The notes under the pieces: generated by a model
What the model saw: the letters and a program-made list of their open reading frames with translations, nothing else
Database searches by the model: none
What the model was told of the DNA's origin: nothing
IMG/VR virus record: IMGVR_UViG_3300008110_000030
Span: 1-64,000 of that record
Strand: one strand, 5' to 3'
Length of the DNA: 64,000 nucleotides
Shown: piece after piece, positions 1 to 64,000 of the stretch
Layout: every line of letters starts with the position of its first letter
Position numbering within the stretch: position 1 is the stretch's first letter
Translations under genes and position numbers: made by a program

Positions 1-40
1 GTTTAGCAAACTGCTGCCTTAACCACTCGGCCAACCTTCC
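1..40 (-). tRNA. tRNA-Ser(GCT), truncated at window edge
   Basis: Reverse complement GGAAGGTTGGCCGAGTGGTTAAGGCAGCAGT-TTGCTAA-AC: D-arm plus anticodon loop GCT. Confidence 0.85.
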
Positions 41-206
41 ATTAGTTGATAGTACTCACCGTCTATGACAACGTGTCTATTTAGGAGTCCTGCGCTAACA
101 GTTCCAAAGCATCTAACAACAGTTATATCAGACTTCGCGCCATGCCAGCGGATGTCGTGTAGTATATGCGTCCATATACGATACCTGTCAAGTGCTATCA
201 ACTAAT
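41..206 (-). ncRNA. Candidate structured RNA closed by a 16-bp stem, filling the spacer between tRNA-Leu and tRNA-Ser
   Basis: 41-56 attagttgatagtact and 191-206 agtgctatcaactaat are inverted repeats (15/16); internal hairpin GTATATG-GACG-CATATAC. Confidence 0.5.
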
Positions 207-289
207 GGTGCCCCAACCGAGACTTGAACTCGGACGCACTAGGCACTGGCTTCTAAGACCAGCGTGTCTACCAATTCCACCATCGGGGC
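206..289 (-). tRNA. tRNA-Leu(TAG)
   Basis: Cloverleaf, CTGGT-CTTAGAA-GCCAG, long variable arm, encoded CCA. Confidence 0.95.
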
Positions 290-305
290 AAAAATTTATT
301 AACAG

Positions 306-317
306 TTTTAAAGAACA
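306..317 (-). promoter_or_regulatory. boxA-like antitermination site
   Basis: TGTTCTTTAAAA on minus strand, ~25 nt downstream of a sigma70 -10 box; identical copy at 1901-1912. Confidence 0.6.
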
Positions 318-341
318 ATCGTTAATTGCTTAACGTGCTAT

Positions 342-370
342 ATTATAGCAAGAGTATTTAACTGTGTCAA
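342..370 (-). promoter_or_regulatory. sigma70 promoter
   Basis: TTGACA-17 nt-TATAAT on minus strand. Confidence 0.85.
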
Positions 371-389
371 CAAACTTGACACAGTAATT

Positions 390-464
390 TGGTACACCGT
401 AGGAGAATCGAACTCCTCTTACCTGCGTGAAAGGCGGGTGTCCTAACCGATAGACGAACGGTGC
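390..464 (-). tRNA. tRNA-Glu(TTC)
   Basis: Cloverleaf, CCCGC-CTTTCAC-GCAGG, CCA. Confidence 0.95.
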
Positions 465-465
465 A

Positions 466-618
466 TTAACTTGCTACAATCTTTGGAATATATGGAACTG
501 CTCTTGGTCCACCATACAGTGACTCAAAAAGTTTTTTAGCTTCTTGCGGAGTATCCGCATAGACTCTTTTCTTTTCTTCACCTTGTGGTGTACGCACAGT
601 TGTTTCATACATTGGCAT
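466..618 (-). CDS. Hypothetical protein, 50 aa (MPMYETTVRT...)
   Basis: AAGGAG RBS before ATG at 618; the longer ORF-track start overlaps tRNA-Asp. Confidence 0.75.
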   Translation of the reverse strand: MPMYETTVRTPQGEEKKRVYADTPQEAKKLFESLYGGPRAVPYIPKIVAS

Positions 619-629
619 ATTTTTCTCCT

Positions 630-704
630 TGGCGGTCTCAACGAGAATCGAACTCGTCCCTACGGCGTGACAGGCCATTATACTAACCGATATACTATGA
701 GACC
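630..704 (-). tRNA. tRNA-Asp(GTC)
   Basis: Cloverleaf, ATGGC-CTGTCAC-GCCGT, GCCA end. Confidence 0.95.
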
Positions 705-779
705 ATTCTGAAACACACTACGACAAATGCTATGCACCCTAACTCTATTTGTCTAGGCTGTGGCAATGTGTTTTAGAAT
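705..779 (-). repeat. ACAC/GTGT-stem element, copy 1
   Basis: Arms ATTCTAAAACACAT / GTGTGTTTCAGAAT; related arms at 3471, 4836 and 4884. Confidence 0.6.
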
Positions 780-780
780 A

Positions 781-1665
781 GTGCTAACGCTGAGATTACA
801 CGTTAGCCATAAGCACCTCTAGCATTATAGTTCGCCTTGCGAGCAAACCTTCTCTAGACATCCACTAGGGTCCTTGCGGATCTCCTAGTCTGCTTACAGC
901 ATCGCCGTTTTTAAAGCCAGGCAGTAGGCTTGTCGTCATGTGCTATTCTGCGGATTCCATTCCGTTGACCTTGCGAGCCATTCAAGTGCGCTAACACCTT
1001 ACGAACCCCCCTCCACAAATTAGTGTCACCTTGCGAGCTTCACTAAACTCAATTAGCTTTCGCCTTGAGTATTAGATACTTTTCACACATGACCGAGGCA
1101 GTCTTTGCTTTTTAATGATAGTTGGATTTGAACCAACTGCCGTCTGTTTAACATACAGATGCTCTACCAAATGAGCTATATCGAACCTACCGCGATGAGC
1201 TGCCTCTGTTGCTCCGTAAACTTTTGATCTACGGAATACAACTCACCACATACCTTTTGCCTCGCGAGCTACTCAGTGATGTTTTGCGATCAATGTAGCA
1301 ACGTTTCACAACGTGCCCCACCAACCACTTACATTGCATACGAGCTCTTAGGAGCGACCCTTCGAACCAATACACTACCCTTTCTCATACCAGCTGACTG
1401 ATTGGTTTCGCATGGAAGTCAGCACCACCTGTTACTTTTCATTGCCCCGTGTTCCTTGCGGCACGTCGAACAATGTTCTTTCCCATACATCAGCTTTGCT
1501 GTTACAACCACCGGTCTTATCAGTGATCGCTTCCTCACGGAAGTGAGCAGGCTTGTTTACATGAACCATTGCTGGCGCTAGTATGTAGGCATTCTAGCTT
1601 TGGGTGTATCGCTACACTTATTCTTTGTAAACGGCAAGCCGCCTACAGGACAATAAACTGCCCTT
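781..1665 (-). ncRNA. Giant structured ncRNA (~885 nt), GOLLD-like
   Basis: No ORF >=60 aa on either strand; many GCAA/GAAA tetraloop hairpins (CTCGCAAGG, CCGCAAGG, GGCGAAAGC); embedded tRNA-like domain; 3' hairpin GCTAACG...CGTTAGC; located in a phage tRNA array. Family name is an inference. Confidence 0.7.
1117..1183 (-). tRNA. tRNA-Asn(GTT)-like domain embedded in the giant ncRNA
   Basis: D-arm GCTC-ATTTGGTA-GAGC, anticodon arm TCTGT-ATGTTAA-ACAGA, T-arm GTTGG-TTCAAAT-CCAAC; no CCA. Confidence 0.7.
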
Positions 1666-1886
1666 AATTTATCATATAAAAGTACAACTGGGTATCAGCT
1701 TATGTTGCAAGACCGTCTCTTGCTATTTCCGCTTCTACATTACAGTCCAGTAAACTCCACCGTGCCATACTTGGGTCCCCCCTCAGCTTTCGTGTACGTT
1801 AACCCGAGCTAGTCCGTCGACTAGTTGTACTCTGTTAACGCTACCTAGTGGTACTGGTAACCTTTTGTACTTTTATATGACAAATT
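1666..1886 (-). ncRNA. Candidate ~180 nt RNA enclosed by a 22-bp stalk
   Basis: 1865-1886 pairs with 1666-1687 over 22 bp (one G-U on the minus strand); internal hairpins CTAGTC-GACG-GACTAG and GCAAGA-GACGG-TCTTGC. Confidence 0.6.
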
Positions 1887-1900
1887 GTCATATACCAACT

Positions 1901-1912
1901 TTTTAAAGAACA
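1901..1912 (-). promoter_or_regulatory. boxA-like antitermination site
   Basis: TGTTCTTTAAAA just downstream of the 1938-1966 promoter. Confidence 0.6.
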
Positions 1913-1937
1913 TTTACTATTTGCTTAGTAAGTATCT

Positions 1938-1966
1938 ATTGTAGCAACAATTTGCGACGTTGTCAA
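1938..1966 (-). promoter_or_regulatory. sigma70 promoter for the ncRNA block
   Basis: TTGACA-17 nt-TACAAT. Confidence 0.8.
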
Positions 1967-2049
1967 CAATAATTTTAAATTAATTCGTTGTATTTTTACA
2001 ACAATTATGAATTACTATCATTTTAACATGCCTGTATACTAGTGAAAAT

Positions 2050-2055
2050 TAAATA
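2050..2055 (+). promoter_or_regulatory. T4-like late promoter box
   Basis: TAAATA 10 nt before the ATG at 2065. Confidence 0.5.
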
Positions 2056-2064
2056 AGTTTTACA

Positions 2065-2658
2065 ATGATAACATCAATTTTCCCAATTAACATTTTGGTC
2101 AAAGACTTTGATATGCAAGACTCTTGGACACAAGATATTATTGGTATAGCTAAAGCAGTTTTCGCTAACGATCAAGCAGAAAAAGGATCAGAATCTGCTA
2201 CTGGCAATAACAGAGTCATTTTCTTTACTGAAGAGAATTTATCAACATTCTCAGCAATAGCAGAACTTAGACAAATGTTTGCAGACTCTTTTTATGAACT
2301 TGCATCATCATATCCTAACAATAAATTAACTAAAGATATACTTGAAGAACGCATTAAAAATAATTCAGGTTATCTAAATTTTATGAAAAAAGGTGAACAT
2401 CAATCAGTGCATACACACGATCCTGAAGTGTTTGCTTTTGGTATATTTTACCTAACTGACATTGACAATCACCAATTTGGTGGCGAACTTGTTTTACATA
2501 ATCCTAGCTTTTCAGGAGCTTGGCATTTCAATCATGGACATACGTATAGTGTTCCTACTAAAAAGAACCGTATGGTAATATGTCCCAACACCATATGGCA
2601 TGAAGTCACTCCGTATTCAGGAGAATCAGACCGTATGGCAATTGTAGTAAATCTTTAA
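2065..2658 (+). CDS. 2OG-Fe(II) oxygenase (phage/TIGR02466-like type)
   Basis: HTHD...FYL...WHEVTPY...R facial-triad pattern; paralogous to 5675, 10995 and 15946. Confidence 0.8.
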   Translation: MITSIFPINILVKDFDMQDSWTQDIIGIAKAVFANDQAEKGSESATGNNRVIFFTEENLSTFSAIAELRQMFADSFYELASSYPNNKLTKDILEERIKNNSGYLNFMKKGEHQSVHTHDPEVFAFGIFYLTDIDNHQFGGELVLHNPSFSGAWHFNHGHTYSVPTKKNRMVICPNTIWHEVTPYSGESDRMAIVVNL

Positions 2659-2659
2659 G

Positions 2660-2736
2660 TGGCGCGGCTGGAGAGATTCGAACTCCCGACCCACGAGGTA
2701 GAAGCTCGTTGCTCTAATCCACTGAGCTACAGCCGC
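2660..2736 (-). tRNA. tRNA-Arg(TCT)
   Basis: Cloverleaf, ACGAG-CTTCTAC-CTCGT, CCA. Confidence 0.95.
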
Positions 2737-2739
2737 ATT

Positions 2740-2824
2740 TGGTACCCCTCCTCGGATTCGAACCGAGAAACCTACGGCACTCCTTTTGAGAGAGCTGACT
2801 TTACCAAAATTTGTCTAGAGGGGC
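2740..2824 (-). tRNA. tRNA-Leu(CAA)
   Basis: GCTCT-CTCAAAA-GGAGT, long variable arm, CCA. Confidence 0.92.
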
Positions 2825-2832
2825 AAATTGAA

Positions 2833-3043
2833 TTTGTAAGTAGTTGCCCCATCGTTATAGCAACCATTCACCCGTGTAACAAGCTCGAGCGGGACTCGGT
2901 ACGTCACTTGGGATTCATCCAGTCTGCCTCCTTTACAGGCCTCCGCCGTTCCCGGCAGGTGGGAGTTGAACCCAAAACCTTCTACTGTACAGTACCTTCG
3001 AAGAATACTGAACAGCGTGACTTCACTTGCTGACACTTACAAA
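2833..3043 (-). ncRNA. Candidate ~210 nt structured RNA with a tRNA-type T-loop
   Basis: 9-bp closing stem TTTGTAAGT/ACTTACAAA; GGG-TTCAACT-CCC T-arm; CAGTA...TACTG hairpin; fills the Thr-Leu spacer. Confidence 0.6.
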
Positions 3044-3046
3044 ACT

Positions 3047-3121
3047 TGGTGCCCCAGGATGGAATCGAACCACCACACCCTGCTTACAAAACAGGACCTC
3101 TACCACTAAGGATACAAGGGC
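3047..3121 (-). tRNA. tRNA-Thr(TGT)
   Basis: CCTGT-TTTGTAA-GCAGG, CCA. Confidence 0.93.
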
Positions 3122-3129
3122 AATAACAT

Positions 3130-3224
3130 TGGCGGAAAGCAGAGGAGTCGAACCCCACCCGGCTCGTCACCAGGACCCAGTTTTCAAGGCTGGTCGGGGA
3201 ACCAACTCCCCTGCATTACTTTCC
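3130..3224 (-). tRNA. tRNA-Ser(TGA), atypical 8/4-type fold
   Basis: CCAGC-CTTGAAA-ACTGG; acceptor GGAAAGTA/TGCTTTCC; 4-bp T-stem; extended D-stem; long variable arm. Confidence 0.85.
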
Positions 3225-3230
3225 ATTATT

Positions 3231-3304
3231 TGGCGTACCTCCAGGGACTCGAACCCCGACGAACAGTTTTGGAGACTGTCATGCTGCCATTACATTAGAG
3301 ATAC
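3231..3304 (-). tRNA. tRNA-Trp(CCA)
   Basis: ACAGT-CTCCAAA-ACTGT, GCCA end. Confidence 0.93.
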
Positions 3305-3309
3305 ATATT

Positions 3310-3387
3310 TGGAGTAGCGGGTGAGATTTGAACTCACGGTTTTTCGGATTTGCAATCCGATGCAATGGGCCGCTCTGCCACCGCTAC
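3310..3387 (-). tRNA. tRNA-Cys(GCA)
   Basis: TCGGA-TTGCAAA-TCCGA, TCCA end. Confidence 0.93.
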
Positions 3388-3394
3388 ATTAATT

Positions 3395-3469
3395 TGGTGG
3401 TAATGAGTGGACTTGAACCACTAACAGTCTCCGTATGAAGGAGGTGGACTACCATTGTCCTACATTACC
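3395..3469 (-). tRNA. tRNA with CAT anticodon (elongator Met or Ile2)
   Basis: CTCC-TTCATAC-GGAG; lacks the initiator GGG/CCC pairs; ACCA end. Confidence 0.85.
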
Positions 3470-3470
3470 A

Positions 3471-3555
3471 TATGGAAGCACACTCATCACTTTTCGCAAC
3501 GGTGGTGTGAAGTCCTTACAACCTAAACTATGTTTAGGCAAAGTGTGCTTTCATA
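3471..3555 (-). repeat. ACAC/GTGT-stem element, copy 2
   Basis: Arms TATGAAAGCACACT / AGTGTGCTTCCATA; fills the Lys-Met spacer. Confidence 0.6.
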
Positions 3556-3630
3556 TGGTAGGGGCACAGAGAATCGAACTCTGATTAATAGGTTAAAAGC
3601 CTACTACTTTAGCCGTTAAGTTATACCCCC
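3556..3630 (-). tRNA. tRNA-Lys(TTT)
   Basis: GTAGG-CTTTTAA-CCTAT, CCA. Confidence 0.93.
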
Positions 3631-3680
3631 GACATCTTATCACTCTTGTCACTTGTCATGACAGATCTCCTTTTTAAAAA

Positions 3681-3758
3681 TGGTCTGTGTGGTAGGATTT
3701 GAACCTACGGCCTCCTCGTTCCAAACAAGGCCGTCTACCGGGCTGACATTACACACAG
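3681..3758 (-). tRNA. tRNA-Pro(TGG)
   Basis: CCTTG-TTTGGAA-CGAGG, C1 start, CCA. Confidence 0.93.
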
Positions 3759-3783
3759 ATAAACTTTATTTCATAAATACAAG

Positions 3784-4026
3784 ATGACACGCTTATATGC
3801 ATATTACTGTATAAAGAAATTTATAATCTTCTTCCCTACACCAGTATTTTTAATACTGTCTTTGTGTAGTATTTTTTACTTTAAGTCGCCAATGTGCGGC
3901 GGCTTTTCATATGAAATGTCACTAATGTGGTTTCTTATGGCACTGGCACATTCAAAGCCTTGGATTGAATATATTGAAATCAAACGCTGTCCTAATGGAT
4001 GCGGTTGTGATTGCAATACTAACTAA
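3784..4026 (+). CDS. Small membrane protein with Cys-rich C-terminus
   Basis: Two hydrophobic segments, tail CPNGCGCDC; TAAATA at 3774-3779. Confidence 0.65.
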   Translation: MTRLYAYYCIKKFIIFFPTPVFLILSLCSIFYFKSPMCGGFSYEMSLMWFLMALAHSKPWIEYIEIKRCPNGCGCDCNTN

Positions 4027-4028
4027 CT

Positions 4029-4102
4029 TGGCAGAGGGTACTGGGATCGAACCAGTGATGACAGAGTCAAAGTCTGTAGTGTTACCGCTACACTAACCCC
4101 CA
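4029..4102 (-). tRNA. tRNA-Gln(TTG)
   Basis: ACAGA-CTTTGAC-TCTGT, GCCA end. Confidence 0.93.
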
Positions 4103-4111
4103 ACAAAAACT

Positions 4112-4187
4112 TGGTGCTACCTAGAGGAATCGAACCTCTTTCAACGGTGCTTCAAACCGCCGCTATGACCACATCAGCTAAAGTAGC
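4112..4187 (-). tRNA. tRNA-Phe(GAA)
   Basis: GCGGT-TTGAAGC-ACCGT, CCA. Confidence 0.9.
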
Positions 4188-4189
4188 AT

Positions 4190-4263
4190 TGGGGTGAAGT
4201 GGGGAATCGAACCCTCTCTTACTGTTTCACAGACAGCAGTGCAACCACTACACTAACAACACC
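4190..4263 (-). tRNA. tRNA-His(GTG)
   Basis: GCTGT-CTGTGAA-ACAGT; G-1:C73; two T-T mismatches in acceptor stem. Confidence 0.88.
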
Positions 4264-4269
4264 ATTGTT

Positions 4270-4346
4270 TGGCCGGCCCGGAGAGACTCGAACTCCCAAC
4301 CTCTAGTTTCGAAGACTAGCACTCTAATCCATTGAGTTACGGACCG
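4270..4346 (-). tRNA. tRNA-Arg(TCG)
   Basis: CTAGT-CTTCGAA-ACTAG, GCCA end. Confidence 0.92.
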
Positions 4347-4353
4347 ATAAATT

Positions 4354-4427
4354 TGGTACCTCCACCGGGTAACGATCCCAGGACTGCCGGTTATCAGCCG
4401 ACTGTTATTCCATTTAACTACAGAGGT
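4354..4427 (-). tRNA. tRNA-Ile(GAT) with atypical T-loop
   Basis: GTCGG-CTGATAA-CCGGC; T-loop ATCGTTA; CCA. Confidence 0.85.
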
Positions 4428-4503
4428 AAATTGCTAAGGGACACATTCTAATGTTGTTTGAGACTGAGCTGGGGGTCTGTGTTCAGCAAGTCTCCCATTT
4501 AAT

Positions 4504-4581
4504 TGGCTGTCCGACTAGGGATCGAACCTAGCTCATTCTTCGTTAACAGCGAAGCGCCTACACCATGCTTGCTCTCGGACA
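4504..4581 (-). tRNA. tRNA-Asn(GTT)
   Basis: CTTCG-CTGTTAA-CGAAG, GCCA end. Confidence 0.92.
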
Positions 4582-4588
4582 ATAAAAC

Positions 4589-4663
4589 TGGCGCCGTGGA
4601 CGGGGATCGAACCCGCCTTAATTGGATAGACAATCCAGTGCCCTCCCAGAGGACTACCACGGC
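4589..4663 (-). tRNA. tRNA-Asp(GTC)-like, atypical second copy
   Basis: TGGA-TTGTCTA-TCCA with T37; unusual D-loop; GCCA end. Confidence 0.75.
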
Positions 4664-4667
4664 ATAT

Positions 4668-4743
4668 TGGTATCGCGGACGGGAATCGAACCCGCCTAGT
4701 CACCTTGAAAGGGTGATGACCTAACCCAGAAGTCCACCGCGAT
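4668..4743 (-). tRNA. tRNA-Glu(TTC), second divergent copy
   Basis: TCACC-CTTTCAA-GGTGA, CCA. Confidence 0.9.
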
Positions 4744-4749
4744 GTAATT

Positions 4750-4834
4750 TGGTGGAGTATCCTGGGATCGAACCAGGCGTACCCGAAGGTGGCGGATTTA
4801 CAGTCCACTGCATCACCATTGATGCTTCTACTCC
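4750..4834 (-). tRNA. tRNA-Tyr(GTA)
   Basis: GTGGA-CTGTAAA-TCCGC, long variable arm, ACCA end. Confidence 0.93.
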
Positions 4835-4835
4835 A

Positions 4836-4889
4836 TTAAACACACTGTCTGCGACATTTCAGTCCATACCAGCTCAATGTGTGTATTAA
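4836..4889 (-). repeat. ACAC/GTGT-stem element, copy 3
   Basis: Arms TTAATACACAC / GTGTGTTTAA. Confidence 0.5.
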
Positions 4890-4947
4890 AACATACTAAT
4901 TTACTCTGCACGGCAAATGACTGGCGTTCAAAAAGTATGCTTTAATA
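4884..4947 (-). repeat. ACAC/GTGT-stem element, copy 4 (variant)
   Basis: Arms TATTAAAGCATACT / AGTATGTTTTAATA, 14 bp with one G-U on the minus strand. Confidence 0.55.
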
Positions 4948-4956
4948 CGAACTAAT

Positions 4957-5055
4957 TTTTCCTCCCACACAAGGGATTCCATCCTAGCCGCCGCCCGTTT
5001 GCCCCATGTTTTAAGTGCGGAGCCAGGACCTCGTTTCCTGTATATTCACACTTTG
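4957..5055 (-). ncRNA. Candidate pseudoknotted RNA
   Basis: AAGTGTG/CGCACTT stem, nested CAGG/CCTG, possible GCTCC/GGGGC pairing, TCCC/GGGA hairpin; GC-rich island. Confidence 0.45.
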
Positions 5056-5060
5056 TACTA

Positions 5061-5234
5061 TTAGTCTACACTAAACGTTGGTGCTTTCGCTAACGCTTCG
5101 TGATACTTTCTAGCACGATCGAACTTATCTTGAATAAGTTTTTGAAGTTGTTCTTTAGACATTTCTCCAAGAACAGCTTCATAAGCCTGTTCAACAACAC
5201 GTTCATTTAATTTTGCGTAATCTATCTTTTCCAT
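5061..5234 (-). CDS. Hypothetical helical protein, 57 aa (MEKIDYAKLN...)
   Basis: Translated by hand; AAAGGA RBS; below the ORF-track size cutoff. Confidence 0.7.
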   Translation of the reverse strand: MEKIDYAKLNERVVEQAYEAVLGEMSKEQLQKLIQDKFDRARKYHEALAKAPTFSVD

Positions 5235-5250
5235 TTTTCCTTTCCAAAAA

Positions 5251-5283
5251 CAAAAAACCCTAGGGTTTTTAATCCTAGGGTCC
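5251..5283 (-). terminator. Intrinsic terminator, probable attenuator
   Basis: ACCCTAGG-loop-CCTAGGGT followed by TTTTT. Confidence 0.75.
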
Positions 5284-5314
5284 TTGAAGTTTTGAAATGT
5301 TTCTAAGTTGTTAC

Positions 5315-5461
5315 TTAGTCATCCCAGCCCTCCTGGACCCTGGTAATCTCTGATGTGCGATCATATCCTAGACTCATATTAATCGCAGACCAATAGGCTG
5401 GCAGAAAGCCGCCTACCTGGGGTTTGCAATTATGTTGTCTAAAATTCGATTGCGTTTGCAT
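5315..5461 (-). CDS. Candidate leader peptide (MQTQSNF...QEGWDD)
   Basis: Stop codon lies 32 nt before the terminator; could also start at GTG 5503. Confidence 0.45.
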   Translation of the reverse strand: MQTQSNFRQHNCKPQVGGFLPAYWSAINMSLGYDRTSEITRVQEGWDD

Positions 5462-5521
5462 TTTGATTACCGTCTTAACCTTTTGTTTAAAATTTACACA
5501 CACTTTTAAGTGTATGTTCTA

Positions 5522-5550
5522 ATTGTACATTTTATTTAGTCTTTTGTCAA
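5522..5550 (-). promoter_or_regulatory. sigma70 promoter with an embedded TAAATA late box
   Basis: TTGACA-17 nt-TACAAT; TAAATA at 5533-5538. Confidence 0.75.
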
Positions 5551-5618
5551 CCACTCATTTGTCTTTTGACAAAAACATTTATGACAATTAACAATGATTA
5601 CTTCTACAACTTGTCTCT

Positions 5619-5647
5619 ATTGTATAGCACTTACTTGCAGTTGTCAA
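5619..5647 (-). promoter_or_regulatory. sigma70 promoter (tandem upstream promoter)
   Basis: TTGACA-17 nt-TACAAT. Confidence 0.75.
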
Positions 5648-5674
5648 GAACTTTTTTGTTGTATTTTTACAACA

Positions 5675-6268
5675 CTAGTCGTCTAACAACAAATTGAAGT
5701 CAACTGGGATCGCTAGACGAAATCTGTCATAGTAAGGGGTTACCCAATGATACAGAAAGCAAGGAAAAACTAGTAGGTCACCTGAGTTTGGTTGGTACTC
5801 AATAGACCTAAACATTGGTTGAATTTCTTGTGGATAGCCTCTATTGGCATTCACTCTAGGGTCATCAAAAACTATTGCCCCACCGTCTGCTTGATTGTCT
5901 GCTAATAGATAAAATACTGCTGATATGTGTGATCCAGAATGATTGTGTGTATTCATGTAGTATCCCTTTGAATATCCGGCAATCCAGCCACGAATACTAC
6001 TACCAGGATAATCTTTAATATCTAGTTTAAAAACTTCTTTTAAATATCTTGAAAATGCTGGAATCACCACGTCGTCTTTAAATTTTTGGATAATTTTGGA
6101 ATCAGTATCAAAAATGTTTTCTTGTCGAATATCACTAGGTGGATTTTCTAAATCATACATTGAAAATAACTCATTAATAACATTGCCCAATAATTCTTGA
6201 TCTTTGATTGTATCTTTAATTACAGTCGTAGGCCAAAGAGAATTAATTCCTTCATTTATCAAGATCAA
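5675..6268 (-). CDS. 2OG-Fe(II) oxygenase (TIGR02466-like)
   Basis: HNHSGSHISAVFYL...DPR...HWVTPY...R. Confidence 0.8.
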   Translation of the reverse strand: MILINEGINSLWPTTVIKDTIKDQELLGNVINELFSMYDLENPPSDIRQENIFDTDSKIIQKFKDDVVIPAFSRYLKEVFKLDIKDYPGSSIRGWIAGYSKGYYMNTHNHSGSHISAVFYLLADNQADGGAIVFDDPRVNANRGYPQEIQPMFRSIEYQPNSGDLLVFPCFLYHWVTPYYDRFRLAIPVDFNLLLDD

Positions 6269-6653
6269 ACTCCTTTAAGAAATACATTTTTATATCTGGG
6301 ACAATGCCAATATCTTCATTAAAATTAAAACCCACTGCGTTCAGTATCTTGTTGTATGTATCCTTATCCTGCTCGTAGGGAACATAATATGGATCATTGC
6401 CATGTAGCAAATCAGGATCATTAAGTGATTCATAGAAATCTTCATTAAAATGCTGATTAAGCCAACGAGCATAGCATATGGCAACTACATAACTTTTAGC
6501 AGGGTAAACCCAGCCTAGTTCGTTGGTTGTAAAATACTTGATAGCATTTTCTAAGATATCATCTTTTATTTCAACCGTGTGTAAACTTAAATCATCATCG
6601 TGATCAGTATTAAGCCTGTGAAATATCTCTTGACGTATTTTCCATTCTTTCAT
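6252..6653 (-). CDS. Hypothetical protein in the radical SAM cluster
   Basis: Overlaps both neighbours; PAKSYVVAICYARWL motif. Confidence 0.75.
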   Translation of the reverse strand: MKEWKIRQEIFHRLNTDHDDDLSLHTVEIKDDILENAIKYFTTNELGWVYPAKSYVVAICYARWLNQHFNEDFYESLNDPDLLHGNDPYYVPYEQDKDTYNKILNAVGFNFNEDIGIVPDIKMYFLKEFDLDK

Positions 6654-7551
6654 AATATTCTAATAATCCTCTATAGCCGTTACAACTATTATTTAGATCC
6701 TTGACGTATCTATAATGCTCAGTTAGGCAGTGACCTTTAAACGGGCAACTTTGGCATATTGGGCTTAAACTTTTCTTTTCCTTTTCTGCCCATGTGATGT
6801 AATCGTCAAAGCTATCTAATTCTAAAAAATACTCGTTGTCATTAAGATCAAATTCTAAAACAGCAAATTTTCCGTTAGGAGTAATGTACACATGGTCATC
6901 ACTAAAACTGTTGTATATTTTATCTAAACTATCTTGTATATGATATTCATTAATAAACTCAAACTTTTTATCCACTGGACTCTCTAGCCATTTGATAACA
7001 AAGTTTTCAAAATCTCTGTGTGACACACTATGACAATTAGCTTGGTTGGTACTGTATGGTTTGATCTCAACACTGGTAATAGCAGTACACATGTTTAGTT
7101 CATTGATCATTTCATCAACATCAAGTCCAAGAACATCCTTACTGGCAAGTACCAATACTGATAGATTCTTTCTTGACTGCAACATATTATTGAATACCTG
7201 TCTACTCTTCTCCCTAGCAGTAAAATCATAACTAACACTTAGCGAGATGTCATCATCAAAAAACCAGTCGTGTATCATACTATAATTAGTGATAATGTTT
7301 ATGGCACCTGTATAATATTTTTTAATAACACGTTTGAGATCAAAAAACTCTTCACGTTTTAATACACCAATCTCTCCACCATACAAATCAACATGATCAA
7401 TTTTGGTATGTGTGACTATTTCTAACAGTTTTTCTTCTAGTTGTTTAGATGTAATGGTTTTTCTATCTTTAAGCTGATCTTTTGTCAAATAACAGAAGTT
7501 GCAACTAAAATTACAATAATAAGAAGGGTTAATGGATATGTTAATACTCAT
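6610..7551 (-). CDS. Radical SAM protein with C-terminal SPASM/twitch-type Cys cluster
   Basis: CNFSCNFC; LYGGEI; CQSCPFKGHC...C. Confidence 0.88.
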   Translation of the reverse strand: MSINISINPSYYCNFSCNFCYLTKDQLKDRKTITSKQLEEKLLEIVTHTKIDHVDLYGGEIGVLKREEFFDLKRVIKKYYTGAINIITNYSMIHDWFFDDDISLSVSYDFTAREKSRQVFNNMLQSRKNLSVLVLASKDVLGLDVDEMINELNMCTAITSVEIKPYSTNQANCHSVSHRDFENFVIKWLESPVDKKFEFINEYHIQDSLDKIYNSFSDDHVYITPNGKFAVLEFDLNDNEYFLELDSFDDYITWAEKEKKSLSPICQSCPFKGHCLTEHYRYVKDLNNSCNGYRGLLEYYERMENTSRDISQA

Positions 7552-8024
7552 GACAAATACTTTTTTAATTTTTTTAAACGGGACGTAGTTCGTTTAATGA
7601 AGTAACTTCTAACAAGCCAAGAATTATTGAAAGGAAAGGTGAATTGATTAGGATTATATACCCAAATCATAACACATTTATAATCTGTATATTGGCGAAG
7701 AAATAATTTATTAATCTCTTCAATGCCAAAATGATCAAAAGAGTGATCTATAGTTGATATAATTCTTAACTGACTTAGATCAAACATTAACTTTTTAGCT
7801 GAAGTTGATGAGTCCACTACCACAACAACATTGGCAACTGGATATTCACCGTGTGTCCCTTGACAACTGGAAATAGTCAAATATCCCAATTCTAATAATA
7901 CCTGCACTGTCTCTTTGATGCCGTCTTCTATTTCATCATAAAAATTAGCAAAATAAGGACTAACAACGATGTTGACACCATCGTCTATTTTGATTGATCC
8001 ATCACTATGTCGTTTATTGTACAT
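7548..8024 (-). CDS. Hypothetical protein, weak TYW3-like TISSCQG motif
   Basis: IEDGIKETVQVLLELGYLTISSCQG; translationally coupled to neighbours. Confidence 0.65.
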   Translation of the reverse strand: MYNKRHSDGSIKIDDGVNIVVSPYFANFYDEIEDGIKETVQVLLELGYLTISSCQGTHGEYPVANVVVVVDSSTSAKKLMFDLSQLRIISTIDHSFDHFGIEEINKLFLRQYTDYKCVMIWVYNPNQFTFPFNNSWLVRSYFIKRTTSRLKKLKKYLS

Positions 8025-9087
8025 CTTCGTTAATATACTCGGTGGCGAACATTTTATCAGTCATGCCATTGGCTTCTATAATAGAAGGCGCGAGTGCCTT
8101 CATGCGCACACAATGTGACTCTACTAGGTTAAAATCTTTTAGGTCTTTAATAGTTTTGCGACATCCATTACAAATTTCAAACATTGGACAAGTGTAGCAT
8201 GCCTGTTTTAAACTTTGTAATTCAGGCTGTACTTGTAAAGGGAAAACTTTTTTGCCTTTCATCTCTTCATCAAAATTGATTGAGTACAGTCTGTCATCAC
8301 CAAATGATCCGCAACTGTAATAATCCCCACTTGGCTGTAGTGTTCTAATACCAGCATCACATTTACGATTTTGTGGACATGACGTTGCACTGCCTCGTAA
8401 TCGTTGAACCATTTGTTTGGTATTGTATTCCCAATCAGTCAATCCAAGTTCCCAAATCTTAACATAAATTTCGTAAATCTTTGCCAACATATAAGGTTTG
8501 CCTTCTTGGCCCATTACTATGTTTTTAAATTTAACAGGAGGCCCGCTACTGAATGCGTAATTTAATTTACACTCAACATTCATTTTTTTAGCAAGTTCAA
8601 CGTTCTTAATTGCTAGGTGTTCATTTTCTTCTGAAATAACACTAATAAAATCTGGACGATAGCCAACGTGCTCTAACATAGCATCACTTACGGCCCAAAA
8701 GTCTTCCTCACTAAACTCTGTTAGGTCACCTTTTAGTCTTCCTCCACCATATTGAAAACTTGTAGTAATGCCCATGCGTTCGTGATTGAACAACTCTTTC
8801 CACTTGTTAGGGTTCTTATAAAATGGCCAAAGGTTAGATGTAAAACTTATAGTAGCACTAGACTCAATAGATTCTAAATGTTCAATAATTTTCCAATAAT
8901 AACTAGGATCCATCATTAATGGATCGCCACCATTAACAATGATAGTTTTTGTTTCTGGATATCGTTTTAAAAAGGTATAGACATATTCCAAATCTAATTC
9001 TAAAGATTTGTCTTCAGTAATATGAGTACTGCTACAGAACGTGCATTTAAAATTACATCGCTCTGTTGGTTTAATTATTAAATCCAT
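8014..9087 (-). CDS. Radical SAM/SPASM maturase (anaerobic sulfatase-maturase-like)
   Basis: IIKPTERCNFKCTFC; GGDPL; YYSCG; CYTCPMFEICNGC. Confidence 0.9.
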   Translation of the reverse strand: MDLIIKPTERCNFKCTFCSSTHITEDKSLELDLEYVYTFLKRYPETKTIIVNGGDPLMMDPSYYWKIIEHLESIESSATISFTSNLWPFYKNPNKWKELFNHERMGITTSFQYGGGRLKGDLTEFSEEDFWAVSDAMLEHVGYRPDFISVISEENEHLAIKNVELAKKMNVECKLNYAFSSGPPVKFKNIVMGQEGKPYMLAKIYEIYVKIWELGLTDWEYNTKQMVQRLRGSATSCPQNRKCDAGIRTLQPSGDYYSCGSFGDDRLYSINFDEEMKGKKVFPLQVQPELQSLKQACYTCPMFEICNGCRKTIKDLKDFNLVESHCVRMKALAPSIIEANGMTDKMFATEYINEDVQ

Positions 9088-9088
9088 G

Positions 9089-9382
9089 TTATTTTGACAA
9101 AGGACTGCCTACTTCTAAATTCCCATCGCCTCGTTCTAAACCATTTATTTGACGTATTACATCCATAATTAGATGTTTATACTTTTGTGTAGGACCTTCA
9201 AGTTCTTTAATTTTGGAATCCCAGTAGTCTCTTTTTTCTGGGATCTCCATATCTCGAACACAATTGTTAGCATACACCAAATATTCTTGACAATATATTT
9301 CACGTTGTGCTTCGTACTTTTCTTTTAAAGAAACAAGCTCTTCTGGACTAAGGGTGTCTAAATCTACTCCATGATCAATCAT
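9089..9382 (-). CDS. Hypothetical coiled-coil protein
   Basis: ORF packed within the operon. Confidence 0.65.
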   Translation of the reverse strand: MIDHGVDLDTLSPEELVSLKEKYEAQREIYCQEYLVYANNCVRDMEIPEKRDYWDSKIKELEGPTQKYKHLIMDVIRQINGLERGDGNLEVGSPLSK

Positions 9383-10995
9383 GTTATTCTCCTAAATAAT
9401 TCTGTGTATATTTCTAAATGATTTCTTTCAATAAACTCTGAAATAACTTCATTTCTTTCTCTACCGTTAATTCTCTTAATATTTCTAGCAGTTGTCTTAC
9501 TATTTAAAATATCATAGATGTCATCATATATTATTTTAAATCCGTTAAGTCCTGTAGAAATATCCCAACACATTTTGGTAAATTTCACTACATCAATATG
9601 TGCTTCAACTGCGTCATAATATTTGCCAATAAAGATATTACCTGCTATATTCATAAAAAACATCTCGCAAGCATCATCTATTGAATAAGAATAACAGTGT
9701 GAAATAGTTTTAAAGTGACTCTGACGATTAGAGTATAGCTCTCCCACTTTTACTTCCAACTCGTCAACATTATCAGTATACACGTTTACTAACTCAATGT
9801 CATATAATTTACAATAATCTGGATCATTGGCTGCACTATCTGGTAACACCATATAATCATAGCGCCAAGTTCCATTGTGTGCTTCTAATGTATAGATAAT
9901 TTCCCATTCGGCATAAAAATCTTCTAAGGTACTGCCAGGCATTCCTCGGATCAGTTCTAAAAAAGTTTTGTAACTGTATTTGTCACATTGTGTTTTGATG
10001 TGCTTACCTAACGCAATCTTGTCAGCAACTGACAAGTCTGTTCTCTTGGCCACTTTCATGGCTTCATCACTAATGCTTTGTATTCCAACATTTGGAATCA
10101 ACACTGAGCGTTGAGATTCATAGGGTTTGACTACATCAAACAATCTGTCAATTAGACGTATACGTTTTTTTAAATCTTTAGTTTTTGCTAGACTAGAATC
10201 AACAATGGCTACTCCATTTTCTTTTGCAAATTTTAATATATTAATGTCTCTGTCTTCAAACACACCAAAATTAGCATCAGCACAAACTACTTCTTTGTAT
10301 CCTGCTTGAGACAATGCTAGTAAATCATCATGTACCACTTCAACATCTTTTTTAATAATTTTTGTACCAATGCCGCCACCCCACTCACAAAATACACATG
10401 CAAATGGACAACCACGTGTGGTCTCGATTATAACATAAGGACGCATGTCATTGTCTTCTGCATATTTTTTAAGTTTTGATAGATAATCAAAATTTTGTCT
10501 GTATGCAGATGTCTTGGGAAATACCCAAGGCTTCTTTTTATAACTTCTTACTTCAAAACTAATATCTTCAATAACAGGCTTTTGATTATTTTTAAACCAG
10601 CTGTCAATGAAATCTTCCATAAACAGTTCGCCTGGACATGTAACCTTGCAAAAATAATCATACATTGGTCGTTTGTGTATTTCTTTCTCGCCAAGATGAG
10701 GACCACCAACTACAGTTATTGTTTTTGGGCTAATTTTTTTAACATACGTTGCAAGTTCATCTACTATATGATAATTCCAAATGTAAGAACTAAACATAAT
10801 GACATCAGCAGTTTTCACTTCTTCATAGATATCTTGAATAGTCTTGTATTTGTTGAATTTATATGGTGGTTCCATCCATTCAACTTGATCTTTATGTTGG
10901 CCCACTTCATCATAGTATGTTTTCATAAACATCCATGTAGCAGGATTTGACATTGAAGAATCAATTTGCGGAGGATTCACATAAGCAATACGCAT
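9379..10995 (-). CDS. Cobalamin-binding-domain radical SAM protein (class B type)
   Basis: FSSYIWN and VVGGPH (B12-binding domain); ETTRGCPFACVFCEWG; GIQS; GMPG. Confidence 0.88.
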   Translation of the reverse strand: MRIAYVNPPQIDSSMSNPATWMFMKTYYDEVGQHKDQVEWMEPPYKFNKYKTIQDIYEEVKTADVIMFSSYIWNYHIVDELATYVKKISPKTITVVGGPHLGEKEIHKRPMYDYFCKVTCPGELFMEDFIDSWFKNNQKPVIEDISFEVRSYKKKPWVFPKTSAYRQNFDYLSKLKKYAEDNDMRPYVIIETTRGCPFACVFCEWGGGIGTKIIKKDVEVVHDDLLALSQAGYKEVVCADANFGVFEDRDINILKFAKENGVAIVDSSLAKTKDLKKRIRLIDRLFDVVKPYESQRSVLIPNVGIQSISDEAMKVAKRTDLSVADKIALGKHIKTQCDKYSYKTFLELIRGMPGSTLEDFYAEWEIIYTLEAHNGTWRYDYMVLPDSAANDPDYCKLYDIELVNVYTDNVDELEVKVGELYSNRQSHFKTISHCYSYSIDDACEMFFMNIAGNIFIGKYYDAVEAHIDVVKFTKMCWDISTGLNGFKIIYDDIYDILNSKTTARNIKRINGRERNEVISEFIERNHLEIYTELFRRIT

Positions 10996-11606
10996 TACGA
11001 GTCTCTTACAGTTTTATCTAATACTATATTGTCGCCTAAATATAAATCAATTGGCATAGCAATACGCAGTCTAGATGTGTACCCTTGGACATGATGAAAA
11101 GTGTAGCTGGGAAATATTAGATAATCTCCTGTGCTTGGCATGTGAATCTCAGTATTAAAAAACTTTTGAAAATGATCATCATAGCCTCTATGACTGTTTC
11201 CTCTAGGATCAGTAAACACTATCTCTCCGCCTTGGGCATTATTCTCTGCCATTAGATAATATACTGATCCAATTTGGGATCCGCTATGGCTGTGAGATAC
11301 CATGCCTAGTCCATCTTTGTAACTGGCAATCCAGCTTCTTAGTCTATAGTTAGGATAGTTTTCAAGTGATGTTTCATACACCTTATTCAAATATTCTTCA
11401 AAGTTAGGTATAACAACTTCTTCCCTAAATTTAGTGATAGTTTTATCACTATCATAAATCATATCAACCCAGCCAAGATCGTTTGGGCCTACGTTCAAAT
11501 CATACGTTGAAATAATTTTATCTGCCAAGTCGTTTATTAACGTAGCATTGTCAACATTGCCTACTTGTATAAATGTAGGCCAACAAATGTTTAGGCCCTT
11601 GTTCAT
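10995..11606 (-). CDS. 2OG-Fe(II) oxygenase (TIGR02466-like)
   Basis: HSHSGSQIGSVYYL...DPR...HHV...R. Confidence 0.8.
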   Translation of the reverse strand: MNKGLNICWPTFIQVGNVDNATLINDLADKIISTYDLNVGPNDLGWVDMIYDSDKTITKFREEVVIPNFEEYLNKVYETSLENYPNYRLRSWIASYKDGLGMVSHSHSGSQIGSVYYLMAENNAQGGEIVFTDPRGNSHRGYDDHFQKFFNTEIHMPSTGDYLIFPSYTFHHVQGYTSRLRIAMPIDLYLGDNIVLDKTVRDS

Positions 11607-13234
11607 TTTATTCTTCCAAATAGTTCATTCATTATGAGCAGTTTGTTACTTGCAACCCATCGTGGAATAGCTTCAGTTCTAACTACCCCATTTATAGTGT
11701 TAATATTTCTAGCTGGGGTGTCTGGATTCAGTATATCTTTTACTTCAGCATATATCTCATCAAAGCCATCTACTGTTTTAAGAATTTCCCAACAGTGTTT
11801 GGCAAACTGTGAAACTGTTACTGAATCTTTAAAAAGATCATACATCTCACGTATCAAATTATTACCTGCAAAATTCATAAAAAACATTTCAGCGACGTCT
11901 TCTCTTGAAAAAGAATAGCTACTAGCAACTGTCTTATAGAATGTTCTACGATTTTTAAATAATCCGCCAGTGTTGGCAATGTCTTGTTCATCTACATTAT
12001 CAGTGTAGACATCGACTAATTCAATAGCATAAATTTCTTGATAAACTGGATCGCTGATCTCACTATCAGGTAATGCCATTAAGTCATACCGCCAACTAGA
12101 CCATGCGCCTAAATCATAAAATAGTTCCCACTCGGCATAAAAATCTTCTAAGGTACTCCCAGGCATGGCCATAATCAGTTCCATGCCTGGATGGTAATCA
12201 TATTTGGCGCACAAGTCACGCATGTACTTGCCTAGTTTAATTTTGTCTGATACTTTCATATCAGTCCGCTTGGCCACTTTCATAGCTTCATCACTAATAC
12301 TTTGTATACTAATGTTAGGAACTATGGCAGCTCTATCTTTTCGTCCAAAAGGCTGTATGATTTCAAAGAAGCTATCAACTAGTCTTTTTCTTCTTTCGTA
12401 ATCTTTTGTTTTAACTTGGCTTATATCAATAAAGGTTAGTCCTGCGTCCTTGGCAAACTTTAGAAGTCCTAAATCACGTTCTTCAAAAACCCCAAAATTA
12501 GCGTCAGCACAGATTGCTTCAGTAAACCCTGCTTCTACAATAGCAACACAATCTCGTTGTGCCCACTCTACTTCTTTTTTAATAATCTTGCCACCAATAC
12601 CACCACCCCACTCACAGTAGGTACAACTAAACGGACAGCCTCTGGTAGTTTCAATAACCATCATCAGTTCCATTTCATTTTCTATACCATAGGCACTGAT
12701 CTTTTTTAGATAGTCTAAATTTTCTTCATACGCACTTGCTAGAGGAAACTCCCAACGCTGTTGTTTAGTAGAGCGCACTTCGTAAGTTATATCACTTGCA
12801 TCAAGTTTATTTTCAATAAACAGATCTAGAACGTCCTTAACAAAGAACTCTCCTGGAAACATAGGACGTAATATATAATCGTACATACTACGTTTGATCC
12901 ACAGTGCAGGATCCTTTGCCCCAATCATTGGACCGCCCAACAAATTTATTACAGACGGGTTCTGTTGTTTAGCGTATTGTGCTATTTGATCAACTAGGTC
13001 ATAATTCCAAACATAACTGCTGAACATTATGATATCAGCATCTTTTATCAGTTCATATATTTCTTCAATGCTTTGGTATTCGTTGTACTTGTAAGGAGGC
13101 TCTAACCACTCTACTTGATCAGAGTATTTTCCATTATGTTGGTAGAAACTCTTGCATAGCATCCATGTGACTGGGTTGATTAAACTCCAGTCGGCATGTG
13201 GCGGATTGATAAACGCTATTTTGATTCTTTTCAT
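11603..13234 (-). CDS. Cobalamin-binding-domain radical SAM protein, paralog of 9379
   Basis: FSSYVWN, LLGGPM, ETTRGCPFSCTYCEWG. Confidence 0.88.
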   Translation of the reverse strand: MKRIKIAFINPPHADWSLINPVTWMLCKSFYQHNGKYSDQVEWLEPPYKYNEYQSIEEIYELIKDADIIMFSSYVWNYDLVDQIAQYAKQQNPSVINLLGGPMIGAKDPALWIKRSMYDYILRPMFPGEFFVKDVLDLFIENKLDASDITYEVRSTKQQRWEFPLASAYEENLDYLKKISAYGIENEMELMMVIETTRGCPFSCTYCEWGGGIGGKIIKKEVEWAQRDCVAIVEAGFTEAICADANFGVFEERDLGLLKFAKDAGLTFIDISQVKTKDYERRKRLVDSFFEIIQPFGRKDRAAIVPNISIQSISDEAMKVAKRTDMKVSDKIKLGKYMRDLCAKYDYHPGMELIMAMPGSTLEDFYAEWELFYDLGAWSSWRYDLMALPDSEISDPVYQEIYAIELVDVYTDNVDEQDIANTGGLFKNRRTFYKTVASSYSFSREDVAEMFFMNFAGNNLIREMYDLFKDSVTVSQFAKHCWEILKTVDGFDEIYAEVKDILNPDTPARNINTINGVVRTEAIPRWVASNKLLIMNELFGRIK

Positions 13235-13244
13235 AGATTACACT

Positions 13245-13273
13245 ATTATACAACATAAAGTTAACAATTACAA
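13245..13273 (-). promoter_or_regulatory. Internal sigma70-like promoter before the B12 radical SAM pair
   Basis: TTGTAA-17 nt-TATAAT with TG in the spacer. Confidence 0.5.
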
Positions 13274-13783
13274 GCCTTCTACATTATAAGTGAAACTGGC
13301 AAGTCTTCTTGTGATTTTGCTTTTACTGGCTCTGTGAAAAAAGCCAGGAGTTTGATTTAACAACATCAAGTCACCCTTTTTAGGATAGTACGTGTCAATA
13401 TTGCCTTCCCCAGGCCACTTAAATTGCACTTCACCTCCAGTTGCAGGATGCTGATCATCAAAGTAAAATAAGAAGAAGATATTACCACCTTCAAATCCAT
13501 CGTTGTGCCAAATACTGCTGTCAGCATCTACGCCTTCAGCAATAACGTAATTCATAAAAGTATTCTTTGGAAATGCCTGATTAATATATTTTTCAGTTAT
13601 ATATACCTTGGCTGCTTCCATTTGCAACATCACTTCTTTAGGTAAGTCGTCTTTAAAATTATCACGTAATCGTTCTTCATGATAGTGGAATTCTACACTA
13701 TCAATATCAATCATGTTGGCTAATTCTTCTTCTCTAAAATAAGCATACCCTTTGGTAAGTAAATCATTTTTCCAATCTAACAT
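13268..13783 (-). CDS. 2OG-Fe(II) oxygenase (prolyl-hydroxylase-like)
   Basis: WHND...GGE...FHRA...R. Confidence 0.75.
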   Translation of the reverse strand: MLDWKNDLLTKGYAYFREEELANMIDIDSVEFHYHEERLRDNFKDDLPKEVMLQMEAAKVYITEKYINQAFPKNTFMNYVIAEGVDADSSIWHNDGFEGGNIFFLFYFDDQHPATGGEVQFKWPGEGNIDTYYPKKGDLMLLNQTPGFFHRASKSKITRRLASFTYNVEGL

Positions 13784-13784
13784 C

Positions 13785-14807
13785 TTATTTCTCCAGTTTC
13801 ATTTGTACGTATTTAAACGACTTCTTAAAAACACATTCATCTAAATCTCTAGTTAATTCTTTATAATCACTGCTAATGAAACAACTGAACCCACATTTTT
13901 GATAAAATTCGCAAGTAAAGCAGTTGCGTTCTTTCATAAAGTTTTGAATAATAACTGTACCCTCTAAATTAGATGTGACGTTATTTTTCATCAACACACT
14001 TCCTGAGCACCCTTTAGGTGAAGTGTTATCGTACATAATAGTAAAACTACTACCACGTGTACAAGCCATCTTGTTATTAGGAGCAGTACCTAAGAATGAT
14101 TCTACGTTCATAGTCTCAGGATACTTATCAATCAATATTTTATAAAATTCGTATAACTCTGATTCTTTTGGCATCATTACTTTAAGAGCATTGTGTCCAG
14201 GTAATAAATGATCCCATGTCATAGTAAAATTATTATACAAATAATCGTGGTAGTCGTCACCCTTTAAAAGATTGGCAATATTTTGTTTAGTGATTACTAA
14301 ACTGATAAGTTTAACATAGGGTTTAAACAGTTCAATATTTTGTTTAAATATTTCAAATTGTACAGGATTAAATCTACCAGCTAGATCATAACTAACGCTC
14401 ATGGTCAAGTCGTATTTTTGACAAAACTGTATGACTTGGTCCATTCTGTCATTAACTAAATTTGTAACAAAGTTAAAAATTAAAACTTTATCCTTAGGAA
14501 CCTTATTGCGAACTTGCTCTATAAATTCGCTGTAATACTCAATGAACCCTTGATCAATTAGCTCGTCTTGAAATAGTTCTCCACCCATAATGTGAAGATG
14601 AAATTCTTTATTTTTGCTATTTGCAATCCAATTACATATTGGATCAACTTTCTTTAGAATTTCCTCTCGACTCAACCCAACACGACTATTGTGATCCTGT
14701 GGACAGAATACACAACTCATGTTACAGTGTTCAAAGAAATTAACCACAATTTCAGACCAGTCAATTACTTTGTCCTTTATTACGCCGTAAAAAAATTCAT
14801 CACTCAT
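13785..14807 (-). CDS. Radical SAM protein with C-terminal Cys cluster
   Basis: CNMSCVFC; MGGELF; CFTCEFYQKCGFSC. Confidence 0.87.
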   Translation of the reverse strand: MSDEFFYGVIKDKVIDWSEIVVNFFEHCNMSCVFCPQDHNSRVGLSREEILKKVDPICNWIANSKNKEFHLHIMGGELFQDELIDQGFIEYYSEFIEQVRNKVPKDKVLIFNFVTNLVNDRMDQVIQFCQKYDLTMSVSYDLAGRFNPVQFEIFKQNIELFKPYVKLISLVITKQNIANLLKGDDYHDYLYNNFTMTWDHLLPGHNALKVMMPKESELYEFYKILIDKYPETMNVESFLGTAPNNKMACTRGSSFTIMYDNTSPKGCSGSVLMKNNVTSNLEGTVIIQNFMKERNCFTCEFYQKCGFSCFISSDYKELTRDLDECVFKKSFKYVQMKLEK

Positions 14808-15946
14808 GCGAACACCATTTGTTTTAATCTAGGATCGTTATTATTTTTTAACTCATAAACAAGTTGAAGAATATAATTGTTCCACTTTTGTACGTGTGTT
14901 AGTATATCAAATACAATACTAACATTGTCTTTTTCAAAATCTTTCTTTAGTATGCTGTTTATTTGTTCAGAAGTCATGTTGTCACGATTTTGGATCAGTG
15001 ATCTTAAGGTATCAAAAACAAAATGAGCATGGTTACTTTCAAAATAGTCTTCATCTAGCAGTCTTATTTTGTCATCGATCTGAATATCCTTGAACCAAAA
15101 TTCTTGTAGAAATTTTCCAAGTTCTAATATTTCGTCAATGTGTGCTAAAAAATAAGCACTATCCCTAGTTATAAATTTTAATTCATTATCAAACATCCAA
15201 TATAACTTTGGATGAGCTCTAAGTTTTTCCCTCCAACAATCGTCGTCCCAAGCGATATCTAATTTAAATGCTTCTTTGACATTTGCTTGCATGAAGTACT
15301 TGATAAAATAAAAGTACCATTCACTGACTTCCATTGCTAGTGCTTTTGACAGGACATAGATATATTTGTCTTTAAACACTTCAATATGACTTTCGTCATT
15401 GAAGAAGTTTGCAAGATGCCATTCAATACTAAAGCCTTCAATATGTTGTTTGACCCATTGTTGACGTACTATGTTATCACTCCACGGAGTTAACTGATTA
15501 AATAGCTCAATGAAATCTTTTTTGTTTAGAAACTCTATATCAAGTATGCTAGTCTTATTAAAATCCATGAAGCTACTGTTTAATACTATAGCAGGGAAAT
15601 GTAATTTTGACCTTTGCACTGATGCATTATAACAACAAAATGCCAAGTTAGCATCCATGTTAGGGAATATTGTCTTGATCCAATTTATAAAGACAATGTT
15701 GAATGCATCCATATCAACATAAAAGTTGAGTTTACTTTCATGTTCTAAACTGCATAGCAGTGAATGCCAATCTTTGTAAGCTCCGTTTACTCCCACTAAA
15801 TCTGTATAAGTCGTTGCTTGGTGCTTAATTGGATTTAGTGTAGACTTTTGCGCAACATTGGGGTTTTTACTAATAATGATTCTTTTTTTAGAATTATTAA
15901 CTAGATAGTCTGGGGAAACATATACCTTATTGAACAGATGTAACAT
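14804..15946 (-). CDS. Orphan protein, MLHLF-family paralog 1
   Basis: N-terminus MLHLFNKVYV shared with 16488 and 17478. Confidence 0.75.
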   Translation of the reverse strand: MLHLFNKVYVSPDYLVNNSKKRIIISKNPNVAQKSTLNPIKHQATTYTDLVGVNGAYKDWHSLLCSLEHESKLNFYVDMDAFNIVFINWIKTIFPNMDANLAFCCYNASVQRSKLHFPAIVLNSSFMDFNKTSILDIEFLNKKDFIELFNQLTPWSDNIVRQQWVKQHIEGFSIEWHLANFFNDESHIEVFKDKYIYVLSKALAMEVSEWYFYFIKYFMQANVKEAFKLDIAWDDDCWREKLRAHPKLYWMFDNELKFITRDSAYFLAHIDEILELGKFLQEFWFKDIQIDDKIRLLDEDYFESNHAHFVFDTLRSLIQNRDNMTSEQINSILKKDFEKDNVSIVFDILTHVQKWNNYILQLVYELKNNNDPRLKQMVFA

Positions 15947-16491
15947 TATGTGATCCTATTATATTGGTCTACATAAGATTCGTAACCATCAGTGTTAATA
16001 TACAGATCAAAAGGAAGACATAGTCTTGTTCCTGGACCTTGGTGTGTCAAAACTTCGTGTCCAAGATAACTTGGAAAAATTAAAAGATCGCCTGGCTCTG
16101 GGTGTATTTCAACTGGACTAAACCAGCTTTGATTAATATTGATCTGTTGTGTGGGCGGATGTAAAACAATCTCGCCTCCAGATGCCGTTTGGAGATAAAA
16201 TATCCCTGACAACCAGCCCCAAGGATGCCAATGCCATCGAGCACTATTGCCTGGTTCAATATACAACATGTTGCCGTTTAATTTTACTTCTGCATTTTTT
16301 GGCAACTCTTCCTTCCAGGTTTCAGAAACAGCACTCATGATTTTCTCATAAAGTTTTTCAGTAAACTCATCAGTGTCTTTGAACCATTTATTTTCATGCT
16401 GGCACACAACATTACTTTGAAACATAAGATTTACTAAATCTTCATTCCCGTGTTCATAGTGTATTTTGGTTGGCCAAATTTCTTTTTTCAT
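15946..16491 (-). CDS. 2OG-Fe(II) oxygenase (TIGR02466-like)
   Basis: WHWHP..LSGIFYL...FPSYLGHEV...R. Confidence 0.8.
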   Translation of the reverse strand: MKKEIWPTKIHYEHGNEDLVNLMFQSNVVCQHENKWFKDTDEFTEKLYEKIMSAVSETWKEELPKNAEVKLNGNMLYIEPGNSARWHWHPWGWLSGIFYLQTASGGEIVLHPPTQQININQSWFSPVEIHPEPGDLLIFPSYLGHEVLTHQGPGTRLCLPFDLYINTDGYESYVDQYNRIT

Positions 16492-17471
16492 TTTCTCAAT
16501 ACGTAATGCTGTAGGCTTACGTTTCCTAAGATAGTATTTACTGATATATCTTGATAGGTTTCTAAAATATGGTCCAAGAAGTAGACATTAAAATATTTTC
16601 TACCAAAATCTGAAAATGATGTTTGTCCAAGATTATGCAAATTGTATTGGATAATCGCATTTAAGTCTTCATCACTAATACTATCTTTTCTAATAATTGG
16701 TATCAAATTTAATTTAGTAACACACGGGTTCTCAGAATTAGAATGCACCCAACTGCCTAAAAAGTTAGAGCAATTTTCTACAAAATTAGATGAAAATTTC
16801 TCGTCATCAAAACATTGCCAGCTGAAAGACCCAGTTTTGAATACTTCAAAAAACCATGCTAGATTTGGATCACATATTAAATTCTCTAAATTTTTATATG
16901 TGTATTTTTTTGTTTTCAACAATTGTTGCAATTTTGTCTTAGCAGAATTAAGTAAAATTGTGTCACGTGTTTCTTCTATAAAGTTTTGCATATCCTTTTT
17001 TACAAGTTTATGCAATACGTTTTTTAATTCTTCTTTAAATGATTGGTTATAAAGATAGGAAGTTAATAAAAATTCAAAACTGATATCTTCTAAAAAATCA
17101 CAAGTATCCAATTTTTCTACACTGTCATATATGATGTTGTAGTCATCTTCTTTTATTACAGTGTCTTTTAATACATCAACACTCTTATCTAAACCAATTA
17201 ATTGATTTTCTTTTAATAGATGACATTTTAGAATCGTATAACATGATTCTGAAGTGGGAAATGCAAAAACTGACTTGTGCCATTGTGCTACAAGTTTAAT
17301 GAACAAAGTTTTGTCAGCAACAATGACAAGTTTTTTGTTATTCTTGATACAATTTAATTTAGCAATTAGTAAAAGTTCAAGCAGATCGATATCTTCAGTT
17401 GCAGTAATACTATTGAAATCTGAAGATGGATATTTAAAATCTATATAAACTTTCTTAAAAAGATGTAGCAT
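16488..17471 (-). CDS. Orphan protein, MLHLF-family paralog 2
   Basis: N-terminus MLHLFKKVYI. Confidence 0.75.
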   Translation of the reverse strand: MLHLFKKVYIDFKYPSSDFNSITATEDIDLLELLLIAKLNCIKNNKKLVIVADKTLFIKLVAQWHKSVFAFPTSESCYTILKCHLLKENQLIGLDKSVDVLKDTVIKEDDYNIIYDSVEKLDTCDFLEDISFEFLLTSYLYNQSFKEELKNVLHKLVKKDMQNFIEETRDTILLNSAKTKLQQLLKTKKYTYKNLENLICDPNLAWFFEVFKTGSFSWQCFDDEKFSSNFVENCSNFLGSWVHSNSENPCVTKLNLIPIIRKDSISDEDLNAIIQYNLHNLGQTSFSDFGRKYFNVYFLDHILETYQDISVNTILGNVSLQHYVLRK

Positions 17472-17477
17472 TGCATG

Positions 17478-18662
17478 TTAAATCGGGAGTACGAATCCAT
17501 TTAACTTATTTTTTTCATCTTTCACTACACATCGGGTAATATAGTTTATTAGTGGCATATTAAATTTAGTGAGATCAATTCCCCCGAATTGACAGGCTGG
17601 ATCAGCGATTGGTCCAGATAGTTGTGTTTGTATTACAAAATCAAGATCACTATCTGTAAATTGATTTGAAATAACAATATCAAACATTCTGAATATATCA
17701 TTTTTCCAAATGGTAGCTCTAGGTCCTAGGTTTTCAATGTCGTCAAATAACCATAAACGTTTCCAATGGAATTCTAAATGAGATTTTAATTTTTGGAACT
17801 GGCTCGCAGTCAATTTTTCAAATTGAAATTCTGAATAAGAAGTGTGTGCAACTGGCACACCTTGAACTCCCCAAAGCGTACTATCAAACCAGATGTCAAA
17901 TGCCGGGTCCAAAGCTATTGTGTCTAGATTACCTAGATCATATGAGCCAGTGGGGGTACACTCTTCGGCCATACTGTTGTTGCTCAATAATTGACGCAAC
18001 ATAAATGCCTTTGCCTCATACACATATTGTTGAGCACCAAACTTCAATGTAGTTTTTAAAATATTTTTAATGATATCTTTATGTGTACCATTGACAAAGT
18101 AGGAAGCTAATAGATATTCAAAACTTATTGTAGGTGTAATTAAAGAAACAAACCCATCATAAACACCAGTTTCAACAACAGTGGAGTTATACTGTGCGTG
18201 AAACTCTTGTGGGCTCACATAGTGTTCAATTTGTGTTTGTCTATACGGGCGTGTGAAACTGTTATTGACACTTTGGGTAATACCAAACATTCTAGTCATG
18301 AACATGGAACTTGACACAAGACCATATGCATCATCTGGTGTGGCATTAGGCAAAATTATTTTGATCCACTTGGATGTCAGTTTTAAGTAAGTGTCTCTGT
18401 CACAATAGATAACAATTCTAGAATTGTAGCTGTCAGCTTTTCGATTGACATCATTTAAAAATAATAAAAAATTAGCATATTTTTTATCTGGACCAATCAA
18501 TTCGTCTAAGTTTCTAGCAAATGCGATAAGATCAGAATGTACCACTCCAGCCAGATCATGTAATAGATCAACACCATTTTCTTGTGAAATCACATACCTA
18601 TTGACGTTTAGATCGATTGAATCGTCTAAATCTAAATAAACTCTTTTAAACAAGTGGAACAC
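17478..18662 (-). CDS. Orphan protein, MLHLF-family paralog 3
   Basis: GTG start at 18662 with AAGGAG RBS gives MFHLFKRVYL. Confidence 0.75.
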   Translation of the reverse strand: MFHLFKRVYLDLDDSIDLNVNRYVISQENGVDLLHDLAGVVHSDLIAFARNLDELIGPDKKYANFLLFLNDVNRKADSYNSRIVIYCDRDTYLKLTSKWIKIILPNATPDDAYGLVSSSMFMTRMFGITQSVNNSFTRPYRQTQIEHYVSPQEFHAQYNSTVVETGVYDGFVSLITPTISFEYLLASYFVNGTHKDIIKNILKTTLKFGAQQYVYEAKAFMLRQLLSNNSMAEECTPTGSYDLGNLDTIALDPAFDIWFDSTLWGVQGVPVAHTSYSEFQFEKLTASQFQKLKSHLEFHWKRLWLFDDIENLGPRATIWKNDIFRMFDIVISNQFTDSDLDFVIQTQLSGPIADPACQFGGIDLTKFNMPLINYITRCVVKDEKNKLNGFVLPI

Positions 18663-19359
18663 TTTGAATCTCCTTGATATCTTTTTCCATTGCTTCAACG
18701 AAGGCGTCAGGATTAAACTGATCTGTAACAATTGCCCAAGTTAGAATGAAAATAGGATTGTTTGGGTTGGCCCAGTAATGGTATAAGTTCTTTCCCTTAA
18801 AAATATAATCGTTAAAATATACTTCGTGATACTTAAAACTATTTTGATCTACAGTGGTGTAGAAATCATAAAAATCATCATATTTCAACAAGGATACAAA
18901 ATTAATTCCAATAACCAAGTTGTTATCAAATTTTGGAGCCTGCTTAATTTGTTCTTTATAATTGTCGTCGTTGATTGAATATGTATTAAAATATAACAGA
19001 CTATCTAATATGCTAGCCCATACATTTAATTGTTCTTTGTTAGCACTAATAAACTCAGTATAACCAAAGTCATTTACTCCCTTATATTGGAGTAACATGC
19101 GAATAGCTTCTTTTTCTAAAAAAGGAATATTAACTAAAAATGGTGAATTTAAATAATCAAGTAATAATCCATCAGCTAATTCAGTATGCGCTTCTAATTT
19201 AATGTCAGATGGAATATCTAAATTACTCAAATAGGTCAGTAACTTCGTTCCTTTTAGATCGCTGTTTGCATAATCAATAAGATAAAACGTGTCCTTATCA
19301 GTAAAGTATTTTTTTAATTCTTCAATTTTAATTGGCGCCGTTGTTTCAATAATTTTCAT
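18646..19359 (-). CDS. Hypothetical protein next to the candidate substrate
   Basis: ATGA overlap with the upstream gene. Confidence 0.75.
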   Translation of the reverse strand: MKIIETTAPIKIEELKKYFTDKDTFYLIDYANSDLKGTKLLTYLSNLDIPSDIKLEAHTELADGLLLDYLNSPFLVNIPFLEKEAIRMLLQYKGVNDFGYTEFISANKEQLNVWASILDSLLYFNTYSINDDNYKEQIKQAPKFDNNLVIGINFVSLLKYDDFYDFYTTVDQNSFKYHEVYFNDYIFKGKNLYHYWANPNNPIFILTWAIVTDQFNPDAFVEAMEKDIKEIQSVPLV

Positions 19360-19961
19360 CTTCTACCTCTTGAGTTATGGCAGTTGCTATGACAACTGAC
19401 ATGACAAACTTCTTTATAATATGTGGTTCCATCATCACCTAAAATGTTGGGTCTAAGGGTTTGATATACTTGGCTCATGCTAAGAATAAAATTGTTTAGA
19501 TTTCCTCTAGAAATAATGCTATTTGCTTGTATGTCAAAATAGTTGTTGATCGTTGTAGGTTGTTCACCGTCAGCAGTAATGGCAATTCTAGTTAGGTCAA
19601 CGTTACTAGCAGTTGACGTATATGGACTTCCTGGGGCAGGTCTATTACCACCGCCACCTGTAACTTTCCTAACACATCGTATATTTCTAATTCTAGTATA
19701 ATACTGAATAATTTGACGAACACCTTCAGTTAGTGAATCAGCTTCAATTCGTTCAAGAGAACCATAACCAGCGTCAACTGATACTGGATCTAAACCTGCC
19801 CAGTCAGTACGATGAGCAAACCAGCCAGTATCTGCTTCAGGAAATGGTTTGATGTTTGTGCCCCAAACAATACCGGTTTTGGCAACACCGTTAATTTGTT
19901 CAATTGTACGTTGTACAAGGGTTAATCGTCTAATTGGTCCTGGATTCTCTAATGCTGGCAT
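19356..19961 (-). CDS. Candidate radical SAM substrate with C-terminal (Cys-His-x-x)3 motif
   Basis: Ends CHVSCHSNCHNSRGRR; directly downstream of a SPASM radical SAM gene. Confidence 0.75.
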   Translation of the reverse strand: MPALENPGPIRRLTLVQRTIEQINGVAKTGIVWGTNIKPFPEADTGWFAHRTDWAGLDPVSVDAGYGSLERIEADSLTEGVRQIIQYYTRIRNIRCVRKVTGGGGNRPAPGSPYTSTASNVDLTRIAITADGEQPTTINNYFDIQANSIISRGNLNNFILSMSQVYQTLRPNILGDDGTTYYKEVCHVSCHSNCHNSRGRR

Positions 19962-19962
19962 G

Positions 19963-21018
19963 TTAAATTTCCTTGATTATGAACACTTTGTTGTTCTTTT
20001 TAGTATTTATGTTTTCTAACTCTAGCATCAAACTCTTTGGAGCCCCGCACACTTCCCCTTGCCACTCTAGTTGATGGCAATCTCCACCGCATTTATGAAA
20101 TACTGCACAGTCATAACATCTTGGATCCATGTTGCGTTCACAAGCCATGTTTTCCAATCTGCGCTCGCTAGTTAACAATACAGATAATTCGTCGTTGATA
20201 TGGCCAAACTGTTGCTCAGGAGCACTATTTGGGCATCCAGATATGGTCCCATCAGCGTTTAATGTGAATAATTTTTCTTCGCAATCTCTACAAAAAGTTC
20301 CACCACGAGTAAGATTGTGTTCAAACTTAGAATATACTGTTTCTAAAAACTCATTATTAAACCAAGTTCTGGCATTGTGCTGTTCACTCAAATGGTGCAT
20401 GTTTAAAAACCAAGCATCTTGTTCTTTATTAGTTGGGAATATATCAGGATATAGTCTAGCGTTTCCGTTGTTGGTCAATCGCTCTAAACTCATCTCTTTA
20501 ACACCTAAATCCCTAATCCACTCTAACAAGTCGAACGGATTCATTTTTACTGTTCCACTAGTAACACTTATGAACAGTTTAATTTCAACTCCTAAATCTT
20601 GTAAAGTTTGTAAATTCTTTCGCCATAAGTCATATTGTTTAGGATTGGCAAATCTAATATCTGGATCCCAACTAGTTCCAATTCTATTGCCTAGTGGACC
20701 TTGAATAAATGCAATAATTTCTGGAGTAAGTTTAAAAACTAAATTAGTAGTAACTCCCCAAGTCATATAGGGCCAAATATCTTTACATTGATCGTAAACA
20801 TATTGCATGGTACTTAGGTCAGCTAGAAAAGGTTCTCCACCATGGAATTCACAATGAACGTGTGGACTATCTGGAATTGCTTGTCCAAGCCTACCTAACC
20901 AATCTGCAACCTTGACGTGATCCCAGTAAATCTTTGCTCCGTTGGTTCCGCTAAAACAATGCTTGCAATTTAGGTTGCAAGTTTCTGTTGTTTTAAGGTA
21001 AATGCTTAATTCTTTCAT
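19963..21018 (-). CDS. Radical SAM/SPASM maturase
   Basis: LKTTETCNLNCKHC; FHGGEP; CRDC, GCPN, CYDCAVFHKCGGDC; start moved to ATG 21018 (ATGA overlap). Confidence 0.9.
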   Translation of the reverse strand: MKELSIYLKTTETCNLNCKHCFSGTNGAKIYWDHVKVADWLGRLGQAIPDSPHVHCEFHGGEPFLADLSTMQYVYDQCKDIWPYMTWGVTTNLVFKLTPEIIAFIQGPLGNRIGTSWDPDIRFANPKQYDLWRKNLQTLQDLGVEIKLFISVTSGTVKMNPFDLLEWIRDLGVKEMSLERLTNNGNARLYPDIFPTNKEQDAWFLNMHHLSEQHNARTWFNNEFLETVYSKFEHNLTRGGTFCRDCEEKLFTLNADGTISGCPNSAPEQQFGHINDELSVLLTSERRLENMACERNMDPRCYDCAVFHKCGGDCHQLEWQGEVCGAPKSLMLELENINTKKNNKVFIIKEI

Positions 21019-21473
21019 TGTAACCCAATGCTTATTGCCCACGTGTCCTTTTGATTGAACACACGGTGCTTGTGACCTTTTGGAATAGCCACACTGTCGC
21101 CCGACTTTAAGACGTACGTCTTGTTTTTAATTTGCACTCTTTTATGTCCCCTAATAACATACAGCATTACATTTGTGGTATCATGATGCCAACCAAAACT
21201 ATAATCAGTTTTGGGACTATAAAATAGATGAATATCTTTAATCTTATGTTTACTAAAATACTTTTTAATATGCGGGTTCTTTTCTAACCCTTCAACTTTA
21301 ATAGCAGAGTATTTACTAATACTATCTACATATTGAGAGTATGATAATTTTTGATTGGCATACCAAGACCACATGGTATGACCTGTCCTATCAATAACAA
21401 CGATTTCGTTATTGTCAAAATGCTCAAATGAAATTATTTCTTCTTTGAGCATTTTGTAAAGACTTTTTACCAC
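21015..21473 (-). CDS. JmjC/cupin-like 2OG oxygenase
   Basis: GWHHDTTNV...G.K...L..GD...IPKG..H. Confidence 0.75.
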   Translation of the reverse strand: MVKSLYKMLKEEIISFEHFDNNEIVVIDRTGHTMWSWYANQKLSYSQYVDSISKYSAIKVEGLEKNPHIKKYFSKHKIKDIHLFYSPKTDYSFGWHHDTTNVMLYVIRGHKRVQIKNKTYVLKSGDSVAIPKGHKHRVFNQKDTWAISIGLQ

Positions 21474-22381
21474 TTGATAAAACCTCGACTATACCCTTCA
21501 GGACGATTAACACCATCTTCAAATGCCTGGCGCCATTCTGTATTTCTATCATATCCCTTAGTCCAAAATTGACTAACATCTAAGTCCCCACGCTCAATCC
21601 AACTCACAGCCAGTTTCATACAATTGTGGAATGTTTTAGCACGTGGGCTTGGCATAATGATAGTCACGGCCTTCCAAAGTAAGCTACCAAAGTTTGTTAC
21701 AAGTGCAGGCTTCTTTTCACAAGCCATAATCCAAAGAGCACCTGGAGCAAGTAAATCTTGTTCAATTACTAGATTGTTTTCTCTGATGTCTATAATAACA
21801 TCATACTGTTCATATTGAGGTTTATCAACTAGAACCCCATTGTACTTTTGCCACATGTCTTGATTACTGCTACCAACAACTTCAATACTCGCAAACTCTA
21901 CATGTGTCAAAGATAGTGTATGATAAGCAATCCAAGCAAGAAATCCACTGCCAATAATCAAACAACGACTTTCTGGACCACTACGGTCACACACAGCACG
22001 TAGATCTTGTTCAACTAAATTGATACCGCAAGCAACTGGTTCAATAATGTATTTTGGATCTGCTTCTGGAACACTAACCCATTCATTTATTTTTACATTA
22101 TAAAAGTCTGCATACGCAGGCTCACCACGTGTGGCTATGAAATCGCCTTCTTTGATTCCACCAACGTCTGCACCGACCCTAGTCACTTGACCAAGTCCTT
22201 CATGTCCTTGCATGTGTAATGGCAGTGGTCCAAACTCACCGCGCATCATGGCAATGTCACTACGACAAACGCCGGTCATTACTGCTTTGACTTCAATCTC
22301 GTTTGGTAAAGGTTCGGGCTTCTCCCAAATTTGTTCTTTGAAAGCCCCATTGCTGTCTGTGTAAAGTAGTCTAGTTTTCAA
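21467..22381 (-). CDS. Zn-dependent alcohol dehydrogenase superfamily protein
   Basis: GVCRSD and GHEGLG motifs. Confidence 0.85.
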   Translation of the reverse strand: MKTRLLYTDSNGAFKEQIWEKPEPLPNEIEVKAVMTGVCRSDIAMMRGEFGPLPLHMQGHEGLGQVTRVGADVGGIKEGDFIATRGEPAYADFYNVKINEWVSVPEADPKYIIEPVACGINLVEQDLRAVCDRSGPESRCLIIGSGFLAWIAYHTLSLTHVEFASIEVVGSSNQDMWQKYNGVLVDKPQYEQYDVIIDIRENNLVIEQDLLAPGALWIMACEKKPALVTNFGSLLWKAVTIIMPSPRAKTFHNCMKLAVSWIERGDLDVSQFWTKGYDRNTEWRQAFEDGVNRPEGYSRGFIKW

Positions 22382-23265
22382 AACTTTTCAATCCTTTCAT
22401 GTATCCACATGTCCAATTCATATTGTTTCCCCCAAAAGTCATTATTACCTACATTACTGATAGCAACATCAATCATGTTCTTATATGCTTCTTCTGGGCA
22501 TAAGCCTAATTCAAAACGACGAACAGTTCCGTCTGACATTTCAAATTCTACTGCTCGGTTATCTGCCACACCATCCGCCCAGTTTGCTTCCATTTTCCAA
22601 ATACGACCATTTTGCATGTATTTGATTTTGCAAACGTCATCTACATCATATATACCATCACGTTTAACTACACCATACTCAGTGTCTTCAATTTTATCCA
22701 ATGTGTGTTTTTGTCTTGCTTCATGACCCGTAATAGTAGCAGTTCTCCAATTGTCATTTAGTGCAACATACAGACTAAGCAAGTGTGGCATAAGGTCTCT
22801 GCTGACGCCTCCATAGGATAGTTCTTTAGTTGTGAACCAAGTACCAGGACCTGGGATTCTATTTTTATTAACCCATTTGATTTTCACAGTACGTGCATCT
22901 GCAACACATTTACGCATTTCTTCAATGTTGTCACGGAACATATTGTTCTTGACCATTATGAATCGAGTGTTTGGAAAATCCTCAGTTAAGCACTGCCAGC
23001 ATTTGGCATCTTGCAAACCAGGCTTTTCAATAAAAACAATTTTAGCAACCTTTGCCACTCGCCTTGCTATTTCTTCATGTGTAAAGTTTGGTGTACAGAT
23101 ATGTGCTGTGGCAAATGGGCCATGTGCTAAAAATGCTGATTCAACTGTGGGCAAGTCAGCACGTTTGCCAATATCACTATCTACTGTAACCACATCAATT
23201 TTTAATTCTTCTAGCACTTTCTTATAGAGAGACCCAATTCCCATACCCACCACTAGGCTTTTCAT
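22378..23265 (-). CDS. Gfo/Idh/MocA family oxidoreductase
   Basis: GMGIG Rossmann start, ICTPNFTH, FIEKP. Confidence 0.8.
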   Translation of the reverse strand: MKSLVVGMGIGSLYKKVLEELKIDVVTVDSDIGKRADLPTVESAFLAHGPFATAHICTPNFTHEEIARRVAKVAKIVFIEKPGLQDAKCWQCLTEDFPNTRFIMVKNNMFRDNIEEMRKCVADARTVKIKWVNKNRIPGPGTWFTTKELSYGGVSRDLMPHLLSLYVALNDNWRTATITGHEARQKHTLDKIEDTEYGVVKRDGIYDVDDVCKIKYMQNGRIWKMEANWADGVADNRAVEFEMSDGTVRRFELGLCPEEAYKNMIDVAISNVGNNDFWGKQYELDMWIHERIEKF

Positions 23266-23735
23266 TGTTTATTTTCCTTAGTTAATTCACATACTAGCAT
23301 AAAGTGTTCATATGCTTTACGTACTGCTGGATTACTTAGTAGTATATCTGCTTCTTTCATCATGGCTTTGACTGCTTCTTCTGCGCACTCTCGAGCACTA
23401 GGCCATTCTAGTTGTTTGGCATCAGGACCAAACTCTTCTACAAGTTTATCCCATGCGGCTTTCTGTCCGGGAGTCAAGGGAGTTTCTTTGTTGCGGGTAT
23501 TGCGACGAATCTCAGTAGCATCCATGATGCGCTTAGAAATTATATCTTCTGCAACACGACCTGCGGCAATCATCGGAGCATAAGCCGGATCGATATTAAA
23601 CCTACGGCTACTACCACCAGGATAGCTTTGCACTAAATGAGTACCTTTAGGGAAGCTGTCACAAAACTCACTTGAGTACGTGCTGTGGGGAACGTAACGG
23701 CGACCTTTTTTAATATAAAAAATAATTTCTTTCAT
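23262..23735 (-). CDS. Hypothetical protein
   Basis: ORF coupled to neighbours. Confidence 0.7.
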   Translation of the reverse strand: MKEIIFYIKKGRRYVPHSTYSSEFCDSFPKGTHLVQSYPGGSSRRFNIDPAYAPMIAAGRVAEDIISKRIMDATEIRRNTRNKETPLTPGQKAAWDKLVEEFGPDAKQLEWPSARECAEEAVKAMMKEADILLSNPAVRKAYEHFMLVCELTKENKQ

Positions 23736-24040
23736 AGCAGTCCTGCGGAATCTTCTTTCAGTATCTTTGCATTTTGATTTGGAAATCGTTGTGTGAAAAT
23801 TTTGCTTATCTCTTCTATACTTTCTGCCTGTCCAACGAATTGGTTATCATCTTTTCTATAACAGTATAACACATTACCGTGTTTTTCCAAAGTCAAAAGA
23901 ACTTCTTCTGCTTGTTGCTGTTCTTTAATTTGTTTGACTACTAGATGTGTAATCATTTTGATCATAAGTTTTTGGATGGCCCAAGAAAATAATACCCAAC
24001 ATAGAACTCCTATCCAAAATCCATTCCAAAATTCGTCCAT
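23732..24040 (-). CDS. Hypothetical protein with N-terminal TM helix
   Basis: GGAG RBS before ATG 24040. Confidence 0.7.
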   Translation of the reverse strand: MDEFWNGFWIGVLCWVLFSWAIQKLMIKMITHLVVKQIKEQQQAEEVLLTLEKHGNVLYCYRKDDNQFVGQAESIEEISKIFTQRFPNQNAKILKEDSAGLL

Positions 24041-24067
24041 AAACACTCCAAATTGTTCAGTATCGCT

Positions 24068-24096
24068 ATTATAATATAGTAGACAACTTGTGTCAA
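24068..24096 (-). promoter_or_regulatory. sigma70 promoter (leftward)
   Basis: TTGACA-17 nt-TATAAT. Confidence 0.85.
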
Positions 24097-24138
24097 TCAT
24101 ATAAAAATATTTAACCAAACTGATTTTACCAAAAGGCA

Positions 24139-24167
24139 TTGACAAATGGTTGATATTACCTTATACT
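24139..24167 (+). promoter_or_regulatory. sigma70 promoter (rightward, divergent)
   Basis: TTGACA-17 nt-TATACT. Confidence 0.8.
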
Positions 24168-24216
24168 AGTAAAACGCTTGCAAGGTGCAGGCTTTTACAA
24201 ACTTAGGAGAATAGGC

Positions 24217-24561
24217 ATGAATAAGGCAGAACACGTAATTGAACTTTTTAAAGACCACTGTGTAAAGAGCACTGGCGTTGCTAATCAGTGGATTGGTAAG
24301 AGCAATACGTATCAGTTTGAAATTGGTCGCCCAACAGCAAACGGTACAATTAACGGAGTGATCCGTAAGTTAGCTGGCACTGACGTCAGCGGTAAACAAA
24401 TTTGGGCAGTAGCAGGTTCAATCAAAGTTGACCTAGAAGGCGAGTTCCACCGCGGTACTGGTATCCCACGCAGTTTGATGAAGGATCTTACTTCACAAGC
24501 TGAGTTCTTGTACACACAAGAAAAGGCAGCATCAACCGCTAAAGCAACTGTTACTGTTTAA
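24217..24561 (+). CDS. Hypothetical protein
   Basis: AGGAG RBS, start MNKAEH. Confidence 0.7.
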   Translation: MNKAEHVIELFKDHCVKSTGVANQWIGKSNTYQFEIGRPTANGTINGVIRKLAGTDVSGKQIWAVAGSIKVDLEGEFHRGTGIPRSLMKDLTSQAEFLYTQEKAASTAKATVTV

Positions 24562-24563
24562 CA

Positions 24564-24794
24564 GTGACCTACAGCGTACACAAGAGCCGTGTAAAAACTA
24601 TGCGGCAGGGCGACCCATCATTTATGCTTCAAGATGGGTTGACCCTTGTACCACGTGCCATGTTAGAGATTACTTCAGATTGTCCTACTCAAATTAGAAA
24701 TCATATTGTGTGGGCGTTTGATAAGGGTTATCTAAAATGCATGGCTAACGTATATACTGTAGAACATCTTAGAGACGTTTTGGCAGGAGATTAA
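24564..24794 (+). CDS. Hypothetical protein
   Basis: GTG-start ORF packed between neighbours. Confidence 0.6.
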   Translation: MTYSVHKSRVKTMRQGDPSFMLQDGLTLVPRAMLEITSDCPTQIRNHIVWAFDKGYLKCMANVYTVEHLRDVLAGD

Positions 24795-24795
24795 A

Positions 24796-25188
24796 ATGAG
24801 TATGCATCTTGAAGGTCCTTGGCTTTCTACAAGTGGAAAGAAAAAGGGTAAACAAAAATTCCGTACTGCTGAACAAGCAAGGAAAGCTCGCGAGCAAAAA
24901 GAAAGCTGGCAAGATTTACTGAAACGTTATGATGTCAAACCTGTTACCAAAAAACAGAAGATTGACAGCACGTTGAGTTCGTGTTATAGTTTACAGATAC
25001 CAGAAGGACGTAACACTACTTCTCATATTAAAAGTTTGAACAGTGGCTTGGGTAGTGCTACACTGAAGGCTCCAAAAGTATATACTGGGACTAAGGTAAA
25101 AGGTATTGCTACTATGCACAAGTCAAATGCTGTTCCAGTGTTTAGTGATGAAGAAGCAGTGGAAATAAGTAAAATGCGAAGAGGTTAA
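24796..25188 (+). CDS. Basic hypothetical protein
   Basis: AGGAG RBS; ATMHKSNAVPVF motif. Confidence 0.75.
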   Translation: MSMHLEGPWLSTSGKKKGKQKFRTAEQARKAREQKESWQDLLKRYDVKPVTKKQKIDSTLSSCYSLQIPEGRNTTSHIKSLNSGLGSATLKAPKVYTGTKVKGIATMHKSNAVPVFSDEEAVEISKMRRG

Positions 25189-25189
25189 T

Positions 25190-26146
25190 TTGGAAAATAT
25201 ATCATGCCCGTTATGTGGGTCGAATCATGTGGTAGTGTTAGATACAATTGATAAAAATCTTTTGCGTAATGTTTACCTAAAAGAATACAATACTGATATT
25301 GGTCACATGGTTACCAGTGACATGACTGTGCGTGAATGCCAATCATGCGACTTAAAATGGTTTGACCCAATGTTTACAGGGGATCAAAACTTTTATTCAG
25401 ATTTGCAAAAATTTGATTGGTACTACAAAGATGATAAATTTGAGTACGAACATGTGGCTAACTTTATCAAATCAAAAGATAAAGTATTGGAAGTTGGCTG
25501 TGGTAAGGGAGCCTTCAGCTCACGCATTCCTACTAAAAAATATGTAGGATTGGAATTTAGTGAAACAGCAAGGGACTTGGGCATTGCTTTGGGGAGAGAC
25601 GTTCGAACACAAAGCATTGAAGATCATGCTGTGGAAAATGCAGAAAAGTATGATGTTGTTTGCAGTTTTCAAGTGCTTGAACATGTAACTGATCCCAAAA
25701 GTTTTATTGAAAGTTGTATTAAAACATTGAAGCCAGGTGGTACGTTGATACTAACTACTCCGTCAGAAGATAGTTTTTTACAGCATATTCAAGACTTTGC
25801 ATTGAACATGCCACCGCATCATGTGACCAAATGGAGTGATATGTGCTTGAATAATTTAGAGAAAGAATTTAACATTAAGTGCGTACATTTGTACCATGAG
25901 CCCCTAAATTCTTTCCATATTCGTTGGTTTTTCACCAGTATGGTGGTATACCAGTTAAATAAAACGTTGGGAATTGTTCACAGTCTAATAAAACAACCCA
26001 AACACTGGTTGAGCCATATGGTGGCTGAGTTACTGTATAAATTAATTGGTAACCAAATTCCAGACGCATATCAAGGACACGGCCATACCGTAATTGCCGT
26101 GTATAAAAAATCCGCGAACGGTACACTACCCAGAACAGAGCTATGA
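25190..26146 (+). CDS. Class I SAM-dependent methyltransferase with N-terminal Zn ribbon
   Basis: CPLCG...CQSC; VLEVGCGKG; FQVLEHV..P; LKPGG. Confidence 0.85.
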   Translation: MENISCPLCGSNHVVVLDTIDKNLLRNVYLKEYNTDIGHMVTSDMTVRECQSCDLKWFDPMFTGDQNFYSDLQKFDWYYKDDKFEYEHVANFIKSKDKVLEVGCGKGAFSSRIPTKKYVGLEFSETARDLGIALGRDVRTQSIEDHAVENAEKYDVVCSFQVLEHVTDPKSFIESCIKTLKPGGTLILTTPSEDSFLQHIQDFALNMPPHHVTKWSDMCLNNLEKEFNIKCVHLYHEPLNSFHIRWFFTSMVVYQLNKTLGIVHSLIKQPKHWLSHMVAELLYKLIGNQIPDAYQGHGHTVIAVYKKSANGTLPRTEL

Positions 26147-26185
26147 CAATTTATGTTGTCTAGCCTACTTTAAGGAGAACAAAGT

Positions 26186-26728
26186 ATGGATAAGATTCTT
26201 AGACCAGCAGTGTTATTTTTTGGCTTTTTAATAGCAATATTTTTAGTTCAAAATGTAACAGCTAATAAGATATACAAATTGCAAGATGGGGTGTTAATAT
26301 CTTCCAAAGATATTATTACTATCAAAGATAGAGAGCGCCAATTAGACTGTTTGGCAAAAAATATCTATCATGAAGCCGCAAGTGAGCCTTTTGAAGGCAA
26401 AGTTGCTGTTGCACAAGTAACAATGAACAGAGTTGAAAGTGGCAAGTATCCAGCCGACGTCTGTGGAGTTGTTTACCAAAAGAATGTCTTTATGGAAAAA
26501 GTAGTTTGCCAATTTAGTTGGTACTGCGAAAATGGAGGTAAAGCTCCAATTCGTTCAAACGAAATGTATCAAGAAAGCATGGCAGTAGCTAAAAAGGTTC
26601 TTTTAGAAAATTTTAGATTAGACATACTAAAGGATGCAATGTTTTATCATGCAGACTATGTCAATCCAAATTGGAAGAAAGAAAAAATTGGTAAGATAGG
26701 TCGTCATATTTTTTATAGGGGAAAATAA
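26186..26728 (+). CDS. SleB/Hydrolase_2 family cell wall hydrolase
   Basis: CLAKNIYHEA, VAQVTMNRV, CQFSW, FYHADYVNP, IGRHIFY. Confidence 0.9.
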   Translation: MDKILRPAVLFFGFLIAIFLVQNVTANKIYKLQDGVLISSKDIITIKDRERQLDCLAKNIYHEAASEPFEGKVAVAQVTMNRVESGKYPADVCGVVYQKNVFMEKVVCQFSWYCENGGKAPIRSNEMYQESMAVAKKVLLENFRLDILKDAMFYHADYVNPNWKKEKIGKIGRHIFYRGK

Positions 26729-27055
26729 ATGGAACAAGTTTCATCAAAGATAGCAGTCTTTTTTCAACCAATTATGAAATTCATAAACGAAAAACTAGGT
26801 CATGTTTCAACAGAAGCATTGGGTTGGATGGCAGTTATCATAATTCATGCGGCTACATTGCCAACATTCCTCGCAGTAATGATGGGACTGTCTGACAGAT
26901 TGCCCCCTGTAGATGTAATTCTACTAGTTTGGGCTGGTTTGGCTTTATTGTTCTTTAAAGCAGTATTGCTCAAAGACATGCTGAACGTAGCCACAATTGG
27001 TTTTGGTTTTATGCTTCAGGCCACAATGATGGCTTTGATTTTCTTCAAATCATAA
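26729..27055 (+). CDS. Small multi-pass membrane protein
   Basis: Three hydrophobic helices. Confidence 0.7.
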   Translation: MEQVSSKIAVFFQPIMKFINEKLGHVSTEALGWMAVIIIHAATLPTFLAVMMGLSDRLPPVDVILLVWAGLALLFFKAVLLKDMLNVATIGFGFMLQATMMALIFFKS

Positions 27056-27090
27056 CTAAAAACTAATTTCACCAAAATAAAGGAATAGTG

Positions 27091-27119
27091 TTGACAAAAC
27101 CTATTCCTTCTGTTATTAT
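27091..27119 (+). promoter_or_regulatory. sigma70 promoter
   Basis: TTGACA-17 nt-TATTAT with TG extension. Confidence 0.7.
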
Positions 27120-27150
27120 TACTATACACATTAACACAGAAAGGTATTTT

Positions 27151-27273
27151 ATGAAATTTGCAATAATCACAATTATGGTAGTCATGCTTTCAGCATGTGG
27201 TACTGTTGGTGGTGCAGTAAGTGGCGCTGGACAGGATCTGTCCAAAGCAGGTGATTGGATTAAAAATCGTTAA
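27151..27273 (+). CDS. Entericidin EcnA/B-like small lipoprotein
   Basis: Lipobox LSAC then GTVGGAVSGAGQDLSKAG. Confidence 0.7.
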   Translation: MKFAIITIMVVMLSACGTVGGAVSGAGQDLSKAGDWIKNR

Positions 27274-27291
27274 TAGGCATAGGAGAGGCAA

Positions 27292-27867
27292 ATGAAAAAG
27301 GCACTAGTATTACTTCCAGTTATTGCGGCATTGACCGCTTGTGGTACGTTTAGTTCAAAAGACCCTTATGAACGTAGGGCTGACGAACTTCGTGAACAAC
27401 GAGAAAAACTTGTTGAGCGTAGTTTGGACAAAGCTCCAAAATGGATGACTGAACTCCCAAAAAGTACAGGCGCAGTATATGCCGCAGGTACAGCAGTTAG
27501 TGGCGACTTCAGTATGGCAGATGACAAAGCCAAAACTATTGCACTAGGCAAAATTTGTATTGCCGCAGGTGGTACAGTAGACAAGCAAAGTAAAGTTTTT
27601 ATAATGGATACACAAAACGGTTCTACTGAAGCCAGTGAAATGGCCATCCGTAGCATGTGTAAAAATGTAGACGTTACTGGTGCAGTAGTACACGATATCA
27701 AACGCATGAGTGAAGGCGGTCGTTATCGTAGTTATATTTTGGTTGCATTGCCAATTGGTGAAGCCAATCAACTACGTCAACAACAAGTTAACGAGCAGTT
27801 GTCACGTACATCTGAAGCACGTTCACGTGAAGCTTTCCGTGAGCTTGATGTTAAATCGAAACAATAA
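27292..27867 (+). CDS. Lipoprotein (LPP20-like)
   Basis: Lipobox LTAC; P.WM...P, YAAG.A.S motifs. Confidence 0.7.
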   Translation: MKKALVLLPVIAALTACGTFSSKDPYERRADELREQREKLVERSLDKAPKWMTELPKSTGAVYAAGTAVSGDFSMADDKAKTIALGKICIAAGGTVDKQSKVFIMDTQNGSTEASEMAIRSMCKNVDVTGAVVHDIKRMSEGGRYRSYILVALPIGEANQLRQQQVNEQLSRTSEARSREAFRELDVKSKQ

Positions 27868-27875
27868 GGGAGAAC

Positions 27876-28028
27876 ATGATGTTTGAATCAATTGAAATTA
27901 GAAAAGCTGAAAACGGCATTATTGTGACCATCAAAACAGAAGATGAGGACAAGGATTTTGTTTTTGGTAATATTCCAAAAACTTTGAAGTTTGTTAAAGA
28001 ATATTTAGAAACAAAACCTCAATCATGA
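27876..28028 (+). CDS. Hypothetical protein, 50 aa
   Basis: Translated by hand; GGGAG RBS; ATGA overlap with next gene. Confidence 0.65.
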   Translation: MMFESIEIRKAENGIIVTIKTEDEDKDFVFGNIPKTLKFVKEYLETKPQS

Positions 28029-28501
28029 AATGGCTCCTGGCATTAGTATTGCTCATGCCAGCAGTAGCGTGGGCCAACTGTACTTCTGAAACTACCGAAA
28101 AAACTGTTACAAAAACTATACAGCCAAACGGTAGGGAACTGGTTAATACCGAAAGTACGTATGTTTGCAAAAATGGTAAACGAGAAGTATTTTCCAATTG
28201 CAAAACTTACCAATGGAATACTTTTTTAGGAGAAACTAATTCTTCTAAATCTTGTTCAGAATGGAATGAACGTGAAGCAACTGATACAGCATTGACTTAT
28301 GCCCAAGATGGTGTTATGGTTGAATGGATAGATACTAGGGGTAAATTTAAAGGATCTATCATTGCTTGGACATTGCCAAAGTCGCAAGAAGGATGGTGTA
28401 GACAAATTGTTGTATCCAAAGATTACGGTAGTAGTCTTGATAATACCGTTAGAATAATGTGCTATCAAGAAGGAAGAGGATGGCAGTATTGGCGACGCTA
28501 A
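28025..28501 (+). CDS. Secreted protein with surface-antigen-like C-terminus
   Basis: Signal peptide; WCRQI...C segment. Confidence 0.65.
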   Translation: MKWLLALVLLMPAVAWANCTSETTEKTVTKTIQPNGRELVNTESTYVCKNGKREVFSNCKTYQWNTFLGETNSSKSCSEWNEREATDTALTYAQDGVMVEWIDTRGKFKGSIIAWTLPKSQEGWCRQIVVSKDYGSSLDNTVRIMCYQEGRGWQYWRR

Positions 28502-28531
28502 TAGGCAATAAATATAGATGAGGAAAATTTA

Positions 28532-30103
28532 ATGACGTTAGCTTGGCTATTACTTATTACTGGTTTAACAATTTCAGCAGTGGCGATCTACTATTCTGTA
28601 GTAGGTCTTGCCGCTATTTTTAGTGCGGCAGTTATCCCCATCATAGTTATGGGCAGTGCCTTAGAAGTAGCTAAATTAGTTTGCGCTTCTTGGTTAAAGG
28701 ACAATTGGAGTAGAACTCCAATGTTAATGAAAACATATATGACCGTTGCAGTAATTGTGCTAATGGCCATAACATCAATGGGTATATTTGGATTCCTTTC
28801 AAAAGCCCACAGTGATCAAAGTCTAGTAAGTGGCGATGTAATGGGAAGAATTGCCATTTATGATGAGAAAATTAAAACATCAAAAGAAAATATCGATGCA
28901 AATAGAAAAGCACTTAGACAGATGGACGAAGCCGTTGACCAAAGTATGGCACGTTCTAACGATGAAAAAGGTGCAGACAAAGCCGTTGCCATACGAAGAG
29001 GACAGGCAAAAGAACGTGCTAGACTGCAAAAAGAAATTGCAGATGAACAAGCAACAGTTGCCAAACTCAACGAAGAATCTGCACCCATACGAGCCGAAGT
29101 TAGAAAAGTGGAAGCAGAAGTTGGACCATTAAAGTATATTGCCAAACTTATATACGGCGATGCTGGCGCTGATGAGAACATGCTAGAGCGAGCAGTGACG
29201 TGGGTTATTATTTTAATCGTAGTTGTATTTGATCCACTAGCAGTTATCATGTTGTTAGCCGCACAGATGACATTTGGTTGGAAAAAAGAGGATCCTGTAG
29301 TAGTCAAAGAAGAAGTAGAGAGTGAATCAGCAAAAGAACCATTTGTTGGTGTTATTGCTCAGGAAGTTGCTTCAGTAATTCCTGAAGCTGTAATACAAGA
29401 CTCTGAAAACTCTGTGACTATTTTGAAAGATGCAAAAGAAAAATTAGCACAGTTTGTTGACAAGGTTAGTTTAGACACTGGCAAAACACCACGTATATTT
29501 GAAACAGTAAAGAGCTTTAGTGTTCCTGAAGTAAAAGAAGTTGTTCAACCAGAAAAGTTAGAAACATACATACCAAAAGTCGATACAGATGTTGTCAATC
29601 AAGTGACCGAGACCGCTGATGATATTTCAGGTATTGGACTAGAAGCTTGGAACAAAATGATTGACGAGGCTGAAAAGGCCGCAGAGCTTGAAAAGAAACT
29701 AGCCAATGTGGTTTGGACTGATGCTCTACAATTATGGAGAGAAAAACATCTAGACGCTGACATTTATGAAATACAGAGATCCTATGATGCTGGTGAAATT
29801 AAAATTCTTCCATGGAATGAAGAAGATAAAAAATACAAGATACTTCCAGAGTTAATTAACACTAACTATGTTCAAAATGAAGAGCAAGTGGAAAGTGGTC
29901 TTTGGCAAGAAACTACTCAATCACTAAGTCAAAACGATTATCAACAAAAAGTACTTGAAGCCAATATTCGCACCCTTGTAAACTTAATCAATAACGGTTC
30001 AATTTTAGTCGAACAATTAAGCGAAGAAGAAGCGTTAGCAGTTGAAGAATATTTGAAAAAGGAAAGCAATGACGGGAAAGATAACGATAGTAAGTCCGCC
30101 TGA
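28532..30103 (+). CDS. Membrane-anchored coiled-coil protein
   Basis: N-terminal TM helices, coiled coil, further TM at VVVFDPLA; TAAATA at 28509-28514. Confidence 0.75.
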   Translation: MTLAWLLLITGLTISAVAIYYSVVGLAAIFSAAVIPIIVMGSALEVAKLVCASWLKDNWSRTPMLMKTYMTVAVIVLMAITSMGIFGFLSKAHSDQSLVSGDVMGRIAIYDEKIKTSKENIDANRKALRQMDEAVDQSMARSNDEKGADKAVAIRRGQAKERARLQKEIADEQATVAKLNEESAPIRAEVRKVEAEVGPLKYIAKLIYGDAGADENMLERAVTWVIILIVVVFDPLAVIMLLAAQMTFGWKKEDPVVVKEEVESESAKEPFVGVIAQEVASVIPEAVIQDSENSVTILKDAKEKLAQFVDKVSLDTGKTPRIFETVKSFSVPEVKEVVQPEKLETYIPKVDTDVVNQVTETADDISGIGLEAWNKMIDEAEKAAELEKKLANVVWTDALQLWREKHLDADIYEIQRSYDAGEIKILPWNEEDKKYKILPELINTNYVQNEEQVESGLWQETTQSLSQNDYQQKVLEANIRTLVNLINNGSILVEQLSEEEALAVEEYLKKESNDGKDNDSKSA

Positions 30104-30482
30104 TATCTATATTAATCGAACATCCAGTATCATTCTTGTTAACACCACTGAAGCAGAACAAGAGCAGGTTAGTGAATGGTTTAATCAAAATCAACTAGCA
30201 CAAGAGCTTTCAATTTATTTTTACAACAACGAACGAAATCTTCAGTGGTTGGTGATGTCATTTGCTGTGGCACAATATCGATACATTAACTTAGACAACA
30301 CTCAAGATCAAAGTGGCTTGTTAGCAGGACATTTTTTAAGTTCTGATAACTGTTATTACACTCTATCAGATGCTAACTTATATGAGGTATACAGATTAGT
30401 AAATACTTCACGGTTAGAATCAATAACTGAATTTTTAGATAAGGTAATATCAATTGAGCACCCTGAAACATCAGAACTGTGA
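30069..30482 (+). CDS. Hypothetical protein
   Basis: ORF overlapping both neighbours. Confidence 0.7.
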
Positions 30483-31674
30483 TTTTTGCGGCAAGGGCAA
30501 AGAAGACGTTGAAAAACTAGTCGTTGGATCTAACGGGTCTATATGCAATGAGTGTGTAACTCTGTGTGATAGGATCTTAAAAGATCAAAAGGGCAAGGTC
30601 AAAAATGACCACCTTAATCAATTCAATCCTGTCAGAATAAAAGAATATTTGGATGAGTTTATTGTAGGACAAGATGAAGCCAAAATATCTGTTTGTGTTG
30701 GAGTAAGTCAACACTATAAAAGAATTAGCAGTTATACCAGTTACGTTGATTTGGACAAAAGCAATGTGATGCTAATGGGTCCAACAGGGTGTGGGAAAAC
30801 TCTCATGGTAAAGAAGATTGCAGAGTTCATTGATGTTCCTTTCGCACACTGTGATGCAAACACACTGACTGAAGCAGGTTATGTTGGTGATGATGTAGAA
30901 ACAATAATTCAACAATTACTGCTCAGAGCTGACGGCGATATAGAAGCAGCCAGTCGTGGCATCATATATATTGATGAGATAGACAAAATAAGTAGGAAAG
31001 GCGAAGCCAATACTGCAACTAAAGATGTTGGCGGAGAAGGAGTACAGCAAAGTCTATTAAAAATGATTGAAGGTACTGTACTTAAAATACAGGTTGGCAA
31101 AAAACGTGAAGAAGTAGAAATAGATACTAAAAATATCTTGTTCATTGTTGGGGGTAGTTTTGTTGGACTTGAAAAAATTATTAATGATAGATTGAATCAT
31201 ACTGGGATTGGATTTAATAGTGCGTTAAAAAAGTCTTCGCAAACTAATTTGTTTTCCAAAGTGGATCAAAAGGATTTAATCACATATGGACTGATCCCAG
31301 AGTTTGTAGGTAGATTTAGTATCTTGACCACAGTTGATGATTTGACCAAAGAGGACTTAATCAAGATTTTGACAGTGCCTCGTAATAATCTAATTAATCA
31401 GTATAAGTATTTGTTTGATATGGATGGTTTAGAATTAGATTTTGAACCAGAAGCTCTAGAAGCAATTGCAGATAAAAGTATAGAATCTAAAACAAACGCT
31501 CGTGGCTTGAGAAGTACTTTAGAAAAATTATTAATACCTTATCAATTTGAAGCTCAAGAATTGGTCAAAAAAGGTCTAAAGAAAATATTGATAAGTAAAA
31601 ACACTGTGATTAAAGGAGAACTACCAATTTTTATGTTTAACCAGAGAAAGAAAGAAAATGCCAAAACAATATAA
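30454..31674 (+). CDS. clpX: ClpX ATP-dependent unfoldase
   Basis: CDFC/CNEC Zn domain, [26 protein letters not shown] loop. Confidence 0.95.
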
Positions 31675-31906
31675 TTCATCTTCTCGAAATGGTATCAGAG
31701 GCAACTCTGTTACAGTTGACGGGGATTTTAATAAAGCACTTAGAAAATTCAAAAAACGTGTAGAAGAAAGTGGTATCTTAGAAGCAGTAAAGGCAAAGAT
31801 GTTTTACGAAAAACCAACCACTAGTCGCAAACGTGCTAAAGGAGCCGCAAGGGCTCGCTGGCTTAAAAAAGTCAGAAACGAACAACTTCCTAAAAAACTC
31901 TATTGA
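31658..31906 (+). CDS. rpsU: Ribosomal protein bS21
   Basis: [15 protein letters not shown]...[11 protein letters not shown]. Confidence 0.92.
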
Positions 31907-31931
31907 CATAAGTCTACAGTTTTGTTATAAT
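31903..31931 (+). promoter_or_regulatory. sigma70 promoter
   Basis: TTGACA-17 nt-TATAAT. Confidence 0.85.
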
Positions 31932-31938
31932 ATGTATT

Positions 31939-32478
31939 ATGGCAAAACACTTAATGGTAGATTTAGAAACAATGGCGACAGGTCCCAACTCTGTCATTCT
32001 TACAATCGGCGCGGTTAAGTTTGATCCTTGGGGTCCAAATGTAGACCGTAGCACACACAATATCTTTTATCGAAGAGTTGACACAGAGACTTGTGAAAAC
32101 TTAGGCATGGTCATTGATCCCGCCACATTAGACTGGTGGGGTAAACAAGCACCAGAAATTATTGAAGAAGCATTTCATCCAGACGACCGTATTTCTATTG
32201 AACAAACGATTGAGGAGTTCCATAAGTTTGCATGGAACTGTGAAGCATTTTGGAGTCATGGTGCTATTTTTGATATTGTAATTTTAGAAGAGTACTATCG
32301 AAGACTTAAAAAGGCTCTGCCATGGAACTTTTGGCAGATCCGTGATACACGCACAATTTTTGATTTAGGCTATGATCCTGAAATGCCTAAGGACGCTAAA
32401 CACAATGCATTGGAAGACGCATATCGTCAAGCAGTAGGCGTACAAAATATGTATAAAAAGGTTGCTAGACAAAAATGA
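31939..32478 (+). CDS. DEDDh 3'-5' exonuclease (Rv2179c-like)
   Basis: MVDLET, FDIVIL, RDTRT, HNALEDA. Confidence 0.85.
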   Translation: MAKHLMVDLETMATGPNSVILTIGAVKFDPWGPNVDRSTHNIFYRRVDTETCENLGMVIDPATLDWWGKQAPEIIEEAFHPDDRISIEQTIEEFHKFAWNCEAFWSHGAIFDIVILEEYYRRLKKALPWNFWQIRDTRTIFDLGYDPEMPKDAKHNALEDAYRQAVGVQNMYKKVARQK

Positions 32479-32651
32479 ACGATCAATTAAGAGAACTAAT
32501 GTTAGAGGCGGGATATGCCGCACCTGAGATTGCCAAACGTGCCCATGTGTTGGCCGAATTAATTATTAGAAAATGTGCTGACGTTGCCGCTGAGCATGGT
32601 GCATTAGACATTTATGAAGAGATTCGAGAACATTTCGGAGTTGAAGAATGA
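32475..32651 (+). CDS. Small hypothetical protein (...EHFGVEE)
   Basis: Translated by hand; overlaps both neighbours. Confidence 0.65.
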   Translation: MNDQLRELMLEAGYAAPEIAKRAHVLAELIIRKCADVAAEHGALDIYEEIREHFGVEE

Positions 32652-32884
32652 GCGGCACACCAGCAAGCTCTAGTCCGGGCATAACGGGATTTATTGAAAT
32701 ATTCGAGGGTCGCTTGAACAAAATGAAGCTACACCTTAAAGAAGAACTGGGTAAAGCCAAAAGCGATAGGGACCGTAAAGCCATACGTAGGCTTACTGCT
32801 GATGCTCGTAAACTAAACAAGACACTGAAAGAGATGCGTAATGCGTCAGCTAGGCTGTGTCCGCACTGTGGAGAAAAGCTATGA
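32648..32884 (+). CDS. Hypothetical protein with CPHC tail
   Basis: ORF with overlapping start and stop. Confidence 0.65.
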   Translation: MSGTPASSSPGITGFIEIFEGRLNKMKLHLKEELGKAKSDRDRKAIRRLTADARKLNKTLKEMRNASARLCPHCGEKL

Positions 32885-32931
32885 CTGAAGGAGAACGAGC
32901 AGGATGCCACAATGTTTGCCCTTAAATGGGT

Positions 32932-32960
32932 TTGACTTTTTTTAAATTTGGTGCTATACT
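32932..32960 (+). promoter_or_regulatory. sigma70 promoter
   Basis: TTGACT-17 nt-TATACT. Confidence 0.7.
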
Positions 32961-32993
32961 ATATAGACACTAACACACTAAGGAGTGGTTTTT

Positions 32994-33254
32994 ATGAACG
33001 AACCTTTCTACATCACATACAAACTAGTTGAAGAGATACTACAAAAGCACGATGTCCACTGTGTGTTTGAACTAGATGCGCCCATGCAAATCTTTACCAG
33101 GGCCCACGATGCTTCTTGCGGTTTACCTACACCCAGAAAAACGGCAAGGCCATGTTCTCACATGTTGTTAGGTGTAAAGAATGACCGAAGGAGAACGAGC
33201 AGGACGCTGGGCTATGCTGTATCTCTATACAGTGTTGTTTGCGTTATGGTTTAA
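32994..33254 (+). CDS. Hypothetical protein, possibly frameshifted
   Basis: AAGGAG RBS; 3' part runs over the start of the 33181 gene. Confidence 0.4.
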   Translation: MNEPFYITYKLVEEILQKHDVHCVFELDAPMQIFTRAHDASCGLPTPRKTARPCSHMLLGVKNDRRRTSRTLGYAVSLYSVVCVMV

Positions 33255-33300
33255 TATTGTTGCCATTGCGGCCTGGCACATTAAGGAGTGGTTTTTATGA
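33181..33300 (+). CDS. 39 aa membrane peptide (MTEGERAGRW...)
   Basis: Translated by hand; one TM helix; ATGA overlap with next gene. Confidence 0.55.
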   Translation: MTEGERAGRWAMLYLYTVLFALWFNIVAIAAWHIKEWFL

Positions 33301-33509
33301 ACGACCGAATTATAGAAATGGCGATTGAGGCTGGATTTAATCCTGTAAATTGTACGGGAAGTAATGTGCCGTTATTTGAAAAGTTCGCCGAGTTGATTGT
33401 GAGAGAATGTATGGCATGTTCTACTTGGGTTGGTAAGGTGAATAACTATGCGATAGAACCAGTGCATACTGCTCACACTATTAATCAGCGTGAGAAAGCG
33501 GTCGTGTAG
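33297..33509 (+). CDS. Small hypothetical protein (FAELIVREC motif)
   Basis: AAGGAG RBS; resembles the 32475 protein. Confidence 0.6.
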   Translation: MNDRIIEMAIEAGFNPVNCTGSNVPLFEKFAELIVRECMACSTWVGKVNNYAIEPVHTAHTINQREKAVV

Positions 33510-33597
33510 AAGGTGCTGATCGTTCAAACATGTGGGGTGCTAAAAAAGCTGGTAGACCGCCTGCCGCAACTGTTGTTGAAATTGATGAGGACGATGA

Positions 33598-34617
33598 ATG
33601 AGAATTGAAGACGAAGTCAAACTTGATTTTAAAGATGTATTAATTCGTCCTAAACGAAGTACCTTAAGTAGTCGTAAAGAAGTAGATTTAACTCGCAACT
33701 ATAAATTCAAACATAGTGGTACAGAATGGCACGGCGTTCCTATTATGGCATCAAACATGGACGGTGTTGGTACGCTGACCATGGCAGAAGCATTGTACGA
33801 ACACAGGATGTTTACCTGTTTGATCAAAAACTATGACGAAGATGATTTGGGCAGTACAGTAGGAAATATTGGTGGTAACTATTTTGCTATAAGCACTGGT
33901 ACTAGTGACAGTGACTTTTTAAAGTTACGACGAATTATCAATGCCTATCCAGAAATACATGTTATCTGTATTGATGTTGCTAATGGTTATCAAGAACGCT
34001 TTGGGGATTATGTGCAAAAAGTTAGAGAAACATTACTCCATTGTACAATTATTGCTGGTAACGTAGTTACAGCAGACATGACACAGGAGTTAATTTTACG
34101 TGGCGCAGATATTATTAAAGTTGGGATTGGGCCTGGCAGCGTTTGTACTACTCGTATCCAAACTGGTGTTGGGTACCCTCAGCTTAGTGCAATTATTGAG
34201 TGTGCCGATGCCGCTCATGGTCTTGGCGGTCATATTATTGCTGACGGCGGATGTACTTGCCCTGGTGATGTTGCTAAGGCTTTTGGGGCTGGTGCGGACT
34301 TTGTAATGCTAGGCGGTATGTTAGCAGGACATGATGAGGGTGGTGGTGAAATTAAAGATGGTAACGTTACATTCTACGGAATGAGTTCAGATACTGCTAT
34401 GGAAAAGCATCATGGAGGTGTTGCTAGTTATCGTAGTTCAGAAGGACGTACAGTAACCGTGCCACATCGAGGTGCTGTTGAAAATACAGTGTTAGATTTG
34501 CTTGGCGGAATAAGAAGCACTTGTACTTACGTAGGTGCCAATTCACTCAAACAACTGTCAAAGTGTACTACTTTTATCAAAGTAGGTAGACAAATAAATG
34601 ATATCTTTGTAAAATAA
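33598..34617 (+). CDS. guaC: GMP reductase
   Basis: [18 protein letters not shown]; [11 protein letters not shown]; IIADGG; FYGMSS. Confidence 0.95.
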
Positions 34618-34636
34618 AACATAAACAGGAAATACT

Positions 34637-35155
34637 ATGATTACTCTAAAAGAATTTTTTGAAGTTACTAATTACCGTATTAGTGAAGGTAGCGATTACC
34701 TTTGGGAATGTTACGGATCGAATGCATACAGGCTAGATGCATGGAATGGTGATCAAAATGGTCATAGCCACAGTATTGTGTTTGACACAAAGACACAAGA
34801 AGTTTATGAAGTTACATCTTACGATTATCGAAACAGTCGTGCATATCGTTTGTTGAATCCCAATTTTGTTAAAAAACATAAGAAAGAATCCAAACGTCGA
34901 GATGTTAATTTTGATGAAGCATGGGACGAAGTTAACTATATTGATCTAGAAGTTGATGACGATTGGATTCAAAAAGCATTGTCAATTGAAGCTGGTGAAG
35001 TGGACTATGATACTCGTGTGTCAGTTCCTTTGACTCTAGATCGTGACCAAATGTATGAACTAATGAGTATGGCACATGAACGTGACATGACTTTAAATCA
35101 GTTGGTTGAATTTGTTATTAGACAAGAAATTAAAAGGATTGAAAATGGACTATAA
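34637..35155 (+). CDS. Hypothetical protein
   Basis: AGGA RBS; possible ribbon-helix-helix-like tail. Confidence 0.75.
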   Translation: MITLKEFFEVTNYRISEGSDYLWECYGSNAYRLDAWNGDQNGHSHSIVFDTKTQEVYEVTSYDYRNSRAYRLLNPNFVKKHKKESKRRDVNFDEAWDEVNYIDLEVDDDWIQKALSIEAGEVDYDTRVSVPLTLDRDQMYELMSMAHERDMTLNQLVEFVIRQEIKRIENGL

Positions 35156-35435
35156 ACCAGGCGTTGGAAAAGTTGTAGTAAAATTAACGAATCCAGAAAA
35201 AACAACCGCTGGTGGACTTATACTTGCGGAGACTGCGGTTGACCAAACAAATCGAGGAACCGTAATGGCAGTGGGGAAAGGCAAGACGTCAGATGCAGGT
35301 GTGGTTATTGATATTCCTGTTAGTGTAAATGATGTAGTAATGTTCAGTACAGGTGCTGGAGTTGTGGTTGCCATTGACAGTGAAGAAATGCTAGTTCTTA
35401 GAGAAGAAGATATCTTCGCTATTGTTGAGGAATAA
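35145..35435 (+). CDS. groS: Co-chaperonin GroES
   Basis: TAGGLIL mobile loop, GTVMAVGKG, LREEDIFAIVE. Confidence 0.9.
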   Translation: MDYKPGVGKVVVKLTNPEKTTAGGLILAETAVDQTNRGTVMAVGKGKTSDAGVVIDIPVSVNDVVMFSTGAGVVVAIDSEEMLVLREEDIFAIVEE

Positions 35436-35437
35436 TC

Positions 35438-35692
35438 GTGACCTATAATTTTAACTTTGATGTCAGCGCACAAATTTCTGCCAAGACCGTAGAAGAAATG
35501 ATTAAGAAGGTTGTGGAAGAACAAACTGGAAAAAAGGTTACACGCATTGAAATGAAAATGCAAAATGTAACCAAAGGTCTTCAAACAAATGAATATACAG
35601 AAACAACATTTAACGGTTGTAGTGTATATTTTGAAAGTAGTAACACTGACATTGTTTATAATAACTCTTTTAAAAAGGAGACGTACAAATAA
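35438..35692 (+). CDS. Hypothetical protein
   Basis: Packed ORF. Confidence 0.65.
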   Translation: MTYNFNFDVSAQISAKTVEEMIKKVVEEQTGKKVTRIEMKMQNVTKGLQTNEYTETTFNGCSVYFESSNTDIVYNNSFKKETYK

Positions 35693-36597
35693 TGGCCACT
35701 TTAGAACAACAACAAGAGTTAATTGAAACTCTAAAATTTACACCACGCACTTACAAAATCTATATTGGCGGATATGGTGGAGAATCATATGCCGGCACTG
35801 TGAGCAAAGAAATATACGAGTTTTTCAAAGAAAAGAAAATTAATATTGAACAGTACGCTACGGACTGGGATAACTTGTTTGGTGATGTTCCTAGAGAATT
35901 GCAACCATATAGTCCTGGTAGCCCTTACGACTGTGGCAACTTGTTTCATGCAAGTGGCGCAGAGATGTCCAACTCAAACGAAATTCAAATTATAGATGAA
36001 AATGGTAACGATCATTGGTCTTGTGCCGCAGGTTTAAACGAACTTGAAGATGCTGGTGTTACTGTGAACGAATGGGGTGGATGTAATTTAGATGATTTGC
36101 CTGAAGACACTATTGTACACTGGGGTGGTCAAGGTGAGAAGGGCACATTCTTTGATGGGGAATTTGAACTAACACAACCTTTTAATCCAAAGCTCTTAAC
36201 AGTTAGCTATGAAAATTGTGATGGGTGGTGGATCATTAATGGTGTCGAATATGATGGTGTTGAAATTGATGGCTCAAACGGATATTCAACTACTGGCAAA
36301 TGGAATGAAACTAAATGGATCCTTTGCAACGGTGATGAACCATACGAAGGTGAAGAGCGAGATGAAGACTATGTTGCTGAACCTAATGAACAAACATTTC
36401 ATGCTGAAACAACAGAATGGTTTGATAAAGCAGTAAAGCCTACACACAAGGGCAACTATGAAGTTATGATAGATGCCGCTTGGCCTAATGGTGGTGTAGG
36501 AATGGTAGAATGGACTGGCCGAGGTTGGAAACAAGATGGAAAGAAAGTTGCTATAGTTCAATGGCGTGGACTAAAATTTAAACCAAGTAGTGAATAA
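35692..36597 (+). CDS. Acidic hypothetical protein
   Basis: AAGGAG RBS, 301 aa. Confidence 0.75.
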   Translation: MATLEQQQELIETLKFTPRTYKIYIGGYGGESYAGTVSKEIYEFFKEKKINIEQYATDWDNLFGDVPRELQPYSPGSPYDCGNLFHASGAEMSNSNEIQIIDENGNDHWSCAAGLNELEDAGVTVNEWGGCNLDDLPEDTIVHWGGQGEKGTFFDGEFELTQPFNPKLLTVSYENCDGWWIINGVEYDGVEIDGSNGYSTTGKWNETKWILCNGDEPYEGEERDEDYVAEPNEQTFHAETTEWFDKAVKPTHKGNYEVMIDAAWPNGGVGMVEWTGRGWKQDGKKVAIVQWRGLKFKPSSE

Positions 36598-36729
36598 CAA
36601 TGTTAAATCTTCGTGAAATGATGATTGAATATATTTGTTTTGCTTTTGAAGAACAAGAGCTTATGACAAAGTTTCATGTGAGTAAAAATGAATTGTCTGA
36701 TTTATGTGATCTCGATTTGTTAGAGATTT

Positions 36730-36993
36730 ATGACCAAACCATACTTTCCCCAATTCAAGAATAAAGAAGCAGCCATTGCTTTCATACGCAAAGTAATGGG
36801 TCCACCTAAGGCTACATTGGACGGCAAACAAAAAAGTGATATTCTTTTGCTCATAGCCATGATGGAGCCTTTTCGTGCAACAAACAATCAGCACAGTTTT
36901 ACAGAATATTATCGTATAGGCGATACTGAATATCATGTGACTACATTTCCAGACGGAGACATAGTTGTAGACAAGATGTTAAAGGATGACTAA
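36730..36993 (+). CDS. Hypothetical protein
   Basis: Packed ORF. Confidence 0.6.
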   Translation: MTKPYFPQFKNKEAAIAFIRKVMGPPKATLDGKQKSDILLLIAMMEPFRATNNQHSFTEYYRIGDTEYHVTTFPDGDIVVDKMLKDD

Positions 36994-37232
36994 TGGCAAG
37001 TCTGGCTGAATGGTTTGAAAAGCAAGAACGATACAAACCCAAATGGGAATACGGTACCCGTGTATTTGGCTACTGGAATAAAATTCCGTTCGTTGGTATG
37101 ATAATTGCTGATAGAGAAAAGGATCATATCCTAGTTCACGCAGACTTGCCAATTAAGTTTGATAACAAATTACACAATGTCATAGTGGTTAAACATAGAG
37201 ACATCAAATCAAAGTTACAGCCTCTTTTGTAA
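36993..37232 (+). CDS. Hypothetical protein
   Basis: TAATG overlap. Confidence 0.65.
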   Translation: MASLAEWFEKQERYKPKWEYGTRVFGYWNKIPFVGMIIADREKDHILVHADLPIKFDNKLHNVIVVKHRDIKSKLQPLL

Positions 37233-37280
37233 CCATAAATAGATTGTTGGATTTTCTTCCAACATTTTTAAGGAGAAAAG

Positions 37281-38321
37281 ATGGACTTTGTATTAAACGT
37301 TCTGTTAAAGAACATGTCATACCTATGGATGATATTCTTCATTATGATCACTGCTGGACTAGCTAAAGAGTACGCTCTTTTTGCCCCAGCATTTGCCTAT
37401 GTAAGAAACACATTCCGTAGCAATAAGTTCGTAGTAGTTCTCCTAAGCGCAATTGGCGGAGTATTGCCAATTGAAGGTCGAGTCACTGTGTCAGCAGGTC
37501 TGCTTGATACAGTAGCGCCAAAAGATGGACCAGGCCGTGAAAAGTTAGGTATTGTTGATTACTTGAGTACGCACCACTATTATTTGTGGAGCCCTCTTGA
37601 GAAAACAGTAATCCTACCAATTGCGGCATTTGGTTTAACTTATGGTGCATGGCTTGGTCTGGTTGCACCGTTGTTGATTGTTAGTTTTGCTTTTATTACT
37701 TGGTATATATGGAGTCAAGTACATAACGAGCAAATAGTGATCACACCAGGAAACTTTAAACTATCATCAGTCTTACGCAATGTTATTCCAATGTTTGTGG
37801 CCATTGGTCTTTACATTTACAATGACAAGTGGATGGTTGGTTGTTTTGGTTTCCTAACCCTGTACTACATTATCATTAGCCAACAGTGGAACATTAAGAA
37901 ATTATTAGGCTACGTTCGATGGGATGTATTGGCATGGGTTGGTGCAGTTATTATGCTAGGAAACTACATGAAAACTTATGATGCCGCATGGCAAACAATG
38001 CTAAAGACAAGTGTGCTTGATCCGCATACTTTTGTTGGCATGGTTGCTATATCAGCAATTGGTTTCATAGCCAGCTTCTTAATGGGTAGTAGTGGAAAGT
38101 TTATAGCAATCGCTGTATTGATGTCTCAAGTCTTTGGAGTTGAGTATTTCTTATGGTTCTTTGCTATCGACTTTGCAGGCTATCTCATTAGCCCTACGCA
38201 TAAGTGCGTTATGATTGGAAACAAATATTTTGGAACTCCAGTCGGCACTTATTATAAGGCATTAGGAGCATGGGGTGGATTAATGCTGATAACGGCAGGT
38301 TTGATTACTTTTGTAATCTAA
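37281..38321 (+). CDS. Polytopic membrane transporter (ion-transporter-superfamily-like)
   Basis: About 10 TM segments with re-entrant GGVLP and GSSG motifs; AAGGAG RBS; TAAATA at 37236-37241. Confidence 0.7.
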   Translation: MDFVLNVLLKNMSYLWMIFFIMITAGLAKEYALFAPAFAYVRNTFRSNKFVVVLLSAIGGVLPIEGRVTVSAGLLDTVAPKDGPGREKLGIVDYLSTHHYYLWSPLEKTVILPIAAFGLTYGAWLGLVAPLLIVSFAFITWYIWSQVHNEQIVITPGNFKLSSVLRNVIPMFVAIGLYIYNDKWMVGCFGFLTLYYIIISQQWNIKKLLGYVRWDVLAWVGAVIMLGNYMKTYDAAWQTMLKTSVLDPHTFVGMVAISAIGFIASFLMGSSGKFIAIAVLMSQVFGVEYFLWFFAIDFAGYLISPTHKCVMIGNKYFGTPVGTYYKALGAWGGLMLITAGLITFVI

Positions 38322-38326
38322 GCATT

Positions 38327-38350
38327 AGAGGGGCTCAATGCCCCTCTTCT
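38327..38350 (+). terminator. Hairpin after the transporter
   Basis: AGAGGGGC-TCAAT-GCCCCTCT, weak U tail. Confidence 0.55.
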
Positions 38351-38432
38351 TAACTAAAAATTATCGACTTGGTATAACCAGTCGCTTGAGAATCGGAAGA
38401 CGGCTCTCAACTTAAATCTTAAAGGTGATTAT

Positions 38433-39326
38433 ATGAAACAAATAGCAATACTAGCTATACTGTTGGCTACCACGTCAATAGCTATGGCACAAAGTAGAGT
38501 TGGCACCATAGCCGACGAAGCAGTTAAAGAAATGTCAGCAAAACAAAATCTTCCAGACCTGTCTGGAGAGTCGCAGACATTACCTCCCGTAACAGTTACA
38601 GCAGAAAAAATTGATCAATTTGATCGAGTTGGACCATACAATCAACCAGTGTGGACTACTGGTAGAATGTTTCCTAGTACTAGAACTTATGTTATGACCC
38701 CACCAGGGACAATGATGTACGAAAAATGGTTTGACTTTAGAAATAGACGTAATGGCCCAACCCAAATTCGTATGCGAGATGAGTTTGCGTTTGGTCTTGG
38801 AAATAGGTTAGAGTTAGACCTATATGCACACACAGTTTATGACGGCCCGTCAGAACAAAAAGAGTTCAATTGGCGAGGCTTTAGTTGGGAGATACGATAT
38901 GCTCTAGCTGATTGGGGTAAAATTCCTGGTAACCCCACTTTGTACTTTGAGCACAAATTAATTAACGGTCGTCAAGGAATTGAACCTAAATTATTACTAG
39001 GAGATAGAATTGGGGAGACAGATTATATCTGGAGTGCAAACTTCATATATGAAGCCAATCTCGCCAAAGCTAATGCTGACAAAGAACGAGAGTACGCCGC
39101 TACATTTAGTTTAGGCAAGATTATTGATAATGATCTCATGCTTGGTTTCTCGTCTATGTATCGTTATCATAACTATGATCAAAACATTCAAGAGCTTTAT
39201 GCTGGTCCCGTAGTAAATTGGCGGATCAATAAAAAGGCTAGACTTAGTTTTGAACACATGCCTAGATTAAGCGACGACGGATATAACGACAGCAGAAGTT
39301 TGTTTATTTTTGGTTGGACTTTATAA
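38433..39326 (+). CDS. Exported, probably outer-membrane beta-barrel protein
   Basis: Signal peptide; alternating beta-strand pattern; C-terminal FIFGWTL. Confidence 0.65.
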   Translation: MKQIAILAILLATTSIAMAQSRVGTIADEAVKEMSAKQNLPDLSGESQTLPPVTVTAEKIDQFDRVGPYNQPVWTTGRMFPSTRTYVMTPPGTMMYEKWFDFRNRRNGPTQIRMRDEFAFGLGNRLELDLYAHTVYDGPSEQKEFNWRGFSWEIRYALADWGKIPGNPTLYFEHKLINGRQGIEPKLLLGDRIGETDYIWSANFIYEANLAKANADKEREYAATFSLGKIIDNDLMLGFSSMYRYHNYDQNIQELYAGPVVNWRINKKARLSFEHMPRLSDDGYNDSRSLFIFGWTL

Positions 39327-39339
39327 AATTGTTTTGCTA

Positions 39340-39368
39340 TTGACTTATGAAATAAATATCATTATAAT
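39340..39368 (+). promoter_or_regulatory. sigma70 promoter
   Basis: TTGACT-17 nt-TATAAT. Confidence 0.75.
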
Positions 39369-39417
39369 AGCATATTATACACTATTCAGAGCATAGCTCT
39401 TATATTATAAAGAAAGC

Positions 39418-39449
39418 AGTGGGGGCATTATTATTCAGCCCCCACTTTT
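39418..39449 (+). terminator. Intrinsic terminator
   Basis: AGTGGGGGC/GCCCCCACT 9-bp stem plus TTT. Confidence 0.75.
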
Positions 39450-39473
39450 ATTAGCACTGTGGCATTCTTGATG

Positions 39474-39481
39474 TATAAATA
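39474..39481 (+). promoter_or_regulatory. T4-type late promoter for dnaK
   Basis: TATAAATA exact T4 late consensus. Confidence 0.7.
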
Positions 39482-39538
39482 ATTATACACTGATGCACCT
39501 AATGGGCACAGTAAACGGGCAAAGCCCAAATATAAAGA

Positions 39539-39557
39539 TCTTACTTTAAAAGGAGAT
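39539..39557 (+). promoter_or_regulatory. 19-nt RBS-containing motif shared by dnaK and hsp20
   Basis: TCTTACTTTAAAAGGAGAT, identical at 41477-41495. Confidence 0.7.
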
Positions 39558-39561
39558 AAAA

Positions 39562-41451
39562 ATGTCAAAGATCATCGGTATCGACCTCGGTACAACAAAC
39601 TCATGCGTAGCCGTTATAGAAAACGGAATCCCCAAAGTTATTGAAAATAGTGAAGGTGCTAGAACTACACCCTCAATTGTTGCCTACGCCAACAATGAAA
39701 TCTTAGTAGGTGCTACTGCAAAACGTCAAGCAGTAACAAATCCTAAAAATACAATCTATGCTAGTAAGCGTTTGATTGGACGTAAGTTTGAAGAACAAGC
39801 TGTACAAAAAGATATTGACCTAATGCCTTACAAAATTGTTCGAGCAGACAATGGTGATGCATGGATTGAAGCTAACAACGACAAACTTGCCCCACCACAG
39901 ATTTCGGCAGAAGTACTCCGCAAGATGAAAAAAACTGCGGAAGACTATCTTGGAGAAACTGTAACACAGGCAGTTATTACAGTCCCAGCTTACTTTAACG
40001 ACAGTCAACGTCAAGCAACAAAAGATGCAGGCAAAATTGCTGGCTTAGAAGTTCTACGTATTATTAATGAACCAACAGCGGCTGCACTTAGTTATGGTGT
40101 TGACAAAGCTGATAAAGCTGACAGGAAAATTGCTGTTTACGACCTTGGTGGTGGTACATTTGACGTAAGCATTATTGACATTGCTGATGTTGATGGTGAC
40201 AAGCAAATTGAAGTGTTATCAACCAACGGTGACACATTCTTAGGCGGTGAAGATTTTGACCAACGTATTATGGATTACTTGGTTGACGAATTTAAGAAAG
40301 AGCAAGGTGTTGATCTAAAGAAAGACATGTTGGCTCTACAACGTCTTAAAGAAGCAAGTGAAAAAGCTAAAATTGAATTATCAAGTTCAGCACAAACAGA
40401 TGTTAACTTGCCATACATTACAGCAGATGCAAGTGGTCCTAAACACATGGCAATTAAGTTGACTCGTGCTAAATTTGAATCAATGGTTGATGACCTAATT
40501 CAACGCAGTTTAGATCCATGCCGTCAAGCTATGAAAGATGCTAGTGTTACTGCCGCAGACATTGACGAAGTTATCTTGGTTGGTGGTCAAACACGTATGC
40601 CTAAGGTACAAGAAGAAGTTGAAAAACTTTTTGGTAAAGCTCCACGTCGTGATGTAAATCCGGACGAAGCTGTAGCAGTTGGTGCGGCAATTCAAGGTGC
40701 TGTTTTAGGTGGTGATCGTAAAGATGTTCTACTACTTGACGTTACTCCATTAAGTCTTGGTATTGAAACACTGGGCGGCGTAATGACCAAGATCATCCAG
40801 AAGAATACAACTATTCCTTCTAAAGGACAGCAAACATTCTCAACAGCTGAAGATAACCAGCCTGCGGTTACTATTAAAGTATTCCAAGGTGAGCGTGAAC
40901 TTTGCCAGCATAATAAAATGTTGGGAGAGTTTAATCTTGAAGGCATTGCTCCAGCTCGTCGTGGTCAGCCACAGATTGAAGTTACCTTTGACATTGACGC
41001 TAACGGCATCATGAACATTAGTGCTAAGGACAAGTCAACTGGAAAAGAAAACAAGATTACTATCAAATCAGATAGCGGTCTTAGCAAAGAAGAAATTGAA
41101 AAAATGATTCAAGAAGCTGAAGCAAATGCCGAAGCAGATAAAAAAGCACGTGAACTAATTGATTCTCGCAACAACGCAGAATCACAAGTACACTCTGTTA
41201 AGAAAGACTTAACAGAGTATGGTAGTAAAATCACTGAAGATGACAAGTCTAAAATAGAAACTGCTATTAAAACTGTAGAAGATTCTATTAAGGGCGACGA
41301 CACTGAAGTGATTACTAAATCAGTGACAGCATTGTTTGAAGCAATGACACCACTGATTCAAGCAAAGACTAGTACTGCTTCAGAAAGCAACAACAATAAT
41401 CAAGACGATGTTGTTGATGCTCAATACACTGAAACACCTAAGTCTGAATAA
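39562..41451 (+). CDS. dnaK: DnaK (Hsp70)
   Basis: [28 protein letters not shown]; full length. Confidence 0.98.
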
Positions 41452-41499
41452 GGCACCGTTAAGGGCCTAATTTGATTCTTACTTTAAAAGGAGATTATC

Positions 41500-41934
41500 A
41501 TGAATCAACTAAGAACTATAGATGCAGATACACTAACAAAAGCTCTAATTGGATTTGACACAATGTTTGACCAATTTGAACGTAGGTTTTCTAATTCAAT
41601 GAGTAATACATATCCTCCTCATAATGTTATCAAAATTGATGACAACAATTATGAGATTCAAGTGGCTGTAACTGGTTTTGGAAAAGATGATGTTACTGTT
41701 GAACTTGATCAGAACGTGTTAATTGTGACTGCTGGTAGAGATGTTGTTGAAGATGAAAAAACATATCTACACCGTGGACTTGCACAACGCAATTTTGTTC
41801 GCAACTTCCCACTTGCTGAGCATATTGAGGTTAAAGGTGCAGAACAAAAGAACGGCATCTTGTCTATTAGACTAGAGCGCATTGTTCCAGAAGCACTCAA
41901 GCCACGTCGAATTAACGTCACGTATTCAGAGTAA
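41500..41934 (+). CDS. Small heat shock protein (Hsp20/IbpA-like)
   Basis: YPPHNV, YLHRGLAQRNF.R.F.L, NGILSI.L. Confidence 0.92.
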   Translation: MNQLRTIDADTLTKALIGFDTMFDQFERRFSNSMSNTYPPHNVIKIDDNNYEIQVAVTGFGKDDVTVELDQNVLIVTAGRDVVEDEKTYLHRGLAQRNFVRNFPLAEHIEVKGAEQKNGILSIRLERIVPEALKPRRINVTYSE

Positions 41935-41939
41935 TTGGC

Positions 41940-41965
41940 AAAGGGGCCACTTGTGCCCCTTTGTT
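41940..41965 (+). terminator. Intrinsic terminator
   Basis: AAAGGGGC/GCCCCTTT stem followed by T-rich tract. Confidence 0.75.
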
Positions 41966-42006
41966 ATTTGTAGTATAATAAGTAAAAATAATATTTAGGA
42001 ACTTAA

Positions 42007-42309
42007 ATGGGTGAAATTGCTACCAAACAAAAAAGTCTAGTAACTACAGATCTAATTGAACCTAGAAAGTTCAAAGTGATTTTCTTTAATGATGATAAAA
42101 CTCCAATGGATTTTGTTATAGATTTGTTGATTAATTTATTCAATCATGACCAAACTAGTAGCAGTAAACTAACAATGGAAATTCACAATGAAGGGTCAGC
42201 AGTAGTTGGGATTTACCCTTATGAAATCGCCGAGCAAAAAGGAATTGAATCCACACACATTGCTCGTCAAGCAGGCTACCCATTATTGATTAAAGTTGAA
42301 TCGGAGTAA
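42007..42309 (+). CDS. clpS: ClpS N-degron adaptor
   Basis: KVIFFNDDKTPMDFV...IH.EG..VVG..P.EIAE.K...YPL. Confidence 0.92.
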   Translation: MGEIATKQKSLVTTDLIEPRKFKVIFFNDDKTPMDFVIDLLINLFNHDQTSSSKLTMEIHNEGSAVVGIYPYEIAEQKGIESTHIARQAGYPLLIKVESE

Positions 42310-42311
42310 CG

Positions 42312-42857
42312 ATGAGTTTACGAGAAATTACTAAAGATTTACATCACGAAGCAGAAATAACAAAATTTGCCAAGTTATTGCTAAGTGGAAAAATTGAAAA
42401 ATCTGATTATAAGAATTATCTATATAATCTAATGGCAGTATACGATCCAATCGAGTGGTACTGCAAACGTCAAGGTTTCCTTGACACAATGCCTACACTG
42501 CCAAGACTACATGCTATCCATGCAGACTTTGTAGAATTAGATGATGGCACATATTGTTATCTAACGCCAGCGGCTTTAGAATATCAAGCATACTTACATA
42601 AACTAGGCAATGATCCAGAACGTAAACATTTGGTTAAGGCGCATTTATATTGCCGCCATATGGGCGACCTATTCGGTGGTCAAATCATTAAGAAACAAGT
42701 AGCACACATTTCAAGTGGTAAATTTTACGACTTTGAAAATGCTGATGCTATGAAGATGTCTATTCGAGAAACACTCACAGATGATCTAGGAGATGAAGCT
42801 CGTGTGGCATTTGAATTTGCTATTAAGATGATGCGTGACTTATATGCAGGAGAGTAA
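42312..42857 (+). CDS. hemO: Heme oxygenase
   Basis: LRE.T...H..AE (axial His); AHLYCRHMGDLFGGQII. Confidence 0.9.
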   Translation: MSLREITKDLHHEAEITKFAKLLLSGKIEKSDYKNYLYNLMAVYDPIEWYCKRQGFLDTMPTLPRLHAIHADFVELDDGTYCYLTPAALEYQAYLHKLGNDPERKHLVKAHLYCRHMGDLFGGQIIKKQVAHISSGKFYDFENADAMKMSIRETLTDDLGDEARVAFEFAIKMMRDLYAGE

Positions 42858-43533
42858 AGTATGGGACACACTAATTGAGATCCAAGCTCTACTTGAGGAG
42901 TCGTTTGAAAAAACAGGAGTCGAAGTATTCGAACCTGGAATGGATCGTTTTAATCAACCTGGTTGGGTTAATCGTGTATGGTCTAGTGATAAGTATCGCC
43001 GGGCCCACGTTGATGTCGTTGATGCTAGGCTGACCAAAGGTCTTTGGATGATGCACTGTTGCATCTTCCCTCATACACACAATCCAGCACCAATTTACGG
43101 CTTTGATGTTATTGCTGGTAAGAACAAAATTACTGGTTGTTTCCACGACTATAGTCCTGCTGGCGACAAAAATCATCCTATGATAGAATGGTTTGGTCAA
43201 GAAGTTAGCAAGTTAGAGTGGCGCAGAGAACGAGCACTTCCTGATTGGGCTCAGCGTATTTTTACCAAGCACATGGTGGCGGCAGGCAATGTTCAAGATG
43301 AAACTGAGTTACAACAAATTACAGATCTTGCTAAAACTACAGTAGAACACTATCTCAGTACTGTTGCAGAAACTAATAATACAGTGCCTGATACTACATT
43401 TGAGCAAGACTACTACGCACAAAATCAAAAACAAAACCCACATACTCCTAGAGTTATGGTTAGTTTAGGGCTTTCAGAGGACGATGTCAAGCATTTCATA
43501 CAAGAATGTCTATTTCCCGAAATTGGTAAATAA
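42844..43533 (+). CDS. pcyX: Ferredoxin-dependent bilin reductase, PcyA/PcyX type
   Basis: RAHVDVVDAR..KGLWMMHCCIFP...PIYGFDVIAG..KITGCFHDYSP; LPDWAQRIF; QKQNPHT. Confidence 0.8.
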   Translation: MQESKVWDTLIEIQALLEESFEKTGVEVFEPGMDRFNQPGWVNRVWSSDKYRRAHVDVVDARLTKGLWMMHCCIFPHTHNPAPIYGFDVIAGKNKITGCFHDYSPAGDKNHPMIEWFGQEVSKLEWRRERALPDWAQRIFTKHMVAAGNVQDETELQQITDLAKTTVEHYLSTVAETNNTVPDTTFEQDYYAQNQKQNPHTPRVMVSLGLSEDDVKHFIQECLFPEIGK

Positions 43534-43539
43534 TACATT

Positions 43540-45315
43540 ATGCGTTTAGATGAATTTCAATTAGCAGGGCAAATGCCCTCCAATATACAAAGAGCTGTTC
43601 CTGTAACAGCTCAACCTTCTCAACCAGCAGTTGGTTCAGCTGGCGGTAACTCTTTAGAAGATAGCTTGGTAAAATTCGTTGATAAGGCTGACGATTTTCC
43701 AGATGACTCACCTGTTCATGCTTATGTAAACAGCGTACTTAAAACAATTTTATCTTACATTCCAGATATTACGATACGTGAGAATTCAGCAACAAATCAA
43801 TCATCTTTAGATGACACTAATCGTTCGTTATTGGAAGACCTCTTTCCTTATCTATCACAACTTAGTGAAGATTCTAGAAATACCCTTAAGGACTCGATTG
43901 ACGGTGCAATACTTACATTAGAGCAAAAACAAAAACTTAGCGGTGAACTTTATAAGATTAAGGGTGCTAAAAAAGCCTTTACTAAACAGAATGTAACAAT
44001 TCAATTAGACACCAAAGGCAACATTGCAAAGATGGATGCTGATATTGAAGCAACTGCTAGACAATTTGCCAAAGACTTTAAACTACCATTAAAATGGGCA
44101 CGTAACTTAATTGGCATGTTTGAGGTCAATATCACTAGAGAACAAAGAAAAGAATTCTTAATAGCCTGTAGAGCTGGTACTGCGCTTGATGTTGGTAAAA
44201 TGATCAATGACGGCGAAGGTCGTGTTGAAGACTATGTTTTGTTAGAACAGCCAGAACTTAAGGAAGTTTATAACAGTGTTAAAGACACGCTCCTAGACAT
44301 CAGTTTAAGTACAGGTCAACGCGGAGCAACTGGTCCATTTGAAGCCATGATGGCCATCATGGGCGGATGTAAAAAACCTGGTATAAACGAGGGTGGTGAT
44401 TTAAAGTATAAAGATTTAAAACTTGAAGTTAAAGCAACCTCAATTAGTGCTGTAACTGAATCTGCTACAGCAGGTAAAGCTAATTCTGCTTGGTTAGATT
44501 CTACAGCAGGTAAAGAAATATCAGGATCAACACTGAGAAGTGTGGCAAATGATTGGTTAGATAATTATGCTACAGAAGCAAGAACAAACAAAGCATTCCA
44601 AGATTCTTGGAAGAAAGCTGATTTCAGACCAGCAGGTCTTGAAAGTTTAAAACAGTGTTTAGTTGATCTTAGAAGTGTAGAAGGAGTTCCTGTTGCTCCA
44701 GCTAAGAAATTAATCAAATATATGATGGGAACTATGTTTCCAAGTATAGTGAAATTACAAAATGAAGGTTATGATTTTGACGCATCTTGTATGAGAATAC
44801 TAACTGCAATTGGTAAGTTAGATACAAGCTCTATTGCTAAAGAACAAGGAGTTATGGCTTTATTAGAATATATAACTGGAAAAGGAAATGACGGTTTTGT
44901 ATTCTTTAATCCATCAACTCAGAAATTCAAAATTGTTATGGGAGTAAAAGGTGTACTAGAAGAACTCAAATCAAAAAACGGTTCCAACCTACATTTTGAT
45001 AGTACCATGACCATGGGTAAGTCTGCAAAAGCCAGTCCAGGAATATATTATGGTGCAAAACCAAACTCGCCCGAAGGTATAGAATATCTAAAGAAATTTA
45101 ATTCAAGTCCAGAACGTGTAGCTCAATTAAAACAAATAGAAGCAGATAAAGCAGCCGCAAGAGAAAATAAATCATTAGCCATGATTCAAGCCGCCAAAGA
45201 AGGCGAGTCAGAATTTGAATTTGATGGTAAAATGTATGCTGTTTCTAAAGCCGCTTTAAAGAAGTATTTTGAGCCTGACATGCCAATCTCCAGAACCAAA
45301 AAGAAAACCCGTTAA
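43540..45315 (+). CDS. Large hypothetical protein with a PD-(D/E)xK-like motif
   Basis: GPFE...GGDL.....LEVK; starts MRLDEF; TAAATA at 43527-43532. Confidence 0.65.
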   Translation: MRLDEFQLAGQMPSNIQRAVPVTAQPSQPAVGSAGGNSLEDSLVKFVDKADDFPDDSPVHAYVNSVLKTILSYIPDITIRENSATNQSSLDDTNRSLLEDLFPYLSQLSEDSRNTLKDSIDGAILTLEQKQKLSGELYKIKGAKKAFTKQNVTIQLDTKGNIAKMDADIEATARQFAKDFKLPLKWARNLIGMFEVNITREQRKEFLIACRAGTALDVGKMINDGEGRVEDYVLLEQPELKEVYNSVKDTLLDISLSTGQRGATGPFEAMMAIMGGCKKPGINEGGDLKYKDLKLEVKATSISAVTESATAGKANSAWLDSTAGKEISGSTLRSVANDWLDNYATEARTNKAFQDSWKKADFRPAGLESLKQCLVDLRSVEGVPVAPAKKLIKYMMGTMFPSIVKLQNEGYDFDASCMRILTAIGKLDTSSIAKEQGVMALLEYITGKGNDGFVFFNPSTQKFKIVMGVKGVLEELKSKNGSNLHFDSTMTMGKSAKASPGIYYGAKPNSPEGIEYLKKFNSSPERVAQLKQIEADKAAARENKSLAMIQAAKEGESEFEFDGKMYAVSKAALKKYFEPDMPISRTKKKTR

Positions 45316-45390
45316 GTATTAATTTACTAAGCATTTAATTTATCGCTCTACTACCGTTAAATAATAATGACGGTAATCGGAGAGCGAGCA

Positions 45391-45936
45391 ATGAAAAAAC
45401 AAATGTATGCCTTTATGCTATTGGCATGGGTAAGTGCTATTCATTCGGCACCATTGAATGACTTTCAATTTAAAAGTCCTGCATTCAATGGAGTTGGTTA
45501 TAGTTCACATGTACTAACCATAGAAAATCAAGAACGTACACGTCAAAACGAACGTGCAGATAAACTACAGGCTGAAATTGACAAAGCAATTTCAGATAAG
45601 AAAAACACGAATCTTGCTAAGTTTGTTAGTAACTTAGAATCGCGTATCTACGCACAGATTAGCCAAAACGTAGCAACTGCTATGTTTGCCAATAATAATT
45701 GTACAGCAAGTAGCAACACAAACTGTTCAGGGAATATTGATTTCCAAGGAAACTATATTAGTTGGAGCAAGGTATTAAGCTCTGATGATTCAAACTGTTC
45801 TACAGCATATGGTTCTTGCATCATGTTGAGAATAGCAGATCCTACAGCAACGAACCCAACAACAGCACCTTGTAATTCTGATGGTGTATCTTGTATCTAT
45901 GTGCCACTAAGTTCATTCCAAATGCCAGGGAATTAA
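45391..45936 (+). CDS. csgF: Curli assembly protein CsgF-like
   Basis: Signal peptide then FQFKSPAFNG; F...LESRIYAQISQ; adjacent to csgG. Confidence 0.75.
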   Translation: MKKQMYAFMLLAWVSAIHSAPLNDFQFKSPAFNGVGYSSHVLTIENQERTRQNERADKLQAEIDKAISDKKNTNLAKFVSNLESRIYAQISQNVATAMFANNNCTASSNTNCSGNIDFQGNYISWSKVLSSDDSNCSTAYGSCIMLRIADPTATNPTTAPCNSDGVSCIYVPLSSFQMPGN

Positions 45937-45939
45937 CCC

Positions 45940-47190
45940 ATGAAAAAGACTATTATATCTTTGGCAATCGTAAGTATGCTTTCTGGCTGTGCAATTTTGC
46001 AGTCAACAGGAGAGTTTGATAAAACTCCAGAACTGACTACTCAGATGAAAGGTGTTAAGAAAGAGTTTGACACCATTCCAAGTCCATCAGCTGGTAGACC
46101 ATTAAGTGTTGCTGTATACAGTTTTACTGATAAAACGGGTCAACGTAGACCACAGGCTAATATTGCCAGTTTAAGTTCAGCAGTTACACAAGGCGCAGAA
46201 TCTTTTCTAATTCAAGCACTACAAAATGTAGGTCAAGGACAATGGTTTGATGTTGTAGAAAGAGTAGGCATTGATAACCTGACTAAAGAACGATTAATTA
46301 TTCGCCAGATGCGTGAAGCATACGAAGGTAAAGATGCTAAACCATTACTACCAATGCAGTTTGCAGGCATTATTATTGAAGGCGGCATTGTAGGCTATGA
46401 CTCTAGCACAACTAGTGGTGGTGTTGGACAACGTATTTTTGGTATTGGAAAACAAACACAATGGTCCACTGATAGGGTTACCGTAAGTTTACGAGCAGTT
46501 AGCGTAAACACTGGCAAAGTATTAGCCACAGTGACTACTCAAAAGACTATAATGAGTTCAGCAGACAGTGTGTCTGCATTAAAATTCTTTGATGCTGGAA
46601 CACAGGCGTTTGAAGCTGAGGCAGGTTTAACCATAAACGAGCCAGGTACATACGCTGTAAAGGCAACAATTGAAATGGCAGTAGTTGAATTAATTAAAGA
46701 AGGACAACGCAAGGGAGTATGGGATTACAAGACAGTGGTTAAAGAATCACCACCTGTATCAATCGCACCACCCCCACAGGCAGCTCCAGTGATTAGCAGT
46801 GAAGTAAGACAGAAAGAAGAAATTAAAGTAGAGGAGAAGAAAGATGTCGTGGTTCAATCACAAACCCAATCCGAAACGAAAACAGAAGCCGCACCCAGTG
46901 CCTCCACAGAAGTAAAAAAAGAGACACTTAAGGACGGTGCAGAACTAAAAGTAACAGCAATGCAAACTGGGGTAAAACCAACAATAGATCTTTTTGGTGC
47001 TAGGTATTTAAAAGAAGATTCATTTGTATATAAAGAAGCAAACGAAAAAAGTCAGCGAACTTGGCTATTAAAGAAAGGCACTGAATTATACATTATTACT
47101 CCAGGACCAGAAGGTTGGCACCAAGTAAGAGACGCAGAGAAGCGTAAAGGTTTTGTCAAGAATTCAGTACTCGGAACTGACAAACCATAA
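45940..47190 (+). CDS. csgG: Curli secretion channel CsgG with C-terminal extension
   Basis: Lipobox LSGC; AVYSF.DKTGQ; SAVTQGA; WFDVVER.G..NL..ER.IIR. Confidence 0.92.
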   Translation: MKKTIISLAIVSMLSGCAILQSTGEFDKTPELTTQMKGVKKEFDTIPSPSAGRPLSVAVYSFTDKTGQRRPQANIASLSSAVTQGAESFLIQALQNVGQGQWFDVVERVGIDNLTKERLIIRQMREAYEGKDAKPLLPMQFAGIIIEGGIVGYDSSTTSGGVGQRIFGIGKQTQWSTDRVTVSLRAVSVNTGKVLATVTTQKTIMSSADSVSALKFFDAGTQAFEAEAGLTINEPGTYAVKATIEMAVVELIKEGQRKGVWDYKTVVKESPPVSIAPPPQAAPVISSEVRQKEEIKVEEKKDVVVQSQTQSETKTEAAPSASTEVKKETLKDGAELKVTAMQTGVKPTIDLFGARYLKEDSFVYKEANEKSQRTWLLKKGTELYIITPGPEGWHQVRDAEKRKGFVKNSVLGTDKP

Positions 47191-47288
47191 AGATAGCGAG
47201 TACGGAGGAACGTAGAGGTAAACTTAATTTAATGGCCGTAGGCCAAGGAGCGTGGTTGGAGAATATATAATCCAATCGTGTATAAAAG

Positions 47289-48263
47289 ATGGACAAAAGA
47301 AACAAAGGCGTTGGTAAGTTGTCGAGAAAATTACTTACAATTCTGGTGTTGTCTGGAATGGCAACATTGGGTCATGCGGCTGATAACAGCATCTACATTG
47401 ATCAAGCAGGTGACAACAGCACAATTACTATGACACAAGATGGTGCTGGTAATAAAGTAAAAGGCATTTTGTCAAGCGGTGTTGCTGGAGGTACTACAGA
47501 TCCTGCTAAACTTACTGGCAATGCTCAAACAGTTAACATTGAGCAAACTGGTGCAACCAACGTCTTGGCATTGGGAGTTAATTCAACGCAAGGTGGTTTA
47601 GTACAAGGATATGCTAACATAGGTGTGAATTTAAACTATCAAGTAAGTGGTGGTGGAAACACTGGTTATATTAACATTAATAACAATGGTCAAGGAACTG
47701 CAATTGGTAATGTGGTCAGTATTATACAAAGTGGTGGCGGTGGAACAGCAACACTTAACATGACTGGAACTAGTAATCAATTGACTGTTGGTCAGAGTGG
47801 TGGTGCTAACAATACATTTATAGGCACAATCAATGCTGACGAAACTGTAGCAACTGTAAGTAACACACTAGGTGGTGGTAATACTACAACATTAGACATG
47901 ACTGGAAATAAAGGTCAAGTTAGTGTTACAACAACAGGCACTACAAATACAACAAGCGTGACACAAAGCGCATTTGGATCAACTGGTGCGCAAGTACTAG
48001 TTAACATTGATGGTTCAGGCAATAATACAACTGTTACACAAAGTGGTATGTATGATCACTATGCTAGTCTAAGTGTAGTTGGCAGTGGTAATAACTTTAC
48101 AATAGCACAGTCTGGTGGTTCTGCAACTGGACATTCTGCTACATTGTCTGTAACTGGAAGTACAAACACTGTTGGTATCACACAGCAAGGATCAGTTGCC
48201 AATCTAACCAACATGGCAGTAAATGGTAGTAATAATACATACACTATACTACAGAAAAATTAA
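47289..48263 (+). CDS. Curlin-repeat protein (CsgA/CsgB-like)
   Basis: Signal peptide; many Q-x-G-x-x-N repeats. Confidence 0.8.
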   Translation: MDKRNKGVGKLSRKLLTILVLSGMATLGHAADNSIYIDQAGDNSTITMTQDGAGNKVKGILSSGVAGGTTDPAKLTGNAQTVNIEQTGATNVLALGVNSTQGGLVQGYANIGVNLNYQVSGGGNTGYININNNGQGTAIGNVVSIIQSGGGGTATLNMTGTSNQLTVGQSGGANNTFIGTINADETVATVSNTLGGGNTTTLDMTGNKGQVSVTTTGTTNTTSVTQSAFGSTGAQVLVNIDGSGNNTTVTQSGMYDHYASLSVVGSGNNFTIAQSGGSATGHSATLSVTGSTNTVGITQQGSVANLTNMAVNGSNNTYTILQKN

Positions 48264-48272
48264 GAGGTTGGA

Positions 48273-49379
48273 ATGAACGTATGGCTAGCAATATTACTTG
48301 TTTCGTTACTGCACACATCAAATGCTCAAGCGGCAATTGGTAAAGTAACGGAACAGGTAAACATACCTCCTACAATTCAACGAGATAAATCAACCCTAAC
48401 TGGCAGCAAAGGTACAGGTGTTGAGATGAATGACTCAATTAAAACTTCTCAAGGCAAAGTGGGCATTACCTTTGAAGATGATACCCGTGTACAAGTAAAC
48501 GAAAACAGTAAACTGGTTATTGATGACTTTGTTTATGATCCAAAAACCAAAGCAGGTAAACTAGGTGCTAAGATTGCACTAGGTACTGTACGCTATGCTA
48601 GTGGACAGATTGCTAAGAATAGTCCACAGAGTGTAAACCTTAATACACCTAGTGCTACTGTAGCAGTTCGTGGTACGGACTTTACAGCCACAGTAGACGA
48701 ACTTGGTGAGAGTACAATTATTCTACTACCTAGTTGTCCTAACGATAGACCTACACGTACAGTAAAAGACATTGAAGCAAGTTGTAAAACTGGTGTAATT
48801 GAAGTCAGCAATGACGTGGGCACTGTAATATTAAATCAACCGTTCCAAGTAACTAAAGTACAGAGCAGAACACAACCTCCTACTCCACCTAAAACACTGG
48901 AGTTATCTGAAATGGCTATCAGTAACTTGATAATTTTGAGTCCTCCAAAAGAAGTTAAGCAAGCTCAAGAAGAACAGCGTAAAGTGTTTAATCCTTTAGA
49001 CATAGATTTTCTAAAAGAAAAAGGATTAGAGAACTGGCTTGATATGCAAGCTGGAGTTATCTACGAAGACAAACTAAAGAAAAACTTTTTGGATAACGAT
49101 TTCCTAGCCAGCTTATTTGACATTATTGGTAATCAATTGGATCAAAAATTCTTAGACCCAGTAGATCCTGTACTACCTGACTACAAGAGAGCTACTGGTA
49201 TCGTTGCCTACAAAGATGATACGAGTATTGAATTGTGTAGAGATAGTGGTGCTGACATACAGTGTGTTAAAACTCCTTTAACACAGAACAGTACAATCTT
49301 CCAAACACAAGGTAGTTTAGAGTTTAAGAATCGTGTTAATCAAGGCGGTAATACTATCATTACCTTAATACAAAGATGA
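48273..49379 (+). CDS. FecR-domain periplasmic protein
   Basis: ITFEDDTRVQVNENSKLVI; TPSATVAVRGTDF. Confidence 0.85.
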   Translation: MNVWLAILLVSLLHTSNAQAAIGKVTEQVNIPPTIQRDKSTLTGSKGTGVEMNDSIKTSQGKVGITFEDDTRVQVNENSKLVIDDFVYDPKTKAGKLGAKIALGTVRYASGQIAKNSPQSVNLNTPSATVAVRGTDFTATVDELGESTIILLPSCPNDRPTRTVKDIEASCKTGVIEVSNDVGTVILNQPFQVTKVQSRTQPPTPPKTLELSEMAISNLIILSPPKEVKQAQEEQRKVFNPLDIDFLKEKGLENWLDMQAGVIYEDKLKKNFLDNDFLASLFDIIGNQLDQKFLDPVDPVLPDYKRATGIVAYKDDTSIELCRDSGADIQCVKTPLTQNSTIFQTQGSLEFKNRVNQGGNTIITLIQR

Positions 49380-50644
49380 AACGTTTTATTTTAGGATTTG
49401 TAATCTTGTGGTGTGTATGTTTGAGTGCAATTGCTCAAGCCACGTCTTTTACTGATTTAAAATTTGGTCAATATCAGATTGCAGATTCTCAATGGGACGT
49501 TGGGGCATGTTTGTATACAAATACTTGTAATATTTACAGTACTCAACCAGGAACAATGTATCAAATACCTTGGTGGAACGGACAGTGGAACTGGCAATCT
49601 GGTCAGTATGTTAAATTTTTATTAAGTGGAATCTCTGGATATCCTTACACCGCAAATGTTTACAATAGTGACGGCAGTCTAGCAGGTAGTATAGGTAGTG
49701 GTAAAATTATTAACATGGGTGTTGATGCAAATGGTTATGCATTATTTTTCTTTGTAGGGACAGATGATAATACTGGACAACTTTTTAGTACAAATTACGG
49801 ATTTACAGGTACGGGCGGATATTCTTGGACTGGTACATTAAATCCAACAATTTCACAAGTTGACTCATTTTCTGTAAGTTACGGATCAACGACACCATTA
49901 AGTCCTGGTCAAACATTTACTGCTACCAGTTCAACTCCATCTGGACCAACAGTCTCAGGCGGAACTATAACACAGTCTAACGCTCCAAATAATCAAATTA
50001 TAGGCAGTGGAAGTGGTATTGGAATCAGCAACAATCAACAAAGTCGTGTAAACACTTGGAATAACGGTAGCAATCAAAATGCCAATAACTATTTGTATAT
50101 TGATCAAGTAAGTGGTTCCTACAATGACGTAACTATTACACAAACAACTAGTACAGGTAAGAACAAAATAGAAGCGACAATAGGCGGAACTGGAAATAAT
50201 GTTATTAACGCAACACAATCTGGTACTAACTATCTTAAGTTAGATGTCACTGGTAATAACAACAATGTAACAAGTCAACAGTCTAATAATAGTTTGACTA
50301 GCAATTATAAAGAAACTACAGTTAATGGTAATAGTAATATTATTAGTACTAACCAAAAAGACAATTCTAATCACATAATGTTTACCACAGTAACTGGTAA
50401 CAGTAATAGTGTGACAGCAGTACAAGAAGGCACAGGTGGTCACTATTTAGAAAATAAACTTACTGGCAACAATAATAGTGTACTTGCTAATCAGAGCGGA
50501 AATACAAAAAATAACGCCACTATAGATTTAACTAATAATGGCGGAGCCGCCAGTGTTGATTTACAACAATCTGGCGGGAAATCTTTTAGTATTATTCAAA
50601 GTTGTACCAATCCTGCAGGATGTAGTACTGTGGTAAGACAATAA
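49376..50644 (+). CDS. Secreted protein with C-terminal curlin repeats
   Basis: Signal peptide; G-N-x-N / Q repeats from about residue 240. Confidence 0.78.
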   Translation: MKRFILGFVILWCVCLSAIAQATSFTDLKFGQYQIADSQWDVGACLYTNTCNIYSTQPGTMYQIPWWNGQWNWQSGQYVKFLLSGISGYPYTANVYNSDGSLAGSIGSGKIINMGVDANGYALFFFVGTDDNTGQLFSTNYGFTGTGGYSWTGTLNPTISQVDSFSVSYGSTTPLSPGQTFTATSSTPSGPTVSGGTITQSNAPNNQIIGSGSGIGISNNQQSRVNTWNNGSNQNANNYLYIDQVSGSYNDVTITQTTSTGKNKIEATIGGTGNNVINATQSGTNYLKLDVTGNNNNVTSQQSNNSLTSNYKETTVNGNSNIISTNQKDNSNHIMFTTVTGNSNSVTAVQEGTGGHYLENKLTGNNNSVLANQSGNTKNNATIDLTNNGGAASVDLQQSGGKSFSIIQSCTNPAGCSTVVRQ

Positions 50645-51334
50645 TTATACCTTAAATAACCATTTCTTTGTTATGTGTAATCTTGCCTTGTTGTACTGAA
50701 CAGCAGTAATAACTAGAGCAACTGCCCAAGGTACAATAGTAGCGGCCCAAGGAACTAATCCTGCCCACCACGTAGCCATTAATGGTTCTTTCATCAACAT
50801 TAACATAGCCACGGCAAACAAGACAAACGATCCTACAAATACTGTGTCAGGATATTTTTCTAGTATCTTACTAACTAGGCCAGCACCAAACAAAATAATT
50901 GGCACACTGATTAACAAGCCAGCAATTACTAAAACAAAACTTCCATTAGCGGCTGCGGCAATACCTAGTGCGTTGTCTATGCCCATAACAGCATCGGCAA
51001 CTACGATAGTACCAATAGCACCCCAAAAGGTGTCCTTGGCTTCTATGTTATGCTCGTCATGTGTAAATGCTAACTTCCAACCAATCCATAACAATGCAAG
51101 AGCACCTATTGCTCTAAGTCCAGGAATTAGTAATAGGTAAGTTAATGCGGCTACAGATATGAAGCGTATTGCGATGGCACCAAAGGTACCCCAAAAGATT
51201 GCTTTCTTGCGCAAGTGATCTGGTAGTTTATTAGCTGCCATTCCAATAACAAGAGCGTTATCGCCAGCTAATACAATGTCTATCAAAATGATAGCTAAAA
51301 ATGCCCAAAGGGCCTGAAGCGTAAAGAGTTCCAT
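50645..51334 (-). CDS. TerC/Alx family membrane protein (YjbE type)
   Basis: DIVLAGDNALVIGMA; ADAVMGIDNAL; GLLISVPII. Confidence 0.92.
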   Translation of the reverse strand: MELFTLQALWAFLAIILIDIVLAGDNALVIGMAANKLPDHLRKKAIFWGTFGAIAIRFISVAALTYLLLIPGLRAIGALALLWIGWKLAFTHDEHNIEAKDTFWGAIGTIVVADAVMGIDNALGIAAAANGSFVLVIAGLLISVPIILFGAGLVSKILEKYPDTVFVGSFVLFAVAMLMLMKEPLMATWWAGLVPWAATIVPWAVALVITAVQYNKARLHITKKWLFKV

Positions 51335-51348
51335 AATTTACCTTAAAG

Positions 51349-51441
51349 TTATGGTCTCACCTCTTTGTCCATGCACCGGATACTGTTGTATCGTGTTGAC
51401 GGCACATAAAACCAACACCAGTTGGTTAGTTACTCCCCAAA
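51349..51441 (-). promoter_or_regulatory. yybP-ykoY (Mn2+) riboswitch
   Basis: TTTGGGGAGTA...CGTCAACACG...GGTGAGACCAT in the TerC 5' UTR. Confidence 0.82.
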
Positions 51442-51443
51442 GA

Positions 51444-51456
51444 TATTTAGTAAATA
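51444..51456. promoter_or_regulatory. Back-to-back late promoter boxes
   Basis: tatttagtaaata gives TAAATA on both strands. Confidence 0.55.
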
Positions 51457-51460
51457 CAAT

Positions 51461-52006
51461 ATGCGAGCAAAAGAATTCATTATAGAAGCAGAAGCTAGCG
51501 ATGCTGAGTTAACGCAACGTTACGGCAAGTTTGAACCCGAAGATAAACCAATGTTACCAACCACAAGAGTTGGTGGTGCGCCTTCCCCAACTTTATGGAC
51601 AGCCTACGAAGTAATTCGAAATATTTTAGGCAAAGATAAAGTTACAGACGACGATGATGAATTAGCTCCTGGAATGTACTATGTGTATCAAAGCTTAGGC
51701 TCTCCTATGTTTAAAGACACAGGTGATGGAGTAGGTAGTATCAATCTTCCCAACTTAGATAGTACTAGTGCTCGAGATGTTGCCATGGCTGCTCACGAAG
51801 CATACCATGCTTATGTACACAATAAAAGTCTTGGCGGAGTTGCTTATGCCAATGAAAAGATTATTAACAAACTAGCAGAAAAGTGGTTGAGAAATCACTT
51901 GTCAGGACCAGCATTACACACTGCACTAGAAAAAATAGTGGGCAGTAGAATCAGTTATGGTCCAAACCATATGCCTAACAGTTCAACAATAGATAAAAGA
52001 AAATGA
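51461..52006 (+). CDS. Hypothetical protein with HExxH motif
   Basis: Starts MRAKEF; AAHEAYHA. Confidence 0.7.
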   Translation: MRAKEFIIEAEASDAELTQRYGKFEPEDKPMLPTTRVGGAPSPTLWTAYEVIRNILGKDKVTDDDDELAPGMYYVYQSLGSPMFKDTGDGVGSINLPNLDSTSARDVAMAAHEAYHAYVHNKSLGGVAYANEKIINKLAEKWLRNHLSGPALHTALEKIVGSRISYGPNHMPNSSTIDKRK

Positions 52007-52299
52007 TTAAGAAAATCTTATTAATTCTATTGGTCTGCTTACCCAGTCTAGTTAACGCCCAATTCCAATACGATTATCCATTGTTGTGCGACCGCACTGC
52101 AAAGATCATACAAAGTCTCGGGGACGACTGGAAAGAAACGCTGACTTGGAGTGGAAAACACATCAGTGACAACAGTGTCTACAGTCTGTGGACCAATGAA
52201 AAAAATGGATCATGGACCCTATTAAAGATGACTTCAGAAGTTTCGTGTATACTTGGAACGGGTAGCGAATCAAAAGTAAACTTAGGAATGCCTATATAA
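52003..52299 (+). CDS. Small secreted protein
   Basis: Signal peptide, two Cys. Confidence 0.7.
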   Translation: MIKKILLILLVCLPSLVNAQFQYDYPLLCDRTAKIIQSLGDDWKETLTWSGKHISDNSVYSLWTNEKNGSWTLLKMTSEVSCILGTGSESKVNLGMPI

Positions 52300-54341
52300 T
52301 GATTAAGAAAATTTTATTAAGCCCTTGGACTGCTCTATTAACACTGGCGTTAGTAGTGGGCATACGTGCGGCAGACCCCACATTCGTTGAAAGCGTAAGA
52401 CTACGCTACTTTGATACCTTAATTACTGCTAAGGAACCAACATTCAACAATATTGTAACAGTAAATATTGATGAAGCTAGCTTGGACAAGTATGGACAAT
52501 GGCCATTGCCAAGGACTGAATATGCCAAAATTATACGAGATCTATATCAGAGGGGAGCAGGACTTGTTGTACTTAATGTGCTCATGCCAGAGTCAGACCG
52601 TACAGGTGGCGACAGTGCGTTGGGTCAAACTCTAAAAGAATTTCCAGTAGTGCTAGGGTCAGTTCCTAGCAACAAAACAAAAAATACTCCACGTGCCCCA
52701 GGGTCAGCAGTATTAGGCCCAGAGCATTTGGATCAAATTATTCGGTATCCAGGTCTAATTGCCAATGTGCCATTGCTAGAAAATTCGGCGGCAGGAGTTG
52801 GCATAGTTTCAACACTACCTGAAGTAGACGGTGTTAATCGTAGATTACCTCTTATCGTCACTGTTGATGGTAAATTATATCCAAGCATAGCTATGGAAAC
52901 GCTCCGCATTGCGGCTGGCGATAGCACCTTTCAAGTAAAACTATTTGAGGGCGGTGTTGAAAAAATGCGTATACCTAAATTTGGTCCTGTTACTACAGAC
53001 AATTTGGGTCGTATATGGATTGACTGGAGTCAGCAAAATAGAAACTTTAGTTTAACTACATTACCAAAAGATTTAGAAGGTGCAATTGTCATCGTAGGCC
53101 CAACAGCCGCAGGTATTAGTAATCCAGTACCAACAAGTAAAGGGGCAGTATTTCCACACGAAGTACAAGCCGCAGTTATTGGTACAATGGTAAACGGAGT
53201 TGTAATTGAACGTCCTGATTATGCAGATGGCGCAGAGATTATAGCATTATTAGCATTTGGTTTATTATTAATTTTCTTATCGAGGTGGACTTATGTTGGC
53301 ATTTGTGCTACTGTGGTTATTGTTGGTGCCGTCGTTCCTGGTACTATGTACGCTTTCACTAATTGGCTCATCCTATCAGACGCGACTGCAATCACGTTTG
53401 GGCTTATTATCGTTGCTCTTCATACTTATGGCGTTAAGTTTGTAAGCGAGTTCTTACAGAAGCAGGCAATTAAGAAACAATTTGAGGGATATGCAAGTCC
53501 TACAGTAGTTAAACTACTACAAGAAAATCCAGACATCATCAAGAACGGAACTAAACGTGAAGTATCTATAGTGTTTTCAGACCTACGTGGATTTACTCCA
53601 TTAGGTGAAAGTTTTGGTGATGACGTTAAAGGTCTAACTGAAGTTATGAACGGCTACATGGATGCTATTACACAACCTGTACTAGATGCAGATGGTATGA
53701 TTATCAAGTACATTGGTGATGCAAGTATGCATATTCATAATGCACCTATTGATGATCCTGACCATGCTAAGACAGCAGTAGCTACTGGACTTAAAATGTT
53801 GAAAGCTGTTAAAAAGTTCAGCATTGAATTAGAGGCTAAAGGACGTCCAGGAGTCAAGATGGGTGCTGGTATCAATACTGGTTTAGGTTATATTGGCGAG
53901 ATGGGATCAACTCGTCGTCATTCATATGATGTACTAGGTGATGCAGTGTCAACAGCCGCACGTATTGAAAGCAAGTGTAAAGAATATGGATGCGTATTAT
54001 TAGTTGGCGGTGCAACTGTGGAACAATGTGGTGATGATTTCTTCTTCTTAAAAGTAGATGACCTGGCTGTTAAGGGTAAGAGTGTGGGAGTTGCTATCTA
54101 TACAGTATTAGATGATGTTACTGCTGAGTATCATGTGAGTAAAAAGATACATGATGCTATGCATAATGCATATAGATCACAAAAATTTAACATGGCTATC
54201 AGTATGTGCAAACAACTTAGAGATCAGTTTGACAGTAGATTGACTGGTTACTATGACATGTGGATAGAACGTTGCGAGTTCCAATTAACACAAACATTGC
54301 CTGAGGATTGGAACGGCGTGTTTATAGCAACTTCTAAATAA
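52299..54341 (+). CDS. CHASE2-domain class III adenylate/guanylate cyclase
   Basis: V.IDEASL..YGQWP.PR (CHASE2); TM helices; FSDLRGFT, KYIGDA, GINTG, DVLGDAVSTAAR. Confidence 0.92.
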   Translation: MIKKILLSPWTALLTLALVVGIRAADPTFVESVRLRYFDTLITAKEPTFNNIVTVNIDEASLDKYGQWPLPRTEYAKIIRDLYQRGAGLVVLNVLMPESDRTGGDSALGQTLKEFPVVLGSVPSNKTKNTPRAPGSAVLGPEHLDQIIRYPGLIANVPLLENSAAGVGIVSTLPEVDGVNRRLPLIVTVDGKLYPSIAMETLRIAAGDSTFQVKLFEGGVEKMRIPKFGPVTTDNLGRIWIDWSQQNRNFSLTTLPKDLEGAIVIVGPTAAGISNPVPTSKGAVFPHEVQAAVIGTMVNGVVIERPDYADGAEIIALLAFGLLLIFLSRWTYVGICATVVIVGAVVPGTMYAFTNWLILSDATAITFGLIIVALHTYGVKFVSEFLQKQAIKKQFEGYASPTVVKLLQENPDIIKNGTKREVSIVFSDLRGFTPLGESFGDDVKGLTEVMNGYMDAITQPVLDADGMIIKYIGDASMHIHNAPIDDPDHAKTAVATGLKMLKAVKKFSIELEAKGRPGVKMGAGINTGLGYIGEMGSTRRHSYDVLGDAVSTAARIESKCKEYGCVLLVGGATVEQCGDDFFFLKVDDLAVKGKSVGVAIYTVLDDVTAEYHVSKKIHDAMHNAYRSQKFNMAISMCKQLRDQFDSRLTGYYDMWIERCEFQLTQTLPEDWNGVFIATSK

Positions 54342-54743
54342 TTAACCTTCGCCTGCAGCCGCAGTTTTTACATCATCAGGATCAATGTCATCTCTGCGTT
54401 TGATAGTTTTAGGTTGTTCTTTTTTACCGTCATGTGCAACTGCTTCTTGAAATTTTTCAGAAGCTTCACGCTCAACTTTAACACCTTCCATAACACGATC
54501 ACTTTCAATCATCTTACCACGTAGGTGTAACACAGTATTAACTTTTTGGTTTAAACGAATCAAATCGTTGTCCAACATACGGATACGATCTATTAGAGCG
54601 ATAAGAACTGTATTGGCTTCTGAGATGACTGGTTTAACTTCTTTGGTTGACCATTCCCATACATATTTGATAATATAACCCATTCCCACTGCCATGACAA
54701 TGGGAAATCCATATTTGTTTACTAACTCTACTATTTCAGTCAT
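54342..54743 (-). CDS. Membrane-anchored hypothetical protein
   Basis: GFPIVMA...DNDLIRL; resembles the 55216 protein. Confidence 0.7.
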   Translation of the reverse strand: MTEIVELVNKYGFPIVMAVGMGYIIKYVWEWSTKEVKPVISEANTVLIALIDRIRMLDNDLIRLNQKVNTVLHLRGKMIESDRVMEGVKVEREASEKFQEAVAHDGKKEQPKTIKRRDDIDPDDVKTAAAGEG

Positions 54744-54873
54744 TTATTACTCCTTATTCCAAAATCCCCAAGGGTTATATATTTTCTTTACTTGTTTTTT
54801 TGGTTCATAATGATACCAAAAAGCTACTGCTACTAACATTAGTATCTCTAAAAGATAAAATACTAGAAATGAT

Positions 54874-55032
54874 TCAAAGAGCAAGCCCAATTAATGTTCC
54901 TAAAAATACACCAAACAATCCCGCTCGCCACATGTCACTATCATACCATATAGCCTGAGGTTGATCCATCCAGTCTTTGATATGTTGCGGTTGTGCATCA
55001 TACCACGCTTCCCATTTATTTTTCTTGAACAT
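54874..55032 (-). CDS. 52 aa membrane peptide
   Basis: Translated by hand (MFKKNKWEAW...). Confidence 0.5.
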   Translation of the reverse strand: MFKKNKWEAWYDAQPQHIKDWMDQPQAIWYDSDMWRAGLFGVFLGTLIGLAL

Positions 55033-55219
55033 TTGGTTTATATCCCCTAACAAAAGCTTCTATTGGTTCTATTTTCTGTAATATTTGTTTACCGTTAACA
55101 TTGGTAAACTTAAATAGATCCCCTGCTCGCCAACCCAATTTATCAGAATTAAATTCTTCATCTAATATAATACCGTTAGGTGAACAATCCCAATTATAAT
55201 CAAAGTGTAGCATTATCAA
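55016..55219 (-). CDS. Hypothetical protein
   Basis: Packed ORF. Confidence 0.6.
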   Translation of the reverse strand: MIMLHFDYNWDCSPNGIILDEEFNSDKLGWRAGDLFKFTNVNGKQILQKIEPIEAFVRGYKPNVQEK

Positions 55220-55497
55220 TCCCTTCTTGCATCATTCTTTCCGTCTGCTCGAGCAATACGATCAGCATCCGGACGTAGACCTAGCGCATTAGATACGATA
55301 GTATCAATACGAATAACGTCGTGATTCATTGTTTTAACACGATTATCTAATGCTACGATAATACCTGCCATACCTTTGATACTGCCCAAAACTCCCTGTA
55401 ACAGAAGTTTGATAGTCAAATATACAAAGTACCCGCCCGCAAACGCAACAGCTATAGGGAACCCTAAATCACCAATTAATTTAAAAATTTCGTTCAT
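55216..55497 (-). CDS. Membrane-anchored hypothetical protein
   Basis: GFPIAVA...LDNRV..MNHDVIRID. Confidence 0.7.
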   Translation of the reverse strand: MNEIFKLIGDLGFPIAVAFAGGYFVYLTIKLLLQGVLGSIKGMAGIIVALDNRVKTMNHDVIRIDTIVSNALGLRPDADRIARADGKNDARRD

Positions 55498-55534
55498 AAT
55501 CGCTCCATTTTTTACTATATCCATATTTATGGTG

Positions 55535-55563
55535 TTGACAAATATATCGTTAGAGCATATAAT
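55535..55563 (+). promoter_or_regulatory. sigma70 promoter
   Basis: TTGACA-17 nt-TATAAT. Confidence 0.85.
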
Positions 55564-55569
55564 ACATGT

Positions 55570-55809
55570 ATGAACACTATTGATAAAGCACTAATTGAGC
55601 TGAAATGCCAAATCTTGGACATTTTGTTTGTTAAACGACTTCAAGGAAAAACCGAAATTCCTGTACAAGAACTGCTTGAAGAATTGGGTATGGATGAAGA
55701 TACCAATCTAACAGGGCTTAATCCCAATGACACTATTGAATTGAACAGTAAGACACTTGATGATATAGAGCAGGCGAAACGTCGAATTCGCTCGTCTATG
55801 TTTCATTAA
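55570..55809 (+). CDS. Hypothetical protein
   Basis: Directly after the promoter. Confidence 0.65.
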   Translation: MNTIDKALIELKCQILDILFVKRLQGKTEIPVQELLEELGMDEDTNLTGLNPNDTIELNSKTLDDIEQAKRRIRSSMFH

Positions 55810-55818
55810 ATATCATAA

Positions 55819-55893
55819 CTGGCGATAGTTCAACGGATAGAACAGTAGCCTTCTAAGCTATTAATCCAGGTTCGATTCCTGGTCGCCGGACCA
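55819..55893 (+). tRNA. tRNA-Arg(TCT)
   Basis: GTAGC-CTTCTAA-GCTAT, CCA; TAAATA at 55807-55812. Confidence 0.93.
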
Positions 55894-55910
55894 CTTTTAG
55901 AAAGTTTGAA

Positions 55911-56744
55911 ATGAAAATCAATCTAGTCAGCGACATGCACATCAACTTCCAGGACATTAATTTGCCAGGCGGTGATGTACTCATTATGGCTGGGGATATC
56001 ATGGAAGCTGGTCACCTACGTTTGGCTGACAATGCTAAACAAAATACATTTATTGCTGATAGATATCGTAGATTCATCAATGAAGAATTGTGCAAGTATC
56101 GTCATGTGATTTATATTGCAGGCAATCATGAGCACTATAGCAACAGCTATGACGACACACATATTCGAATAGGTCGTGAACTGCCAGACAACGTACACTT
56201 CTTAGAAGCAGAATCAATCAAGATTGATGACGTGTGGTTCTTTGGTGGCACATTTTGGACTGATATGAACAAAGGCGATCCTATCACTGCCAGTGTGCTT
56301 AAACAACGCATGGCTGATTTTAGTGGTTCAATTAAATTTGGTAACAGTATCAAAGTTGATACCGCTTGGGGAGACAGTTATTACACTAGTAAGTTCACTC
56401 CTGCTTATGCTAAAGGCGTGTTTCACGAAACAATGGAAAAATTAAAAACTTTTTTAGAAGCTCATCCTGATGAAAAAGTTGTTGTAGTAAGTCATCACGC
56501 ACCAACTGAGTTGAGTGTTAATGAATATTACAAAAATGAATTTCATATGAATGGTGGATATCACAGCAGACTAGGTGATTTTATTTTAGACCATCCCAAC
56601 ATTAAGGTATGGTGTCATGGTCACATGCACGATCCAGTTGACTACACTATTGGAACTACTCGTGTACTGAGTAACCCACGTGGTTACAAAGGATATGAAC
56701 ACCAAGCTGAAGTGTTTGATCCTAATTTTAGTTTTGACGTATAA
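55911..56744 (+). CDS. Calcineurin-like metallophosphoesterase
   Basis: SDMH, AGD, GNHE, SHHAP, HGHMH. Confidence 0.92.
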   Translation: MKINLVSDMHINFQDINLPGGDVLIMAGDIMEAGHLRLADNAKQNTFIADRYRRFINEELCKYRHVIYIAGNHEHYSNSYDDTHIRIGRELPDNVHFLEAESIKIDDVWFFGGTFWTDMNKGDPITASVLKQRMADFSGSIKFGNSIKVDTAWGDSYYTSKFTPAYAKGVFHETMEKLKTFLEAHPDEKVVVVSHHAPTELSVNEYYKNEFHMNGGYHSRLGDFILDHPNIKVWCHGHMHDPVDYTIGTTRVLSNPRGYKGYEHQAEVFDPNFSFDV

Positions 56745-56755
56745 AGGCAACAGAC

Positions 56756-57385
56756 ATGGGATTTGTTACTGACGGAGATTTATCTAAAATATTTGGACGT
56801 ATTGACAAAAAACTGTCTGTTGTTCATGACAAGGACAAGTCTTTAGTTGAAATACTTGATCTTGATATCGCTAGCGGGCCTTGGCTTGCTGGCGGTGCTG
56901 TACTTACTTGGCTTAGTGGTAACCCAGTTGGCGACAGTGACTTTGATATATTTTTCAAAGATTTGCGACAGTTTGATGAAGTGTTTGGCAGACTCATGCG
57001 CAACCATGCTAGTATCATCTACACCAGTGAAAACGCATTGACCTTGCATCTTGTTATTGATGACGATCTCAAACGAATCCAATTGATTCGAAAAAATTAT
57101 TTTGATTCTGCAAAAGATGTAATTGATCATTTTGACTTTACTATTTGTCAACTGGTAACTGATGGCTACCAAATAGTTGGTGCTGACCACACATTTGAAC
57201 ATATAAAAGAAAAACGAATTGTATCTGTTGGACCTGCCAAACGATCTATTGTAAAAAGAATTGTCAAATATGTTAGTTATGGATACACTGTTGATTGTGA
57301 TTTAATGCAATCAATTCTCGACAATCCTGAAGAGTATGATTGGTCATTTAATAACATAGATGAAAATTATGAAAACGCATTCTAA
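56756..57385 (+). CDS. Nucleotidyltransferase (poly(A) polymerase/CCA head-domain-like)
   Basis: WLAGGAV...DSDFDIFF; FDFTIC. Confidence 0.78.
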   Translation: MGFVTDGDLSKIFGRIDKKLSVVHDKDKSLVEILDLDIASGPWLAGGAVLTWLSGNPVGDSDFDIFFKDLRQFDEVFGRLMRNHASIIYTSENALTLHLVIDDDLKRIQLIRKNYFDSAKDVIDHFDFTICQLVTDGYQIVGADHTFEHIKEKRIVSVGPAKRSIVKRIVKYVSYGYTVDCDLMQSILDNPEEYDWSFNNIDENYENAF

Positions 57386-57752
57386 TTACCACAGTTGGAG
57401 TTTGCTAGATCCACGTCCAGTATTTTATCTAGACGAAAAGACACATACTGAATTGTGCGTATGGAATGGCATTTACATGACCAAAAAACAAGCTCTGCTG
57501 ATTGCTTGTGAAAAGTATTTGTCAATTTGGCCCACCCCAACGATGAAAAATCGTAGTTATCAAGAGTTTATTACTGCATATTTTAGTAATGCATTTGGTC
57601 ACAGAGAGTGGGACGGCATTATTTCTAAACTAAACAACGGACAAGATCATTACAATCTTTTGGTAAAAATGCTAAAACCTCATACACAAAAGATGGCAAC
57701 ATACTCTGGTCCAGAGGTTTTATCTTGGTTCAATCTTCATAAACAAAAATAG
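57360..57752 (+). CDS. Hypothetical protein
   Basis: Packed ORF. Confidence 0.6.
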   Translation: MKIMKTHSNYHSWSLLDPRPVFYLDEKTHTELCVWNGIYMTKKQALLIACEKYLSIWPTPTMKNRSYQEFITAYFSNAFGHREWDGIISKLNNGQDHYNLLVKMLKPHTQKMATYSGPEVLSWFNLHKQK

Positions 57753-57760
57753 ACTATATT

Positions 57761-57979
57761 ATGACTCGTTATACAGCAGAAGTTAAATACGACAAAGAGA
57801 CAGACGAACACTACTTGCAATTTGATCCAGAAGTTCTATCTCAAATGGGTTGGGACTTTGGCGATACCATAATTTGGAAGGATAATAATGATGGGTCATT
57901 CACGCTTACGAAAAAAGTGGATAACCACCCCAGTGACCAGACTTCAAATGTTCCAACTGATGGAGCCTCTGAAGAGTAA
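57761..57979 (+). CDS. AbrB/MazE-like DNA-binding protein
   Basis: LQFDPEVLSQMGWDFGDTIIW. Confidence 0.65.
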   Translation: MTRYTAEVKYDKETDEHYLQFDPEVLSQMGWDFGDTIIWKDNNDGSFTLTKKVDNHPSDQTSNVPTDGASEE

Positions 57980-58574
57980 ACTAATTGGTTTTCCTTTGTA
58001 TAAAGGAGAAATTAGTTCTATAATTGGTGAATTGATTAGTAGTAAATTTAGAGCAGATATTATACAAGCTGAAGCAAGTCAAGTAGACATTGGCGATTTA
58101 AATGTAAGTGCTTGTTATGATCCAGAATTGGATAGTATGGATCGTCCTTGTATTGAAATTGTACTAGTTTATAATCCTTACGATAATTTTTTAATTTTTG
58201 ATCAAGAATTATTTTCCACAATAACCAAAAGACTTTGTGATGCTCTATCACATGAGCAAATTCATCAACAACAGCACAGAGCAAGATTTTGGGAAGATGT
58301 AGACTATGATGATCCAGATGATGATGAAGCATATTTGGCTAACAAAGATGAGATTGATGCTTATAGTCACAACATTGCTAACGAACTTTTGGACTTTGCA
58401 GACCTAAATCAGGTATTGACATTAATACAATATCCAAGTAAAATAAAGATTGAACACAGCGTAAACCTTTGGGTTTACATGCAGACATTTAACAACGATA
58501 CAAATCATCCAGTAATCAAAAGATTACTAAAAAAAGTTACAAAAATACTACCTAAGGTAGTTTTACAAAGATAA
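57948..58574 (+). CDS. Hypothetical protein with HExxH motif
   Basis: SHEQIHQQQ...Y....DEIDAY; start uncertain. Confidence 0.65.
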   Translation: MFQLMEPLKSKLIGFPLYKGEISSIIGELISSKFRADIIQAEASQVDIGDLNVSACYDPELDSMDRPCIEIVLVYNPYDNFLIFDQELFSTITKRLCDALSHEQIHQQQHRARFWEDVDYDDPDDDEAYLANKDEIDAYSHNIANELLDFADLNQVLTLIQYPSKIKIEHSVNLWVYMQTFNNDTNHPVIKRLLKKVTKILPKVVLQR

Positions 58575-58691
58575 ATAGAGTACTATGAAGACAACAGCAT
58601 ATCAATTTGCATCCAGTAAGAAGATTCCTTCTTCAGTTGTCTACTTGTCTTTAATCCCACGAATACGATTACAACACTCTTAAAAAGTTAA

Positions 58692-58792
58692 GGGAGTGTT
58701 GCTAATATTGGCCTAAGGGCAGAGCTTATACCTCTGTAAGCACCGTCTAGATAAGGCGGCGAATGTGGGTTCGATTCCCGCCACTCCTACCA
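58692..58792 (+). tRNA. tRNA-Ile(TAT) with very long variable arm
   Basis: CAGAG-CTTATAC-CTCTG; extra arm CCGTCT/AGGCGG; acceptor GGGAGTG/CACTCCT; CCA. Confidence 0.82.
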
Positions 58793-58798
58793 AAAATT

Positions 58799-58883
58799 GC
58801 CTGCATGGTGAAATCGGTAAACACAGCAGACTTAAAATCTGCCGGAGAAATCCTTCCCAGTTCGATTCTGGGTGCAGGCACCA
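58799..58883 (+). tRNA. tRNA-Leu(TAA)
   Basis: GCAGA-CTTAAAA-TCTGC, CCA. Confidence 0.93.
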
Positions 58884-58893
58884 AAATACATAG

Positions 58894-58922
58894 TTGACAA
58901 AAATAACAAACACATATATAAT
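58894..58922 (+). promoter_or_regulatory. sigma70 promoter
   Basis: TTGACA-17 nt-TATAAT. Confidence 0.85.
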
Positions 58923-58945
58923 ATAGAACACTTTACAAGGACATT

Positions 58946-59030
58946 GCGACTGTGGTGAAATAGGTAGACACAAGAGACTTAAAATCTCTCGCCCACAGGC
59001 ATCCCGGTTCGATTCCGGGCAGTCGCACCA
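58946..59030 (+). tRNA. tRNA-Leu(TAA), second copy
   Basis: AGAGA-CTTAAAA-TCTCT, CCA. Confidence 0.93.
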
Positions 59031-59036
59031 AACATT

Positions 59037-59870
59037 ATGAGAAATCACTATTGGACATGTAGCAAATTTGCAGACTGGGTTCGCGGTACTAAGAAACTAG
59101 AAGCCGGTACAGCCGAACAATGGGATGAATGGACTACCACAGCACAAATGAAACACAATTTTCGTTACTGGTTGGCTGAAGAAGGTCTGGACATTTTGCA
59201 ACGTATTGTCTACTGGCCCACTGATAAACTTTATGAAATCAAATACTACATCAACAATCGGTTTGTCACTCGCACTCACAGTCTTACTGCTCATCCCAGA
59301 GACATTAAGCCTGGTCAGTGGTGCGATGTTGGTAACCGCTTTCTTCCTTGTTTGTTTAATGAGCTTGTGGATTTTGTGGAAGTAGAACTAGCATGGTGGC
59401 ATATTGTATGGGACGAAGAAGCACGTAAACAATTTAAGAGTCCATGGTATGCTACAGGATGGTTCCGTTGGCGTACATGGCGTAATGCAGAGTGTGGACT
59501 TGCTAACTTAGAGTGGCAACGTCAACTTCGTTGGAAAGAAGAAGAAGTTGGTGCAGACTTTAAAGGTCTAGGCGAACTTACTCCGCAAGCCGTTAAGGCA
59601 CAAGAGATTTTGGACTTGTATACTTGGTGGACGCAAACATATCGCAATCGTCCGGACCCTTACGAAGCAAGTGGTTGGACAGCGGCATGTGAAGCACAGC
59701 GTATTGCTAACGGTGGTAAACTAAGTTGGAAAACTCCTAAAGATCCTGTGCTCAAAAAACAAAGTGATAAAGCGCATAAGCTACTTCAAAAGATTGAAGC
59801 AGACTATGAGAAGGAAGATGAACAAATGATGATTCGTCTCATTAAAGTTAGAGATGGACTTTGGACGTAA
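59037..59870 (+). CDS. Trp-rich hypothetical protein
   Basis: 277 aa ORF. Confidence 0.75.
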   Translation: MRNHYWTCSKFADWVRGTKKLEAGTAEQWDEWTTTAQMKHNFRYWLAEEGLDILQRIVYWPTDKLYEIKYYINNRFVTRTHSLTAHPRDIKPGQWCDVGNRFLPCLFNELVDFVEVELAWWHIVWDEEARKQFKSPWYATGWFRWRTWRNAECGLANLEWQRQLRWKEEEVGADFKGLGELTPQAVKAQEILDLYTWWTQTYRNRPDPYEASGWTAACEAQRIANGGKLSWKTPKDPVLKKQSDKAHKLLQKIEADYEKEDEQMMIRLIKVRDGLWT

Positions 59871-59888
59871 TAAACTAGGAGAACTAAA

Positions 59889-60068
59889 ATGGCAGGTGTA
59901 GCGAAAAGTAATTATCTCACAGTGACAGAAGTAATTGACGGTAAACATGTCACAGTGTTTAACAAAATGTTCTTCAATGCTGGTGATATGAACAAGTACA
60001 TTAAAGAAGAAAAGTTTTTAGAAAAATATCCAAAACCTCAATATACCATTTATAAGGAATGTTACTAA
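59889..60068 (+). CDS. Hypothetical protein, 59 aa
   Basis: Translated by hand; AGGAG RBS; TAATG overlap with next gene. Confidence 0.65.
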   Translation: MAGVAKSNYLTVTEVIDGKHVTVFNKMFFNAGDMNKYIKEEKFLEKYPKPQYTIYKECY

Positions 60069-60271
60069 TGAGTGATCCGTTAGACGAAGCAGAAAGATTC
60101 ACCAATTTGTTCTTGCAAGAAGGGCTAGCCAAAAGAGCAGCCGTTCCTGAGAAAACTGGTTTTTGTTTAGTCGCAGATTGTGGTGAACCTACTGAAGGAT
60201 CTTTTTGTTCAAAAGAATGTCGTGAAGATTATGAGAAGATTGAGCGGCTTCGTAAAATTCGTGGCTATTAA
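60068..60271 (+). CDS. TraR/DksA-like C4 zinc-finger protein
   Basis: MSDPLDEA N-terminal acidic pair; CLVADC...CSKEC. Confidence 0.55.
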   Translation: MSDPLDEAERFTNLFLQEGLAKRAAVPEKTGFCLVADCGEPTEGSFCSKECREDYEKIERLRKIRGY

Positions 60272-60275
60272 TCAG

Positions 60276-60304
60276 TTGACACTGCCCAGCGTAGTTGTTA
60301 CAAT
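60276..60304 (+). promoter_or_regulatory. sigma70 promoter
   Basis: TTGACA-17 nt-TACAAT. Confidence 0.8.
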
Positions 60305-60341
60305 CAAGTATAGTTAAACAAAGACACACTAAAGGATTTAC

Positions 60342-61430
60342 ATGTCTTACTTTTTAAAATCTGGTAACACGTTCCGAGTTTCTACCAAAGAAGCAATGGA
60401 TCTACATGAAATGTTGCCAGCAGGCAACTACGTGGTCAAAGAGATGCCTATGGACGGGCCTTTGTACCTTGAACACATTGAGTCGTTTGAAATTAAAGGT
60501 AAGCGTTATGGAGACCTTGATAAAAATACAGACCGTATCTTGAATACGTTTATGGATCGTAGTTCGTCAACTGGCGTAATGTTGGCTGGCGAAAAAGGTT
60601 CTGGTAAATCATTGCTGGCTAAAAACTTGGCAATTGAAGCTGCCAAACGTATGGAGATTCCATGTATTGTTATCAATGCCCCATGGGTTGGTGACAAGTT
60701 CAATGCGTTCATGCAAATGATTGAACAACCATGTATGGTTCTGTTTGATGAGTTTGAAAAGGTCTACGATAGCGATGATCAAGAGAAAGCATTGACTCTG
60801 TTGGATGGTGTGTTCCCTAGCAAGAAGTTGTTTGTCTTGACTTGCAACGACAAGTGGCGTATTGACCAACACATGCGGAATCGTCCAGGACGTTTGTACT
60901 ACATGTTGGACTACAAAGGTTTGGATGCCAATTTTATTGTTGAATACTGTAACGATAACTTAAAGCCGGCCTTGTTGGAGCACACTGAAAAGTTGTGCCA
61001 AATTGCATCATTGTTTGCTCAGTTTAACTTTGACATGTTGAAAGCAACTGTTGAAGAAATGAATCGTTATAATGAAGGTCCTGAAGATGCTCTGCGTATG
61101 CTGAACGTCAAGCCAGAATTTGACAGTGGTAATAACTTTGAGATTAAACTTCAAATTAATGGCGAAGATTTGCAGGATACTGATTTGGAAAGCCAACAAT
61201 GGAAGGGTAATCCACTGCAAAGTCAAGTTCAAATACACTACAAAAACTTTGCTGAACAGCAAGGTGATGAAGGAGATTTGGATTGGGACTGGGAACGTTT
61301 GCGGTTTGAAGCAGTTGACTTGAAGAAGATTGATAGTCAAACTGGAAAATTTGTTTTCGTCAAAGGTGGCGCTGTTTTAACCTTGAATAAAATCAAGGAA
61401 AAGAGTTACAACTATTACGATGCATTTTAA
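60342..61430 (+). CDS. AAA+ ATPase
   Basis: GEKGSGKS, VLFDEFEK, TCN, RPGR. Confidence 0.9.
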   Translation: MSYFLKSGNTFRVSTKEAMDLHEMLPAGNYVVKEMPMDGPLYLEHIESFEIKGKRYGDLDKNTDRILNTFMDRSSSTGVMLAGEKGSGKSLLAKNLAIEAAKRMEIPCIVINAPWVGDKFNAFMQMIEQPCMVLFDEFEKVYDSDDQEKALTLLDGVFPSKKLFVLTCNDKWRIDQHMRNRPGRLYYMLDYKGLDANFIVEYCNDNLKPALLEHTEKLCQIASLFAQFNFDMLKATVEEMNRYNEGPEDALRMLNVKPEFDSGNNFEIKLQINGEDLQDTDLESQQWKGNPLQSQVQIHYKNFAEQQGDEGDLDWDWERLRFEAVDLKKIDSQTGKFVFVKGGAVLTLNKIKEKSYNYYDAF

Positions 61431-61473
61431 ATAACTGTTGTAGAAATACAACACTTTACAGTAACAGGACTAG

Positions 61474-61502
61474 TTGACAAAACCATCTAGTCCTGTTATA
61501 AT
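61474..61502 (+). promoter_or_regulatory. sigma70 promoter inside a 12-bp inverted repeat
   Basis: TTGACA-17 nt-TATAAT; TAACAGGACTAG/CTAGTCCTGTTA arms. Confidence 0.85.
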
Positions 61503-61508
61503 TTGAAC

Positions 61509-62075
61509 ATGACAAAAACATATATAACATCAGATTTGCATTTTGGACATAGAAACATTATGAATTTCTGTCCAGTTAGCCGAGCACGATATAACGGCGA
61601 TGTAGATTACATGAACGAAGCTATGGTAAAAGAATGGAACGAAATAGTCGAACCTGAAGATACAGTTTATATTTTGGGTGATGTTGCATTCTTGCCCACT
61701 GACAAAGCAGTTAAAATTATGCGCCGTTTGAATGGCACAAAGATTTTGATTGAAGGCAATCATGACCGTAAGGCATTGCACGATCCAGTATTTCGTAGTT
61801 GTTTTGCAGAAGTACACAAGTACCTTTGGATTGACTATAAGGGCACACAGGTAATAATGTTTCACTATCCTATTGCAGAGTGGGATCAGATGCATAGAGG
61901 CAGTGTACACTTTCACGGACATTTGCACGGAAACACAAGCGGTATGGAAAAATATCGTTGTATTGATGTAGGCATGGACGCTACTGGTTGGATAGTAATT
62001 GAAATGGAAGACGCTATTCAAAGAGCCTTGAAGGGCGAAGTTAAAGGTCATCATAAGAAGGAAGAAAATGCCTAA
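61509..62075 (+). CDS. Metallophosphoesterase
   Basis: SDLHFGH, GDV, GNHD, HYP, HGHLH, DVGMD. Confidence 0.9.
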   Translation: MTKTYITSDLHFGHRNIMNFCPVSRARYNGDVDYMNEAMVKEWNEIVEPEDTVYILGDVAFLPTDKAVKIMRRLNGTKILIEGNHDRKALHDPVFRSCFAEVHKYLWIDYKGTQVIMFHYPIAEWDQMHRGSVHFHGHLHGNTSGMEKYRCIDVGMDATGWIVIEMEDAIQRALKGEVKGHHKKEENA

Positions 62076-62532
62076 GTGTTATCAATTAATTGGTGTTCCA
62101 GCTTCAGGAAAAAGTACCTGGGTTAAAAATCAAGATTGGGCAGTTGACTGTGTAGTAGTTTCTACAGATGAATTTGTTGAAGATTATGCCAAAGAGTGTG
62201 GCTTAACTTATAGTGAAGTATTTGACGACTACATGCCAACTGCTGTTGATTTGATGGCTGAGAAAGTTATTCGTGCTCGAGAAGCAGGCAAAGATATTAT
62301 TTGGGACCAAACTAGTACATCGTGGACCAGTCGTCGACGTAAATTTAATATGTTGCCTGACTATGAACATATTGCTGTAGTGTTTCAAACTCCTGATGAA
62401 GAAGAACATCTACGTCGGTTAAAAACACGTCCAGGAAAAGTTATTCCAGAAGCAGTATTGTTTGACATGGTTTGGAATTTTGAAATGCCTACTGAGGAAG
62501 AAGGCTTTAAAGAAATTTGGAGAGTATCATGA
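62068..62532 (+). CDS. P-loop kinase (polynucleotide kinase/AAA_33-like)
   Basis: GVPASGKST, STD, WDQT...R, R.G..IPE. Confidence 0.85.
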   Translation: MPKCYQLIGVPASGKSTWVKNQDWAVDCVVVSTDEFVEDYAKECGLTYSEVFDDYMPTAVDLMAEKVIRAREAGKDIIWDQTSTSWTSRRRKFNMLPDYEHIAVVFQTPDEEEHLRRLKTRPGKVIPEAVLFDMVWNFEMPTEEEGFKEIWRVS

Positions 62533-62969
62533 AAGAAGAATTTGATAAAAATCTAGTAGAAAAATATCCTAAGATATTTGCTAATCGTAATGGTGATCCT
62601 AAAGAAACATTAATGTGTTGGGGTTTTGAATGTGGTGATGGTTGGTATCCTATCATTAATACTCTTTGTAGTGAAATACAATCTCGAATTGATTGGAATA
62701 ATAAAAACGTAGATAACGGATATGGAAACTACAAAGAGATCAAACAGGTAGTAGCTGTACAGATTAAAGAAAAGTTTGGTGGACTTCGTTTTTATTACGA
62801 AGGCGGTGATGATCATATTCACGGCATGGTCCGTATGGCAGAAAATTGGGCAAGCACTACCTGTGAAATATGTGGGAATCCTGGACAAACAAGACATGGG
62901 TTTTGGATTAAAACATTGTGTGACGAACATGAAGCAGAACGACAAGAGAGATATAAGGACAGGTCATAA
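62529..62969 (+). CDS. Hypothetical protein
   Basis: ECGDGW, QIKEKFGGLRFY, CEICG...C..H. Confidence 0.75.
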   Translation: MKEEFDKNLVEKYPKIFANRNGDPKETLMCWGFECGDGWYPIINTLCSEIQSRIDWNNKNVDNGYGNYKEIKQVVAVQIKEKFGGLRFYYEGGDDHIHGMVRMAENWASTTCEICGNPGQTRHGFWIKTLCDEHEAERQERYKDRS

Positions 62970-63160
62970 TGAAAGACGAAAGTCAACTACCAGTGTCTGC
63001 GCAAAGTCTAGTATATCGTTTACGTAAGCGGGCAGAGATTCGGCGACAAATCAAAGACCGAAAGAGTGTTCAAGAAGGTGCGCCAGATCGTATTGCAGAT
63101 CTCTTAGAAGAGGCGGCTGACGAGATTGAACGCCTTCAAATTGGTAAAATCAGTGGTTGA
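62969..63160 (+). CDS. Hypothetical protein
   Basis: TAATG overlap. Confidence 0.65.
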   Translation: MKDESQLPVSAQSLVYRLRKRAEIRRQIKDRKSVQEGAPDRIADLLEEAADEIERLQIGKISG

Positions 63161-63185
63161 CTGCCACTGGTTTTTCCTATATAAT
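63157..63185 (+). promoter_or_regulatory. sigma70 promoter
   Basis: TTGACT-17 nt-TATAAT; CAGTGG/CCACTG arms flank the -35. Confidence 0.8.
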
Positions 63186-63220
63186 TTACACATACACTAA
63201 CAAACACAGAAAGGTTTTCT

Positions 63221-64000
63221 ATGCTTCTTAATCTTGCTCCTAACAACGAAGCTATTTTGAGCAATGTTGGCCAAATTGGCGAATTCCGTATTCGCAACAG
63301 TGCTAAAGCATTTAACATTTTGAGCTCAGGCTTGTATGCTAACAAGATCCGTGCTATTGTACGTGAGCTGTCATGTAACGCAGTGGATAGTCATGTAGCG
63401 GCAGGTCGTAGTGAAACTCCTTTTGATATCCATCTTCCAAATCAATTAGAGCCTTGGTTTGCTATTCGCGACTACGGTACTGGCTTGTCACATGATCAAG
63501 TGACTAACATCTACACCACTTACTTTGAGTCTACTAAAACTAATAGTAACGACTTTATTGGTGCGTTGGGTTTGGGTTCTAAGAGCCCATTCAGCTACAC
63601 TGATAACTTTACCGTAACTGCTATCAAAGATGGCATTAAAGGTATCTACAGTGCTTTCATTAATGCTGAAGGTGTTCCTTCTATTGCTAAGATGGGCGAG
63701 GAAGAAACTACAGAACCTTCAGGTGTTGAAGTTAAATTTAGTGTTAATGACCGTTGGGACTTTTCAAAGTTCCACGACGAAGCACGTCAAGTTTTTACTT
63801 ACTTTAAACTTCGTCCTGTTATTGGCGGTGTGAGTGATTTTAAGTTTCGTGATGTTGAATACGAAACTGAAAACATCATTCCTGGTGTACATTCAACAAC
63901 AAATCGCCATAGTGTTGCTATCATGGGTAATATTGCCTACCCTGTGCAAGTTCCAGAAGCTAACCAAAAGGACTTGGGCGATGTTGCAGTATTGTTGAAC
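63221..64000 (+). CDS. rIIA: rIIA-like GHKL ATPase, truncated at window end
   Basis: LYANKIRAIVRELSCNAVDSH, IRDYGTGL, YFESTK, GLGSK; missing from the ORF track because there is no stop in the window. Confidence 0.88.
   Translation, partial: MLLNLAPNNEAILSNVGQIGEFRIRNSAKAFNILSSGLYANKIRAIVRELSCNAVDSHVAAGRSETPFDIHLPNQLEPWFAIRDYGTGLSHDQVTNIYTTYFESTKTNSNDFIGALGLGSKSPFSYTDNFTVTAIKDGIKGIYSAFINAEGVPSIAKMGEEETTEPSGVEVKFSVNDRWDFSKFHDEARQVFTYFKLRPVIGGVSDFKFRDVEYETENIIPGVHSTTNRHSVAIMGNIAYPVQVPEANQKDLGDVAVLLN

What the first reader, a model, noticed from the sequence alone, without database searches (positions are those of the whole stretch)
781..1665. ~885 nt GOLLD-like giant RNA with a tRNA-Asn-like domain inserted in one arm
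Seen: ORF-free, packed with GNRA tetraloop hairpins, and a GAGGCAG/CTGCCTC helix (1200-1206 with 1095-1101) encloses a complete D/anticodon/T-arm tRNA-like module lacking CCA. Known: GOLLD RNAs are large phage-associated RNAs near tRNA genes, sometimes with embedded tRNAs, and have no established function. Inference: a GOLLD member, or a new relative, with its own promoter and boxA.
Basis: partly seen in the sequence, partly recalled or inferred. Interest (0 to 1): 0.75.

Follow-up and report, generated by a model that had tools for sequence, protein, structure and literature searches.

The report
GOLLD RNA with built-in tRNA mimic
This is a real, highly expressed member of the known GOLLD family of giant phage RNAs, and the "tRNA" inside it is a conserved tRNA-shaped domain that cannot be a working tRNA, so it is a good example of a known kind, not a new one.

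Summary
Window 783-1668, minus strand, is a full-length GOLLD RNA of about 885 nt. The Rfam GOLLD model matches 787-1249 end to end at 213.5 bits (cut-off 150). ROOL does not match.

The upstream 420 nt form a structured 5' domain: 108 predicted pairs, 74 with compensatory changes across 30 relatives.

It closes the GOLLD linker, which holds a tRNA-shaped module at 1185-1113. That module has D, anticodon and T arms but only a 4-bp acceptor stub and no CCA. The phage's other tRNAs have full acceptor stems and 21 of 22 encode CCA. In relatives the wobble base takes all four letters.

Three river metatranscriptomes hold the RNA at word depths of 43-1335, against 0 on neighbouring genes. One contig spans the whole module and both flanks.

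A sigma-70-like promoter and a boxA-like element lie upstream, separated from GOLLD by another conserved structured RNA.

Verdict: a new member of a known family in a freshwater jumbo phage. Embedded tRNAs in GOLLD linkers are already described. Function remains unknown. I infer a cage-forming RNA that displays a non-decoding tRNA mimic.

The parts
1938..1966 (-). Sigma-70-like promoter (TTGACA, 17-nt spacer, TACAAT, with TG extension). It is the likely start of the RNA operon.
   Evidence: 11 of 12 matches. It is conserved in L163, L125 and L156.
1901..1911 (-). boxA-like element GTTCTTTAAAA, about 27 nt downstream of the -10 hexamer.
   Evidence: there are only 2 matches in 64 kb (0.29 expected by chance). 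The other match, at 306-316, lies the same distance below the second strong promoter at 370-342. It is conserved in relatives. The resemblance to E. coli rrn boxA is from my own knowledge.
1665..1892 (-). Separate conserved structured RNA (model R1), closed by a 21-bp A/U-rich helix (1887-1868 with 1689-1670) that ends just before GOLLD. I infer the helix is an RNase III-type processing stem.
   Evidence: Fold z-score -5.1. Ten homologues, with 21 of 65 pairs compensatory. R1 scores 217 bits here. In L155 the module lies 1.5 kb from GOLLD, so it is an independent module. RNA depth is about 8, against hundreds for GOLLD. No Rfam family matches.
1250..1668 (-). GOLLD 5' domain (not covered by the Rfam model).
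   Evidence: Thirty-sequence alignment A1. RNAalifold predicts 108 pairs, 74 of them with compensatory changes. 97.8% of cells are paired, against 34-43% for slid partners and 80% for shuffles; 0 of 300 shuffles reach the observed values.
787..1249 (-). GOLLD 3' domain (Rfam RF02032, model positions 1-416). The terminal hairpin stem runs on to about 783.
   Evidence: 213.5 bits, cut-off 150. Covarying helices are recovered independently in 51 relatives.
1192..1249 (-). First hairpin of the 3' domain. Its outer helix is GGUGAG (1247-1242) with CUCAUC (1199-1194), and its 3' internal loop carries GAGGCAG.
   Evidence: (33/33 paired).
1200..1206 (-). 5' strand (GAGGCAG) of the helix that closes the linker.
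1095..1101 (-). 3' strand (CUGCCUC) of the helix that closes the linker.
1113..1185 (-). tRNA-shaped module in the GOLLD linker. It has D, anticodon (loop AUGUUAA, GUU) and T arms, a 4-bp acceptor stub, no CCA, and A at the discriminator position.
   Evidence: It stays contiguous with both flanks in RNA contigs covering 976-1264.
630..704 (-). tRNA-Asp, 78 nt downstream. It is probably co-transcribed, since no terminator is predicted in between.

Best explanation
Window 783-1668 (minus strand) encodes a full-length GOLLD RNA of a freshwater jumbo phage.

Shown:
- It is a family member by covariance model.
- It has the bipartite family architecture, and both halves are held by compensatory base-pair changes.
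- It accumulates as an abundant RNA in river metatranscriptomes.
- Its linker carries a conserved tRNA-shaped module that stays covalently joined to the rest of the RNA.

Inferred:
- It is transcribed from the promoter at 1966-1938 as part of a long untranslated operon: boxA-like element, a 228-nt structured RNA, GOLLD, then tRNA-Asp and further genes.
- The boxA-like element protects that operon against Rho termination.
- The RNA is trimmed out at the 21-bp stem just upstream (RNase III type) and by tRNA processing downstream.

By analogy with the solved relatives (env-38, a 14-mer; S. agalactiae, a 12-mer), the RNA self-assembles into an RNA-only cage. In that cage the linker, and so the tRNA-shaped module, points into the interior.

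The module is not a decoding tRNA. It lacks acceptor pairs 1-3, CCA and the Asn discriminator. It keeps the elbow and the anticodon loop (U33, U35, U36, A37, A38) while the wobble base drifts.

My best guess is that it is a displayed tRNA mimic, many copies per cage, that binds or titrates a tRNA-recognising factor during infection. What the cage does beyond this is unknown for the whole family.
For: Family membership: RF02032 scores 213.5 bits over model positions 1-416. Eight tested relatives score 185-225 bits.

5' domain: 108 pairs, 74 with compensatory changes, 97.8% paired, and 0 of 300 shuffles reach the observed values.

3' domain and linker helix: 25 covarying helices are recovered in 51 relatives. 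The linker helix occurs in at least 12 compensated versions.

The module is conserved in place: ARAGORN calls a tRNA at the same position in 39 of 51 relatives. The D, anticodon and T stems and the 4-bp stub all covary.

The module is not a working tRNA:
- Only 1 of 32 relatives could form a 7-bp acceptor stem, and 20 of 32 have no pair beyond the stub.
- None has CCA, whereas 21 of the phage's other 22 tRNAs encode CCA with 6-7 of 7 acceptor pairs.
- A canonical tRNA-Asn with G73 exists at 4504-4581.
- Position 34 is G14/U9/C6/A1 among close relatives, while 33 and 35-38 are fixed in 28-29 of the 30 relatives that keep the module (33 aligned, 3 without it).

Expression: word depth is 43-1335 over 801-1660 in three river metatranscriptomes. 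It is 0 over the ORFs at 2065-2658 and beyond 5400, and 3-8 in a DNA run. A 289-nt contig (976-1264, no mismatch, depth 199-284) spans the module and both flanks in all three RNA runs.

Operon layout.

Cage, interior linker and embedded tRNAs in the family: PMC12286853 and PMC12990946.
Against: Cage formation was not tested for this sequence. Oligomer number differs between solved GOLLDs, and I did not map the published intermolecular contacts onto this RNA.

Covariation cannot tell whether the 1206-1200/1101-1095 helix forms within one chain or between chains.

Logan contigs report presence and mean depth only, so partial cleavage at the module borders is not excluded. The runs were also chosen because they hold this sequence.

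Three relatives (L124, L208, L195) have a short linker with no module, and three more have a degraded module. The module is therefore dispensable for the GOLLD fold, and perhaps for its function.

No binding partner is known, so the mimic or titration role is a guess. The boxA and RNase III roles rest on sequence resemblance and geometry alone.
Confidence: 0.7

Rival explanations
1. The embedded module is a true tRNA-Asn gene. It is stored inside the GOLLD cage and later released by RNase P and RNase Z, given CCA and charged. This is the 'inhibited storage' or covalently linked cargo idea from the literature.
For: It scores as a tRNA (53.5 bits; ARAGORN). The anticodon loop CUNUUAA is what real Asn and Lys tRNAs carry, and it is conserved. 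The idea is proposed for other GOLLDs (PMC12286853 and PMC12990946).
Against: The acceptor stem has only 4 bp here and in 31 of 32 close relatives. There is no CCA, although 21 of the phage's 22 other tRNAs encode it. The discriminator is A, whereas the phage's canonical tRNA-Asn has G73. A34 variants and non-standard anticodon loops occur in relatives. The module is contiguous with its flanks in abundant RNA. In Mycobacterium, no expression of the embedded pseudo-tRNA was detected (PMC6582537).
Confidence: 0.1
2. The GOLLD RNA is mainly a processing or spacer element of a tRNA operon. It would be a large structured leader that organises maturation of the neighbouring tRNAs, with no function of its own after processing.
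For: It lies inside a tRNA array. It shares a promoter and boxA-like element with tRNAs. No terminator is predicted after it.
Against: It accumulates far above the neighbouring tRNAs and spacers in RNA libraries. About 880 nt of structure with invariant loops over covarying stems is conserved across more than 50 phages. In Sinorhizobium phage Phosso it appears to be a stand-alone unit with its own terminator and no annotated or ARAGORN-detected tRNA gene nearby. Solved relatives form ordered cages.
Confidence: 0.08
3. The tRNA-shaped module is a decaying relic of a tRNA captured by the linker, and it has no present function.
For: Some relatives have lost or degraded it. The anticodon differs widely among distant relatives. 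The acceptor stem is eroded.
Against: The D, anticodon and T stems keep pairing through many compensatory changes: 5 of 5 anticodon-stem pairs and 4 of 4 D-stem pairs show double changes. The T loop, and loop positions 33 and 35-38, are nearly invariant. This pattern indicates purifying selection on the fold, not decay.
Confidence: 0.1

Closest known systems
GOLLD RNA (Rfam RF02032), for example env-38 GOLLD (833 nt, cryo-EM 14-mer cage; PMC12286853)
   Same: Full-length covariance-model match. A conserved 3' domain plus a separate structured 5' domain of about 420 nt. A variable linker follows the first hairpin of the 3' domain. Phage origin, next to tRNA genes. About 880 nt in all.
   Different: The linker here holds a 73-nt tRNA-shaped module in place of env-38's 42-nt disordered linker. 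Oligomeric state was not tested. The host is an uncultivated freshwater jumbo phage.
Mycobacterium / Mycolicibacterium GOLLD within tRNA arrays, with an embedded pseudo-tRNA or tRNA-Phe (PMC6582537; Morgado 2020 as cited in PMC12990946)
   Same: GOLLD lies inside a large tRNA array. A tRNA-like element lies inside the GOLLD. The embedded element is judged not to be expressed as a tRNA.
   Different: The anticodon class differs (Asn/Lys-type NUU here). Here the module is shown to be conserved across dozens of phages, with a 4-bp acceptor stub and a free wobble base. Those are bacterial chromosomal arrays and this is a phage genome.
Sinorhizobium phage Phosso (PV764938), unannotated GOLLD
   Same: 186.6-bit GOLLD hit. 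The same linker-closing helix in a compensated form (GAGACAG/CUGUCUC). An acceptor-less tRNA-shaped module at the same place.
   Different: It appears to be a stand-alone unit with its own terminator, not inside a tRNA array. The loop reads UCU. It is a cultured phage, so it is a usable test system.
ROOL RNA (the other phage-associated cage-forming giant RNA)
   Same: Phage-associated, near tRNA islands, and forms cages with an interior linker (PMC12286853).
   Different: No match to the ROOL model anywhere in the window. The sequence and fold are unrelated.
rRNA-operon leader logic (promoter, boxA antitermination site, long RNase III processing stem); from my own knowledge
   Same: The order promoter, boxA-like element, long perfect stem, then a large stable untranslated RNA followed by tRNAs.
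   Different: The stem encloses a separate 180-nt RNA and not GOLLD itself. No factor binding or cleavage has been shown.

Membership tests
GOLLD (RF02032) | Covariance-model score at or above the curated gathering score, over the whole model | tested here: met
   213.5 bits against 150, model positions 1-416 of 416, E 5.6e-59.
GOLLD (RF02032) | Conserved multi-helix 3' domain supported by covariation | tested here: met
   An independent covariation scan of 51 relatives recovers the 3'-domain helices with many double-sided changes.
GOLLD (RF02032) | A separate, more variable, structured 5' domain of about 400 nt, giving a total above 800 nt | tested here: met
   The domain spans 1250-1668. It has 108 pairs, 74 compensatory, 97.8% paired, and no shuffle reaches the observed values. 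I did not align this 5' domain to the published P1-P13 scheme.
GOLLD (RF02032) | A variable linker after the first 3'-domain hairpin, which in some members holds a tRNA | tested here: met
   The linker lies between 1193 and 1102. The module is at 1185-1113. The same position holds it in 39 of 51 relatives.
GOLLD (RF02032) | Encoded by phages or prophages, usually next to tRNA genes | tested here: met
   214.6-kb viral contig. About 20 tRNA genes lie within 5 kb. Phage-type genes are present.
GOLLD (RF02032) | Self-assembly into an RNA-only homo-oligomeric cage | not testable with these tools
   This is known for env-38 (14-mer) and S. agalactiae (12-mer) only.
ROOL | Match to the Rfam ROOL covariance model | tested here: not met
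   No ROOL hit at the gathering threshold over 64 kb, nor at E up to 1 over window 1-6000.
Canonical tRNA (decoding tRNA-Asn) | D, anticodon and T arms with the conserved T loop and D-loop GG | tested here: met
   RF00005 scores 53.5 bits. The stems covary and the T loop UUCRAnU is conserved.
Canonical tRNA (decoding tRNA-Asn) | Seven-base-pair acceptor stem | tested here: not met
   Only 4 of 7 pairs form (U-U, U-U and C-A at 1-72, 2-71 and 3-70). The phage's other tRNAs show 6-7 of 7, apart from one mis-registered tRNA-His call. Only 1 of 32 relatives can form 7 pairs.
Canonical tRNA (decoding tRNA-Asn) | A 3' CCA end (encoded in this phage's tRNA genes) and the Asn discriminator G73 | tested here: not met
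   No CCA, and A at position 73. Of the 22 other tRNAs, 21 encode CCA. The tRNA-Asn at 4504-4581 has G73. The role of G73 in Asn identity is from my own knowledge.
rrn-type boxA antitermination site | A boxA consensus just downstream of a promoter that drives a long untranslated RNA | tested here: inconclusive
   GTTCTTTAAAA occurs twice in 64 kb, each time about 27 nt below a strong promoter, and is conserved in relatives. The match to the consensus is partial and is judged from memory. Binding of NusB/NusE was not tested.

The most novel reading that the evidence does not exclude
The cage displays a dozen or more acceptor-less tRNA mimics whose anticodon loop is held at U33, U35, U36, A37, A38, the loop shared by tRNA-Asn and tRNA-Lys. 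The mimics would act as a decoy or sponge for a host factor that attacks or reads tRNA anticodon loops, such as an anticodon nuclease of an anti-phage defence system. On this reading, at least this clade of GOLLD would be a counter-defence device that complements the phage's own tRNA array. The free wobble base and the switches to other anticodons in distant relatives would then reflect different targets.
Probability: 0.1. Interest if true: 0.8.

Novelty: new member of a known kind. Interest (0 to 1): 0.35.

Why it matters
GOLLD is one of the few natural RNAs known to build protein-free cages, and its function is still unknown. This locus does not change what GOLLD is. It adds three things that make the open question easier to test:

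1. A clade of more than 50 phage GOLLDs in which the linker 'tRNA' is clearly a conserved, non-chargeable tRNA mimic. This argues against the idea that the cage stores a usable tRNA.
2. Environmental RNA evidence that the RNA is very abundant and that the mimic stays attached.
3. A cultured relative, Sinorhizobium phage Phosso, that carries the same design and could be used for genetics.

Tried and rejected
- ROOL or a new family: rejected, because the hit is a full-length GOLLD hit and there is no ROOL hit.
- The 260 nt between the promoter and GOLLD as an extended GOLLD 5' domain: rejected. It is a separate module that lies 1.5 kb from GOLLD in L155, and homology of close relatives to GOLLD starts at about 1668-1690.
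- The module as a recent copy of the phage's own tRNA-Asn: rejected. It is 67% identical, no closer than to unrelated tRNAs at 65-70%.
- Hairpin loop UACUGCCU (926-919) as an alternative or kissing partner of GAGGCAG: not supported. The loop stays constant while 1206-1200 and 1101-1095 covary with each other.
I only note invariant loops over covarying stems, for example UUAGCG at about 993-988.
- The 840-nt ORF-free stretch 4835-5674 as a second giant RNA: rejected. Its conserved core is a promoter-to-terminator unit of about 270 nt with no covariation.
- Weinberg 2009 and Morgado 2020 could not be read because they are not held.
- A typed dot-bracket string for the count of structure pairs was avoided. 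The same controls were run in a script instead.

Full report
**What is there.** The window is the first 64 kb of a 214,617-bp viral contig that CheckV puts at 61% complete, so it comes from a jumbo phage. Positions 1-4850 hold about 20 tRNA genes on the minus strand. It has no ORF of 60 aa or more.

**Family test.** Scanning all of Rfam 15 over the window gives one non-tRNA hit. GOLLD (RF02032) matches 787-1249 on the minus strand at 213.5 bits against a gathering score of 150, with E 5.6e-59, covering model positions 1-416 of 416. The result repeats on the whole contig, where it is the only copy. No ROOL hit appears, even at E up to 1 over window 1-6000. The Rfam model covers only the conserved 3' domain of GOLLD. 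In the solved env-38 RNA the 5' region is residues 1-420 and the 3' region 421-833 (PMC12286853). A 5' domain of about 420 nt was therefore expected upstream, ending near 1670.

**Relatives.** Two pattern scans of IMG/VR brought in about 240 loci. An nhmmer search with window 1970-781 matched 91 of them. Close relatives match from about 1670-1690 down to about 782. After removing duplicates, 50 full-length relatives remained, 51 sequences with the window. Eight that I tested all pass the GOLLD gathering score at 185-225 bits, and the seven metagenomic ones lie among tRNA genes. One relative is in a cultured phage, Sinorhizobium phage Phosso (469 kb). Its GOLLD sits in an unannotated 1-kb gap.

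**5' domain.**
- A 30-sequence alignment of window 1690-1240 shows conservation starting at AAGGGCAG, near 1668.
- RNAalifold predicts 108 pairs, and 74 of them have at least one compensatory double change.
- In my own control, 97.8% of cells form standard pairs. The figure is 34-43% when 3' partners are slid by 1-3 columns and 80% when they are shuffled.
- None of 300 shuffles reaches the observed percentage, the number of pairs with double changes (74 against 45 +/- 3) or the number of pair types.
- The 5' half is therefore a real structured RNA domain.

**The helix and the linker.**
- GAGGCAG (1206-1200) lies in the 3' internal loop of the first hairpin of the 3' domain. That hairpin's outer helix, GGUGAG/CUCAUC, is paired in 33/33 relatives.
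- CUGCCUC (1101-1095) follows the linker.
- The two strands are paired in 33/33 close relatives at six positions and 32/33 at the seventh. Compensatory changes occur at four positions.
- A blind covariation scan of 51 relatives recovers this helix among 25 helices.
- Reading the strands out gives at least 12 compensated versions, such as GAGUCAG/CUGACUC, GUGGCAG/CUGCCAC, GGAGCAG/CUGCUCC and GAAAUAG/CUAUUUC.
- The helix is therefore real and is part of the family architecture that closes the variable linker.
- GOLLD is a homo-oligomer, and a covariation-predicted pairing in it turned out to be intermolecular. Covariation alone therefore cannot say whether this helix forms in cis or in trans.

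**The tRNA-shaped module.**
- ARAGORN calls tRNA-Asn (GTT) at 1113-1185. Rfam tRNA matches only model positions 4-67.
- Acceptor positions 1-72, 2-71 and 3-70 are U-U, U-U and C-A, so only a 4-bp stub forms. There is no CCA, and the discriminator is A.
- As a control, 21 of the 22 other tRNAs in the window have 6-7 of 7 acceptor pairs and an encoded CCA. A canonical tRNA-Asn with G73 sits at 4504-4581.
- The module is no closer to that tRNA-Asn (67% identity) than to unrelated tRNAs.
- ARAGORN finds a tRNA at the same place in 39 of 51 relatives. The anticodons are Asn GTT, Lys TTT/CTT and Asn ATT. In more distant members they are Arg, Thr, Gln, Gly, CTA, Glu, Met, Leu and Ile, and some loops are non-standard.
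- In the 33-sequence linker alignment, the D stem, T stem and 4-bp stub pair in 26-32 of 33 with compensatory changes. The blind 51-sequence scan adds the anticodon stem, with double changes at all 5 pairs. The T loop is conserved. Anticodon-loop positions 33 and 35-38 are fixed in 28-29 of the 30 sequences that keep the module, while position 34 is G14/U9/C6/A1.
- Counted without alignment gaps, only 1 of 32 relatives could extend the stub to 7 pairs, and 20 have no extra pair.
- Three relatives have a short linker with no module, and three have a degraded one.
- Phosso's GOLLD has the same design with a UCU loop and a 3-bp stub, read by eye. ARAGORN does not call it.
- The module is thus a conserved tRNA-shaped domain under selection for its fold and most of its anticodon loop. 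It is not a chargeable tRNA.

**Expression.**
- Twenty public runs hold at least 57% of the sampled words of 781-1690, among them a dozen riverine metatranscriptomes.
- I laid three of those RNA runs and one DNA run on window 1-6000.
- In the RNA runs, word depth is 43-1335 over 801-1600 and 85-118 in the 1601-1800 bin. It is at most 10 over the flanking tRNAs and 0 over the ORF at 2065-2658 and beyond 5400. The DNA run is flat at 3-8 over the RNA.
- A 289-nt contig (976-1264, no mismatch, depth 199-284) is present in all three RNA runs. It spans the module and both junctions, so the module is present in RNA joined to its flanks.
- Contigs run into sequencing adapter at 1658 in two runs and at 818 in one run. 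Upstream of about 1660, depth falls to 8 or less.
- Limits: Logan contigs give presence and mean depth only. The runs were found with this sequence. Several related strains are summed. Partial cleavage cannot be excluded.

**Transcription unit.**
- The two best sigma-70-like sites in 1-5200 are on the minus strand, at 1966-1938 (11 of 12 matches, TG extension) and 370-342 (12 of 12).
- GTTCTTTAAAA occurs only twice in the 64 kb, against 0.29 expected. Each copy lies about 27 nt downstream of one of these promoters. The promoter and the motif are conserved in relatives.
- From my own knowledge, the motif resembles the rrn boxA.
- Between this leader and GOLLD lies a separate 228-nt structured RNA (1892-1665), closed by a 21-bp helix. 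Its fold z-score is -5.1. It has ten homologues, with 21 of 65 pairs compensatory, and no Rfam family. In L155 it lies 1.5 kb away from GOLLD.
- No terminator is predicted between GOLLD and tRNA-Asp.
- I infer a polycistronic RNA operon. GOLLD would be released at the long stem upstream (an RNase III-type substrate) and by tRNA processing downstream. None of these processing steps is shown.

**How it most likely works.** The literature shows that GOLLD RNAs form RNA-only cages: a 14-mer for env-38 and a 12-mer for full-length S. agalactiae GOLLD. The 5' domains form the caps, the 3' domains form the ring, and the linker lies in the interior. tRNAs are sometimes found in the linker. Two ideas are on record: covalently linked tRNA cargo, and 'inhibited storage' of the embedded tRNA. 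No function is known, and I found no later functional study in the held library. My evidence places this RNA firmly in the family and argues against storage of a usable tRNA in this clade. I commit to a cage that displays a non-decoding tRNA mimic inside. Its most likely use is to bind or titrate a factor that recognises the tRNA elbow or anticodon loop. This last step is inference.

**Novelty and score.** This is a new member, and a well-populated phage clade, of a known family with a known feature. A specialist would not be surprised by it. The acceptor-less, wobble-free mimic, the strong environmental expression and the cultured relative are useful but incremental. Interest 0.35.

Noticed in passing
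window 1665-1892 (-): A conserved ~228-nt structured RNA lies between the promoter/boxA leader and GOLLD, closed by a 21-bp A/U-rich helix. It has ten IMG/VR homologues (21 of 65 pairs compensatory) and more distant hits in L177 and L169. In most relatives it directly follows a tRNA ...CACCA end. It has no Rfam family and is only weakly represented in RNA (depth about 8). It is a candidate new RNA family of phage tRNA islands.
   Followed up: partly
window 2825-3046 (-): A 222-nt ORF-free gap between tRNA-Leu and tRNA-Thr is conserved in 19 related loci and is structured (28 of 48 predicted pairs have compensatory changes). It contains a T-arm-like hairpin, GGGUUCAACUCCC. An RNA contig at 2885-3019 has depth 62.7 in one metatranscriptome. 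It has no Rfam family.
   Followed up: partly
window 5235-5585 (-): A conserved promoter (GGTTGACA ... TACAAT), about 270 variable nt and a conserved intrinsic terminator are shared with 11 relatives. There is no covariation inside, so it is a small gene or an sRNA, not a second giant RNA.
   Followed up: partly
window 306-316 and 1901-1911 (-): The boxA-like GTTCTTTAAAA occurs only twice in 64 kb. Each copy lies about 27 nt downstream of one of the two strongest sigma-70-like promoters, both of which drive untranslated RNA or tRNA units.
   Followed up: partly
window 206-4743 and 55819-59030: Of the 22 ordinary tRNA genes, 21 encode their 3' CCA. ARAGORN's tRNA-His call shows no CCA and looks mis-registered. 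Rfam finds further tRNA-like hits that ARAGORN misses, at 4753-4834 (33.4 bits) and 3134-3224 (tRNA-Sec model, 38 bits, below its cut-off).
   Followed up: no
window 2065-2658 (+) and 5675-6268 (-): Two 197-aa paralogues of the phage 2OG-Fe(II) oxygenase family (phrog_81) bracket the tRNA/GOLLD island in opposite orientations.
   Followed up: no
window 466-618 (-): A 50-codon ORF with a strong AAGGAG ribosome-binding site sits between tRNA-Asp and tRNA-Glu inside the RNA operon. It is conserved at the DNA level in L226 and L160.
   Followed up: no
window 919-926 (-): The hairpin loop UACUGCCU is nearly invariant among close relatives. It could pair with GAGGCAG (1206-1200) but does not covary with it. 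Its partner is unknown and may be an intermolecular contact.
   Followed up: partly
window 39562-41451 (+): A full-length DnaK/Hsp70 homologue is present. It is 51-59% identical to copies in 630-735-kb uncultured phages, and up to 69% identical to copies in other records, several of which look bacterial.
   Followed up: no
L239 3860-4800 (Sinorhizobium phage Phosso, PV764938): An unannotated GOLLD (186.6 bits) lies in a cultured 469-kb phage. It appears to be a stand-alone unit with its own terminator and carries an acceptor-less tRNA-shaped module with a UCU loop.
   Followed up: partly

What the first reader, a model, noticed from the sequence alone, without database searches (positions are those of the whole stretch)
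1666..1894. 22-bp processing-type stalk around a separate ~180 nt RNA, with a competing hairpin
Seen: 1865-1886 pairs with 1666-1687 over 22 bp; the single DNA mismatch is G-U on the transcribed minus strand. A local hairpin (1874-1894, TATATGACA/TGTCATATA) competes for the 5' arm. It lies between boxA and the giant RNA. Inference: like the RNase III stalks of rRNA precursors, it excises an undescribed RNA co-transcribed with the GOLLD-like RNA, possibly a partner subunit.
Basis: partly seen in the sequence, partly recalled or inferred. Interest (0 to 1): 0.65.

Follow-up and report, generated by a model that had tools for sequence, protein, structure and literature searches.

The report
New stalk-closed phage RNA beside GOLLD
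The 22-bp stalk is real and conserved, and it closes a previously undescribed ~220-nt structured RNA found in the tRNA gene clusters of large, probably cyanobacterial, phages; the RNA often sits just ahead of the giant GOLLD RNA but is neither part of it nor dependent on it.

Summary
On the minus strand, 1865-1886 pairs with 1666-1687 over 22 bp with one G-U, and a 9-bp hairpin (1874-1894) overlaps the 5' arm.

The stalk is the closing helix (P1) of a conserved structured RNA. I found 15 distinct homologues in viral and metagenome contigs, none in Rfam 15, none in 50,697 sequenced phages, and no true match to two sequence patterns in GTDB genomes. Of 64 predicted pairs, 35 show compensatory changes and 97.9% of cells pair. 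The arms differ in sequence between lineages, yet P1 stays 17-29 bp and A/U-rich.

The element is not GOLLD's 5' domain. GOLLD homology in about 25 relatives starts at about 1664, and most relatives have their own promoter there instead.

The element is the first or second gene behind a sigma-70-like promoter and a boxA-like leader. It follows either the overlapping hairpin (as here) or a tRNA whose CCA forms the first P1 pairs.

It lies within 125 nt of GOLLD in 8 of 13 loci. One complete 31-tRNA island has it with no GOLLD in 20.8 kb, so an obligate partner role is unlikely.

Excision through P1, by RNase III or by flanking tRNA-processing enzymes, is inferred and untested. The RNA's function is unknown.

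The parts
1938..1966 (-). Sigma-70-like promoter (TTGACA, 17 nt, TACAAT, TG-extended), the likely start of the RNA operon
   Evidence: 11 of 12 matches. The same promoter position is seen in homologues L129, L172, L169, L167 and L166.
1914..1931 (-). Small leader hairpin just before boxA, in the position of boxB in rrn leaders
   Evidence: Read. Equivalent hairpins precede boxA in the homologous leaders. The boxB label is inference.
1899..1912 (-). boxA-like element UGUUCUUUAAAAAG
   Evidence: L129 has UGCUCUUUAAAAAG at the same place. A boxA-like motif is present in all 16 leaders I read. Its match to the E. coli rrn boxA is judged from memory of that consensus.
1874..1894 (-). Local 9-bp hairpin whose 3' strand is part of the P1 5' arm; mutually exclusive with the outer half of P1
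   Evidence: hairpin alone -7.2 kcal/mol, and forcing it costs 8.5 kcal/mol against the full stalk. Homologous leaders keep such a hairpin with other sequences: GAUAUAG/CUAUAUC, and UAUAGUG/CACUAUA with a covarying inner stem.
1865..1886 (-). P1 5' arm
1688..1864 (-). Conserved core of the new RNA: helices P2-P5, two GNRA-type loops, two hairpin loops carrying GACGG, and the invariant stretches ACACGAAAG, CACGGUGGAG and GUAAUG
   Evidence: Alignment A3, RNAalifold, pair counts, covariance model R1. No ORF of 50 aa or more overlaps it.
1666..1687 (-). P1 3' arm; it ends 2-3 nt before the first GOLLD hairpin
1250..1664 (-). GOLLD 5' domain, not covered by the Rfam model
   Evidence: nhmmer homology to about 30 GOLLD loci. 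In 24 of them the match begins at query position 2, which is window 1664. The division of GOLLD into a 5' and a 3' domain is described in PMC12286853.
787..1249 (-). GOLLD 3' domain (RF02032, 213.5 bits) with tRNA-Asn (1113-1185) embedded in its linker
702..782 (-). Second P1-like stalk hairpin, between the GOLLD 3' end and tRNA-Asp; its last GG are the first two bases of the tRNA
   Evidence: (I3, 24 nt, 79%). Similar stalk hairpins follow GOLLD in L143, L145, L126, L177 and L150.

Best explanation
Window 1666-1886 (minus strand) encodes an independent, previously undescribed structured small RNA of about 220 nt. It belongs to a family found in the tRNA/GOLLD gene islands of large phages. This window carries cyanophage-type genes. 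Here it is the first gene of a polycistronic RNA operon: promoter, small hairpin, boxA, the element, GOLLD with its embedded tRNA-Asn, then tRNA-Asp and tRNA-Glu. Its two ends are clamped by P1, an A/U-rich helix of about 22 bp, around a core of four helices with invariant loops. SHOWN: the family exists; all its helices including P1 covary; pairing is strand-specific; it is separable from GOLLD; it always lies first or second behind a boxA-like leader. INFERRED: P1 defines the unit that is cut out of the precursor and protects its ends from exonucleases. Where a tRNA flanks it (7 homologues), 3'-end processing after the upstream tRNA's CCA frees the 5' end; where a tRNA also follows (4 of these), RNase P frees the 3' end as well. 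In this window neither flank is a tRNA, so a double-strand-specific cut in P1 (RNase III, as in rRNA precursor stalks) is the simplest way to free both the element and the GOLLD 5' end. The upstream hairpin forms first during transcription. It holds the A/U-rich 5' arm until the 3' arm is made 180 nt later, and is then displaced because the full stalk is 4-12 kcal/mol more stable. What the mature RNA does is unknown.
For: Stalk in the window. Homologues: nhmmer and pattern scans found 13 distinct close members and 2 divergent ones. Structure: 64 pairs, 35 with changes on both sides, 97.9% of cells paired, against 2-8 such pairs when partners are slid and 0 of 500 shuffles reaching the observed values. 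P1 is 17-29 pairs, 67-83% A+U, with 0-4 G-U pairs in 15 members although the arm sequences differ. Strand specificity: R1 scores 155-266 bits on the sense strand and 18-31 bits on the antisense strand. Not GOLLD; the closest GOLLD relatives have a consensus promoter where the 3' arm lies here. Operon context. Flush CCA...UGG stalks between tRNAs. Hairpin conservation and energies. No known family. Absent from sequenced phages; no true match to the two patterns tried in GTDB genomes.
Against: There are no expression or end-mapping data, so excision, RNase III involvement and even co-transcription are inferences. A weak promoter-like site (9 of 12) lies inside the 3' part of the element (1698->1671). 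Flush stalks are a minority feature (8 of 133 inter-tRNA spacers), so they are not needed for tRNA processing in general. In seven homologues RNase III is not required, which weakens the case for it here. The element could stay attached to GOLLD as a 5' extension. Hairpin covariation rests on only three lineages.
Confidence: 0.55

Rival explanations
1. P1 is never cleaved. It is the terminal helix of a stable RNA, comparable to the closing stems of Y RNA or 6S RNA. The RNA is released only by enzymes acting on its neighbours, or in this window it is not released at all and remains a covalent 5' extension of GOLLD.
For: In L162, L174, L175 and L173 the helix runs from the CCA of tRNA-Leu to the first GG of the next tRNA with no spare bases, so RNase P plus 3'-end processing would yield an RNA with paired ends. 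Unstructured spacers are the rule elsewhere. In the window only 2-3 nt separate P1 from the first GOLLD hairpin.
Against: In the window, L129, L172, L169, L167, L166 and L163 the downstream neighbour is GOLLD or another non-tRNA RNA, so no tRNA-type cut is available there. GOLLD relatives with their own promoter start about 10 nt before the first hairpin, which suggests a short 5' end is the normal state.
Confidence: 0.27
2. The element is a functional partner, accessory domain or cargo of the GOLLD nanocage.
For: 8 of 13 members found through the element lie within 125 nt upstream of GOLLD, in at least three different arrangements. The core has two GNRA-type loops and two identical GACGG loops, the kind of elements that make RNA-RNA contacts. 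GOLLD assembly relies on kissing loops and A-minor contacts (PMC12286853).
Against: L180 has the element in a complete 31-tRNA island with no GOLLD in 20.8 kb. Five members are followed by tRNAs or an ORF. Only 1 of 34 GOLLD loci found through GOLLD has it adjacent. GOLLD assembles alone in vitro. A duplex search gave nothing interpretable.
Confidence: 0.1
3. The repeat works at the DNA level, as terminal inverted repeats of a miniature mobile element or as operator half-sites for a regulator just downstream of the promoter.
For: It is a perfect 9-3-9 palindrome next to a promoter, with a third copy of the half-site 200 bp away. P1-like arms with similar sequence close different cargos, which could reflect cassette exchange.
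Against: The arm sequence occurs nowhere else in 2.9 million viral contigs or in the window. Homologues keep the pairing with different sequences and with G-U pairs that would be A.C on the other strand. The interior helices covary as well.
Confidence: 0.03
4. The element is a cis-regulatory leader (riboswitch or attenuator) in which the hairpin/stalk alternative controls read-through into GOLLD.
For: There are two mutually exclusive conserved structures at the 5' end of an operon.
Against: No terminator-like site follows on that strand. In seven members the hairpin is replaced by a tRNA and the element sits between tRNAs. Neither conformer contains an expression platform.
Confidence: 0.05

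Closest known systems
Processing stalks of bacterial rRNA precursors (16S and 23S), behind a boxA antitermination leader and cut by RNase III
   Same: A long-range helix of about two turns is formed by the sequences flanking a stable RNA. It lies just downstream of a boxA-like leader in a polycistronic RNA operon that also carries tRNAs. Pairing is kept by compensatory change rather than by sequence.
   Different: It encloses about 180 nt rather than 1.5-2.9 kb. It is phage-encoded. In half the members the helix is flush with tRNA ends (CCA...UGG). Cleavage by RNase III is untested. A conserved hairpin overlaps the 5' arm.
Phage T4 RNA C and RNA D (species 1 and 2), small stable RNAs in the tRNA gene cluster
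   Same: Small non-tRNA RNAs of unknown function transcribed from a phage tRNA region (PMC3014915). From memory, not checked here: T4 species 1 RNA is cleaved by RNase III in vitro.
   Different: BLAST searches of the phage collection found no similarity. I assume but did not check that the collection includes T4. The new RNA is larger, has a 22-bp closing helix and comes from uncultured phages.
GOLLD RNA (RF02032), variable 5' domain
   Same: Same transcription unit, directly adjacent, and found in the same phage tRNA islands.
   Different: It lies outside the Rfam model and outside the 5'-domain homology shared by about 30 relatives. It is absent from most GOLLD loci and present without GOLLD in L180.
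Y RNA / YrlA-type RNAs
   Same: The 5' and 3' ends form a long stem closing a structured module, and such RNAs are sometimes found near tRNA genes. This description is from memory.
   Different: The YrlA model gave only a 15.9-bit hit (E = 5.4), on the tRNA embedded in GOLLD and not on the element. No tRNA-like T-arm is visible in the core.

Membership tests
GOLLD RNA (RF02032) | Covered by the Rfam covariance model | tested here: not met
   The model matches 787-1249 only. Nothing matched in 1666-1894 even at E up to 10.
GOLLD RNA (RF02032) | Homologous to the 5' domain shared by related GOLLD RNAs | tested here: not met
   The 5'-domain homology starts at window 1664 in 24 loci. The stalk element matched only one of 153 loci in that search, and the closest relatives have a promoter there.
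rRNA-type RNase III processing stalk | Long-range helix of about 20 bp or more formed by the flanks of a stable RNA | tested here: met
   22 bp here and 17-29 pairs in 15 members.
rRNA-type RNase III processing stalk | Pairing conserved by compensatory substitutions | tested here: met
   In the outer P1 helix, 6 of 17 pairs have changes on both sides and 97.7% of cells are paired.
rRNA-type RNase III processing stalk | boxA antitermination leader upstream | tested here: inconclusive
   A boxA-like motif is conserved in all 16 leaders read. NusB/NusE binding and antitermination are not testable with these tools.
rRNA-type RNase III processing stalk | Cleaved by RNase III | not testable with these tools
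   Needs an in vitro cleavage assay or end mapping.
Any Rfam 15 family | Match to a curated covariance model | tested here: not met
   No hit on the element in the window, L129, L162, L163 or L176.
MITE or other element with terminal inverted repeats | Multiple dispersed copies with the same termini | tested here: not met
   The arms occur once in the window and only in this contig among viral contigs. The G-U pairs are strand-specific.
T4 RNA C / RNA D | Sequence homology | tested here: not met
   blastn in distant mode against 50,697 phage records gave no match to the element. I assume but did not check that the collection holds T4.

The most novel reading that the evidence does not exclude
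The element is a trans-acting RNA that works with the phage's other giant or small RNAs. Its two GNRA loops and twin GACGG loops might dock onto the GOLLD cage as cargo or as an assembly or opening factor. Alternatively its 22-bp dsRNA handle might act as a decoy for a host defence or RNA-processing protein. On this reading the P1-type stalks define a family of exchangeable RNA cassettes in phage tRNA islands.
Probability: 0.12. Interest if true: 0.85.

Novelty: new variant of a known kind. Interest (0 to 1): 0.62.

Why it matters
GOLLD is one of the largest bacterial or phage non-coding RNAs. It forms a 14-mer nanocage and has no known function. This work defines a new, well-supported structured RNA class that is often transcribed directly ahead of it. 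Together with an rrn-like boxA leader and conserved end-clamping stalks, this gives concrete handles for experiments: how GOLLD's 5' end is made, whether phages copy the rRNA maturation logic for their own RNA operons, and what the other small stalk-closed RNAs in these islands do. The family's alignment and model (A3, R1) could be submitted to Rfam.

Tried and rejected
1. GOLLD 5' domain: rejected.
2. Mobile element or operator repeat: rejected.
3. Known RNA family: no Rfam match at E up to 10.
4. Sequenced phages: blastn in distant mode found only chance 30-nt hits.
5. Cellular genomes: two pattern scans of GTDB representatives gave 0 hits and 1 chance hit.
6. Intermolecular complementarity with GOLLD: RNAduplex on whole molecules gave only meaningless extended duplexes. 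The short loop motifs are invariant, so covariation cannot test contacts.
7. Flush stalks as general punctuation of the tRNA array: rejected. Only 8 of 133 spacers in the clade have one, against 0 of 53 elsewhere.
8. Phage-encoded RNase III: not among the 25 of 45 matched Pfam families that were listed, for 60 ORFs from this window (64 kb of a 214.6-kb contig), so this is not informative.
9. Close relatives of the phage: a megablast of 24 kb of the window and the neighbouring 2OG-Fe(II) oxygenase found only the contig itself.

Full report
OBSERVATION. The window is bases 1-64000 of a 214.6-kb viral contig. On the minus strand, 1865-1886 and 1666-1687 form 22 consecutive pairs with one G-U (A1671 opposite C1881 on the + strand). 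The complementarity extends to 33 nt at 85%. The arm pattern occurs nowhere else in the window even with 3 mismatches (0.04 expected). Only one other inverted repeat of at least 18 nt within 1.5 kb exists in 64 kb. The stalk is in the MFE and centroid folds of 241 nt (z = -5.55) and of 1151 nt. The hairpin at 1874-1894 is a perfect 9-3-9 palindrome that shares nine bases with the 5' arm.

CONTEXT. Rfam places GOLLD at 787-1249(-) at 213.5 bits, with tRNA-Asn embedded in its linker. That model covers only the conserved 3' domain. Published GOLLD has a 5' domain of about 420 nt and a 3' domain, with the linker sometimes holding a tRNA (PMC12286853). I fetched GOLLD loci by pattern scans. The window's 1250-1665 is homologous to the 5' domain of about 30 of them. 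In 24 the match begins at query position 2, which is window 1664. GOLLD proper is therefore about 787-1664. That is 878 nt including the 73-nt tRNA, a normal size. The stalk element abuts it but lies outside it. In the nearest relatives, such as L007, a consensus promoter occupies the place of the 3' arm.

Upstream of the element the window has a TTGACA-17-TACAAT promoter (1966->1938), a small hairpin (1914-1931) and UGUUCUUUAAAAAG (1899-1912). No terminator-like site follows on that strand before the next strong promoter at 370->342.

A CONSERVED RNA FAMILY. nhmmer with the element found one homologue among the first 153 loci, L129. Scans with conserved internal motifs found more. In total there are 13 distinct close members and two divergent ones: L140, and L145 which equals L142.

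The 13-sequence alignment A3 gives a consensus of 64 pairs. It has a P1 stalk, P2, a long P3 arm, a short P4 hairpin and P5. Of these pairs, 35 have compensatory changes and 97.9% of cells are paired. Sliding the partners by 1-3 columns leaves 2-8 such pairs, and 0 of 500 shuffles reach the observed values.

The covariance model R1 scores members at 155-266 bits and the divergent ones at 40-55 bits. The antisense strand scores only 18-31 bits, and 95 unrelated loci give nothing. P1 has different sequences in different lineages but stays at 17-29 pairs, 67-83% A+U, with 0-4 G-U pairs. The G-U pairs and the strand asymmetry show that selection acts on the RNA, not on a DNA repeat. The core has the invariant stretches ACACGAAAG, CACGGUGGAG and GUAAUG, two GNRA-type loops and two hairpin loops carrying GACGG.

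No Rfam 15 family matches the element. No sequenced phage matches it. Two sequence-pattern scans of GTDB representative genomes gave no true match.

TWO GENOMIC SETTINGS.
- Type A (window, L129, L172, L169, L167, L166, and divergent L140 and L145): promoter, small hairpin, boxA-like motif, a local hairpin overlapping the P1 5' arm, then the element.
- Type B (L177, L175, L173, L163, L162, L174, L176): promoter, hairpin, boxA-like motif, one tRNA (Leu-UAG, or Gln in L176), then the element. P1 begins with the tRNA's CCA and ends in UGG.

In L162, L174 and L175 the final GG of P1 are the first bases of tRNA-Tyr, and in L173 of tRNA-Val, so the element exactly fills the space between two tRNAs. 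The element is always the first or second gene behind a boxA-like leader. L129 has UGCUCUUUAAAAAG, which by my memory of the consensus is one base from the E. coli rrn boxA.

THE OVERLAPPING HAIRPIN. Type A leaders keep a hairpin whose 3' strand is the start of the P1 5' arm, using three different sequences:
- UAUAUGACA/UGUCAUAUA in the window;
- GAUAUAG/CUAUAUC in five loci;
- UAUAGUG/CACUAUA in L140 and L145, where an inner stem also covaries.

The hairpin alone is worth -4.8 to -15.7 kcal/mol. Forcing it costs 4-12 kcal/mol relative to the full stalk. It is therefore best read as a kinetic placeholder that forms first and is displaced once the 3' arm is transcribed. This is inference. It fits what is known of rrn antitermination complexes, which promote long-range helix formation in rRNA precursors (from memory).

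RELATION TO GOLLD. Among the 13 members found through the element itself, 8 lie within 125 nt upstream of GOLLD. Six of these are directly adjacent. L129 and L177 have an extra stem-closed RNA of about 110 nt in between. The other five are followed by tRNAs or an ORF.

Among the 34 loci found through a GOLLD 5'-domain pattern, only L129 has the element adjacent. L180 is a 20.8-kb stretch of a 374-kb contig that holds a whole island of 31 tRNAs. It has the element but no GOLLD. The linkage is therefore frequent but not obligatory. A dedicated partner-subunit role is unlikely, though not excluded.

OTHER STALKS. The window has further P1-like stalks:
- 702-782, between the GOLLD 3' end and tRNA-Asp;
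- 3466-3560, between tRNA-Lys and tRNA-Met;
- 39-208, between tRNA-Leu-UAG and a truncated tRNA-Ser, enclosing 134 nt, with a weak homologue (E = 5e-5) upstream of GOLLD in L125.

R1 also picks up short P1-only or P1+P5 hairpins in related loci, several of them right after GOLLD. A survey shows these flush stalks are a minority feature: 8 of 133 inter-tRNA spacers in this phage group and 0 of 53 in other loci. They are a property of particular RNA cassettes, not general punctuation.

MECHANISM.
- Shown: a conserved, independently folding RNA whose ends are clamped by P1, inside a boxA-led RNA operon.
- Inferred: P1 marks the unit for excision and shields its ends. With tRNA neighbours, 3'-end processing after the upstream tRNA's CCA, plus RNase P where a tRNA follows, would suffice.
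- Inferred for this window: the neighbours are a leader and GOLLD, so a double-strand-specific cut in P1 (RNase III) would free the element and create the GOLLD 5' end in one step.

My estimates are as follows.

| Claim | Estimate |
|---|---|
| Real RNA family | about 0.97 |
| Separate from GOLLD | about 0.85 |
| Excised from the precursor | about 0.6 |
| Excised by RNase III | about 0.4 |

HOST AND NOVELTY. The window encodes heme oxygenase (42312-42857), a ferredoxin-dependent bilin reductase, Hsp70, Hsp20 and several 2OG-Fe(II) oxygenases. This set is typical of cyanophages. It also encodes an Rv2179c-like 3'-5' exoribonuclease at 31939-32478.

The closest known analogues are the rRNA processing stalks and the T4 RNAs C and D, which are small RNAs of unknown role in the T4 tRNA region (PMC3014915). 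I found no description of this RNA in Rfam or in the literature searches. I rate it a new variant of a known kind: a new RNA family with an rRNA-like maturation layout in a phage.

Noticed in passing
window 39-208 (-): A second stalk-closed RNA. An 18-bp helix (94%) runs from the CCA of tRNA-Leu(UAG) to the first GG of a truncated tRNA-Ser and encloses 134 nt. A weak full-length homologue (E = 5e-5) lies in L125 258-422, behind the same promoter-boxA-tRNA-Leu leader and upstream of GOLLD.
   Followed up: partly
window 702-782 (-); L143 3444-3539, L145 6195-6305, L126 2228-2339, L177 903-1008, L150 643-757: A P1-like A/U-rich stalk hairpin directly after the GOLLD 3' end. In the window it is flush with tRNA-Asp. 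Model R1 detects the others at 25-33 bits.
   Followed up: partly
window 3466-3560 (-): A 19-nt, 95% complementary stalk running from the 3' end of tRNA-Lys into the 5' end of tRNA-Met, enclosing 57 nt.
   Followed up: partly
window 312-370 (-) and 1899-1966 (-); leaders of L125, L129, L140, L145, L162, L163, L166, L167, L169, L172-L177: rrn-like leaders ahead of phage tRNA/ncRNA operons: a near-consensus sigma-70 promoter, a small hairpin, then a boxA-like motif (GUUCUUUAA or GCUCUUUAA type).
   Followed up: partly
L129 1294-1415 (-) and L177 1879-1999 (-): A conserved RNA of about 110 nt between the element and GOLLD. Its closing stem covaries: GGUCUACC/GGUAGUCC against GUUCUGCC/GGCAGAAC.
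   Followed up: no
L145 5187-5270 (+): A deletion-like mini version of the family, with P1 and P5 only, placed after tRNA-Lys and followed by a consensus promoter and GOLLD.
   Followed up: partly
L163 3700-3900 (+) and L162 690-900 (-): A conserved, structured-looking non-coding stretch upstream of the promoter-boxA-tRNA-Leu-element unit. No Rfam match at gathering threshold.
   Followed up: no
L045 about 5790-5960 (+): An element of about 170 nt with its own consensus promoter, closed by AAAACGUU/AACGUUUU, just upstream of the GOLLD promoter. It is unrelated in sequence to the family studied here.
   Followed up: no
window 31939-32478 (+): A phage-encoded Rv2179c-like 3'-5' exoribonuclease (Pfam PF16473, E = 5e-38). 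It may be relevant to 3'-end trimming of the phage's many RNAs.
   Followed up: partly
window 42312-42857 (+) and other ORFs of alignment A4: Heme oxygenase, ferredoxin-dependent bilin reductase, Hsp70, Hsp20, TerC, CsgG/CsgF-like proteins and several 2OG-Fe(II) oxygenases. This is a cyanophage-type auxiliary gene set.
   Followed up: partly
window 3122-3230 (-): By eye this spacer looks like a long-variable-arm tRNA (Ser-UGA-like acceptor and T arm). Neither ARAGORN nor Rfam called it.
   Followed up: no
L137 3660-4043 (+); L045 2835-2913 and 6491-6565; L145 2096-2188: ARAGORN calls a tmRNA inside a phage tRNA island (L137), and CUA-anticodon (amber suppressor) tRNAs in L045 and L145. One of these, in L045, appears to lie in the GOLLD linker.
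   Followed up: no

Follow-up and report, generated by a model that had tools for sequence, protein, structure and literature searches.

How might a large freshwater phage adjust the supply of its own tRNAs to the translational state of the cell it infects? The question is raised by the region in front of the tRNA genes in the window analysed here, the first 64,000 nucleotides (64 kb) of the 214,617-bp IMG/VR virus record IMGVR_UViG_3300008110_000030. The original prediction was that a leader ORF and a terminator on the minus strand (5251-5647) form a ribosome-coupled attenuator that controls the whole tRNA array, with the layout of amino-acid operon attenuators, and that ribosome progress, and hence host tRNA status, tunes phage tRNA expression. 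The observation itself is confirmed, with every element lying where it had been placed, whereas the interpretation drawn from it is only partly supported. Altogether, the comparative evidence below favours, as more likely than not, a ribosome-dependent attenuator that would read through by default and terminate when a ribosome occupies the last 10 or so codons of the leader ORF.

Related contigs of 342-356 kb recur, so these are jumbo phages from freshwater samples. A BLASTN search of GenBank phages returned only tRNA-sized matches and no close relative, and host hints are limited to two: a tRNA-Tyr resembling that of a Limnohabitans phage, and a 6.2-kb contig (JBBAKF010000113.1, match at 5894-5916) of a MAG labelled Polynucleobacter sp., which was the only match in the prokaryote genome collection and is probably a mis-binned phage contig, and so only a weak hint.

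The leader and its alternative RNA structures

On the minus strand, two sigma-70-type promoters (TTGACA-17-TACAAT), each matching 11 of 12 consensus positions, lie at 5647-5619 (distal) and 5550-5522 (proximal), with the predicted start of the proximal transcript near 5515. In nearly all relatives, tandem or triple near-consensus promoters stand at the same spacing. The 5' end of the proximal transcript carries a stem-loop (5517-5496) that is part of the minimum-energy fold and is replaced in relatives by a hairpin of different sequence at the same place. The leader ORF runs from ATG at 5461 to TAA at 5317-5315 (48 codons, ending RVQEGWDD), and is followed by an intrinsic terminator (5283-5246) with an 8-10 bp stem, ACCCTAGG/CCTAGGGT (stem 5283-5257), a 9-nt A-rich loop and a T6-G-T5 tail; a terminator scan missed it only because it accepts loops of at most 8 nt. 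The strands AGGGTCC (5341-5335) and GGACCCT (5283-5277) are complementary as originally described, and belong to a 70-nt antiterminator hairpin (5343-5274) with lower, middle and top stems, in which 5343-5335 pairs with 5283-5274 and thereby excludes the terminator. The shared strand, GGACCCUAGG (5283-5274), is both the 3' strand of the lower stem of the antiterminator and the 5' arm of the terminator, while the ORF covers the whole 5' strand of the hairpin and its stop codon lies in the top stem.

In this sequence alone, a 7-nt complement within about 100 nt is only mildly unlikely (roughly 0.03 by a simple estimate). However, the region folds far better than shuffled sequences (z = -7.0 for 5236-5520 and z = -4.85 for 5245-5345), and the minimum-energy fold forms exactly the proposed antiterminator. 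A pairing of the start region with the strand just before the antiterminator, also seen in the window's minimum-energy fold, is not conserved beyond L002 (L followed by a number denotes a related locus or its leader) and was rejected.

The decisive evidence is comparative, conservation of the antiterminator pairing in relatives having been named in advance as a test. Thirty-nine related loci retrieved through the 57-aa protein encoded downstream gave 32 distinct leaders, including that of the window, and RNAalifold recovers the antiterminator from them. The shared strand occurs in 10 variants among the 32 leaders, each matched by both the upstream strand and the 3' arm of the terminator; examples include a U-to-C change matched by A-to-G on both partners, an added A:U pair in L020, L033 and L038, and wholly different strands in L010, L029 and L040. 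For the terminator, 98.7% of cells are paired, 6 of 12 pairs changed on both sides, 0 of 500 shuffles reach the observed values, and slid controls fall to 74-78%. For the antiterminator, 12 of 17 pairs changed on both sides and 0 of 500 shuffles reach the observed values in a covariance-model alignment of 33 copies, although this alignment stays one column off for leaders of the GGGGTCC type, so that its 78.7% paired is an underestimate. Per-sequence folds and a permutation test were therefore used in addition: pairing each leader's own 5' strand with its own shared strand beats swapped partners in all but 10 of 20000 permutations, which were at least as good.

Two further hairpins lie inside the ORF. 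H1 (5420-5390) covaries in the RNAalifold fold of the main clade (for example AGGC/GCCU against GUGC/GCAC), and its 3' end holds a nearly invariant UGG (5392-5390) that stands in the aligned column in 88 of 94 leaders. H2 (5386-5357; GCGAUUA with UGAUCGC) is conserved mostly in sequence, with weak covariation support. RNAalifold on the gap-rich 94-leader alignment returned no structure. The terminator loop (5273-5261) is conserved (AYUAAAMAC); when the antiterminator forms, the loop pairs with the U tract in the minimum-energy fold, and RNAalifold also pairs the U tract with the Shine-Dalgarno region of the next gene, making a second, translational layer possible. Searches of Rfam 15 returned no family for the leader or for the downstream spacer RNA at E <= 1 across 1-7000, and nothing credible at E <= 10 across 4820-5530. 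No second copy of the element was found in the 214-kb record.

An open reading frame with a variable peptide

All 32 leaders have an ATG ORF of 38-51 codons, with 0 in-frame stops against 100 and 149 stops in the other two frames. Dinucleotide shuffles give such an ORF with a probability of 0.007-0.07 per leader, taken per lineage across at least six divergent lineages that are too divergent to align well. A DNA pattern derived from the shared strand found at least 119 further viral contigs, and all 66 distinct leaders among them have the ORF, which ends 22-32 nt before the shared strand; in total, an ATG ORF of 38-52 codons is open in 94 of 94 distinct leaders. The conserved start is the ATG at 5461, whereas the GTG at 5503 is not conserved. 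The distance from the AUG to the conserved UGG takes six values and that to the conserved GAUCG takes seven, all multiples of three. The distance to the antiterminator motif takes 13 values in two frames, yet the stop lies in the apex of the hairpin in all 32 leaders.

By contrast, the peptide evolves almost neutrally. Overall pN/pS is 0.85, against 0.91-0.94 in frame-shifted controls; a lower value of 0.59 in the central segment is matched by 0.53 in a frame-shifted control, and entropy by codon position is flat (0.85, 0.75 and 0.87), so that selection at the peptide level was rejected. Neither the leader peptide nor the 57-aa protein matched Pfam, PHROGs, NCBIfam or the Atlas above threshold. 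The Trp codon in the EGWDD tail, mutation of which the original prediction had proposed as a check, is not conserved, as the C-terminus varies and even changes frame relative to the RNA motif. There is no run of regulatory codons; the single conserved UGG also lies in an RNA helix, and the peptides are diverse. Codon usage in the window's leader and 93 related leaders is the reverse of that of the phage's own genes, with CGG enriched 12-fold, TCG 9-fold, and AGG and CCC 6-fold, and with GAA, GCT and GTT depleted, although this rare-codon enrichment is confounded by the G+C-rich stems; 60 of 94 leaders have AGA within codons 2-12. Comparison of leader codons with the phage's own tRNAs was uninformative, because the arrays cover nearly all amino acids.

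An ORF that is preserved while its product drifts is what a regulatory leader looks like, not a protein gene, and the data argue strongly that translation of the ORF is under selection and its peptide is not. Ribosome-binding signals are nevertheless weak: the window's own leader has no clear Shine-Dalgarno sequence, and relatives have only weak ones (AAGAG, or AAGGA at about -13). The -10 box ends 47-61 nt before the ATG in most of the main clade (20-32 nt in L017, L028 and L037), but only 7-10 nt before it in the divergent leaders L008, L010, L011, L013 and L029, where the ORF starts at or within a few bases of the 5' end of the RNA, which implies leaderless-type initiation.

The tRNA genes and the spacer RNA

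The element is tied to the tRNAs rather than to the small gene that follows the terminator. In the window this gene (5234-5061, minus strand) encodes a 57-aa helical protein and has a strong Shine-Dalgarno sequence (AAGGA, 5242-5238), but it is an optional member of the unit. All 58 loci with enough downstream sequence carry a forward tRNA within 1.5 kb, whereas only 45 have a small ORF after the terminator (mostly 49-62 aa, many sharing the short helical motif LT.EQ..KLI..K..RA). No small ORF was called in the remaining 13, in most of which a conserved spacer RNA follows the terminator directly and the first tRNA starts about 200-350 nt downstream.

This spacer RNA (5060-4835 in the window, 226 nt, minus strand) lies immediately upstream of the first tRNA gene, tRNA-Tyr, and is a conserved, previously unannotated structured RNA that a profile finds in 61 of 66 downstream stretches. 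Five helices (P1-P5) covary, two of them interleave as a pseudoknot, and several single-stranded stretches are invariant (AACG.G, GGGCGG, GGAUG). In the mechanism proposed below, it would be the first conserved product of read-through.

Control of the whole array, as originally predicted, is not supported. Two more strong minus-strand promoters (1966-1938 and 370-342, matching 11 of 12 and 12 of 12 positions, both with an extended -10 TG) and a plus-strand gene (2065-2658) split the array; this gene is one of two 197-aa 2OG-Fe(II) oxygenase genes of the same Pfam families, the other lying at 5675-6268 on the minus strand. Only the block 2660-4834, with 17-18 tRNA genes, lies directly behind the attenuator, and the promoter scan found no sigma-70-like site between the attenuator and 2660. 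Within this block, tRNA-Tyr (4753-4834) is missed by ARAGORN but found by Rfam at 33 bits, and a long-arm tRNA-like gene (3134-3224) that ARAGORN does not call scores 38 bits on the tRNA-Sec model, below its gathering score. The distal part of the array contains a GOLLD RNA (787-1249, minus strand; 213.5 bits against a gathering score of 150) with tRNA-Asn (1113-1185) nested inside it. Several relatives also carry a phage tmRNA gene 1-3 kb upstream of the leader (L005 49-447, L014 1565-1981, L027 902-1318); these phages thus encode tmRNA, tRNA arrays and, in this window, GOLLD.

Inferred mechanism, rival readings and known systems

In the reading favoured here, two very strong host-type promoters start a transcript in which the last 12 or so codons of the leader ORF form the 5' strand of the antiterminator. 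Since the antiterminator is transcribed before the 3' arm of the terminator, it would form first if no ribosome is on its 5' strand, and RNA polymerase would continue into the small gene, the structured RNA and the tRNA block. A ribosome that follows the polymerase closely and occupies the last 10 or so codons would hold the 5' strand single-stranded, allowing the shared strand to pair with the 3' arm of the terminator, so that output would fall when the leader is translated promptly and rise when initiation or elongation lags. In a minimum-energy fold scan with a 27-nt footprint held single-stranded, 6 of 8 leaders give the antiterminator with no ribosome or with the P site at codon 35 or earlier, and the terminator with the P site in the last 10 or so codons. 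L010 and L040 give the terminator throughout at equilibrium, so there the argument is purely kinetic. Moreover, with the stop in the A site, both strands of the lower stem fall just outside the footprint and the scan re-forms the antiterminator in L004 and L008; that the stem cannot close around a ribosome is a steric inference. What the analysis establishes is the two alternative structures and their covariation, the conservation of an ORF whose peptide drifts neutrally, the position of its stop codon and the link to tRNAs, whereas the loading of ribosomes on the leader, an effect of its translation on termination, the direction of the switch, and translation capacity or charged-tRNA supply as the physiological signal are inferred from sequence and in-silico folding alone.

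Among the alternatives, each considered unlikely, a riboregulator is suggested by the sequence-conserved H1-H2 domain, which lies directly upstream of an antiterminator/terminator platform in the usual riboswitch layout, contributes to a region with a fold z-score of -7.0, and retains UGG, GAUCG and CCAGAG at all three codon positions although pN/pS shows no selection on the peptide. In this view, the domain would bind a small molecule, a protein or an RNA and bias the choice of fold, with translation secondary or merely modulating the outcome. The attenuator model does not explain this domain, which could be a sensor of something else. Yet a riboregulator explains neither the ORF open in 94 of 94 leaders nor the constant position of its stop, the closing helix of the domain does not overlap the antiterminator strand and both coexist in the minimum-energy fold, and the divergent leaders L008, L010, L029 and L040 keep the ORF and the switch but lose most of the conserved domain sequence; Rfam offers no matching family.

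It is similarly unlikely that there is no regulation, with a small gene followed by a leaky terminator and the long hairpin acting in processing or stability, for example as an RNase III site separating the leader from the tRNA precursor. The 70-nt imperfect hairpin has the size of phage RNase III sites such as those of T7 and lambda, and the 9-nt loop suggests a terminator of moderate strength. However, one strand is shared by hairpin and terminator in all leaders and covaries with both partners, which is hard to explain unless their competition is selected, and a real small gene should show constraint on its peptide, where none is seen; codon usage is also the reverse of that of the phage's own genes. 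Least likely as the main function is a terminated leader RNA of about 270 nt acting in trans as an abundant small RNA or dual-function mRNA, with the tRNAs made merely by read-through. Two or three consensus promoters do drive a short, highly structured RNA that ends in a terminator, and attenuator-derived small RNAs with trans functions are known, such as rnTrpL (PMC6614838), but this reading explains neither the conserved antiterminator nor the ORF kept open to the hairpin apex, and it is compatible with the attenuator rather than an alternative to it. None of these rivals explains the open ORF and the shared, covarying strand together.

A further and more tentative possibility, held to be doubtful on present evidence, is that the element is a translation-capacity homeostat, in which the time that host ribosomes take to traverse a neutral, rare-codon-rich 48-codon ORF would set transcription of the pseudoknotted RNA and the tRNA array. 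Phage tRNA supply would then rise automatically when host tRNAs are depleted, whether by degradation of the host genome, codon mismatch or anticodon-nuclease defences, and fall again once translation recovers. The step from ribosome progress to host tRNA status, already present in the original prediction, remains inference only. Why phages carry tRNA arrays is still debated, with codon compensation, replacement of degraded host tRNAs and escape from tRNA-cleaving defences among the proposals (PMC10264068, PMC11464382, PMC11555353). Full-text searches of the literature collection examined found no description of how such arrays are regulated and none of an attenuator in front of one, and a paper on phage tRNA function mentions no promoters, terminators or leaders. 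A translated leader that gates array transcription would be the first evidence that tRNA supply is under feedback from translation itself, and would make the debate testable, since read-through should respond to tRNA depletion or cleavage. The element is compact, occurs in at least 119 viral contigs and is driven by consensus sigma-70 promoters, and should therefore work in reporter assays in laboratory strains; it also marks the position of a new conserved structured RNA.

Terminator/antiterminator riboswitches and T-box leaders likewise place a structured 5' domain before mutually exclusive hairpins, and T-boxes also link tRNA status to read-through; here, no T-box, specifier or known aptamer signature was found in the Rfam searches, and the conserved domain lies inside a conserved ORF without overlapping the antiterminator strand. 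With the leader-peptide attenuators of amino-acid operons (trp, his, leu, thr, pheA, pheST), the element shares a short leader ORF, inferred here to be translated, an intrinsic terminator before the regulated genes, an antiterminator that shares a strand with the terminator, and a predicted logic in which a ribosome that reaches the end of the leader favours termination. It differs from them in lacking a run of cognate regulatory codons, in its long leader (42-52 codons against 14-30), in an ORF that ends inside the antiterminator rather than before it, in its target of phage tRNA genes, and in the absence of an Rfam leader family match. Furthermore, no 1:2 anti-antiterminator making termination the default was found, the full-leader minimum-energy fold keeping H1/H2 and the antiterminator side by side, so that an untranslated leader is predicted to read through rather than terminate. 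Functionally, the element appears closest to uORF attenuators that sense translation stress, such as B. subtilis vmlR and bmrCD, streptococcal msrD and E. coli toiL (PMC9226507, PMC10314930, PMC12121999), in which a ribosome slowed or stalled on a short ORF lets an antiterminator form and switches on genes that help translation, the signal being general ribosome performance rather than one amino acid. Those systems respond to antibiotic-stalled ribosomes at defined peptide or codon sites and control resistance factors, whereas in these phage leaders no stall motif is evident, the peptide drifts neutrally, and the product is tRNAs.
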